A stretch of 63,087 nucleotides of DNA, filler included, from Octopus bimaculoides (Eukaryota), in assembly GCF_001194135.2 (NCBI RefSeq). It is 6 parts of 5 records of this genome, joined end to end, with 100 filler letters (N's around TTAATTAATTAA, not from the genome) between each part and the next. Parts side by side here need not be neighbours in the genome. Positions count along the whole stretch, not along the records: positions 34,525 to 57,129 come from NC_068989.1; 5 more parts are not named here. One strand, 5' to 3'. A program made the translations under genes and the position numbers. This document shows positions 1 to 63,087 of this stretch, piece by piece. How positions within the stretch are numbered: position 1 is the stretch's first letter; the number at the start of each line of letters is the position of its first letter. The notes beneath the pieces were generated by a model that saw only the letters and a list, made by a program, of their open reading frames with translations, did not search any database and was not told where the DNA came from.

Positions 1-14735: not shown

Positions 14736-16296
14736 NNNNNNNNNNNNNNNNNNNNNNNNNNNNNNNNNNNNNNNNNNNNNNNNNNNNNNNNNNNNNNNNN
14801 NNNNNNNNNNNNNNNNNNNNNNNNNNNNNNNNNNNNNNNNNNNNNNNNNNNNNNNNNNNNNNNNNNNNNNNNNNNNNNNNNNNNNNNNNNNNNNNNNNNN
14901 NNNNNNNNNNNNNNNNNNNNNNNNNNNNNNNNNNNNNNNNNNNNNNNNNNNNNNNNNNNNNNNNNNNNNNNNNNNNNNNNNNNNNNNNNNNNNNNNNNNN
15001 NNNNNNNNNNNNNNNNNNNNNNNNNNNNNNNNNNNNNNNNNNNNNNNNNNNNNNNNNNNNNNNNNNNNNNNNNNNNNNNNNNNNNNNNNNNNNNNNNNNN
15101 NNNNNNNNNNNNNNNNNNNNNNNNNNNNNNNNNNNNNNNNNNNNNNNNNNNNNNNNNNNNNNNNNNNNNNNNNNNNNNNNNNNNNNNNNNNNNNNNNNNN
15201 NNNNNNNNNNNNNNNNNNNNNNNNNNNNNNNNNNNNNNNNNNNNNNNNNNNNNNNNNNNNNNNNNNNNNNNNNNNNNNNNNNNNNNNNNNNNNNNNNNNN
15301 NNNNNNNNNNNNNNNNNNNNNNNNNNNNNNNNNNNNNNNNNNNNNNNNNNNNNNNNNNNNNNNNNNNNNNNNNNNNNNNNNNNNNNNNNNNNNNNNNNNN
15401 NNNNNNNNNNNNNNNNNNNNNNNNNNNNNNNNNNNNNNNNNNNNNNNNNNNNNNNNNNNNNNNNNNNNNNNNNNNNNNNNNNNNNNNNNNNNNNNNNNNN
15501 NNNNNNNNNNNNNNNNNNNNNNNNNNNNNNNNNNNNNNNNNNNNNNNNNNNNNNNNNNNNNNNNNNNNNNNNNNNNNNNNNNNNNNNNNNNNNNNNNNNN
15601 NNNNNNNNNNNNNNNNNNNNNNNNNNNNNNNNNNNNNNNNNNNNNNNNNNNNNNNNNNNNNNNNNNNNNNNNNNNNNNNNNNNNNNNNNNNNNNNNNNNN
15701 NNNNNNNNNNNTAATTAATTAAGAGTGAACTGGTCGTCATTAAAATCTTTAGCCAAAAATATTCAGGGGAAATAACTTTTCTTAATTTATTTAATGGTCG
15801 GAAAGTGCCCTGCCTGTGGTCGTCACTGGAAAGAAGAAAGGCAGAAATATCTTGATATTCTTGTCTTATAGGTTTGGTCTGAATGCTAGAAAGTGATCCA
15901 TGCTAAAGGTACCCCATGGCAAGGTGATGACTCGGTCATTTCAGAACAGGTACAATGCATTGGAAAAATTTCCATTTAGTTTCCATTCTATCCAGTTTGA
16001 CTAACAAGACTTGAATCAGCTCAAGTTTATGGTAAAGGACACTTATGCAAATTACAGTGCAGTGGAATCGAACCCATAACCACTTGATTGCAAAGCAGGC
16101 TTCTTAATCATACACCCACCAGTGTACTGCATGGGGGGGATGGGATTCAGCAGCAAATACTGGATAATTGCCGGATGCTAAAAGTCAGGGAAATGTTGTC
16201 TTGGAGGAATAAATACCATGGAACATGTGGGTACAAGAGTTGAGGTCAAATGTCCAGAAGAAACTGGATTAAATTATCATTCCAAGCTGTGTTTAA

Positions 16297-17171
16297 CCCT
16301 TTAGCATTTAAACCAACCATATCCGACCCAAATATTCTACCTGTTCTTATGTTTAAACTGGCTAGATCTGGCCTCTCACACATACCTTACAATGTAATTC
16401 TAAAAATATACAATTACATCATTGAAATCTCAAAGCTATGAGACAATGCAGGATTACTTCAAAACAATGTGAATAAATAAGCATTACATTAGACAGAGTG
16501 AAGGCACATGGCTCAGTGGTTAGAGCGTCAGGCTCACAATCATGAAGTAGTGAGTTTGATTCCTGGGTCAGGAATTGTATTCATATGGTGAAGGCGCATG
16601 GCTCAGCGGTTAGAGTGTCAAGCTTACGATCGTGAGGTTGTGAGTTCGATTCTCAGACGGGGCTGCGTGTTGTATTCTTGAGCAAGACACTTTATTTCAC
16701 ATTGCTCCAGTTAACTCAGCTGTAGAAATGAGTTGCGACATCACTGGTGCCAAGCTGTATCGGCTTTTGCCTTTTCCTTGGATAACGTCACTGGTGTGGA
16801 GAGGGATGGCTGGTATGCATGGGCGATTGCTGGCCTTCCATAAACAACCTTGCCCGGACTTGTGCCTGGGAGGGTAACTTTCTAGGTACAATCCCATGGT
16901 CATTCGTGACAGAGGGGAGTCTCCTGATAACTCAAGGCTATGAACAAAGACAAGCTGGTGCCAAGCTGTATCAGCCTTTGCCTTTCCCTTGGACAACATT
17001 TATGAGGGGAGGCTGGTATGCATGGGCGACTACTGATCTTTCACAAACAATCTTGCCCGGACTTGTGCCTCGGAGGGGAACATTCTAGGTGCAATCCCAT
17101 GGTCATTCGTGACTGAAGGGAGTCTTTATCTTTTTTTTTACATTTGACAGAGTAATCTGAATGCTAAAGGG
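16297..17171. mobile_element. piggyBac-type MITE with a compound tRNA-derived SINE (about 16500-17125) inserted
   Basis: TTAA-CCCTTTAGCATT ... AATGCTAAAGGG-TCAA ends; SINE A box TGGCTCAG(T/C)GG and B box GTTCGATTC; flanked by the duplicated TTACATT(A/T)GACAGAGT. Confidence 0.7.
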
Positions 17172-17248
17172 TCAAACACTAAGTCTAGATTAATTAGTTG
17201 TTTGAGGTTGGATAAAAGTCATTTGATTTAAGCTCCTCTCTGTTCTAG

Positions 17249-17342
17249 GTCTATATATCATTTGACTATGTTGGCTGTACCACATCTGGTTGCTACCAAA
17301 GGAAATATTGTCAATGTATCGAGTGTTAATGGACTAAGATCT
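17249..17342 (+). CDS. SDR exon with the catalytic Ser region
   Basis: AG/GT; SIYHLTMLAVPHLVATKGNIVNVSSVNGLRS with GxIVNVSS; phase 2 to phase 0. Confidence 0.92.
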
Positions 17343-18870
17343 GTAAGTATTTCTTCATGTCTAACATTCAAATACTGCTGATAAGGTACAAAACCTGCTG
17401 AAATCACAGGATACAGTAGTTTCACTACCAGTGCTTAACCTCTCATGTCTACTACCAATATCTCTGTGTTTATATACACTAGACGTTGATACAAGAAGCT
17501 TTCTTGGGACAAATTCTGCAGTATTATGGTGCTCTAAAAATAGGTAAGAGTCAGCAACATGAAGAGCATCCAGCTGTAAAGCATTACTACAATAATGTGT
17601 ATTCATACAGCCCAGAAAATAGCCCTCGTCACATTTAGGTTGAATTTTAAGTACTTAATAACAAGTTCGTTTCAGTTACACATTACTTTAAAGTTTCATA
17701 AGTGCACAACACGTCCACATCATCAGATGTACAGTCAGAGTGGTGAGAAATTAAAAGAAATTTTTAAATGGTTTCTGTGTGGCATAGGTGCAGGAGTGGC
17801 TGTGTGGCAAGTAGCTTGCTTACCAACCACATGGTTCTGGGTTCAGTCCCAATGNNNNNNNNNNNNNNNNNNNNNNNNNNNNNNNNNNNNNNNNNNNNNN
17901 NNNNNNNNNNNNNNNNNNNNNNNNNNNNNNNNNNNNNNNNNNNNNNNNNNNNNNNNNNNNNNNNNNNNNNNNNNNNNNNNNNNNNNNNNNNNNNNNNNNN
18001 NNNNNNNNNNNNNNNNNNNNNNNNNNNNNNNNNNGTGGTTAGGGGCATTCGGCTCACGATCGTAAGGTTGTGAGTTCGATTCCTGGCGACGCGTTGTGTC
18101 CTTGAGCAAGACACTTTATTTCACATTGCTCCAGTCCACTCAACTGGCAAAAATGAGTAGTACCTGTATTTCAAAGGGCCAGCTTTGGCACGCTAAGTGT
18201 CACGCTGAGTCTCCCTGAGAACTACGTTAGGGGTACACGTGTCTGTAGGTTGCTCAGTCACTTGCACGTTAATTTCACGAGCAAGCTGTTCCGTTGATCG
18301 TATCAGCTGGGACCCTCGTCGCCGTAACCGACGGAGTGCTCCTCTCCTAAAGGCAGTGCTCCAGCATGGCTGCAGTCAAATGACTGAAACAAACAAATAA
18401 AAGAATAAAAAGTGAGAATATTTTCGCCTCTATCAGTCATTTCAGATCACCTAGTTTTTGCTTTCATTTGATGGTATTCATGGTAGACATCCTGTACTCT
18501 TGTACTCTTTACACTATTATATTAGTGTTTTTATTGTACTCCTGCACCTTTCATTAGTATTGTTACTGTACTCTTGTATGTTTCACCTTTGTCCTTGTTT
18601 CTACTGTTGCTCGAGGCTTCTTGAGTGTGAATAATGCTGGGTAGCTTCTTCAATATGTAGTGATAGGTAGATCCTTGGGTGGCTGCTTGAGTAGTAGTCA
18701 TTAGGTTATTCTTTGTATATGCAGTGCTGATAGGATCCTCTATAATTTGTACATCAATACTTTCATATGTGAACCATGATTTAATTTAATATAATACCTA
18801 ACACCACGAGTTGTTTCCTCTTGACGATACTCATTCTGCTTTTGTTTTGTTTTGTTTTTTTTCCCCATAG

Positions 18871-18940
18871 TTTCCAGGAGTTCTGTCATATAACATGTCC
18901 AAGAGTGCCTTAGACCAGATGACACAATGTGCAGCTTTAG
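18871..18940 (+). CDS. SDR exon with the catalytic YxxxK
   Basis: AG/GT; FPGVLSYNMSKSALDQMTQCAAL; phase 0 to phase 1. Confidence 0.92.
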
Positions 18941-19534
18941 GTAATGTACAGCATTTAATGTTCTCAGAAATTCTACTCGTTCCTATATCCACCCTGCACC
19001 CACCCTCCTCACTACCCTAACCAGAAACGTATGTCGCTTTAGCAATAACACATAATAACATAATGTAACGTTGCTTCTAAGTTCTTCTGACGAGATATAG
19101 TTCAGTTGAGCCCATCACATGATTGGATTGTCAGCAAACAAACCAGCTCCCCACCCAAGAGAAACTGCTAGGTTTCTCTTGGGTGGGGTTTCCATAAACC
19201 CAGCAAGACTTAGCCAGAGCTAATAATGATAAACTTTAACTACTAAATATTGTTAAACACACCTCTGCAAATGCAATGTGCATAAGCAATTCACTTTAAA
19301 TACGATGCACAATCAGCCGTGAGACTGTTTTTAGTAGACCCCCAAATGGGGCTCATGGCAAGCAATGGGTTAGAAAAGACAAAAATGTCTGAGACAACAA
19401 GAAATCATAGAAACTCAGTAGTGATGCAAGTGACATTATTTTATAATCATACACTGCAGCATATATTGAGTATTTTCCCCAGAATTTTCCATATGTGGAA
19501 TCTGCAAATGGTTGCTAGTGTTGTTTTTAGTTGA

Positions 19535-20235
19535 CCGTCATCTCAAGCAATGGGGCCATTGACCATGAGATTCAGAATCACATCCACCTTGCCTCCTCTG
19601 CTTTTGGACATCTTAAGGATAGGGTCTTCCTTAATCATGATCTCAATCTCTCCATGAAAATCGAGGTTTATTGTGCTGTTGTAGTTTCCACGCTTCTGTA
19701 TGCCTCAGAATTCTGGACACTCTATCGTCGTCATATCAAACTCCTCGAATCCTTTCATATCCGCTGTCTCCAGCGCATTCTTCATCTGATCTGGAAGGAC
19801 AAGATCCCACATACTGAGATCCTGAGACGAGCGAAATTGACCAGCATCGAATGCATGATCCCCGAACGTCAACTGTGCTGGGTGGGGCAAGTTATCAGGA
19901 TGCAGAAAAGCCGTATACCCAAGATTGTCCTTTTGGAGGAGTTAACAGAGGGTAATTGACTGCACGGAGGTCCAAAGAAGCTATATAAAGATCATCTCAA
20001 GAAATCCCTGAAGCTCTGCAACATTACTTTTGGTGGACTTGAAACACTGACCACAGACCGCACTACCTGGAGCATTTTGAGGATGAGCGAACTAGACTTC
20101 ACGAAGAAAATCAGAGCCAGCTCAAGAAATGTCAGCAAAATCCTGGACAAGCTCATCTTCGTCGGAGCCCTCTTCACTGCTCTCAGTGTAATCGGACATG
20201 TGCCTCCAGAATTCCCACATACAAAACATTGGCCA
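19535..20235 (+). mobile_element. RTE-clade LINE ORF2 C-terminal fragment (intronic)
   Basis: EIQNHIHLASSAFGHLKDRVF...STLLYASEFW...FHIRCLQRIL...QLCWVGQVIRM; contains stops. Confidence 0.85.
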
Positions 20236-20469
20236 ATCTGCTGCATCTCTTGTCCAAAATGCCATGCAGTGGAATCAAGCCGAAACCCCTGTCATTGCAA
20301 CATGAACTTTATTATCCACCTGGCTGTACAAAATCCTGTGTTTTGCTAACAGTGCTCCTATTAGTGTTTAAGTGTCATGTGATGTAACGTCATATGTCAT
20401 GTGATTGTTTAATGATCGTCATTATATTTCAATATGTATTAGTGAGTGTTGTCTTATATTACATTTCAG

Positions 20470-20506
20470 AATTGGCACCGAAACAAGTCAGAGTTAACAG
20501 TGTCAA
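20470..20506 (+). CDS. SDR micro-exon (37 nt)
   Basis: TTTCAG/ ... /GTAAGT; (E)LAPKQVRVNSV(N); phase 1 to phase 2, matching both neighbouring exons. Confidence 0.9.
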
Positions 20507-21765
20507 GTAAGTAAAACATCTCAAATATAAATTCAAAGACAAATCAAATCCACTCCAGTTATTCCTTGTGTGTGTGTGTGAGGCCAGAATTGGTAGCTAC
20601 TTAGTATATATAAATTAATTCACTTGTGCTTGTCTTTCACCAAAGTATATTGTAAACAAAGTAAAGTTCCCTTCCCAAGTCATATAGACTCATAATGGCC
20701 GGTTTCCTGGTTTCCATGGCTTATTATATATTCCCCACTTGGACAGGATGTCAGTCTGTCGCAAGATTACTCATTTTTGCCTGCTGAGTAGACTGGAGCA
20801 ACGTGAAATGAAGTGTCTTGCTCAAGAACACAACGTGTCACCTGGTCCAGGAATCAAAACCACTAAGCCCTAGCCACTAACCCTAACCACTAAGCCACTA
20901 GCTCCACCCAATATTGTTATTCTCACTAAAAAACATTTTGAAGTAAGTCGAACTGACCCTAACCCTGCATATTCAAATGCTTTCTGTCTTGCATATTGTT
21001 AAGGATGTAAATCTGGCTTGGGGTTAAAAATGTTTACTTTGTCTCTAAATGGTTCTATTGCATGGCACTGCAAGAAGACATTTGTCTTCCATAGTCACAG
21101 TTCAACCAAAGAATTGCGAATTCAATTCGGTAGATGGAAGTTACTTCAGCACATTTTCTTGCGTGTCTGAAGCAGAATCCCTACTGCTTGAAAGAGGTCT
21201 CTTCTCTGACTGACTTTCATCTTTCCTCCCCTTAATTTTGGAAACCTGAATAAAGGGTCGTGAATGAACCGTTCCCCTTAATTCATAGAATTAGAAAAGA
21301 TTTGTGAAAGAGAGAGGTTGGTAGGTAGTAAGTTTCCTCAGAGTTATCTCCCCTGCCACTCAGCAGCAGAAAATATCAAAACACCCGACTATCATTTTCT
21401 CTTGCATCCATGGCGGATGACCAGATGAGATAGAGCCTGCACATAACCAAATGATCTGCTAGAAATAGCATCCAAATATGTCTCAACTCATAACTTACAG
21501 TCTTAAGCCAGTTAGGATACCTTAGATAACATAATCAAGGCAGTGAGCTGAGAGAACCATTTGTATGCTGGGTGAAATACTTAGCAGTAGTTCATCCATT
21601 TATATATTCTGAGTTCAAATTCCACCGAGGTCGACTTTGCTTTTATCTTTTCTGGGTCAATAAAATAAGTACCAGTTGGGGACTGGGGTCGATCTAATCG
21701 ACTTGGCCCCTTTCCTGAAATTTTTGGCCTTGTGCCAAAATTTGAAATTATTATCTTTATTAATA

Positions 21766-21945
21766 AGGTGGTGAGCTGGCAGAATCGTTAGCACTCCAGG
21801 CAAAATGCTTAGTGGTGTTTCGTCTGCCACTACATTCTGAGTTCAAATTCCAGCGAGGTCGACTTTGCCTTTCATCTTTTTGAGGTCGATAAATTAAGTA
21901 CCAGTTGAGTACAAATTTCAGGCCTTGTAGAAAGGATTATTATTA
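21766..21945 (+). mobile_element. tRNA-derived SINE, family C (other copies about 21540-21750, 31905-32060, 33852-34020, 59925-60150)
   Basis: Multi-copy; head GGTGAGCTGGCAGAATCGTTAG...GAGTTCAAATTCC, then GAGGTCGACTTTGCCTTTCATC. Confidence 0.75.
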
Positions 21946-22704
21946 TTATTATTTAGTACATTTATTTTCGCTCAATAAACACACACAATGCCAGGTTTGG
22001 GAATCAAAACAGCGAGTCTGCTTTCCTAACCACTGGGCCATTGTGCCTCCATGAAACCATTATTATTATTATTATTNNNNNNNNNNNNNNNNNNNNNNNN
22101 NNNNNNNNNNNNNNNNNNNNNNNNNNNNNNNNNNNNNNNNNNNNNNNNNNNNNNNNNNNNNNNNNNNNNNNNNNNNNNNNNNNNNNNNNNNNNNNNNNNN
22201 NNNNNNNNNNNNNNNNNNNNNNNNNNNNNNNNNNNNNNNNNNNNNNNNNNNNNNNNNNNNNNNNNNNNNNNNNNNNNNNNNNNNNNNNNNNNNNNNNNNN
22301 NNNNNNNNNNNNNNNNNNNNNNNNNNNNNNNNNNNNNNNNNNNNNNNNNNNNNNNNNNNNNNNNNNNNNNNNNNNNNNNNNNNNNNNNNNNNNNNNNNNN
22401 NNNNNNNNNNNNNNNNNNNNNNNNNNNNNNNNNNNNNNNNACCATTTCGAGCGTGGCCGTTGCCAGTATCGCCTGACTGGCCTTCGTGCAGGTGACACGT
22501 AAAAGCACCTACTACACTTTCTGAGTGGTTGGCGTTAGGAAGGGCATCCAGCTGTAGAAACTCTGCCAAATTTAGATTGGAGCCTGGTGTTGCCATCCGG
22601 TTTCACCAGTCCTCAGTCAAATCGTCCAACCCATGCTAGCATGGAAAGCGGACGTTAAACGATGATGATGATGATGATGACCTGTATGTTTGTTTTTTGC
22701 TTAG

Positions 22705-22768
22705 TCCTGGAGTAATCATTACGGAATTACAGAAAAGAGGTGGAATAAGTGATGAAGCCTACGTCGCT
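22705..22768 (+). CDS. SDR exon
   Basis: AG/GT; (N)PGVIITELQKRGGISDEAYVA, completing VNSVNPG; phase 2 to phase 0. Confidence 0.9.
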
Positions 22769-24108
22769 GTGAGTATCTATGGATGTTTTTTTTTTCTTTC
22801 TCCCATTTGATATCTTTACTCCACCACTGTCACTCCCACGTCCACCACCATATCCATTAGAAAACTAATTTATACGCCATTATTTTCACACTTAGGTTTC
22901 CTCTCTGTTGAAAGATTCCTTTGTCAGCAGATTAGCATCTGCCAAACTCCATCACACTGCTTTTACTTTCAATAATGGTAACAGATAAAGCAGAGAAGAA
23001 ATGACAACTTTCTTTTACCCAATGTCTTCTCTTTAAATTTTTCAGCAAGTTCCTCTGCTCACTCCTCCTCATTATAAACACAGAACCTTTTTGAACTGTT
23101 AGGATCTTCTTAGAAAATTAAAAGATGTTTCAATATTTATCTTTATACATTCATTTCAATTGTATTTCAATCAAGTGCCTTATTTCTGGATTTGTACTTA
23201 GTACCAAAATGAATTAGAACTCTAAATTTTACTTCCTAAAACAAAATGAGAATAACGACATTCCTCTCCATTGAATGCAGCATGTATACATTAAGATAGT
23301 GCCAGTGGCACATGAAAAGACATTTGAGCGAGATCGTTGCCAGTGCCGCTGAACTGGCTCCTCTGCAGGTGGCCCGTAAAATACACCATTTCGAGCATGG
23401 CTGTTGCCAGTACCGCCTGACTGGCCTTCGTGCCAGTGGCATGTAGAAGCACCCACTACACTCTCAGAGTGGTTGGCATTAGGAAGGGCATCCAGCTGTA
23501 GAAACTCTGCCAAATCAGATTGGAGCCTGGTGTAGCCATCTGGTTCACTAGTCCTCAGTCAAATCGTCCAACCCATGCTAGCATGGAAAGCGGACGTTAA
23601 ATGATGATGTGTGTGTGTGTGCACGCGCACATGTCATGTGTTGATAACAGACCTATCTGAATAAATCTGCCTTTAGGTATAAATTGGAGACTCTTAGTAT
23701 TTCATCCAGGAAGTTCTTATGTTGACCCAATAAACCCAGTCACTTGATTCACCAGAATCAAAAAAATTAATGATGTAAACGTGACACAGAAAATATTGAG
23801 TGGTGGGTGAGGAATATATTTCCTGGTAAAGACATAGATTTAGTAAAATTCAGTTAATGTCACGTCCAGTGAATCTCCTAATAGTTCAGTTCATCTGAGA
23901 AACACTTACCAGCTGCTACATTAGTTTTAGGCAAACAGCTGGAGTAGGTGACTATTTTAGTACAAGAAGAAAAGTGTAAATGTATAAGATACTGTATGGA
24001 TAGTACTGGGGAAAATAAAGTACCTTTTAATTTTGCACAGTCATAAATTTGTATATATATATCATCATGAATTTGTGTTCTTATATTAAATTATTGTTTT
24101 GGTCTTAA

Positions 24109-24333
<225 letters not shown>

Positions 24334-25314
24334 CGCCATACCTTTAAAAATTGAGACCTGTTTATACTGAAATTTATTTTATGAAATCGTCTATTAACTA
24401 TACTTGTGATAAAAGGTGTGAAGTAGCAGGAAGAGATCCTATACCCCTATCCCACATAAAATCAAAAGTGAGTTTCTATTCTTGGTTGAAACTGTTTTAT
24501 TTGTTTGTTTTTTTTCACTTCTCGTGCTGTTGGATAATGAAACAATAAGCATTCAACAAGACCATTTTGTGAACCTCTTAGAGGAAAAAAAAATAATTAA
24601 AATGATACCTGGTTAAAAGAAGTAACTAGAAATTGGTTGTCTGTACATTCAGAAACTAGTAAACTTGTTTGATGCCCAACCAATATTCCAGTCTCAAAGA
24701 CATTCAGAAAGTGACTCGCACTGAAGAGTGTTAAAATAAAATGGTGATAGTTCCAAACTTTGAAATGCTTAGTTCAATCCCTGCCATATTTGGCTGGTGT
24801 TTGTCTGTCTTTCCTTTGTAGTTGATAAAATATGTACCAGCAATATACTGAGGTCAATTCAAACAGTTATGTGTGGCTGTGTATGCATACCACTTGGAGA
24901 GCTGAATACTTTTTGCACAGTAAAATTTAATTCAGGTATTGAAACATTTGATCTTTTATTTTTTAAACCTGCCATATCCGACCAAAATATTCTACCTACT
25001 CTATCCTCAAACCAGCCAGATCTCACACCTACCCTATGATGTCAATCTGAAAATAAACAACCACTGTATCAAAATCTCACAAGTATGAGTTGATGCATAA
25101 TTAATACAAAACAATTGAATAAGTATTATATGTAACAGAATAATTTTGTCAGTTGGTCCTCAGAAACATGAACTCCGATAACAAACTGAAATTGGATTAC
25201 AAACTTAATTTCCCAGGAAGTTGACTCTCTTTGATAGACATTCCTCAAATATCTGAAATAATAAAAAAAAAAAATATTTTTGAATTATTTGTTTTTATTT
25301 ATGTCAGTGTGCAT

Positions 25315-26312
25315 ACTCGACAGAGTGTAAGTATCTTGAGAGAAAAGTTGAACCTAAGAAGCATCAGTTGTGGTGTGCAAGAGAGACAATTGCGCTGGTA
25401 TGGTCACGTGACGAGAATGGGTGAGGTTAGCAGTATGAAAAAGTGCCACACCCTAGCGGTTGAGAGAACCTGTGGAAGAGGTAGGCCCAGGAAGACCTGG
25501 GTTGAGGTGGTGAAGCACAACCTCCGAACATTAGGCCTCACCGAGGCAATGACTTCTGACCGAGACCTTTGGAAATATGCTGTACGTGACAAGACCCGGC
25601 AAGCCAAGTGAGACCAAAATACAAGGCCTCTGCCAGGGATGTAGCCAGCCCACTTCGTACTCCACTTGCGAAGACCTGTTGAGGCAAGTGAAATCGAACT
25701 AAATTCGACGACAGGCCCCCATGCCAGCATCTCCACCATTNNNNNNNNNNNNNNNNNNNNNNNNNNNNNNNNNNNNNNNNNNNNNNNNNNNNNNNNNNNN
25801 NNNNNNNNNNNNNNNNNNNNNNNNNNNNNNNNNNNNNNNNNNNNNNNNNNNNNNNNNNNNNNNNNNNNNNNNNNNNNNNNNNNNNNNNNNNNNNNNNNNN
25901 NNNNNNNNNNNNNNNNNNNNNNNNNNNNNNNNNNNNNNNNNNNNNNNNNNNNNNNNNNNNNNNNNNNNNNNNNNNNNNNNNNNNNNNNNNNNNNNNNNNN
26001 NNNNNNNNNNNNNNNNNNNNNNNNNTGAGATCGTTGCCAGTGCCACTGGACTGGCTTCTGTGCAGGTGGCACATAAAATACACCATTTTGAGTGTGGCCG
26101 TTGCCAGTACCGCCTGACTGGCCTTCGTGCCGGTGGCACGTAAAAGCACCCACTACACTCTTGGAGTGGTTGGCGTTAGGAAGGGCATCCAGCTGTAGAA
26201 ACTATGCCAAATCAGATTGGAGCCTGGTGTAGCCATCTGGATCACCAGTCCTCAGCCAAATCATCCAACCCATGCTAGCATGGAAAGCGGACGTTAAACG
26301 ATGATGATGATG
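25315..26312 (+). mobile_element. RTE-clade LINE 3' end: ORF2 tail, long 3' UTR and (GAT)n tail
   Basis: RQLRWYGHVTRM...GRGRPRKTW...RDLW followed by a UTR ending ACGTTAAACGATGATGATG; shorter copies near 11705-11890, 13460-13650, 13730-13990, 22440-22680, 23290-23610, 28650-29105 and 32325-32607. Confidence 0.85.
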
Positions 26313-27035
26313 GTGATTTATATATTTTTTAATGCATGTATTTACACAAATAACTATGGCCTAGTGGCTGATGTCTTTAACTAATGAGTATTTCAGACAT
26401 GGTCTATAGAAAGGAAAGAACATAAATTCATTTAATAAGGCCACAACTGTTGGCACATCACATATTTTATATTCACCACCACCAAAAAAGAAAAAAATAT
26501 AGATATTTCTATGACTGAGCGGCAGTTTTTTTTTTCTCTCCAACAATCCACAAAGTGTGATCCAAGATTTAACTATGTCCTTTCTCTGTCTTATTGATTA
26601 TTATTACAGAAGTTACCTTTCCTCTAATCTTAATGGCTGTATACACCCTCAATATAAATCCATACATTTCATCAGCCTTGTCCATATGTTCATTCCTGCC
26701 AACAGAAAGTTCAAATTGAACATTTGCCATATTATTTTTATGTTGGTTTTACCTCCCAGTCAAAGGAGCACTGACCTTCCTTGCTGTACCAACATGAAGC
26801 ATCTGGTTGGAAGAAATGAGTTGTACTCAGGCTTGAAGAAAGATGGACCCTACCAGGTCTACATGACCAAAGACACACTGTATAATGAGCAAAGAAGCAT
26901 CTACATGTTGCTATCTCTCACATTACCTAAATATTGGTTTCAAATTTTGGCACATGACCAGCAATTTCAGGGGAGAGCTTAAGTCAAATATATTGACCCA
27001 GTGCTCAACTGGTACTTATTCTATTGGCCTGAAAA

Positions 27036-27076
<41 letters not shown>

Positions 27077-28126
27077 TATAATTTAGGGTATCTAAGAGAT
27101 ACCACCATGCTGGAAATAGCAGTCAAAACTTGACTCTAAAACCACATTAAATGTTCATATTGCNNNNNNNNNNNNNNNNNNNNNNNNNNNNNNNNNNNNN
27201 NNNNNNNNNNNNNNNNNNNNNNNNNNNNNNNNNNNNNNNNNNNNNNNNNNNNNNNNNNNNNNNNNNNNNNNNNNNNNNNNNNNNNNNNNNNNNNNNNNNN
27301 NNNNNNNNNNNNNNNNNNNNNNNNNNNNNNNNNNNNNNNNNNNNNNNNNNNNNNNNNNNNNNNNNNNNNNNNNNNNNNNNNNNNNNNNNNNNNNNNNNNN
27401 NNNNNNNNNNNNNNNNNNNNNNNNNNNNNNNNNNNNNNNNNNNNNNNNNNNNNNNNNNNNNNNNNNNNNNNNNNNNNNNNNNNNNNNNNNNNNNNNNNNN
27501 NNNNNNNNNNNNNNNNNNNNNNNNNNNNNNNNNNNNNNNNNNNNNNNNNNNNNNNNNNNNNNNNNNNNNNNNNNNNNNNNNNNNNNNNNNNNNNNNNNNN
27601 NNNNNNNNNNNNNNNNNNNNNNNNNNNNNNNNNNNNNNNNNNNNNNNNNNNNNNNNNNNNNNNNNNNNNNNNNNNNNNNNNNNNNNNNNNNNNNNNNNNN
27701 NNNNNNNNNNNNNNNNNNNNNNNNNNNNNNNNNNNNNNNNNNNNNNNNNNNNNNNNNNNNNNNNNNNNNNNNNNNNNNNNNNNNNNNNNNNNNNNNNNNN
27801 NNNNNNNNNNNNNNNNNNNNNNNNNNNNNNNNNNNNNNNNNNNNNNNNNNNNNNNNNNNNNNNNNNNNNNNNNNNNNNNNNNNNNNNNNNNNNNNNNNNN
27901 NNNGAAAAAAGACATTTTCTACATTTTCGTGCAGCTGAAGATTGCTCTTCATATTGCATTTAAGGTAATGCTCACATTACTTAAATAAATTGAAGTAGCA
28001 TGAAACGTGCGTACTGCAATCACTTTTGAAATCCGTGTTGCTTATTGTTTGATTTTTAATCACCCATCCTTTTGGGATGCGATATTCGGGTGCCTTCGCA
28101 TAAGTACCATATTCAAACCTTGAATC

Positions 28127-28159
<33 letters not shown>

Positions 28160-28615
28160 GATACATACAGGGTGTAACAGGTAAATTTGGACCATTTAAA
28201 TATCTTTATTATAATTGGTATAATTCGGGGGAAAAAATCAAACACTGCAAATTATATTATGTTTATGCCAATTTATTGTGGAGTGTTTTAATCAAAGAAA
28301 TCGACCCCAGGACTTATTCTTTGTAACCCTAGAACTTATTCTACCAGTCTCTTTTGCTGAACCACTAAGTTATGAGTATGTAAACGCACCAATCTCAGTT
28401 AGCAAGTGATGGTGGAGAGACAAATACAAGCACAAAGACACACTCATAGATATATATATATGATGGGCTTCTTTCTGTTTCCATCCACCGAATTCACTGA
28501 CAAGGCTTTAGTCTGCCCAAGGCTATTGTAGAAGACACTTGCCCAAGGTGCAACACAGTGGGACTGAACCTGGAACCATGTGCTTGGGAAGCAAGCTTCT
28601 TACCACACAGATACA

Positions 28616-28651
<36 letters not shown>

Positions 28652-29220
28652 TCACTGAGGCGATGACTACGGACCGAGACCTTTGGAAATGGGCTGTGCG
28701 TGAGAAGACCCGGCAAGCCAAGTAAGATCGTTGCCAGTGCCCCTGGACTGGTTCTTGTGCGGGTGGCACATGAGATGCACCATTTTGAGCGTGGCCGTTG
28801 CCAGTACCGCCTGACTGGCTCCTGTAGGATTTTCGAGCGAGATCGTTGCCAGTGCCCCTGGACTGGCTTGTGCGGGTGGCACATAAAAGACACCATTTCG
28901 AGCGTGGCCGTTTTCGTGCGGGTGACACGTAAAAGCATCCACTACACTCTCTGAGTGGTTGGCGTTAGGAAGGGCATCCAGCTGTAGAAACTCTGCCAAA
29001 TCAGACTGGAGCCTGGTGTTGCCATCCGGTTTCACCAGTCCTCAGTCAAATCGTCCAACCCATGCTAGCATGGAAAGCGGACGTTAAACGATGATGATGA
29101 TGATGTGTGTGTGTGTGTAAACTACATGGTGTGTCTTTGTATACATTACACCATCATTATATGCACAATTGCACGTATACACACTTATATATAGTGCATG
29201 TATGTGTATATTTATGAATG

Positions 29221-29265
<45 letters not shown>

Positions 29266-29272
29266 ATGTATG

Positions 29273-29307
<35 letters not shown>

Positions 29308-29679
29308 CTGTCTGTCTGTATGTATGTATGTATATATATGTGTGTGTGTGTGTATGTATGTATGTTTCAATACATACACACACACACTCATGCTATGCAG
29401 TCAGCCAACTAAGTCTGATAAGGACCAATTCTTGAAATAGCATCAGTTGTAAACCTACATTGAATTATAAAACACAGCTTCTTTCTTTCTTTCTCCCTCT
29501 CTCTTCCTCTCTCTCTCTCTCTCTCTCTCTTTCACACCAACCCAGTTATTTCCTTATCTCCACAACTCTTACTTCCTTGCTCATCCCCTCCCTTACTACC
29601 GTTTGCTTTATCCTTTCCTTGTTTCGTGTGTTAGTCACTCTAAACCCTTCCTTATATCTCACTCTCACTCACTCTCTCT

Positions 29680-29905
29680 CTCTTTCTCTTTCTCACTCCA
29701 TACCCTCTCTCTCCCTCTCACTCCATACTCTCTCTCTCTCTCACTCCATACTCTCTCTCTCTCACTCCATACTCTCTCCNNNNNNNNNNNNNNNNNNNNN
29801 NNNNNNNNNNNNNNNNNNNNNNNNNNNNNNNNNCTCTCTCACTCCATACTCTCTCTCTCTCTCTCTCTCTCACTCCATACTCTCTCTCTCTCACTCCATA
29901 CTCTC
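29680..29905. repeat. Minisatellite of (CT)n-CACTCCATA units
   Basis: CTCACTCCATACTCTCT repeated in tandem across a small gap. Confidence 0.85.
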
Positions 29906-30709
29906 TCCCTCTCTTTCTCTCACACTCCTTCTCTCTCCCTCTCTCTTTCCATCTTATCTTTTCCGTTATTTATCGACTCATTCTCTGTCTCACTCTCTTT
30001 CCCTCCCTCTCTCTCTTTTTTTCATTTCTCTCTCACATTCTCTCCCCCCCCTTTCCCCTCCCTCTCTCTTCGTCTTCTTTCCTTCTCCACACCTTTCTTT
30101 CTCTAACAGCAGCAGACGAAACACAGACAAACATACACAAAACCTTGTTCCTTTCAAGGATGTCAAACTATTTATACCACAATTCATAACCACCACCACC
30201 ACCACCATCACCAACACCACCACCATCGTCACCACTGCCACCACTCTTCCCTACCACCATCACCACGTCAACTATAATCCCTTCATCCACCATCCCCTCT
30301 TTGATATAACCGCCCTCCACCTCCCATAACAAAGTGCAGATAGGGCTTAACAAGGGCTACTAAAAGGTGACTTGACTCTTGGATTTGATGCCAATCGGGA
30401 AGTTTGGAGCCAAACTGCTTGTGTACGCAGGCTGTTCTTTGCCAAATTGGCAACAGATTTCTGGTTACATAGCAACTACCACCACCACCACCACTTCTAC
30501 AACAACAACAACCATTACCAACATCACCACCACCACCACCACTTCTGCCATCACAACCACTACCACCACTATCGATAACACACACACAATGACAAAAGAA
30601 GGTTCAACACTGAAAATATTAGGGAGGCGGAATGTAGGTATTTGTCCCATATAAAGGACAAATGCCTGTTACAATGACACAAATTTGTAAAGATCTCTTA
30701 CAACCATAC

Positions 30710-30748
30710 TTCATTGACGAGCTCTGATAAGAGCAAAACATGTCTGAA
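30710..30748 (+). ncRNA. Decayed minimal type I hammerhead ribozyme motif
   Basis: TTCA-TTGACGA-GCTCT-GATA-AGAGC-AAAA-CATG-T-C-TGAA: all three stems pair and the triplet is GUC, but the core has C3U and G12A. Confidence 0.5.
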
Positions 30749-31681
30749 ATTGTTATATCAAAGTTGCTTCCCTTTCATACCTTGAACAGAATTAACCCTT
30801 AAAATAAATAATTTGTCTCTCAACCTCTTAGCAACGATTGTAATTTTCATTGACGTTAATAAATATTTGTTTTAGTTCCTATATCATTTCAAAGTTGCCT
30901 CCCTTTCATATCTTGAACAGAATTTACCCTTATATAGTTTGTCTCTTGTTCTTGTTCTTGTTGCTGGCACTCCATTGCTTACAACGTCGAGGGTTCCAGT
31001 TGATCCGATCAACGGAACAGCCTGCTCGTGAAATTAACGTGCAAGTGGCTGAGCACTCCACAGACACGTGTATCCTTAACGTAGTTCTCAGGGATATTCA
31101 GCGTGACACAGTGTGACAAGGCTGACCCCTTTGAATTACAGGCACAACAGAAACAGGAAGAAAGAGTGAGAGAAAGTTGTGGTGGAAGAGTACAGCAGGG
31201 TTCGCCACCATCCCCTGCCGGAGCCTCGTGGAGCTTTAGGTGTTTTCGCTCAATAAACACTCACAACGCCCGGTCTGGGAATCGAAACCGCGATCCTATG
31301 ACCGCGAGTCCGCTGCCNNNNNNNNNNNNNNNNNNNNNNNNNNNNNNNNNNNNNNNNNNNNNNNNNNNNNNNNNNNNNNNNNNNNNNNNNNNNNNNNNNN
31401 NNNNNNNNNNNNNNNNNNNNNNNNNNNNNNNNNNNNNNNNNNNNNNNNNNNNNNNNNNNNNNNNNNNNNNNNNNNNNNNNNNNNNNNNNNNNNNNNNNNN
31501 NNNNNNNNNNNNNNNNNNNNNNNNNNNNNNNNNNNNNNNNNNNNNNNNNNNNNNNNNNNNNNNNNNNNNNNNNNNNNNNNNNNNNNNNNNNNNNNNNNNN
31601 NNNNNNNNNNNNNNNNNNNNNNNNNNNNNNNNNNNNNNNNNNNNNNNNNNNNNNNNNNNNNNNNNNNNNNNNNNNNNNNNN

Positions 31682-31729
<48 letters not shown>

Positions 31730-33698
31730 TCACAAATATATCCACAGTTTATTATTGGTACTTATGTTAATGAGACGCTCCTCTCTTTCCAAGGAAAGTG
31801 AAGACCAAGTGTATGTGTATGGCAACTTGTGATGTGTGTGTCTGTGTGTGTGTTAACCATTCTACTGTGATACAGATGTTCACATATTGGTTTAAAATAT
31901 TTCAGGGAAGGGAAGTAAGCTGATGGCATCGACCCCAGTATTCAACTGGTACTTATTTTATCAATTACTAAAGGACGAAATGCAACATTGACCTGAGCAG
32001 AATTTGAAATGGGAACCTAAAGCATTTTGTCCGGCGTGCTAGCAACTCTGCCAGCTCGTCGCCTTTCAGACATACACATATTAACAAATATAAATACACA
32101 CATCCACATATGCGTAAATGGAGTAATGTTGCCCGGAGTATACCGGTCCAGACGAAAATACGACATGGTTATCGTTGGAATGGTTGGTGTTTTGTTTATA
32201 GGTCGGTGTGGCTTAGTCTTGGAGCTAAATAACGACCATGTTTAAACCGTCATTCAATGCCAATTTAACCACGACTATTTAATAACGATAGAAAAAGCAT
32301 TATATTGGTTTCATTTCAGCTTTCATCATCATCATCATGGTCGTCGTTTAACGTCCGATTTCCATGCTAGCATGGGTTGGACGATTTCACTGAGGACTGG
32401 TGAAGCAAGATGGCTACACCAGGCTCCAATCTGATTTGGCAGAGTTTCTGCAGCTGGATGCCCTTCCTAACACCAACCACTCCGAGAGTGTAGTGGGTGC
32501 TTTTACGTGCCACCGGCACGAAGGCCAGTCAGGCGGTACTGGCAACAGCCACACTCAAAATGGTGTATTTTACGTGCCACCTGCACAGGAGCCAGTTCAG
32601 CAGCACTNNNNNNNNNNNNNNNNNNNNNNNNNNNNNNNNNNNNNNNNNNNNNNNNNNNNNNNNNNNNNNNNNNNNNNNNNNNNNNNNNNNNNNNNNNNNN
32701 NNNNNNNNNNNNNNNNNNNNNNNNNNNNNNNNNNNNNNNNNNNNNNNNNNNNNNNNNNNNNNNNNNNNNNNNNNNNNNNNNNNNNNNNNNNNNNNNNNNN
32801 NNNNNNNNNNNNNNNNNNNNNNNNNNNNNNNNNNNNNNNNNNNNNNNNNNNNNNNNNNNNNNNNNNNNNNNNNNNNNNNNNNNNNNNNNNNNNNNNNNNN
32901 NNNNNNNNNNNNNNNNNNNNNNNNNNNNNNNNNNNNNNNNNNNNNNNNNNNNNNNNNNNNNNNNNNNNNNNNNNNNNNNNNNNNNNNNNNNNNNNNNNNN
33001 NNNNNNNNNNNNNTTTATCCTGTTTTGTCAATGAGGAATTTGAACTCGCAAAGTTCTTTCGTTACGGAGGGTGTGTAAACAATGAAACGATTGCCACTCC
33101 TTGGATAACATTCGAGACTTGAATTTAATACTATGATTTAAAGCTACTTTGTTTTTATTTACTCTCCTCATAATCAATGCCATTAATTTGTCTTCCTTCC
33201 TTCTTCCTTTTTCCTTTTTGTATTTTCCTTTTTTTTTTTTTTTTCATTTCCTGACAACGAACTTTCATTTCATATCCTTCTTCAAACGACTGCTTCAATG
33301 ACCTAACGTAACGTCATTTCAGCGGTGTGTTGAGAGAACAACAAAATAACTTGTCTCTTATTTGTTCCATCTCCTTACGTTCTGAGTTCAAATTCCGCCA
33401 AGGTCATCCTTCCCTTTCATCCTTCCAAGGTCGATAAAATTAAAATGTTAGTTTAGTTCTGGGGATGAATAAACTGATTAAACCCACGCCCCAAAGCCTG
33501 AGACCTTGTCAAATTGTCATAGTAGTAGTTGTAACGGTGCTGATAGCAATAAGAGCTAAAACCAAGCTGGAGCACCACCTTGAGAGTTAAATGTACTGTC
33601 ATTTGTGCCATCTCTCTATATATATGTGTGTGTTCTTCGGTGTCCAAAGTTGGTGAATAATAACAAGGCTAGAAATTTTAGAGGAGGGGATTATGTCA

Positions 33699-33851
33699 GT
33701 AAATTTTCAGATTAACACCCGCACAATTTTCACTAGGGTATTAGGGTTAGGGTTAAGGTTAGGGTTATAATTTTAGGGTTAGGGTTAGGGACGGAATTCT
33801 CACCCTAACACCCTAGTGAAAATCGTGTGGGTGTTAATCTGAAAATTTAGC
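33699..33851. mobile_element. Foldback MITE with internal TTAGGG repeats and a 9-bp target site duplication (Mutator-like)
   Basis: About 47-bp terminal inverted repeats; ATTATGTCA on both sides (33690-98 and 33852-60); interrupts a family C SINE. Confidence 0.75.
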
Positions 33852-34109
33852 ATTATGTCAATTACATCGATCCTAGTTTTCAACAAGTACTTATTTTATT
33901 AACCCTGTAAGGATAAAAGGCAAAGTCGACCTCGGCAGGATTGGAACTCAGAACATAAAGACGGATACAACGCCGATAAACAATTTTTTCCGGCGCAGTA
34001 AAGGTTCTGCCTGCTTGCCATCTAAACATCATCATCATCACCAACATATTATTATTATTATTATTATTATTATTATCATTATTATTATTTCTACTGGAAA
34101 CTGCTGCTG

Positions 34110-34424
34110 AGACCTCCATCGGTCATGACTGACCATGGGATTGCACCCAGAAAGTTACCCTCCGAGGTACAAGTCCGGGCAAGGTTGTTTATAGAAGACC
34201 AGCAGTCGCCCATGCATACCGGCCTCCCCTCTCCACGCCACCAGTGATATCCAAGGGAAAGGCAAAGGCTGATACAGCTTGGCACCAGTGACGTCACAAC
34301 TCATTTCTACAGCTGAGTGAACTGGAGCAACGTGAAATGGAGTGTCTTGCTCAAGAACACAACACGCAGCCCGGTCCAGGATTCGAACTCACAACCTCAC
34401 AATCGTAAGCTCAACGCTCTAACC
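34110..34424 (-). mobile_element. tRNA-derived SINE, same family as the 16500-17125 element
   Basis: Reverse complement of the GGTTAGAG...GTTCGAATCC...CTTGAGCAAGACAC head and body. Confidence 0.8.
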
Positions 34425-34529
34425 NNNNNNNNNNNNNNNNNNNNNNNNNNNNNNNNNNNNNNNNNNNNTTAATTAATTAANNNNNNNNNNNNNNNNNNNN
34501 NNNNNNNNNNNNNNNNNNNNNNNNACTTT

Positions 34530-36083
34530 ATGAATATTATTTCCAAACACCCATCCATTGTCGTCTACCATAAAGAGGCTATGAGCACAATCAAACACTG
34601 CCACGACAAGAAACACTTTCACATAATATCTTTCCATAAGGAACATCCTTCAAACCAACACAGCTTTCAAATGCTGAAAAATATACTGAGAAACAACATC
34701 GCAAAACCATACGACATGGCAGCCATGAAGTTATTTACTCCTTATGGATTTTGCAAATATCTGACTCAGAACGATTCATTAAGATGGGTAGTATGTGCTA
34801 ATAACATAAACTCGGAGCAGCAAACAGCTTTACTTCAAAAGCTAACTGACAAAGACTACGATAACACTGATGACGACATATCCGAAGCTGAATCTATAAA
34901 CAGAACAAAAACAGTTAGAGGCGATAAATATAACTTTATCAAAAAAATGATGAGGCAGTGTAACAGCACCGACCTCGGAGATATAATTCACTACTGTAAT
35001 AACTCCCCTAAACTGTCTCACAGAACAACATGGTCCAACATCTACAGAAACACAGCGAACATTCAAACAATAATATCAGCAGCAGCCACAGAAACAAATA
35101 TTGAAACTCTAAGCACACCCATATGGCAGCAAATCAACGATAAAAAAAACCTTTTCATGAATAATATGAACAATTATCATGACATACAAACATCACTAAA
35201 CATATATGAAGAATGGTTAAATCACCATAACATAAATCCACAAACATTTGCCCAGCAAACGTTTGATATCTGCCATAAAATTAATCCTAAAGTAAACGGA
35301 TTACACATCACAGGCGTCAGCAACTCCGGAAAAAGCTACATTCTCAGGTCGATTCGCAACGGATTAATGAACTGCGGAAGAATGAGATGTCAAGCGAGTG
35401 ATAATTTCACATTCGGATCATGTATAGACAAGACTCTTATCTATACAGACGAGATGTGGTTCACGACTAACAATATAGAAGAAGCTAAATGCATTTTGGA
35501 AGGCACACAAACATACATTAACATAAAACATCAGAACGAACGAATTCTGAAAAGAACACCATCACTATCGACTAGCAACACACCGCCATGGAGAGTAGTG
35601 ATGCAAGACGAAGACGCTCTGAAAAATAGACTATACTTATTCGAAACGAGAGCACCTATGCCACAACTTAAAGAATGGGGAAGAGTTGAATTAAACCCGC
35701 TTATGTGGATAACTATATGGAGAGATTTTATAAACAAATACGTGACAAACACATACAACAAAACGTTCGTCTCTGAAAATACACCGAAAAAATCCACACT
35801 ATACAACGCAGAAAACACGACATACACTTCACCAAAGAAACGGTCTGAATTGACAAATAAAAAAAGGAAGCTAGAAGATATGCTATACACACCACAAAAC
35901 ACCAAAACTCCTTGGGAATCCCCAAGATATTCGCCTACAAAGAAATGCAAGCTAGACGAAGAACAACAAGCCCAAAGCTGTATTTACCACGGAGAACCGA
36001 TCACATGCATTTTCGATAGTGATGAAGAAGACTTCGAAACACAACAACCCATTGAATGGTCGCCATTACCAGACGACATATGA
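34530..36083 (+). CDS. Endogenous parvovirus-like NS1, copy A (HUH nickase plus SF3 helicase); 5' end hidden in a gap
   Basis: 517 stop-free codons; HFHIISFH (HUH), YGFCKYL (catalytic Tyr helix), GVSNSGKS (Walker A), LIYTDE (Walker B), KCILEG-TYINIKH (B'), STSN (motif C). Confidence 0.92.
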   Translation: MNIISKHPSIVVYHKEAMSTIKHCHDKKHFHIISFHKEHPSNQHSFQMLKNILRNNIAKPYDMAAMKLFTPYGFCKYLTQNDSLRWVVCANNINSEQQTALLQKLTDKDYDNTDDDISEAESINRTKTVRGDKYNFIKKMMRQCNSTDLGDIIHYCNNSPKLSHRTTWSNIYRNTANIQTIISAAATETNIETLSTPIWQQINDKKNLFMNNMNNYHDIQTSLNIYEEWLNHHNINPQTFAQQTFDICHKINPKVNGLHITGVSNSGKSYILRSIRNGLMNCGRMRCQASDNFTFGSCIDKTLIYTDEMWFTTNNIEEAKCILEGTQTYINIKHQNERILKRTPSLSTSNTPPWRVVMQDEDALKNRLYLFETRAPMPQLKEWGRVELNPLMWITIWRDFINKYVTNTYNKTFVSENTPKKSTLYNAENTTYTSPKKRSELTNKKRKLEDMLYTPQNTKTPWESPRYSPTKKCKLDEEQQAQSCIYHGEPITCIFDSDEEDFETQQPIEWSPLPDDI

Positions 36084-36229
36084 CAACCAAAGAACATTAC
36101 TAATTACTTATACTCTAGACAACTGCATGCAAGTAAACTAAAATTTTATTTTAGAAAAGATCCTTTTTTTACTAGAGCTTTTCATTTATTGGACACTGAA
36201 CATTTTTTCGATTTTTCTTGTTTTTAATA

Positions 36230-36651
36230 CGCATGCGCAAGTTTTCACAAGCGATTTTTCACTGCCAGTGATGTGCGCGTGCGGAAGTTCCTTAATAAAC
36301 AGTGTGTAAACCTATATATCTTGTTTGTTATTATTATATATATATATATATATATAAGAAGAAGAAGAAGAAGAAGAAGATGAACGCGCTCGCGCGACCT
36401 GTGCGCCAGTGGAAAATGTAAGTTGTGAGACGCGCGCATGCGCGAATGTTTCACAAGCGGTTTTTCACTGGTGTGTATTGAATAAGGTAAGAAATTAGAC
36501 GGGGCACCTCTAGCACCAGCGCTGGCTCGCTTTCATACTATTCTTTTCTATTCTAAACCATCGCCGAAAATTCACTGCAACAAGTGCTTGTGCGCCAATA
36601 TCTACTAACGCGCCCGACAAGGGCGCCCTTGTCGGGCGCGTTAGTAGATAT
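36230..36651. other. GC-rich repeat and hairpin cluster downstream of NS1-A (candidate viral terminus or origin)
   Basis: Direct repeat 36230-64 / 36435-70; imperfect hairpin 36406-36471; AATAAA at 36294; perfect 54-bp palindrome 36598-36651. Confidence 0.7.
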
Positions 36652-36899
36652 GTCTCACTGGAGAGGTAGGAGAACAAAATGCACCCCCAGCTGGTATTAA
36701 GAGAACAGAATCTAGACAAGTCTCACTAAGTTAAAGTGTGAAATAGGAGAAAAGCCCCTCAATTACATTTTTTCAGTAAATGAACATAACCATGACCCCA
36801 GATTCTAACAAGGTTAAGACAGCCAAAGTAACGAACACCATAAAAACAGTTGCTTTGACCAAAAGGGTCAGATCTGTAAATATTATTGTAGGTGCCATA

Positions 36900-37935
36900 T
36901 GTCAACAACGCCATTTTTAGAAAAGACCCTTCAAAGATTAACGTCCGACATCTACAGAAAGGAGCAGTGCCAAAGTCTAAAATACCAATGAGAACTGGAG
37001 CAAATCAGTGGTGAATGGAAAACAACAGGAGCTCTAGAATATCAGGATTTCCTCATTTATGACAATGGACCTGAATCGACAGAGAGAATTGTAATGTCTG
37101 CAACTAACCAGGCACTTTTAACATTTAACCTACAGTACCACATCGTTTATGGATGGGACTTTTGCAACAGCTCCAAAAATTTTCCAGCAACTGTACATCA
37201 TCCAAGTTCCCTTTGGCCTATCTGCTGTAATGTGTGTGTATGCCTTTCTGCCTGCAAAGTCACAATCCACCTGTGAAGGACACCTCAGGGCAATCTTCGA
37301 TAAATGTAATCATCTGGGATTCAATCCTGATAACACCACCATGATGACTGATTTTAAACATGCAATGCTCAGGACCACATGTTATCTCATGGCTGTTTCA
37401 ACTATCTGATCGAAAGTACATAGAGAAAGGTGCAAACTTTAGGAGTGACTCCTACTACATACAAGAGTGATGATTGAGTAAAACATTTTTGTGGAATGTT
37501 GGATGGACCAGCTTTTCTACCTATAAACAAAGTGGCCAGTGAGATGGGTTGTCTGATGGAGAACATACCTGATGTTGAAAGACTGCAAGACCTAGTGAAT
37601 TATTTCAGTAGCAAACGTGGCATCCAGTCACCAGCTCTTTCTGGTGGAATAATTCTTCCAGTATGCATCAGAAGGATTCCTCCCCTGTTTCTGCCACAGT
37701 CATGGAATGTCCACCAGGAAACACAACCATCTGGAAGGCCATTGAAAGTATTAGAAAGGATCAAGCTCTAGTATCAACAGCCCTGATGAAGGATGCTCAT
37801 AGTGAGCCTCCAAGAGACAAATGTGTCACAAAAGAACATCAACAATGTTTAAAGAACCTGTCAGGACTATGTGAATGAGAAGACCATGAAGAAATTTCTC
37901 AATGACGTAGGACACAGCATCAGACTAGTAAAATG
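36900..37935 (+). pseudogene. MULE (Mutator) transposase remnant
   Basis: FLIYDNGPE..RIV, MDGTFATAPKIFQQLYII..VYAFLPAKS, MMTDF and MLDGPAFLP segments, with frameshifts. Confidence 0.85.
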
Positions 37936-39499
37936 AACCTTAAAGCATCACCAGTAGGGTAATGACTTTTTAATTTTTTCTGAAATTGAACACAGCCAGG
38001 GTAACTTGCAGTTCATTTTTTTTTTTAAACTTTCAAAAACCTCCCCTACCAACCAATATTTCTATTTTCAAATGCATCACACTTGCATTGCCTTAGTCAA
38101 ACTCACATTACGTTCGGCATTAGTTCTTCACACTATTTTATTAGATTTAAAGGAGTTTATGACTGAAGTTACTTCCTGGCCAAATGCCAATAATATATAC
38201 AGTAGTAAAAGTTGTATCACATCTTGTGTAGTATTATTTGTTGTTGAGATAATCCATGAATGCATTGTTCTTTCTATTACAGATATTAAAATATATTGCT
38301 TTAATCAGTGAAATAAAAACATCAATCATGCCATTTAAGCAGTCAAGTCAAGCAGTTGCAGAAAACAAAAAAAAGTGGCAAATAAAATATAACTAACTTT
38401 GAAAAGTCTGTTAAAAAGCGAAGAATAATACCTAATGTGGAACATGAGTTGACTGAACTAACTAGATTCCCCAGAAAATCCAGCATCATTGGAAGGTATA
38501 ATGCATTAGCAAAAGTTAAAAAATCCAGACATGCAAGAAATCAGCTCATTGCTCAGGAACTAGAGAATCTATATAAACAAAAAATTTGATTTTCTGTGTA
38601 TAACATTAAAGTCTGTTGTAAGAAAAGTAAATACCCTGTTGACAAGATGGAAGACACATGGAAAGGAAAAACTGAATCACCAAATATATCATATCTTTCA
38701 TAGACGATTTAATAAAATAAACTGAGGATTTGGTGACAGAATGGAAACCAGGCAAAGCAAAACTTCAAATGGATGATAAAAATCAGGTTGGAGAGATGAC
38801 CTTAAGTTTTTCTTTGAACTTGGGTCATGCTTTCCAATTTTATCAGCAACAAAGCATTTTCCCAGAAATTAAGTTTAGAAAACTTCCTAGTCTTAGCAAT
38901 GCATGCTGGAATTCATGAGCAATCTTGGCCATCCTCACATACAAGATTCTACCACAAAATAGAGAAAAACTGTGTATTGTTTCATCAGTCGAAACTGGAT
39001 GGAAATGTGGTTCTTTTGACCAAAGGCCTACTAGAAACTTTCAGAAGCAGTTTCTGAATATACTAAAGCAAGGTAATGTTTGAAAGTTAATTGGAATCTT
39101 GTAGAAGCAGTAATTCAAGATGTTCAGTGTTGAAATATATGTGCTGAATGTGCAGTAAAAATAATGGAGGAATTAGATTGCAGGTCTTCTGAAAAATTAA
39201 ATTTGCAATTTGTTTTAACCAATAAGGATCTCTGAAAACTGCTGTTGTATTATTAAGCTGCACTTATTACATTAACAATGCATAACAGTACGTCTTATTA
39301 TTTGAACAATACATGCATGTCGAAAGTAAAAGTGTTGTCAAATAGTGGGGGAGATTTTTGTGTCAAAGGAAGAAATGATGTATTTTGGTATAATATTAAA
39401 GAGAGCTAGACCAGTTGATATAAAGTAACTGTGTTGTAAAGTTGTCTTGAGTTCAATTTTTGTAGTGGACGGATTGCATGGGGGCCAACTCTTGGGTGG

Positions 39500-39720
39500 A
39501 TTTTAAAATTAATGCCAACATCATTTGTGCAATATTAATGGAATATTTTCCAGATCATACAAATGGTGTAGCAATGTTGGAGAGAGTAGAGATTTCATAA
39601 AATTCAAAAGTTCTCAGGACAAGTTTCTCAAAAAAATCCCAGACCAACCTCCTACACCCGGATATGTCTCTAACAATAATAACACTTTGCTAGAGTGGGT
39701 CATGGTGTCCCATATATGAC
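39500..39720 (+). mobile_element. CR1/Jockey-group LINE ORF2 extreme C-terminus
   Basis: FKSSQDKFLKKIPDQPPTPGY...NNTLLEW matches the FK..LD.FL..IPD.P...GY tail. Confidence 0.65.
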
Positions 39721-40499
39721 TGAGGTGTGAATCACAATCTAAAAGACTTCACCAAGTGGTGCTGTTAAGTTAGACATGGCCTGGGGCTATATTGGTCGAA
39801 ACTTATTTAAGTTATCACAAACCTGGTGACTAAAGACAGAATGATGAGAAAAAGACAAAGGAAGCCAAAAGACTCCAACAACACTATCAAGATGTTACTT
39901 TCCTTGATCAGATATGATGATATCAAGTGAAAAGATAGGTGACTTTTTTTTAACTAGAATGTGAAATGGCTACACGAAGTTTTGCTACTTCTTGTGCCTG
40001 TGGGAAATATGAACTAGTCAGCAGGATTGGCCAGTTGGTCATGAGTGGAGACCAGGGAATAAATGTATTCCATACTCACCACTAGTTCCACTCTTCCTCA
40101 AAATCCAACCCTTGGTGGGAAGGTTAAACAAGTAAATGTCAGAGCTATGCTGTCCAGGACTGAGTCCCTGATGGGGCCACCCAAAGCAGACAGGTCTGAC
40201 CCTGGCGGTGCTAGGACTGCAACCTGGCTAACTGGAGGAAAATGGTGAATTCCAAGAGGCATATATTTCAGAATCCAGTGGCTTCCTGATGGCATTGGAT
40301 CGTGTCTACAGGTATCGTACGGTAAAAAGGCATAACACAAGGATGACCTGCCACTGACTATGTATAGTGGCTAATGAATACAGACAGGAACCGTTTTCAC
40401 GGACTCTTATCATCCCTTGAAACTCGTATGAACTCACAATACAATGAGCTCAATAGAGACCAGCTTAACCACTCCTGGATGAATGCCATTACAACAACA

Positions 40500-40620
40500 A
40501 ACTAGTTCCACTTGATTTGTGTTACCACCACTATACATTAAACTTGGAATCTTTAAAGATTTTGTGAAATCAACAGACCTTAGGGGCAGCCTGTCAAGTT
40601 GCTGAAAGACATCGTTCCTC
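40500..40620 (+). pseudogene. DNA-transposase fragment with an LPPL(H/Y)IKLG motif (Chapaev/CMC-like, tentative)
   Basis: VLPPLYIKLGIFKDFVKSTD in one frame; short and degenerate. Confidence 0.4.
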
Positions 40621-41269
40621 AATTAAACAAAGCAAAGATAAAGCTTTAGTGCACTGCTGTCACAATTAGTCACTGTATGAGTTTTCTCTTGTGGCTACAG
40701 GTGTATTGTGTAACCTTGAGAGGTGTGCACAAAATAAACACTTAGCAAAGTTTATTTCCAGTAGTTTAAACTGGAGACAGCCTACTTTCAATTCTGGACA
40801 GGACTAAACTTAAGTTGTCGGATGCCATTTCGTAGTTATTTGCTTTCCACAAATACACAATTTCTAAAATTGATCATAGTTTTATGGATTTTTCTTAGAC
40901 AAAAAATGCACCTGCATTTGTTGATGGCTTCTTGGAAGAAATCTTCAAAATCATGGTCTAAGTCAGAATCAAAGAAAAATTCATTCATAAAGATATCGAT
41001 GGTTAAGTAGTTGGAGGTGATGGTAAGGACAATGGCAGTGTTTACAGTGATAGTGACAGTGATGTACCAAATGGATACCATCGTCCTTGATTGGCCGAGT
41101 TTAAAGAAAATACTGGCCAAAGTAGAGAAAACAGAATTCAGTGATTACAGGAAGTTGGAAAAACAAGTGAAGGAAAGACAAAAAATACTATATAGAAGTT
41201 ATTGTGCAATGCCGAGGACTATGACAATATTTATAGCTAAGTAAATTAAATTGAATTCCTAGGGGAGGG

Positions 41270-41345
41270 GGGATGAAATAAGGGATGTTTTCATCCCACC
41301 GAAAGCGCTGCTGATGGTATAAGAGGTGCCCTTACTAGTTTTCAC
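41270..41345 (+). promoter_or_regulatory. Candidate promoter and left end of element B
   Basis: 9-bp stem GGGATGAAA/TTTCATCCC (41270-41297); TATAAG at 41318, 72 nt upstream of the ATG at 41390. Confidence 0.5.
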
Positions 41346-41389
41346 AGCAGACCAGGGACAGCGAAAATTAGAATATTTCACTGGTACAA

Positions 41390-41793
41390 ATGAAGTATTT
41401 AAATCACGTGACATCAGTCTCTCGTCCATTCCAACACATGCCGGCGATACGTAAACATCTAGCTCGACATAGATACAGCAAGGAATATAACATTCCAGGA
41501 CATGAATTTACTGGGCCAGGAACAGATTTATGCAAAAGACTATACGACACACCATTAAACAAACTAGACGCTGCAGCAAAAGCACATGACATCAACTACG
41601 CCAATCCTGATAAAGATACTTGGGAATCAGACAAAGTCTTCATATCTGAAGCATCCACGCAGGAGCCGCCGGCATACTCTCCGCTGGGTCAATCGCAGCT
41701 AAACATTATATTGGACTTGATAAAGTCTTCAGACCAGACAGTGCTGCTAAAGTTAGTTCTTTCTCTATTCTTGATTATTGTCGCAATCAAAAC
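41390..41793 (+). CDS. Parvoviral VP1-unique region with a phospholipase A2 domain, split by a one-base frameshift near 41655
   Basis: IPGHEFTGPGT (Ca loop) and PLNKLDAAAKAHDINY (catalytic HD..Y). After ESDKVFISEAS the domain continues in the -1 frame as HAGAAGILSAGSIAAKHYIGLDKVFRP, which is the frame of ORF 41794. Confidence 0.85.
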
Positions 41794-43967
41794 ATGTCCG
41801 ACACTCAGAATGCAGATTCTCAAGGCGAAGCAGGCAATGGCTGGGCAGGACAAACACACGGAGGAAGCAGATTGCCAGCTGCAAGCGAAAACTTCATGCG
41901 GCAATACACGATACAAAGAATGTTTCGGAACATGGTGAAAACGACAAAAATGAATGACGCAATAGTTAAATTCGACAAGTTCGAAGGAAACAAAGAGGCT
42001 TTCAGAAGAGTCGGCGACCAATGTTACGGCGTTGTCAAATCAGAAGACTACATCGTCCCATACTGGCTAACATCATGGATTAAATCTATTCAATTCGAAC
42101 AAGTTTTAAAAACAGCAACTTCATACAGGATAGACAGCATCGGATTCCAAATTACAGACATCATAGGAGGCAACAGGCAACAGCTACAGCCAGCAGCCAT
42201 GGACACACCAGTCAACAACTTCAACATGAGCGACAACGACGACAAAAATACATTCGACCAAGCAGTGAAGTCGGAAGAGTTGAAACCATACACGTGGGTG
42301 TACAGACTCAGAGATGAGAACGAGATAACTTGGGATGAGACGATCACCATCAGCGCAGCGGCAGACACCTTCACACACAACTACACGCCGCAGACGAATT
42401 ATTTCATGAACATTCTATCGAAACATCCGAACGTAACGATATACCACAAGCGTTCCATTTCGGCGATAAAACATTGCTACGACAGACCACACTTTCACGT
42501 AATATCATGGCATAAAGACCATCCGACAAACCTACATAGCTTTTCACAACTTAAAAATTTGTTAAAAAACGACCTCGAAAAACCGTACAACATGGCAGCT
42601 ATGAAGCTATTCACACCGTATGGATTCGCAAACTACCTAAACAAAGACAACTCCATCAGATGGGTAGTATCTGCTGACAACATCAAAACACTCGGACAAA
42701 AGATGATGTATGAAAAGCTCACATGCAAATCATTGAATACAACAACAAATTACTCACAGGAATCAGACGAAGACAAGCAACTCATTAACAACAAGACTGT
42801 AAGAGGATCTAAATATGATTTTATTAANNNNNNNNNNNNNNNNNNNNNNNNNNNNNNNNNNNNNNNNNNNNNNNNNNNNNNNNNNNNNNNNNNNNNNNNN
42901 NNNNNNNNNNNNNNNNNNNNNNNNNNNNNNNNNNNNNNNNNNNNNNNNNNNNNNNNNNNNNNNNNNNNNNNNNNNNNNNNNNNNNNNNNNNNNNNNNNNN
43001 NNNNNNNNNNNNNNNNNNNNNNNNNNNNNNNNNNNNNNNNNNNNNNNNNNNNNNNNNNNNNNNNNNNNNNNNNNNNNNNNNNNNNNNNNNNNNNNNNNNN
43101 NNNNNNNNNNNNNNNNNNNNNNNNNNNNNNNNNNNNNNNNNNNNNNNNNNNNNNNNNNNNNNNNNNNNNNNNNNNNNNNNNNNNNNNNNNNNNNNNNNNN
43201 NNNNNNNNNNNNNNNNNNNNNNNNNNNNNNNNNNNNNNNNNNNNNNNNNNNNNNNNNNNNNNNNNNNNNNNNNNNNNNNNNNNNNNNNNNNNNNNNNNNN
43301 NNNNNNNNNNNNNNNNNNNNNNNNNNNNNNNNNNNNNNNNNNNNNNNNNNNNNNNNNNNNNNNNNNNNNNNNNNNNNNNNNNNNNNNNNNNNNNNNNNNN
43401 NNNNNNNNNNNNNNNNNNNNNNNNNNNNNNNNNNNNNNNNNNNNNNNNNNNNNNNNNNNNNNNNNNNNNNNNNNNNNNNNNNNNNNNNNNNNNNNNNNNN
43501 NNNNNNNNNNNNNNNNNNNNNNNNNNNNNNNNNNNNNNNNNNNNNNNNNNNNNNNNNNNNNNNNNNNNNNNNNNNNNNNNNNNNNNNNNNNNNNNNNNNN
43601 NNNNNNNNNNNNNNNNNNNNNNNNNNNNNNNNNNNNNNNNNNNNNNNNNNNNNNNNNNNNNNNNNNNNNNNNNNNNNNNNNAACGAAATACCAAATGCAA
43701 ACGACAGACCACTTTTCACCAGAGAGAAAAAAGAAATTCAGTGCAATTAAAAGAAAACTGATTGAAGCCATCGAAACATCACCAAATTATGAACCAGCAA
43801 AAAGACAATGCCAATACGATCCAGACCAACAAGCACAAGCATGCATTTACCATGGACGTATAACTCCGTCGTCCTGTAACTTCGGCGGAGGAGCAGCAGA
43901 CGAAGACGACCAACAACCAATAACTGAAGACTGGAGTCCATTACCGATGATAGACGAAGACATATGA
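41794..43967 (+). CDS. Element B main frame: capsid-like N-terminal fragment fused in frame to NS1 (middle hidden in gap 42828-43681)
   Basis: Gly-rich GEAGNGWAGQTHGG, then RQYTIQRMF, YIVPYW and FEQVLKTATSYRIDSIGFQITDI (jelly-roll strand B-D pattern), then with no stop HFHVISWH and YGFANYLNK. The post-gap tail QQAQACIYHG...QQPITEDWSPLP matches copy A. Confidence 0.82.
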
Positions 43968-44125
43968 CTACAAAATACATTCACATTTATAAGACAAAGA
44001 GAAATCACTGCACTCAACGGTCAGAGAATTTAAAAATATACAAGAGACATTTTCTTCCAACGCATATGGGAACATATGAACACTGATTTTTTCCTTGATA
44101 TTTACTTTTAATAATTCCCTTGAAT

Positions 44126-44390
44126 TCGCGTGTGCGCGTTCTAACTTTTAAACTATCGCTGTCGCTGGTGACAGGTCGCGTGTGCGCGCAACATGNNNNN
44201 NNNNNCGCGTGTGCGCGTTCTAACTTTTAAACTATCGCTGTCGCTGGTGACAGGTCGCGTGTGCGCGCAACATGAACTCTAACTTACACCCACCCTCCTC
44301 CTTCTGTTGCAACTATTGCTATTTTATATTCTTATATGAATCAATAAACAATGTTTATGAACTTATATTGTGTATTATTATTATTATTAT

Positions 44391-44425
<35 letters not shown>

Positions 44426-44481
44426 TATTATATATATTATACTAATATACTAATTATGACGTCATCACCTGTCACCAGGTG
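44126..44481. other. GC-rich motifs downstream of NS1-B (candidate right end)
   Basis: CGCGTGTGCGCG repeats; 12-bp inverted repeat CTGGTGACAGGT / ACCTGTCACCAG; AATAAA at 44343; ATGACGTCAT palindrome at 44456. Confidence 0.6.
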
Positions 44482-45042
44482 GGACTGGGAAGGGATTATC
44501 CATTACGANNNNNNNNNNCACCTGTCACCAGGTGGGACTGGGAAGGGATTATCCATTACGAATTGCTTGAACGGAACCAAACGGTCAACGCGGAACTCCA
44601 TGTTCAACAGATGGAATGACTCAACATGGCTATTAAAGAGAAAAGACCTAATCGGCAGCATGGAGTTCTTTTGCTGCACGACAACGCCTGCCCATATATT
44701 GCCAATATGACCAAGGAAGCCATTCAAACGCATTTCTAGGAAGTGCTGCCACACCCGCCGTACTCTCATGATTTGGCACCAACGGATTTCCACCTCTTTC
44801 AAATGCTATGCACTGAGTTCCGTTCAATACTGATGCTGAATTGAGAGCTTGGTTGGATGAATTTTTCGAGTCGAAATCAGGTGATTTCTACCAACGAGGT
44901 ATTGAAAATCTTGTTGAATGTTGGGAAGAAGTTGTAAACAACAAGGGTGAATACATTATTAATTAGTTGTTATTTCTTATCAAACCTTTAAAAAAATTCA
45001 AATTTAAAAAAAAACGGCAGGAACTTAGTTGCCAACCCAATA
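44480..45042 (+). mobile_element. 5'-truncated mariner (DD34D) element with right terminal inverted repeat
   Basis: WDWEGIIHYELLERNQTVN, LLHDNA.P, HPPYSHDLAPTDFHLF and FYQRGIENLVECW; ends GGAACTTAGTTGCCAACCCAATA. Confidence 0.88.
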
Positions 45043-45059
45043 TATCCAATCACCTCACA

Positions 45060-45530
45060 GGAATGCAAGTCACACTTAACGAAAAGAATTCAGCTGCTGC
45101 AAACATTCCCTGAGCTGATCATTCAGTGAATCTTGTTGAACAATTTTCTGGTCCTTGCTGTGCTAAAACTATTACATTGACTTCAAACAGAAGTTATAGA
45201 ACTTTTGTTCTGCGTTGACGCTCAGATGGGCAAATTTAATGAAATCTCTAAGGAAATTAAAAGAGGACAAACTTTGAAGTGCTTGTCAGACACTCACTGG
45301 TTAGCAAAAGCTGATGATATTGAAGCCCTCAATAATGGATATAACTACATTCAAAAGGCACTCAGACATACTGATGACGATTTATCAGACATTGACAGAC
45401 AAAACAGATTATCTTGAAACTGCTCTGAGAGCTAAACTCTGGAATGTAATTCTTGTATGGTTTAACAGTACAAATAAAGCTTTTCAAGAGTTGATGTTGA
45501 GCCCAACATGGTCTATAATGTCATGAAATG
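45060..45530 (+). pseudogene. hAT-type transposase fragment (ZMYM1-like group, tentative)
   Basis: TLKCLSDTHWLAKADDIEAL resembles the LK.LS.TRW motif; degenerate. Confidence 0.5.
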
Positions 45531-45859
45531 CTAGTGAGATGGGTTCAACTAATAGCAAGTTCATTCCTGGTCAAAAACAATTTGTAAGGACGAAACAATT
45601 GGTGGATGTCATTCAAAAGAGTCTACCTCCACACCAGATTAGGTATAAAGAGAACACAAAATTCATGCAAATAGATATCCAACTACTATGCTTTCATCAA
45701 TCCCACACTGCTAAATAAGGCACTAATCTTTGTTAGGAAAATCTTTTGCATTACAATGGAAGAAATAGATATTGTAATAGAAGCTGGAAAAACGATTATA
45801 GAATATGAAGGAAAACTCCGGACGAGGAAAGACAGCTAATAACTTTGACAAAACCATAG

Positions 45860-47175
45860 GTTTGAGTGACTCAGCTCAAATAACAAATCTAGAAGGCATT
45901 TATATCTTAAGATGCATAGACATGGAGTTTCCAGCTAATTTTTTCATTCTCAAAACTACAAACTCCAAGAGAATCTTTATGTATATTCTTCACCTCTTAC
46001 TACTTTGCCAACATTTTGTTATTGAAGAATTTGCTCAATCAGTTCCCATGAAGGACACAAGTACAGGGGCTGATATTTTCATGCAAATTAACCAATGGTC
46101 AAAGAAGAAGAATTTTGATTTATGAAAACTCATTGGTGTAACCACCGATGGAGCACCAGCAATGATCGAGGAGAAAAAGGGGCTTGTTACATTACATCAA
46201 GAGCACATTGGACATCATAGAAAATTAATCAGACTCCATTGCATTACCCACCAGGACATACTTTGTGCAAAGTCATTGTTATTTGAAGAAATTATGATAG
46301 AAGTTGTGAAAACAGTGAATTTCATCCTTTCAGTCATCACCAATTCCAGGAGTTTCTCAAACATGTTGAAACAGAATATGGTGATTCAGCAAATTTTTCA
46401 AATGTCTGCTGGCTATGCCATGGTAAAATGCTGTAGCGAATGAGGGAAGAAATTGTCTGATTTTTGGAGATAAAAGGACAAGATGCTAGACACCTTACTG
46501 ATCCACAGTGGATCGCTAAACTAGCATTTTTGGTCGACATCACAAATTACTAGGATTCGTTGAATCTTGAACTTCATGGAAAAAATAAGTTAACTTACGA
46601 TGTGTTCGGCCATGTCACAACATTTGAAAGAAAACTTCAATTGTGGGTCTTGCAGTTACAGAAAGGCATTTTCTGTCATTCCGAATCTCCAAAATCATAC
46701 AGACGACATTAATCAAGATATTTTTGAGGAGGACATTCAAGATTTGAGAAATTAGTTCTCTTCCTGATTTGCCAACTTCCAACAGCATGGAACCCAATTG
46801 AAACTATTTGGTTCACCCTTTGACACAGATGCAGAAAATCTCAAGGAAAAATATAAGTTGGACCACATAGACTTACAGTGTAATTATTTCTTAAAGTCAA
46901 AATTTCAATGGGAAAGTACCACTGAATTCAACAAGAAGTATTTTCTTCCATCTGGAAAGTATCAAAGCTTCCTGCAAAATGCAAAATTGATGGCTTCATT
47001 ATTTGGAAGTCTGTATTCCCACGAACAACTATTTTAGAAGATGATGTTCACAAAAAATCAATTGAGAACAAGATTACAGGACAACCACTTGGATGATGTT
47101 TTGCTTCTGTCATCGACAATTTCACCTGATATTGAGAAATTGTTAAATGGTAAACAGAAACAGGTTCTCATTAAA
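45860..47175 (+). pseudogene. hAT transposase remnant (SPIN/GTF2IRD2-like)
   Basis: IEEFAQSVPMKDTSTGADIF, VTTDGAPAM, LHCITHQ, FGSLYSHEQLF and QVSH*; contains stops. Confidence 0.85.
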
Positions 47176-48712
47176 ACTTTCCTTCCCTTACTGGCTTTCA
47201 TTATTCTGGAGAATTAATGTTTTGAGTTATTCCATTTATTATTTCATGGTATATCAGCATCAAAAAGGGTACAGTTTGCAGTCAATTCGCACCAAATCTA
47301 TCGACATTGCCGTTATCAATATATATAAAACTGAGAATGTGTGTTTGTCTGTCTGTGTGTGGGAATCACTAAAAGTCGATAACTACACAACCAATTTCAC
47401 ATGCCTTACTTAGGGTCCATGCAGTGTCATGTGCAAAAGAATTTTCAACTTCTTGCCTAATGTGAGCCCAGAGCAATCTCTTATCTCTTACACTATTCCA
47501 GTATTACATGTCAAAAGTGAAACAATAACATCTCTATTGTAATGCGAGATAATTTCAGTTTAATAGTTTCATTATTAATACTGAAACTATTAAAGTGAAA
47601 CTGTTACCTCACATATATACATGCATTCACACACACACATATTATATACCCTGAATTGTGGTACAATATGGACAGATTTCGGAGTACCAATGAACTTTTA
47701 TGTAAATGTATCAACTTAAAGGATAAAGATATTACAATGCATATTACAATGGACAATACCAAGTGGACTCTCACTTTTTATCTCTCATGTTTCTCCCTCT
47801 TTTACTTTCTTCTTGATGACTTCTTTGTGATATAATACTTGGGAAAGAATATATTTGCGGCTGAAGATAGCTTTATACCATCCTGTCTATCAATCATATA
47901 ACAATATAATGATGCAACGACTATAAAGCTTGAAACACATGTACCGCGGAATCCTTTGTGTTCTGTTTTTATTTTATTCTTATCGGATTTAGAAAGGAAT
48001 ACTTCCATGATTTAAGAGTTATAAATATAATATAATATAATTTAATATATAAGGAAGAAAAATAATAAAATAAAATAATTAGAAGTACCAACAGACATAA
48101 TATAAGTAGGCCGGAATAGAACTGGTATAATTTGAACTTGATTAGGGATGCACTTATAAATGAATTAATAAATAAAATTAAAAATACAAGTAAAATACAA
48201 ATAAAATCTTATAATGAACTAATCCGTAATAAGATATGATTGGGCTTGTGATTTAATTTAACTTATCAACCTATGCTAATTAGATATTACTATATATTCT
48301 TTTTTTCTTTTTATATATACATATGCGCAATCCTTTTTGAATCGTGTACGTGTTTGTTGGATACTGTTACCTCACAAGTGGAGTGTTAAATTGATTTTGA
48401 TAGTTGAACTGTGTTTTTGTTAATTTTTATAGTTAATTTTTGAAAAATTGTTATAGTTGGTGAAACCGGCAATGGTTTCGCCGTGTAGGGAAGCCTACAC
48501 AATGGCAGAAATGAGGAGTGAACTGACAGGAGGAAGAAATCGAAAGAAAATGCGAGATAAGATTAATTCCGGACGAGCATGAACAACCAAGAATTATAAG
48601 AAAACAACCAGCAACTTCGAAAAGAAATATAGACGTAAAAAGCCCCAAAACAACGGAATCCAACGAAATAGAAAAGGAAAAAACGACAAGGAAGAAGTTA
48701 GACTTCACAGCG

Positions 48713-49579
48713 GTGGCTGGTGCCAAACAAAGGAAAGTAAACCTAAGTAACACGGAGAAGCATAAGCAAATGATGAAAAGGGAGGGTCACGGCATTATTG
48801 CAACCCCTCCCCAAAGCTTTTTGGAAAGAATAGAGAAAGAAACAATAATATTCAAGACATACAGCACAAAAGAAAAAAAAATAGAGTTCGTCTCAGAGGC
48901 CGAGATCGAAAAGTGCCTGAAACCGATACTGGAAAAAATTACCTAAATCACCAGAGACAAGCGTTATGCTACTGTAGAGGTGAGAATGGAGTCAGAGGAA
49001 GCTGCCCGACTCCATTCTGTAGAGCCTCTGGGAACGGAAAATGTGGTTCTCTTACCACTGTACATGGGTAGGAGAACATCACAAATAACAATAAAGAACA
49101 TTTCCCATGAGGTGGACCCAGAGTGGCTAGTTGCCGCAACAACAATGGGCCTGGAAGACAGGATTACAATAATGGACGCAACTGTGATTGAACCAAGACT
49201 GCGATACGGCCAGGCCCTAAAAATAACAATTCAAGCGGAACAGGCCACACTGGAAGAAATAATTGAAAGTTTTGAGGTTGGTGGCACACGACTAGTCGTG
49301 TCAGTGGAAGGCCGCAAACCTCGTTGCTTCCAGTGTGGCAAGAAGGGTCACCTCAGGGCGAACTGTAATCAGAAGATAGAGGAAGAAAAAACTAGCCAGG
49401 AAGAAACAGAAGCAAAAAGGAAGGATTCAGAAGTAGTGAAAGAAGAACAGGAAACGAAAAAGGAACGAACACCAGTGCCAGTGGAAAAGGTTGGAGAGGG
49501 TTGGACTACTGTGTCCAACAAAAGAAAGTTAAAACAGCCCTCCCCAACGGAAGACAAGCAAAAAGGAAAAAAAAACTAA
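48713..49579 (+). mobile_element. Non-LTR retrotransposon ORF1-like protein with a CCHC zinc knuckle (L1/Tx1-like), broken
   Basis: GRKPRCFQCGKKGHLRANC; GWTTVSNKRK; stop codon at 48944. Confidence 0.7.
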
Positions 49580-50267
49580 AAAACGTGAAACAAAAGAAAA
49601 AGACAGTTGTTACATGGTGGTTCGAACCTCAAACTTTGGCATCAAGTACTACAGGAATGCCCGCACGGGTCGCCACTGCATGATGCCAAAGGTGCCTTTG
49701 TGAGTAATGCTATCTGTTGGAGTCTCAGCTTCTTTAGCTGCTATTTCTGAACNNNNNNNNNNNNNNNNNNNNNNNNNNNNNNNNNNNNNNNNNNNNNNNN
49801 NNNNNNNNNNNNNNNNNNNNNNNNNNNNNNNNNNNNNNNNNNNNNNNNNNNNAGCAAGTGTTTATTATGTATTAGGGAATCCCTTTCCATTCTTAGGTCT
49901 TTGGGCCGAAAACTTTGAATAAGTTTATTGAGGTAATCTCTTTTGCAATCATAAATTTCCCTCCACCTTCCTAAAACTATATAAAAATAAAAATAAGAAC
50001 AAAAATAATAGTATCAGTAGTGGTAATAATGGTGGTAATGGTGATAGATACAATGGTTAGTATTTATTTATTATCATAGCTTACGTTGGATTTGAAACCT
50101 GGTAGTTTTAATTAGTTACTAAACCTGCTTGACTATTCCAAAGGGTATATTAAAAATAAATTTTTTTTTATTTTTTTTTTTAGGTCTAGTCCATATTAGT
50201 TATATAAGCTTGCTCTCATAATATAATTTCTTTCTACTGGTGCCTTCGTTGATGTTTGTGTGTTCTT

Positions 50268-50348
50268 TACCCTGAAGAGGGGTCATCACTAGTTTGTGCT
50301 CTATTGTGCTCTAAATATGGTGATGTACCCCCGAAATGGCCATAGGTG
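50268..50348 (+). ncRNA. Minimal type I hammerhead ribozyme candidate
   Basis: TACC-CTGAAGA-GGGGTCATCAC...GTGATGTACCCCC-GAAA-TGGCCA-T-A-GGTG: intact core, palindromic stem III (ATGGCCAT), AUA triplet, 4-bp stem I. Confidence 0.6.
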
Positions 50349-50973
50349 TTTTGTTTGTATTCCGACCTATATTTGTAATCCTTTGTAAATGATGTTAAAT
50401 TATGGATTGATTTCACCGATGTTACCTGCTGGATGTTGGTTTAATGTATCGACTTGTGTGCCTTGATTTTCTTGGACTTAAATAACGCTGATGGTGAAAT
50501 ATGGATTTTACTTTGTTACACATTGGATGTTCTGTTATTATGTCGTCCCATGTACTTCGGTATTTCTGTGTATGAATTACGAAATTGGATTTTACCTACT
50601 AAATTTGCTGTCCTGAGGGAAGTAATGAACTTTTGTACAATTTAAACTTAATCTTCTTTTATTAGCCATTAACCTCAACGAATGAACTATTTTACTAGAA
50701 AACTTCGAAAAACATCTTTTTGATCTTATAGCTAATGTGAAATACAAGGAGCATCCACTTAAGAAAAATTTACATCTGCATTTAATGTAATGCTCGCACT
50801 ACTTAAATGAATGGAGTAGCATGAAACGTGCGTACTGCAATCATCTTTGAAATCCGTGTTGCTTATTTTGATTTTTTGATCACCTATCCTTTTGGAATGG
50901 TTTTTGTATAATACCATACCATACAATATTCTGGTGCCTAAACATAAGTACCATATTCAATCTTGAATCTAAA

Positions 50974-51007
<34 letters not shown>

Positions 51008-51033
51008 TACAGACCGCCGAAAAGCAAAAATAA

Positions 51034-51445
51034 TGTTATGTCCCTATAGTTGAAAGTGGGTTATACGTCTTTAGATGCATACCTGACTTTCCTATTATAA
51101 AATTAAAGAATATAACGGAACGCTGAACTCCAGACTATCAACTTAAACAACATTTATTCAGGTGGTAAATATATACATCTTTAGTTCTTGTTGTTACAGC
51201 TTCTGTTGTTGGGACGTTGTTATGTAGGTGTGAGCGAGCTGTCGAGCGTAAGTCCGAAAGATGTAGAGAGACAGCTTAACACGTAAAGAGGCTGTCTCCA
51301 GAGTTCGAATGTTAGAGACACTCTTGACACGTCCATTGCTCTGTGCTGGCCAGCAAGAAAGAGAATGAATTGAGTGGGAACGCTTGGTTGTTTAATTCTA
51401 CGCATGCGTGAGACTGCGCACGGCGTTATTACATCCCTATTCCCC
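51034..51445 (-). mobile_element. Candidate LTR with adjacent polypurine tract
   Basis: Minus strand GGGGAATAGGGA directly followed by TGTAATAA; possible CATAACA ends at 51218 or 51034; AATAAA near 51155 on the minus strand. Confidence 0.4.
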
Positions 51446-53029
51446 AATCTGGGTTTGAAACCGTTTGCTAGTTGTTTCGAACATTGGCATTTCCTTTGTC
51501 CTGTCAACAAGCACAGTTATTTTTAGCGTAGGAGTGTGATCGCTGACCCTTTCCGGTCATCGAAAGTTTAGAAAAACAAGTTAGGAACTGTACTAAACTG
51601 ACCCAGCTTTGGAAGGGGTATCTTAGCACTGTTGGGTACGGCATCTGTCATAAATACGGTAGCATAGATTTGGTAATCGTAATTGGTGTAAGCGGTCAGC
51701 CAGTGAAGATGGACAAGCAGTTGGTGTACGGCAGTTGGTGTAAGCGGAGTTTGGTGTGAAGGCCAGCAGCCAGGGAAGAACGAGTATGTGAAGGCCAGCA
51801 GTGAAGAGTGAAGAGAAGCAAGATGGACACAGACAGAGGCTGAGAAAGAGAGGCTATTGTGACAAGGTACCAGTCAGCAGAAATAGATAGGGACTGAAGC
51901 AATCAGAGAGAGGGACAGAGAGATGGAACTGTTGTGGCAGGCAAAAGATTGTAGTAGACTACGTTGGTCACTTCTTGTGGATTGTAGTGAGAGATTTGAA
52001 TTGGTTACGGTAAAGGTTTGTTTGCATTTCTTTAAAGAAAAGTGTACTTGCACTGTTATATGTTTTTGCAAAGAACTTTGTTAACTCTTGTTAATTGTGA
52101 TATTAACTGGTTGAAAAGAAAGAAAAGAGAGAACTTTGTTGTTACATGTTGTTCAAAGAAAAGAAAAACAAAGAATTAAAAGAACTTTTTAATTGACACT
52201 CGATACACGAACTTTGATGGTAAACTTTGATTATGTAATGATTGAAAACCTTTGTGTTGTTAAATGCTTGGAAACGTTATTGTTAAATGTTACATGTTAT
52301 TTCAAAAGCATGAATTATTGTTATGCAATGTTGTTTTGTATTGTGATGTAAAGAAAAAAGTTAGTTTCACTACGCAACGCATGGTCCATGTTATTTCTTC
52401 CTTGCCTGTTGTCATCGTTACGTGCTCTGGCTGGGCTTAGTCGTGGCGGACATCCCGACTCATTGAGCGTCGACGTTCAAGCGCGCGAGTTTTCTCTTCG
52501 CTGAGGTGCACCGCGCAGGCGTTCGTAACTATATATATATATAAATATAAATATATATATACATGTATAGATATATTGCATATGGCGGCCTCTGATCAAC
52601 AAGTGTTTTTCTAAGCTCCTAGAAAATCGCCAAGAAACTCCTAAAAAGTTGCGAATTCTATTATAAAGAAAACCCAAGAAAGTCCTAAATGTCTTCCTGA
52701 ATGACAAAGAATACACTTGAAGAAATAAAAAAGTGAAATATAGTAAGGAGGTAGAATCTTTCTTTTGCGAATGTATGAATTATAAACATTGCAAATAACA
52801 ACACGTGAATTTTACGAGATTTCTAAAATAACTGCGATTTTCGACCAAAAAAGCAAAAAAATAATCTATCTGAATAACTTTTGAGTGAAAACGTAACAAG
52901 ACAAATTTACAGAAAAACCATCTGGAATATATATATGTAGAAGGGAAAAACAGAAGAAGTAAAAGCCCTTACGAACATAGAAAACGTAAACAATGTCTCC
53001 TATTTAGCAGCACATGGTATCACCATCTT

Positions 53030-54955
53030 CTGTTGCGGGCATGGATGATTGCTAGTGGCAATCCCCCAAACATCATCATCACTGCTGCACTTAAGAATAA
53101 TGGCTTTCACAGAACCACTGATCAGATAGAGCAGAAGAAGAATGAATTCCTCAGCTCATATGCACTCATCAGACCACACATTGACACCCTAGATGTCATA
53201 ATCGAAAACCATTGTGGAAAGGCTGATAAGGATGGAGAGGAGGAAAAGGAAAAAACACCCGGAAGTCTCTTTCACCAAGTGGCTCCTCCAAAGAATGGAT
53301 CACCCACTCCTGTGAATGACCAGGTAGAAAAGGATAGTGGAGCCAAGGAAGCAGCAAATAGAAGCCCCTCTGTGCCGGTGGTCCTACAAAGGAAAGGAGC
53401 CCTCACCCCAATAGATAACCAGAGGAAAACAGTACCCACCACAAGAAAAGGAAGAACGGAACACAGGTATAAAGAGGTAAAAGGAAAATGTAAACACCGA
53501 AACCCCATTCCACCAAACAAAAAGTAGAAAATCCCAAGGTGGATCCAATGCCATCCAAGACCCTACAGGAAAGAAGAAATTAGGAAGGCACCNNNNNNNN
53601 NNNNNNNNNNNNNNNNNNNNNNNNNNNNNNNNNNNNNNNNNNNNNNNNNNNNNNNNNNNNNNNNNNNNNNNNNNNNNNNNNNNNNNNNNNNNNNNNNNNN
53701 NNNNNNNNNNNNNNNNNNNNNNNNNNNNNNNNNNNNNNNNNNNNNNNNNNNNNNNNNNNNNNNNNNNNNNNNNNNNNNNNNNNNNNNNNNNNNNNNNNNN
53801 NNNNNNNNNNNNNNNNNNNNNNNNNNNNNNNNNNNNNNNNNNNNNNNNNNNNNNNNNNNNNNNNNNNNNNNNNNNNNNNNNNNNNNNNNNNNNNNNNNNN
53901 NNNNNNNNNNNNNNNNNNNNNNNNNNNNNNNNNNNNNNNNNNNNNNNNNNNNNNNNNNNNNNNNNNNNNNNNNNNNNNNNNNNNNNNNNNNNNNNNNNNN
54001 NNNNNNNNNNNNNNNNNNNNNNNNNNNNNNNNNNNNNNNNNNNNNNNNNNNNNNNNNNNNNNNNNNNNNNNNNNNNNNNNNNNNNNNNNNNNNNNNNNNN
54101 NNNNNNNNNNNNNNNNNNNNNNNNNNNNNNNNNNNNNNNNNNNNNNNNNNNNNNNNNNNNNNNNNNNNNNNNNNNNNNNNNNNNNNNNNNNNNNNNNNNN
54201 NNNNNNNNNNNNNNNNNNNNNNNNNNNNNNNNNNNNNNNNNNNNNNNNNNNNNNNNNNNNNNNNNNNNNNNNNNNNNNNNNNNNNNNNNNNNNNNNNNNN
54301 NNNNNNNNNNNNNNNNTAGAAAAGGATAGTGGAGCCAAGGAAGCAGCAAATAGAAGCCCCTCTGTGCCGGTGGTCCTACAAAGGAAAGGAGCCATGGTGG
54401 AGTTGCTGTATACATCCGTGACGTCCTCACACCCCAGGTCTTACTGTCATACTCAAATTCGGTATGCGACACCTTAATTGTATACATAAGACAACATAAT
54501 ATAGTCATATGCAATACATATTGCCCACCGGATACTCCAAACCACATAGGCAAATTTGAAGATTGCCTCACTAGAATTTAAAAAATTCTCATGAAACTGG
54601 AACACCATGTGACCATATTTCTTATGGGTGATTTCAACTTCCCCAACGTCAAATGGTCCGAAGGTCTCATGCTCTAAGGAATGACTCATTGCAAACAAGC
54701 ACAGGTGGAATCCCTGCTAAAGCTTACCAATGCCCTATTCATGGAGCAAGTTGTATTCAGACCAACTAGGGTGAATAACATTTTGGATCTCTGCTTCACG
54801 AACAATATGGACATCGTTCATAATGTGAAAGTGACACCGACATTAGTCTCGGATCACAACATAATAGAGCTGTCTATGTTTGGGCTGAAAGTAGCCAGAG
54901 ACGTACAGCCTAAAGGAAGCACCCAAAATCTCTCCAATCTAAAATTCCACAAAGC
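53030..54955 (+). mobile_element. CR1-group LINE 5' part: ORF1 remnant and APE endonuclease
   Basis: HGGVAVYIRD, MGDFNFPNVKW, PTRVNNILDLCFTN and SDHNIIE. Confidence 0.8.
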
Positions 54956-55114
54956 TCGTAAGTTTGCGAGCCAACCCTTGGAGGGCAAGGAGATTTTGTT
55001 TCAACCCACTTATTGTGGGAAAAAGTTGACGAGAGCTTGGGTCTGCAGGTTGCCACCCAGGAGAGTGGCTAGAGGACACTATCTGCCAGGGTCTGGGTGG
55101 CATGCAAAGGAGCT

Positions 55115-57129
55115 ACAGACTTAATTATCAAGGTACCCTCACCTGATGACCTGAAACTAAGACCAATAATAGCAGGTCCAGCATGTGAAACCCACCGCCT
55201 CAGTAGCTTCTTGGACACTCTACTGAAACCCTTCCTAAAACACATCAAGAGCTTTATAAGGGATGACCGGGACATGCTAAACTGCCTCCCATAAATGGTC
55301 AATGAGAAAACACTACTAGTATCCTTCGACATAGTCAACCTATATTCAAACATCCCACACTTTCTAGGAATAGAGGCCATCACATTCTGGTTAGACAATT
55401 ACACCTATGAACTCCCCTCTCGCATTAAAAAAGAACACATAATAGAAGGACTAAGATTTATCTTAGAAAATAATTATTTTATATTTAACAACGACTACTT
55501 TCGACAAAAATCGGGGACTGCACCTTCTTATGCTAACCTGGTAATGGGCTATCTCGAGAACATAAAAGTGGTGTTATTGTATGGGGCTGAGACATGACGT
55601 ACAACAGTTAAGTCAAATAAGCAAATACAATCATTCATCAACAGGTGCTTGCGTAGTATACTTAAAATCAGATGGCCCGAACACAAAAGCAATATGGAGC
55701 TATGGCAAAAAAATGAACTCAGCTTTGTCACACAGCATGAAAATTAACATACTGATAGCAGACTTAGTTAGGATAATGAACAATATCTCCCCACTATGCG
55801 AACTGTATGAAACAAAAAAACATATACAGAACTTCATGCACCACATGCAGTTCTCTGGATATGATCAGAAAGATAGGGTTTGAGTATACAGGGGAGCTAG
55901 AAAGAGGTTAGATAATATTATACGTAATGATACCAGTGGTACCTGCCCTAGATATAGTAACAAAGAATGGAATAGGATACAAAGAATTTGTGACAAAGCC
56001 AACAGGGCGAACACGTGGTATAAAACCGACAGATATCAAGGAGTGATGTTTGTAGAGGCCACAGCCCATGGCGAACTAGCGCGTATGTTTAGAAAAGCTC
56101 TGAAGGAGTCCAAACTCAACATTAAGATTGTTGAAAAGCCAGGGAACTCTATCAGATCACAACTATGTAGGACGTACCCCTTTGAGAATACCATATGTAC
56201 CAATGATAACTGCATGGTATGTAGGATTAGCCCTGGCATTAACTGCAGAAATAGAAATGTAGTTTACAGCATAAATGCATGGAAATGTAGTTTACAGCAT
56301 AAAATGCATTGGAGGGTTAAAGGCAATAAAGAAAGAGAACACTCGAGAAATATGGAAACTCCTTTTCCACCTACATACAAAACAACCGGAAAAGATATCT
56401 CGATGACTGCTTCATCCTCTGGAATGAAAGTATAGAAAAACTCAACGAATTCCAAACACTTCTAAATGGAATAAGTGAAAACCTCCAATTTACGATAGAA
56501 TACAACAATCAACAACTACCGTTTTTAGATACCCTCATAAAGAAAGTTGGGAACAAGATAGAGACAGATATCTATTATAAACCCACTGACTCGAAAAAGC
56601 ACCTGCCACTTGATTCTTGCCACCTGAGACACACCAGGATTAATATCCCATTTTGTTTAGCCAAAAGAATATGCACTATAGTATCAGATGCAGACACCTG
56701 TTATAAACGACTCCAGGAATTGAATCGAAAATACGATCCAAAGAGTACTTAAATTAAATGCACAAGAGACAACCAAGACCCAAGAAGGAAGAAAAATTTA
56801 AAACCCTGCCTTACATCTCCACACACAACCCACATAACAATGAGGCCTTCAACAATATACTCCACAGCACAGCTCTGCTCAAGAAAGACCCAAAGATGAA
56901 CCAAATCCTTAAAACACATACAATCATCAAAAGTAAGAGGCAACCAAAATCAATGGAAAAGATTTTAACCCAGGCCAAATTACACTCAACAATAACCACT
57001 AAACCTACAGTAAAAATATGCGGGAAACCCAACTGTGGGATTTGTGTCAACGTAATAGAAGGATCAGAACATCGATTAGAACAAGGCCATAATTTCACAG
57101 TAAAAACTAATTTTACATGTGCATCAGAG
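55115..57129 (+). mobile_element. Penelope-like element fragments (RT and C-terminal regions) with a short RTE insert at about 55570-55700
   Basis: KLRPIIAG...LVSFDIVNLYSNIP...FRQKSGTAPSYANLVMG; MFVEATAHGELA...IVEKPG; LPYISTHNP...KRQPKS...CGKPNCGIC; RTE piece LLYGAET..NRCLRSILKIRWP. Confidence 0.8.
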
Positions 57130-57229
57130 NNNNNNNNNNNNNNNNNNNNNNNNNNNNNNNNNNNNNNNNNNNNTTAATTAATTAANNNNNNNNNNNNNNN
57201 NNNNNNNNNNNNNNNNNNNNNNNNNNNNN

Positions 57230-57272
<43 letters not shown>

Positions 57273-57339
57273 TATGCAGCAACCTCTGTGGCTACAAAAG
57301 AAACTGCATACCGCGTCAAATCCATCCAGATAGGAGTAT

Positions 57340-57640
57340 CACCGCCCAAACAAACCCCGTGGAAAATAATATCCAGAAAAAAAGAAAAGAAAAGAAAAGA
57401 AAGGATCTGTCAACCCTTAATAAAACTAGTAAACAATCAACACTACTAGGCAACAAGAAGACAAGAAAAATGCTACGGAAATACAAGATTACAGAACAAG
57501 GTATACCTGAGGTAAAAGAACAGCTAAAGCAAGATATCCTCGCCAAAGCACAAAGAATCCGTCGGTATGAGAAACGCCAACGTTTCTCTGAACAAAACAA
57601 ACAGATCAACTTCAACCCGAAAAGATTCTAAGAAGAACTT
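57340..57640 (+). mobile_element. R4/Dong-like non-LTR ORF fragment (tentative)
   Basis: LKQDILAKAQRIRRYEKRQRFSEQNKQINFNPKRF. Confidence 0.5.
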
Positions 57641-58718
57641 GGACCCTCCCACCCTCCTGGACATAATGAACTACATCAAATATCATTAATGACGGACATC
57701 CGCTGTCTAATCTATATCTCTACGATGACGGAATACCCAATTTACGGAGTTTTCGCTCGATTGATGCTCCAATAGCTGGGATGTCCTAGAAACGGCTGTC
57801 AGTGACTATCTTTACTATTTTTTTTACTATTTTTACTATTCGTTATCTAGCTAAATTTAGGTTGAATTAAATGAAATTAAATGTCCTTATCCTGTCTTGC
57901 GTAATTATTTGCCTTTCCTCACTACTTTAACCCGTACCTACAGACTCAAAGGGATGCCACCTCCAGCCGTTTTTGAGCAGGACAATCACATAACAATAAC
58001 TTCAACTACTGTTCTAACTGGAATTTTGGTGGCACACCTATTTGAGCACTCAGAACGCACACCTATTAGTTTGAGTCATCCTGACGAAAACTTCTCATAT
58101 CATCTGGATGTATTATTTATATGTTTATTTGCGAGTACTTATGCTGGCGGTACTCAGAAGATTGTCTAATGCATTTTTATTGCTTAAATTTGTAGATGCT
58201 GTTGCTATGATGGTGGTGGCAGGAAAAGAGGATGGAAGAATTTGCAGTAGCAGTGGTGGTGGTGGTGGTGGTGGTAGTAGTAGTAAAAGAAAGATAGGGA
58301 GAAAAATAATGGCGGCAAAGGAGTAGAAGACAAAGAAAAAAAGGAAGAAAACAAAGAGGAAGTGAGAAGAAAAAGACGAAAGCAAAGAAGATGGAGAAGC
58401 AGAAGAAGGAGGAGAGAAAGAAGGAGAAGAAGATAAAAAAGAAGATGGAGATAAAGAAGAAGAGCTAAGAAGACAAGACGAGGCAGAAGATAGAGAATAG
58501 ACGTCAAAAAGAGGAGAAACGGTATAAGAGCCCCTAACCACCACCCCACTCCGCCGCCATCCCCTCTCGCCACCCGTCTCCGCCATCACAAAAATATGAA
58601 AGTGGTAGAAAGTAAAAGACTAATTAGGTTTGATATTGAGGTTTGATCGTTGTGTACTGGTGGCGACCTCACTGGATGAAATCCGAAGGGTATGACGAGG
58701 AAGAAAGATAGGAATTAG

Positions 58719-58755
<37 letters not shown>

Positions 58756-58863
58756 NNNNNNNNNNNNNNNNNNNNNNNNNNNNNNNNNNNNNNNNNNNNT
58801 TAATTAATTAANNNNNNNNNNNNNNNNNNNNNNNNNNNNNNNNNNNNNNNNNNNNTAAAACTA

Positions 58864-58894
<31 letters not shown>

Positions 58895-59383
58895 CTGCAA
58901 TTCAAAAATAGAAGCCAAAACAACAAAAGTCAAAAGGACGTACTTACCGACATACATACATACATACATACATGTATCTACATATAAATCATCATTGACC
59001 CGTGCACCACCAACAACTTGTCCTACTCACTCGGATGAACTAAAAGCAATACGAACCGATTCCTACCCACTACCACCACCGCCATTATAGACCACAGAAA
59101 TTTAACGACTTCCCGCAAAATTCACATATTCTGTCGTATTTATTTGATTTTTTTCTTTTTTGAAGTGAACCTTTTCCTCTGAGTATTACTAATCTGACAG
59201 ACATACACGCGTGCGTGCTCGCACACACACGTGCATACATGCACACATGCATGCATACATGTATATATATATACACGCACTTTATGTACGGATGCATAGC
59301 TGGGCGTATAGGTTGTGATTGTTTAGCTCATTGTCTGTATTGTATGATGGAGACATGGATATATGCATGTATATATATATATA

Positions 59384-59443
<60 letters not shown>

Positions 59444-61528
59444 GATACATGTTTGCATACATACATACATGTCCATGTATTCGCACCTTAATTGACATAC
59501 GCATACAAGCCTACATACAATCACCCACATAATAGTTCTCTCTTACTCTCTTTTTCTCTCCACACACACACACACTCATACACAAACACATATACACGCA
59601 TATTCTCATACACAATCACACATGCATACATAAATATATACGTACGTAAAAACATACACAAATATAACTATATACATACACACAAATATACATACATACC
59701 AACTAGAGTACTGACGACCATACAATCTCTTGGCACACACACACCTCTCCCGCCCATTCCCCCAGCAATGGTATGTATAATGGCATTTACACATCTACAC
59801 ACTTGCTATTATCAATCAAAATATCATACACAGCAGTTAACTATTAATTATTTCGGGACGCACGTGTACATAGACACATACCTACACCAACATAGTTACA
59901 TTCACAAACCTTTCGGTATATATATCAATATATTGGTTTCAAGTTTTGGCACAAATTCAACAAGTTTTTTTGGCGGGGGCTGAGTTAATTAAATCGACCC
60001 CAGTGTTCAACTGGCTCTTATTTTAGCGACTCCGAAAAATTGAAAAGAAAAGTCGACCTCGTTGGAACTTGAACTCATAGCATGAAAACAAACGAAATGG
60101 CACTAAACATTTTGCCCAGTATACTAAGGATTCTGCCAGCTCGTTGCCTTTATATGTATCAATCTATTTACAAGTTTTTCTTACGTCCTTGTCTTTTATT
60201 CTTTCTTGGTCAATAAAATAACTTTAGGGTAGAGGTAATCGATTTACCTTCTACCCAGAAATTGGTGACTTTGTGGCAAAATTTGAGATCAATATATTAC
60301 AAACTTTTCGCATTTTTTAAAACTGTATCAGATAATACATATATACAATATAATACATATATCATCTAACACATACACAATGGGCTAGACAGCAACATGT
60401 ATAGCAACATCTATCCATCCATCCATCCATCGAATAAATAATTTCCCCATCAAGGGTGGCGTAACCGACTCTCCCTAAAACAAAAGCATCAGGAGCAGGG
60501 GTTTAAAATCGGTTGAGAGAGCTTTTGAATGCCACATCATATCCATTCGGCAGTACCTTTTAACCACCAACTGTCGAAGTGCATCCATTGACCAAATACA
60601 CAGGTGACATCATGATACCAGGAGGACAGCTCCTCGAGAAACATTCCTTGTCTGATAACGTCGAATACATGCCCAAAGAAGTTGCTCAAATCTACTGCAG
60701 CAGAAAACTATGCATGGCAGAAAGTAGTAGAAAGCTCCAAAATGACAGCATGATTAATAATCAAAGCTGTCCATCATAGATGAACAACCGGATCATAACT
60801 CCCACTTTCAAGGTTATGCATTTGTAGCCCAGGAACAGGAAATAGCTACTAATCCCTAATGCACAAAAGAAACAAAGACACATGGAAAATACCGATGCAA
60901 ACTTTCTGGAGTTATTACCAAAGATATCACATAATTAATAAGCAGTTACTCAAAAATGTTGTCGCGTTATTAACTACCAATAAGACATGTTGTTCTGACT
61001 GAACAATTAGATAACCCTGAGATCAAATATATAAAAACCCAAAGTGGGGTGTAGACCAAAAGTACTTATAATACACAAGGGAACAGCTAGAATGTTCCAG
61101 TGAAAACTCCAAAAAAGTTCAAACATAATACAACCATATATAATAAATAATTTGGGACAAAGAAGTGAAACTCTGTAGTAGAGACAGCATGTTCTTTGTC
61201 TATCTCCTTAACTTCTTGGAGATTTTAGGTATAATTATACTAATGTGTCCATCTGTTCTAATTTAATTAAATTCTATGTCTTTGTGCAGCTGAGGATTGC
61301 ACTGCATTTTAAATAATGATTACATTGTTCAATTTAATGGAGTTGCATGAAACGATCGTACTGCATTACCTCTGGATATCCTTGCTGCTTATTTTGATTT
61401 TTATCACCTTACTTTGAAATTGTAGGGATAATATCGTACTAAACCCTAGTGCCTTAACCTTAGTACCATATTCACCTGAATCTAAATTTTTGTATGAATG
61501 CATATATATATATATAAATGTGTGTATC

Positions 61529-61571
<43 letters not shown>

Positions 61572-62212
61572 GTGCGTGTGAGTGTATAGTTCAAAATCGA
61601 CCTAATATTATATACTCATATACACTCTTAGTGAGGCAGAGAATTTAAGAGGATTGCTAAAAACATTATTTCAATTTCAATTTATTTATTCATCAAAATA
61701 TCATATTACAGAAGTATTTTTGCGTGATCTATATATTACACAAACACGCGCATGCNNNNNNNNNNNNNNNNNNNNNNNNNNNNNNNNNNNNNNNNNNNNT
61801 TAATTAATTAANNNNNNNNNNNNNNNNNNNNNNNNNNNNNNNNNNNNNNNNNNNNATATATATAATTAGAAGCAGCCCGAGGTATATAAACAAGATCAAA
61901 CACATACACAAGGTACGTGTGTTGTTAGTTCTTGGGTCGGCTGCGGTTTTTAGGCATCAGAGAATATAATCTCTATGCGCCTGATGAAAAATCACCTGAA
62001 ATTAAGTCATAGTCCAACGAGACAACTCACATAGGTCACTTCCCGTAGTCATAGTTGTCGATATGGTTTGCAGCGAGCCCTGTTCGGTATGCAGCATTGA
62101 TAAGTCAAAGCAATAATGAAACATCGATGTTTGTCGCTCCAAGAAGGGACCTATGTGTGTTGTCGCGCTTGGTTATGACTTACTTCCCCTAAATACCCAG
62201 AGATGTAAATAA

Positions 62213-63087
62213 AACCTCTGTGAAAACGAAAAGAAAGCCATACTAACACTAAAAAATGACAACACAATCATTCTAAAAGAAGCCGACAAGGGAGGGGCAA
62301 TAGTTATCATAGACAAGGACTATTATAAAGACAAAATATTGGAAATGTTAACAAATAAAACCTACTACAAGGAAGAAACTAGGCACTCAGAAAAAACAAT
62401 ACTAAATAAAATCAGAAGGCTAATAAATGAATTCCAAGATTCTTTCACTGACAAGGAAAAAGAGTATATATGCAACTCTGTTATCAAAGAGAGCAATTTT
62501 TACGGATTGCCTAAAATCCACAAAAGCTCCGAAATACAAAATGCCATAAATAAGCAGAAGAACGAATACATAAAATTACTAAGACCTGCTGACCTCAAAC
62601 TAAGACCAATAGTTGCTGGACCTCAAGTTCCAACACAACAGCTAAGTCATTTTCTAGATATAGTCTTAAAACCTTTGTGCCCATTAATACCTAGCTATGT
62701 ACGGGATGGCAGAGATTTCATCCAACACATTCCCCCCACTGCTGAAGAAGGTACTATACTAGCAAGTTTTGATGTTACTAATCTCTATACGAATATACCT
62801 CACAGTTTAGGCCTAGAAGCAATCAAACACTGGGTTGAAAAACATAGAGAACGGATAAATGATCGCTTCAAAACTGACTTCATCACCAAGGCCACACGTC
62901 TAGTGCTAGAGGAAAATACTTTTAAATTCGACAACAAAACATATCGGCAAATAAAGGGCACGGCTATGGGTACGCGATTTGCGCCCTCATATGCAAACTT
63001 AGTTATGGGATACTTAGAAGAAAAGCTCTATGAGGAAGTGGAAAAAACCTTTGACCAAGAATACAAACAACATATCATTAAGGAATG
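62213..63087 (+). mobile_element. Penelope-like reverse transcriptase, open to the window edge
   Basis: ADKGGAIVI, FYGLPKIHK, LRPIVAG, SFDVTNLYTNIP and QIKGTAMGTRFAPSYANLVMG; about 291 codons without a stop in my reading. Confidence 0.9.

What the first reader, a model, noticed from the sequence alone, without database searches (positions are those of the whole stretch)
41794..42827. Capsid-first, in-frame capsid-NS1 fusion in a parvovirus-like element
Seen: one stop-free frame runs from a Gly-rich segment through RQYTIQRMF, YIVPYW, FEQVLKTATSYRIDSIGFQITDI and PVNNF straight into the HUH nickase (HFHVISWH, YGFANYLNK), which is homologous to NS1-A. Established: described Parvoviridae keep NS and VP as separate ORFs, with NS left and VP right, either monosense or ambisense. 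Inference: the first 144-204 aa are jelly-roll strands B to E or G of a capsid protein, so this is a VP-NS1 chimera with VP placed first. The junction is ambiguous. It may be at M145 (ATG 42226, MSDNDD..KPYTWVYRL could be nickase motif 1), or after LRDENEITW..FTHNYTPQ, which resembles the AAV LRTGNNFTF..FHSSYAHSQ strand G. Copy A reads (x)AC TTT ATG before the same Met where B reads TAT TTC ATG, so A probably also continues upstream in frame. This could be a new genome layout, a defective or satellite lineage, or a domesticated fusion gene.
Basis: partly seen in the sequence, partly recalled or inferred. Interest (0 to 1): 0.92.

Follow-up and report, generated by a model that had tools for sequence, protein, structure and literature searches.

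The report
Capsid-first parvovirus relic with deletion
This is a broken copy of a parvovirus-like element embedded in an animal genome, in which a deletion has joined the front part of the capsid gene to the replication gene. The fusion looks like decay, but all its relatives in cephalopod data, including several with both genes intact, carry the capsid gene ahead of the replication gene, an order I could not find described for parvoviruses.

Summary
ATG 41794 opens a stop-free frame of 344 codons that runs into an assembly gap, and every quoted motif is present.

Residues 1-126 are capsid (VP) sequence. They align with residues ~113-239 of intact 606-621-aa VP1 proteins of relatives, and they start at a conserved internal Met. 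Residues 136-344 are an ordinary NS1 N-terminus with HUH (H233-F-H235) and a Tyr motif.

Compared with relatives, copy B lacks about 369 VP codons and most of the VP-NS1 spacer. It also has one frameshift in VP1. It is best read as a deleted, defective endogenous copy, not a designed fusion. None of 1.84 billion representative proteins spans both halves.

The more interesting result is the gene order. Ten other distinct elements place VP1 directly upstream of NS1 on the same strand, as separate ORFs 37-160 nt apart where both are intact. They come from Octopus vulgaris and Acanthosepion pharaonis chromosomes, an ENA contig and several Logan runs. The opposite order was never seen. Both genes diverged under strong purifying selection. 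I found no paper describing this layout. No termini were found, so an exogenous virus remains unproven.

The parts
41271..41331 (+). Upstream control-like region of copy B: a 9-bp stem-loop (arms 41271-41279 / 41289-41297), a TATA-like TATAAGAG (41318-41325), and GGTGCC
   Evidence: Sequence. DNA fold z -2.4. GGTGCC and its surroundings align with the regions upstream of VP1 in L001 and L004-L006. Stem-loops with different sequences sit at a similar place in L004, L005, L007 and L009. The promoter role is inferred.
41438..42171 (+). VP1 remnant of copy B, a broken gene: 1 frameshift and 1 large deletion that removes about the last 369 of ~608 codons, including the stop. No internal stop codons in the aligned parts.
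   Evidence: tblastn with the intact 608-aa VP1 P0025 gives residues 1-68 and 68-238 in two frames, 40% identity, E 4e-39. Alignment with 19 VP homologues.
41480..41608 (+). Phospholipase A2 core of VP1u (Ca-loop FTGPGT 41507-41524; catalytic HD in HDINY 41585-41599)
   Evidence: Pfam PF08398 E 1.4e-8, above the curated cut-off. Motif positions. The VP profile matches AAV VP1u in PDB at E 6e-7.
41794..42827 (+). The reported fusion ORF: 344 codons, open into the assembly gap. It starts at the conserved internal Met of VP1 (a likely VP2-type start).
   Evidence: The Met is conserved in all full-length VP1 homologues.
41794..42171 (+). Capsid-derived domain of the fusion ORF (residues 1-126): Gly-rich stretch plus the first strands of the jelly roll
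   Evidence: 56% identity to O. vulgaris P0001 residues 117-242. 19 VP-only hits in the exhaustive search, none reaching past query residue 143. Weak alignment of the FEQVL..ITDI region to AAV alphaA/betaD.
42172..42198 (+). Nine-codon linker (residues 127-135). Its 3' part is homologous to the leader just upstream of the NS1 ATG in relatives, read through in frame.
   Evidence: DNA alignments of the junction with the VP and pre-NS1 regions of L001-L006.
42199..43967 (+). NS1 of copy B, from its own first Met (M136; second Met M145 at 42226) to the stop. The middle is hidden by an 854-N assembly gap (42828-43681). No breaks in the 211 + 95 visible codons.
   Evidence: 30 NS1-only hits cover query residues 144-344, and P0014 starts at its residue 5 = query 150. 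Alignment A9. C-terminus 40% identical to copy A. AF2 model of the N-terminal domain: pLDDT 71, pTM 0.68.
42490..42645 (+). Nickase motifs of NS1-B: HUH (H233-F-H235, 42490-42498) and the Tyr motif YGFANYLNK (42619-42645; Y281 is the conserved Tyr)
   Evidence: H100, F101 are invariant and H102 nearly invariant in A9. The Tyr equivalent to Y281 is kept in 10 of the 11 sequences that cover this column. Positions.
43968..44190 (+). Region downstream of NS1-B, alignable by eye and by MAFFT with the region downstream of NS1-A (blastn found no match there); contains a GC-rich 13-mer repeated directly (44126-44138 / 44176-44188)
   Evidence: Alignment; repeats. The function (3' UTR or terminus) is unknown.
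34525..36083 (+). NS1 of copy A: 517 visible codons with no breaks. About 73 N-terminal codons lie beyond the piece edge. HUH at 34614-34637, Walker A GVSNSGKS at 35313-35336.
   Evidence: Pfam Parvo_NS1 E 2e-16. tblastn with P0003 covers its residues 74-555 at 50% identity. 70% identity to P0002. Motif positions.
36084..36651 (+). Region downstream of NS1-A: a block alignable with copy B (to ~36280), an AATAAA at 36294-36299, (TA)n(AAG)n microsatellites, and a perfect 54-nt palindrome at 36598-36651
   Evidence: Whether the palindrome belongs to the element is unknown.

Best explanation
The window holds two separate endogenous copies (A and B) of a parvovirus-like lineage known so far only from cephalopod-derived data. 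In this lineage the native layout is promoter-like region, VP1 (PLA2 at its N-terminus, ~610 aa), a short spacer, then NS1 (HUH nickase plus SF3 helicase, ~520-570 aa), all on one strand.

Copy B is a defective derivative. One deletion removed about the last 60% of the capsid gene and most of the spacer, including the TATA-like motifs that precede NS1 in relatives. Its end point falls a few codons before the NS1 ATG and happens to keep the frame. As a result, the frame that opens at the conserved internal VP Met (41794) reads through 126 capsid residues and a 9-codon leader into complete NS1. A frameshift also separates the PLA2 part of VP1 from the rest.

The capsid piece has only the first strands of the jelly roll and could not form a capsid. 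If the ORF were expressed, its product would be an NS1 with a non-functional N-terminal tag.

Shown: the homology boundaries, the missing segment, the frameshift, and the gene order in relatives. Inferred: that the deletion is decay, or a defective genome captured at integration, and not an adaptation; and that the lineage is or was a replicating virus.
For: 1. Boundaries. The exhaustive HMMER search with the 344-aa ORF gives 19 proteins matching only within residues 1-143 and 30 matching only within 144-344. The 50th hit looks spurious. None spans both halves.
2. The N-terminal part is VP. In O. vulgaris P0001 and in the 608-aa P0025 it is contiguous with the PLA2 domain in one ORF.
3. NS1 proteins of relatives start at the position of B M136/M145.
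4. Relatives continue the VP for ~369 more residues where B switches to the NS1 leader.
5. The VP then NS1 order, with separate ORFs, occurs in:
   - L004 (VP1 228-2054, NS1 2092-3645), L005 and L006
   - L013-L015
   - L002 and L003
   - L009-L012
   - the O. vulgaris chromosome (L001)
   - an ENA 76.7-kb contig (L007) and an Acanthosepion pharaonis scaffold (L008)
6. Copy B also has a frameshift in VP1 (two tblastn pieces in different frames).
7. Host context. Retroelement-like ORFs lie in the same piece, and relatives sit inside Mb-scale host scaffolds.
8. Purifying selection. pN is 0.18-0.40 against saturated pS (at least 0.75) for all pairs, including A vs B.
9. Parvovirus identity. Parvo_NS1 E 2e-16 and PLA2 PF08398. 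The NS1 profile hits AAV Rep40/68 at E 1e-12. All top-50 Foldseek PDB hits of the VP model are parvovirus capsids.
Against: - An in-frame junction with no stop in the read-through leader is what a selected fusion would also show. By chance the frame is kept about 1 time in 3.
- The middle of NS1-B is hidden by an assembly gap, so its integrity is unknown.
- The assembly nearby has scaffolding artefacts (exact duplications around 10-N gaps), so the junction has not been verified by reads.
- No terminal hairpins or inverted terminal repeats were found in any contig. The claim that VP-first is a native viral layout therefore rests on gene order, spacing and selection, not on a complete genome.
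- The VP structural model is poor (pLDDT 41; TM 0.2-0.3).
Confidence: 0.72

Rival explanations
1. Domesticated (exapted) host gene: the VP-NS1 fusion is kept by selection as a cellular protein, for example an antiviral or DNA-binding NS1 derivative with a capsid-derived N-terminal tag.
For: The ORF is open for 344 codons, and the NS1 C-terminal piece is open too. The NS1 N-terminal domain folds confidently in the model. Exapted parvoviral Rep/NS genes are known in other animals (PMC10384997 and PMC12300724, listed).
Against: No other protein among 1.84 billion representatives has the junction. The adjoining VP1u is frameshifted. The capsid piece is an incomplete jelly roll. The deletion removed the TATA-like region that precedes NS1 in relatives. 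No expression or orthology data are available.
Confidence: 0.07
2. Assembly artefact: the junction, or the whole A/B arrangement, comes from mis-joining reads of several similar elements.
For: The piece has five N runs and exact duplications flanking two 10-N gaps. NS1-B is interrupted by an 854-N gap. Many related copies probably exist in the genome.
Against: The junction lies in 1.6 kb of uninterrupted sequence (41200-42827). There is no repeat shared between the VP and NS1 sides that could cause a collapse. Both sides are about equally diverged from relatives, as expected for one copy.
Confidence: 0.08
3. The capsid-first order is not a viral layout. It would be the VP-to-NS junction of a head-to-tail concatemer or circular form of an ordinary NS-then-VP genome, or a single ancient rearranged insertion that later multiplied inside host genomes.
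For: Parvoviruses can integrate as concatemers (own knowledge). No termini were found to fix the ends. Most related sequences come from host-genome data, and several are broken.
Against: The spacer between the VP stop and the NS1 ATG is only 37-160 nt in copies with both ORFs intact, too short for two termini. NS1 is never followed by VP: 5.3 kb after copy A, and 0.5-0.8 kb after L003, L004, L005 and L009. A conserved promoter-like block precedes VP. Both genes are under strong purifying selection between elements whose synonymous sites are saturated, which a dead rearranged insertion would not show.
Confidence: 0.12
4. A real viral or satellite fusion protein: an exogenous defective or satellite lineage that encodes VP(N-terminus)-NS1 as its normal product.
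For: The frame is preserved. Internally deleted genomes are common in parvovirus populations (own knowledge) and could be captured by integration.
Against: There is a single occurrence, and no second sequence with this junction in any database searched. The same copy carries a frameshift.
Confidence: 0.04

Closest known systems
Monosense Parvoviridae such as Dependoparvovirus (AAV)
   Same: NS1/Rep has an HUH nickase and an SF3 helicase; the best PDB sequence match is AAV Rep40/68, E 1e-12. VP1 has an N-terminal PLA2 (PF08398; AAV VP1u E 6e-7), followed by a Gly-rich stretch and a conserved internal Met. The capsid model matches only parvovirus capsids. Coding capacity is about 3.5-3.7 kb, all on one strand.
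   Different: The cassette order is VP then NS1 instead of NS then VP. The spacer is only 37-160 nt. No terminal repeats or hairpins were found. The capsid matches no Pfam capsid family and no PDB sequence beyond VP1u. Nothing related was found in IMG/VR.
Endogenous parvoviral elements (EPVs), including parvovirus-related sequences reported from Octopus bimaculoides (Francois et al. 2016, PMC5013282)
   Same: The copies are embedded in animal chromosomes next to retroelements, some are broken, and several lie within a few kb of each other. An octopus NS1-like sequence was already listed in that paper's supplement.
   Different: That report covers an NS1-like fragment only and gives no gene order. 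The O. bimaculoides fragment printed there does not look like this NS1 by eye; I did not align them. Here both genes and their order are recovered, and several copies have both ORFs intact.
Internally deleted (defective) parvovirus genomes
   Same: A large internal deletion that keeps the upstream control region and the replication gene (own knowledge of the class; the deletion itself is shown).
   Different: It is seen here only as a chromosomal copy. Whether the deletion arose before or after integration cannot be told.
Swazi bat-associated megaparvovirus 1 and relatives (PMC13426907)
   Same: A PLA2-containing cassette lies upstream of NS1.
   Different: In those viruses the capsid VP gene is still listed after NS1 and the PLA2 sits on a separate protein. 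Here the whole capsid gene, with its PLA2, precedes NS1.

Membership tests
Parvoviridae (family level) | NS1 with an SF3 helicase domain homologous to that of parvoviruses | tested here: met
   Pfam Parvo_NS1 E 2e-16 for copy A, with Walker A GVSNSGKS. The NS1 profile hits AAV Rep40/68 at E 1e-12. The helicase of copy B is hidden in the assembly gap.
Parvoviridae (family level) | N-terminal HUH nickase domain with HUH and Tyr motifs | tested here: inconclusive
   The HFH and Y motifs are conserved in 13 homologues, and the domain model has pLDDT 71. The best Foldseek hits are the HUH initiator RepB of pMV158, but only at E 0.1.
Parvoviridae (family level) | Capsid protein with the parvovirus jelly-roll fold | tested here: inconclusive
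   All top-50 PDB Foldseek hits of the VP model are parvovirus capsids (E 1.6e-6 to 5e-4). However, the model is poor (pLDDT 41) and TM is only 0.2-0.3. There is no Pfam or PDB sequence hit outside VP1u except a weak alphaA/betaD stretch.
Parvoviridae (family level) | Linear ssDNA genome of 4-6 kb with terminal hairpins | tested here: inconclusive
   Inverted repeats between the two ends of L004-L006 score no better than shuffles. A 54-nt palindrome lies 0.5 kb after NS1-A but has no counterpart elsewhere. Strandedness and packaging cannot be tested with these tools.
Parvoviridae (described genome layouts) | NS cassette at the left and VP at the right (monosense), or on opposite strands (ambisense) | tested here: not met
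   VP1 lies upstream of NS1 on the same strand in window copy B and in 10 other distinct elements.
Endogenous viral element | Viral sequence contiguous with host chromosomal sequence | tested here: met
   Retroelement-like ORFs (zinc-knuckle gag-like; endonuclease-RT) and microsatellites lie in the same piece. Relatives sit in an 84-Mb O. vulgaris chromosome and a 1.4-Mb A. pharaonis scaffold.
Endogenous viral element | Loss of coding integrity | tested here: met
   Copy B VP1 has 1 frameshift and 1 large deletion. Copy A NS1 shows no break in its 517 visible codons.
Domesticated viral fusion gene | The junction is conserved in orthologues or paralogues, under purifying selection, and expressed | tested here: not met
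   No other protein with the junction was found in 5.8 billion clusters or 1.84 billion representatives. Expression and orthology could not be tested.

The most novel reading that the evidence does not exclude
Cephalopods carry, and may still be infected by, a deep-branching parvovirus lineage whose native genome has the two cassettes in the reverse order: VP1 with PLA2 first and NS1 second, on one strand, with a spacer of only tens of bases. This would be a further genome architecture for the family. It would also mean a different way of timing replication-gene and capsid-gene expression from that of all described parvoviruses.
Probability: 0.5. Interest if true: 0.8.

Novelty: new variant of a known kind. 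Interest (0 to 1): 0.66.

Why it matters
The parvovirus genome layouts described in the sources I read put the replication (NS) cassette first, or on the opposite strand from VP, and models of early and late expression build on that. A lineage under purifying selection with VP ahead of NS1 and almost no spacer would be a new architecture. It would raise a concrete question: how is NS1 expressed, from an internal promoter within the end of VP or from a shared transcript?

It would also extend PLA2-bearing parvovirus-like elements to cephalopods. Further, it shows clusters of independently acquired copies in these genomes (A and B here; at least two in L007).

The fusion ORF that prompted the finding is probably only decay. 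This matters as a caution: an in-frame chimera in an endogenous element is not evidence of a designed fusion.

Tried and rejected
- Pfam on the fusion ORF and on full-length VP homologues found only the PLA2 domain and no capsid family.
- A PDB sequence search with P0025 found nothing.
- The AF2 model of the VP was poor, so mapping strands from the model was abandoned. I used secondary-structure order and the weak AAV alignment instead.
- Foldseek on the NS1 N-terminal model gave no significant hit.
- The search for inverted terminal repeats found nothing. I first thought GGGGCACCTCT after NS1-A mirrored AGAGGTGCCC before VP-B, but blastn gives only a 10-nt match (E 0.43). In L004-L006, where both ends lie on one contig, the best inverted alignment scores no better than shuffles. 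I make no ITR claim.
- Copy B as a retro-copied spliced mRNA (donor-like GGTGAGT at the VP side in L006, AG before the NS1 leader in L001): rejected. The motifs are not conserved in L004/L005, and B keeps the untranscribed promoter-like region upstream.
- A and B as local duplicates: rejected. They share 54% aa identity and synonymous sites are saturated.
- The IMG/VR scan with the NS1 profile found no relative.
- Five literature searches found no description of capsid-first parvoviruses or of cephalopod parvoviruses. The run accessions appear in no paper, so the organisms behind the Logan contigs are unknown.
Full report
**Observation.** The piece runs from 34525 to 57129 and contains five N runs. 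ATG 41794 opens a frame without stops for 344 codons, until the 854-N gap at 42828. A second NS1 gene, copy A (34530-36083, 517 codons, Pfam Parvo_NS1 E 2e-16), starts at the piece edge with nnnnnAC TTT ATG. It matches copy B from B residue 204 onward at 54% identity. The NS1-B C-terminus resumes after the gap at 43683-43967.

Just 5' of the ORF, in another frame, lies a parvovirus-type phospholipase A2 domain (PF08398, E 1.4e-8; Ca-loop FTGPGT, catalytic HD) that begins with MPAIRKH at 41438. With the intact 608-aa VP1 P0025 as query, tblastn covers its residues 1-68 and 68-238 in two different frames and nothing further. Copy B therefore holds the first ~40% of a VP1 gene with one frameshift. 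ATG 41794 is the internal Met that all full-length VP1 homologues conserve. By analogy with other parvoviruses this is probably a VP2-type start (inference).

**Where the junction is.**
- A search of 5.8 billion clusters with residues 1-210 found one protein. It is an Octopus vulgaris hypothetical protein (P0001, 268 aa) in which the PLA2 domain and the homologue of B residues 1-126 form one ORF (56% identity, E 5e-45).
- An exhaustive HMMER search of 1.84 billion representatives with all 344 residues gave 50 hits in two disjoint sets. Nineteen match only within residues 1-143, for example P0025 residues 123-239. Thirty match only within 144-344, for example P0014 from its residue 5 = query 150. 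One hit looks spurious, and none bridges the two sets.
- Full-length NS1 proteins of relatives (P0002 514 aa, P0003 568 aa) begin 15-30 residues before the conserved (K/T)PYTW(V/I)YR motif. This is where B has M136 (ATG 42199) and M145.
- VP homologues continue after ...DI(I/V)CGE with WLTKNNEEVF... for ~369 more residues. B instead reads NRQQLQPAA-MDTP, and its last ~20-25 nt before the ATG align with the leader upstream of NS1 in relatives.
- The result: residues 1-126 are VP, 127-135 are a read-through leader, and 136 onward is a complete NS1 N-terminus.

**Fold evidence.**
- VP. An AF2 model of P0025 from 19 homologues is poor (pLDDT 41). Even so, all 50 best PDB matches are parvovirus capsids (AAV, bocaviruses, CPV, PmMDV and a beetle densovirus; E 1.6e-6 to 5e-4, TM only 0.2-0.3). 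I treat this as moderate support.
- VP profile. Against PDB sequences it matches AAV VP1u (E 6e-7). It also weakly aligns profile positions 215-272, which include the FEQVLKTATSYRIDSIGFQITDI stretch, with the AAV segment that I recognise as alphaA, betaD and betaE (strand names from own knowledge). B therefore keeps roughly strands A-D and lacks E-I.
- NS1 N-terminus. The model is decent (pLDDT 71, pTM 0.68). Its best PDB matches, the HUH initiator RepB of pMV158, are not significant (E 0.1).
- NS1 helicase. The profile matches AAV Rep40/68 at E 1e-12.

**Gene order in relatives.** VP1 then NS1, on the same strand, is seen in every related element recovered.

| Locus | Source | VP1 | NS1 |
|---|---|---|---|
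| L004 | Logan run | 228-2054 | 2092-3645 |
| L005 | Logan run | 251-2116 | 2275-3867 |
| L006 | Logan run | 337-2157 | 2666-3778 |
| L013-L015 | Logan runs | 182-2017 | from 2113 |
| L002 | Logan run | C-terminus 1-303 | 379-2085 |
| L003 | Logan run | C-terminal fragment upstream | 367-1911 |
| L009-L012 | four Logan runs | broken | broken |
| L001 | O. vulgaris chromosome | 10001-~11800 | N-terminal fragment at ~12500 |
| L007 | ENA 76.7-kb contig | 7523-9336 | 9470-10778 |
| L008 | Acanthosepion pharaonis scaffold | 15305-17447 | from 17552 |

That makes ten distinct elements besides window copy B. NS1 is never followed by VP: there is no VP in the 5.3 kb after copy A, nor in the 0.5-0.8 kb after NS1 in L003, L004, L005 and L009. 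The spacer of 37-160 nt is too short for two telomeres, so a concatemer junction is unlikely. A conserved block (..GGTGCC.. with TATA-like motifs) precedes VP1 in the window, L001 and L004-L006. TATA-like motifs also occur at the VP 3' end and in the spacer ahead of NS1 in relatives (the promoter role is inferred). Copy B has lost that region.

**Selection and history.** For all pairs tested, including A vs B, B-VP vs O. vulgaris, and L004 vs L005/L006, synonymous differences are saturated (pS at least 0.75) while pN is 0.18-0.40. For the VPs of L004 and L006, dN/dS is about 0.05. The elements therefore diverged as functional genes, and A and B are independent acquisitions only 7 kb apart, not duplicates. 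L007 likewise holds at least two different elements. Retroelement remnants lie in the same piece.

**Interpretation.**
- Copy B is a defective endogenous copy. Its breaks are one frameshift in VP1 and one large deletion that removes the capsid 3' part, its stop and most of the spacer.
- The deletion happens to keep the frame (about a 1 in 3 chance), which yields the long chimeric ORF.
- Nothing points to selection for the fusion. It is unique, and the capsid piece is an incomplete jelly roll.
- Misassembly cannot be excluded without reads, because there are scaffolding artefacts nearby. However, the junction sits in 1.6 kb of clean sequence.

**Novelty.** Parvovirus-related sequences in an octopus genome were already listed by Francois et al. 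2016 (PMC5013282, supplement). Reviews and recent taxonomy papers describe NS-left/VP-right or ambisense layouts only (PMC11357303, PMC11125579, PMC13426907). Five full-text searches found no capsid-first parvovirus. The library is incomplete, so this is absence of evidence only.

**What remains open.** No termini were found. The organisms behind the Logan runs are unknown. IMG/VR holds no relative.

Noticed in passing
window 34525-36083 and 41438-43967; L007 117-866, 5036-5332, 7523-10778: Two parvovirus-like copies from different lineages (54% aa identity, synonymous sites saturated) lie 7 kb apart. An unrelated 76.7-kb ENA contig also holds at least two different elements within 10 kb. This clustering of independent insertions could reflect an integration hotspot or a piRNA-cluster-like region.
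   Followed up: partly
window 36598-36651: A perfect 54-nt palindrome (ATATCTACTAACGCGCCCGACAAGGGC / its complement) lies 0.5 kb downstream of the NS1-A stop. It is unique in the window, with no counterpart after NS1-B. It could be a terminal hairpin remnant or an unrelated host or transposon feature.
   Followed up: partly
window 41271-41297; L004 ~54-71; L005 ~89-106; L007 ~7333-7375; L009 ~76-99: A 7-10-bp stem-loop sits a few tens of bases upstream of the promoter-like GGTGCC block before VP1 in several elements. The stem sequence differs in each, so position may be conserved while sequence is not. L006 shows none.
   Followed up: partly
window 36225-36290 and 44120-44190: GC-rich motifs (CGCATGCGC / GTGCGCGTGCGG in A; CGCGTGTGCGCG twice in B) occur 150-220 nt after the NS1 stop in both copies, within an otherwise AT-rich block that aligns between the two copies. 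They may be protein-binding or terminal elements.
   Followed up: no
window 44127-44195 = 44206-44274; 44466-44507 = 44519-44560: Exact duplications flank two 10-N gaps. These are typical scaffolding or gap-closing artefacts, so local assembly quality is moderate.
   Followed up: yes
L002 2086-2363: The contig ends in a poly(A) run about 280 nt after the NS1 stop, and it includes the VP C-terminus, the spacer and all of NS1. It may be a transcript, which would mean RNA spanning the VP 3' end and NS1.
   Followed up: no
L004 2035-2054 and the VP C-termini of P0025, P0063-P0065, P0067: All full-length VP1 proteins end in ...G(K/R)(F/Y)IN(K/M). The codons give an A/T-rich ATAAA(C/T)A-like string immediately before NS1. 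The conserved C-terminus may double as a polyadenylation or TATA-like signal.
   Followed up: no
window 48980-49579, 54681-55124: Retroelement remnants: a gag-like ORF with a CCHC zinc knuckle (E 0.003) and an endonuclease/reverse-transcriptase fragment (E 0.004). Both hits are weak.
   Followed up: partly
L009-L012 (SRR8281678, SRR8281665, SRR29271462, SRR8281675) and L013-L015 (ERR12921338/40/41): Each of two elements recurs in several sequencing runs: one with broken ORFs (identical VP fragment in four runs), one with an identical intact 611-aa VP1 in three runs. This is expected for germline copies, or for a virus common in one study population.
   Followed up: no
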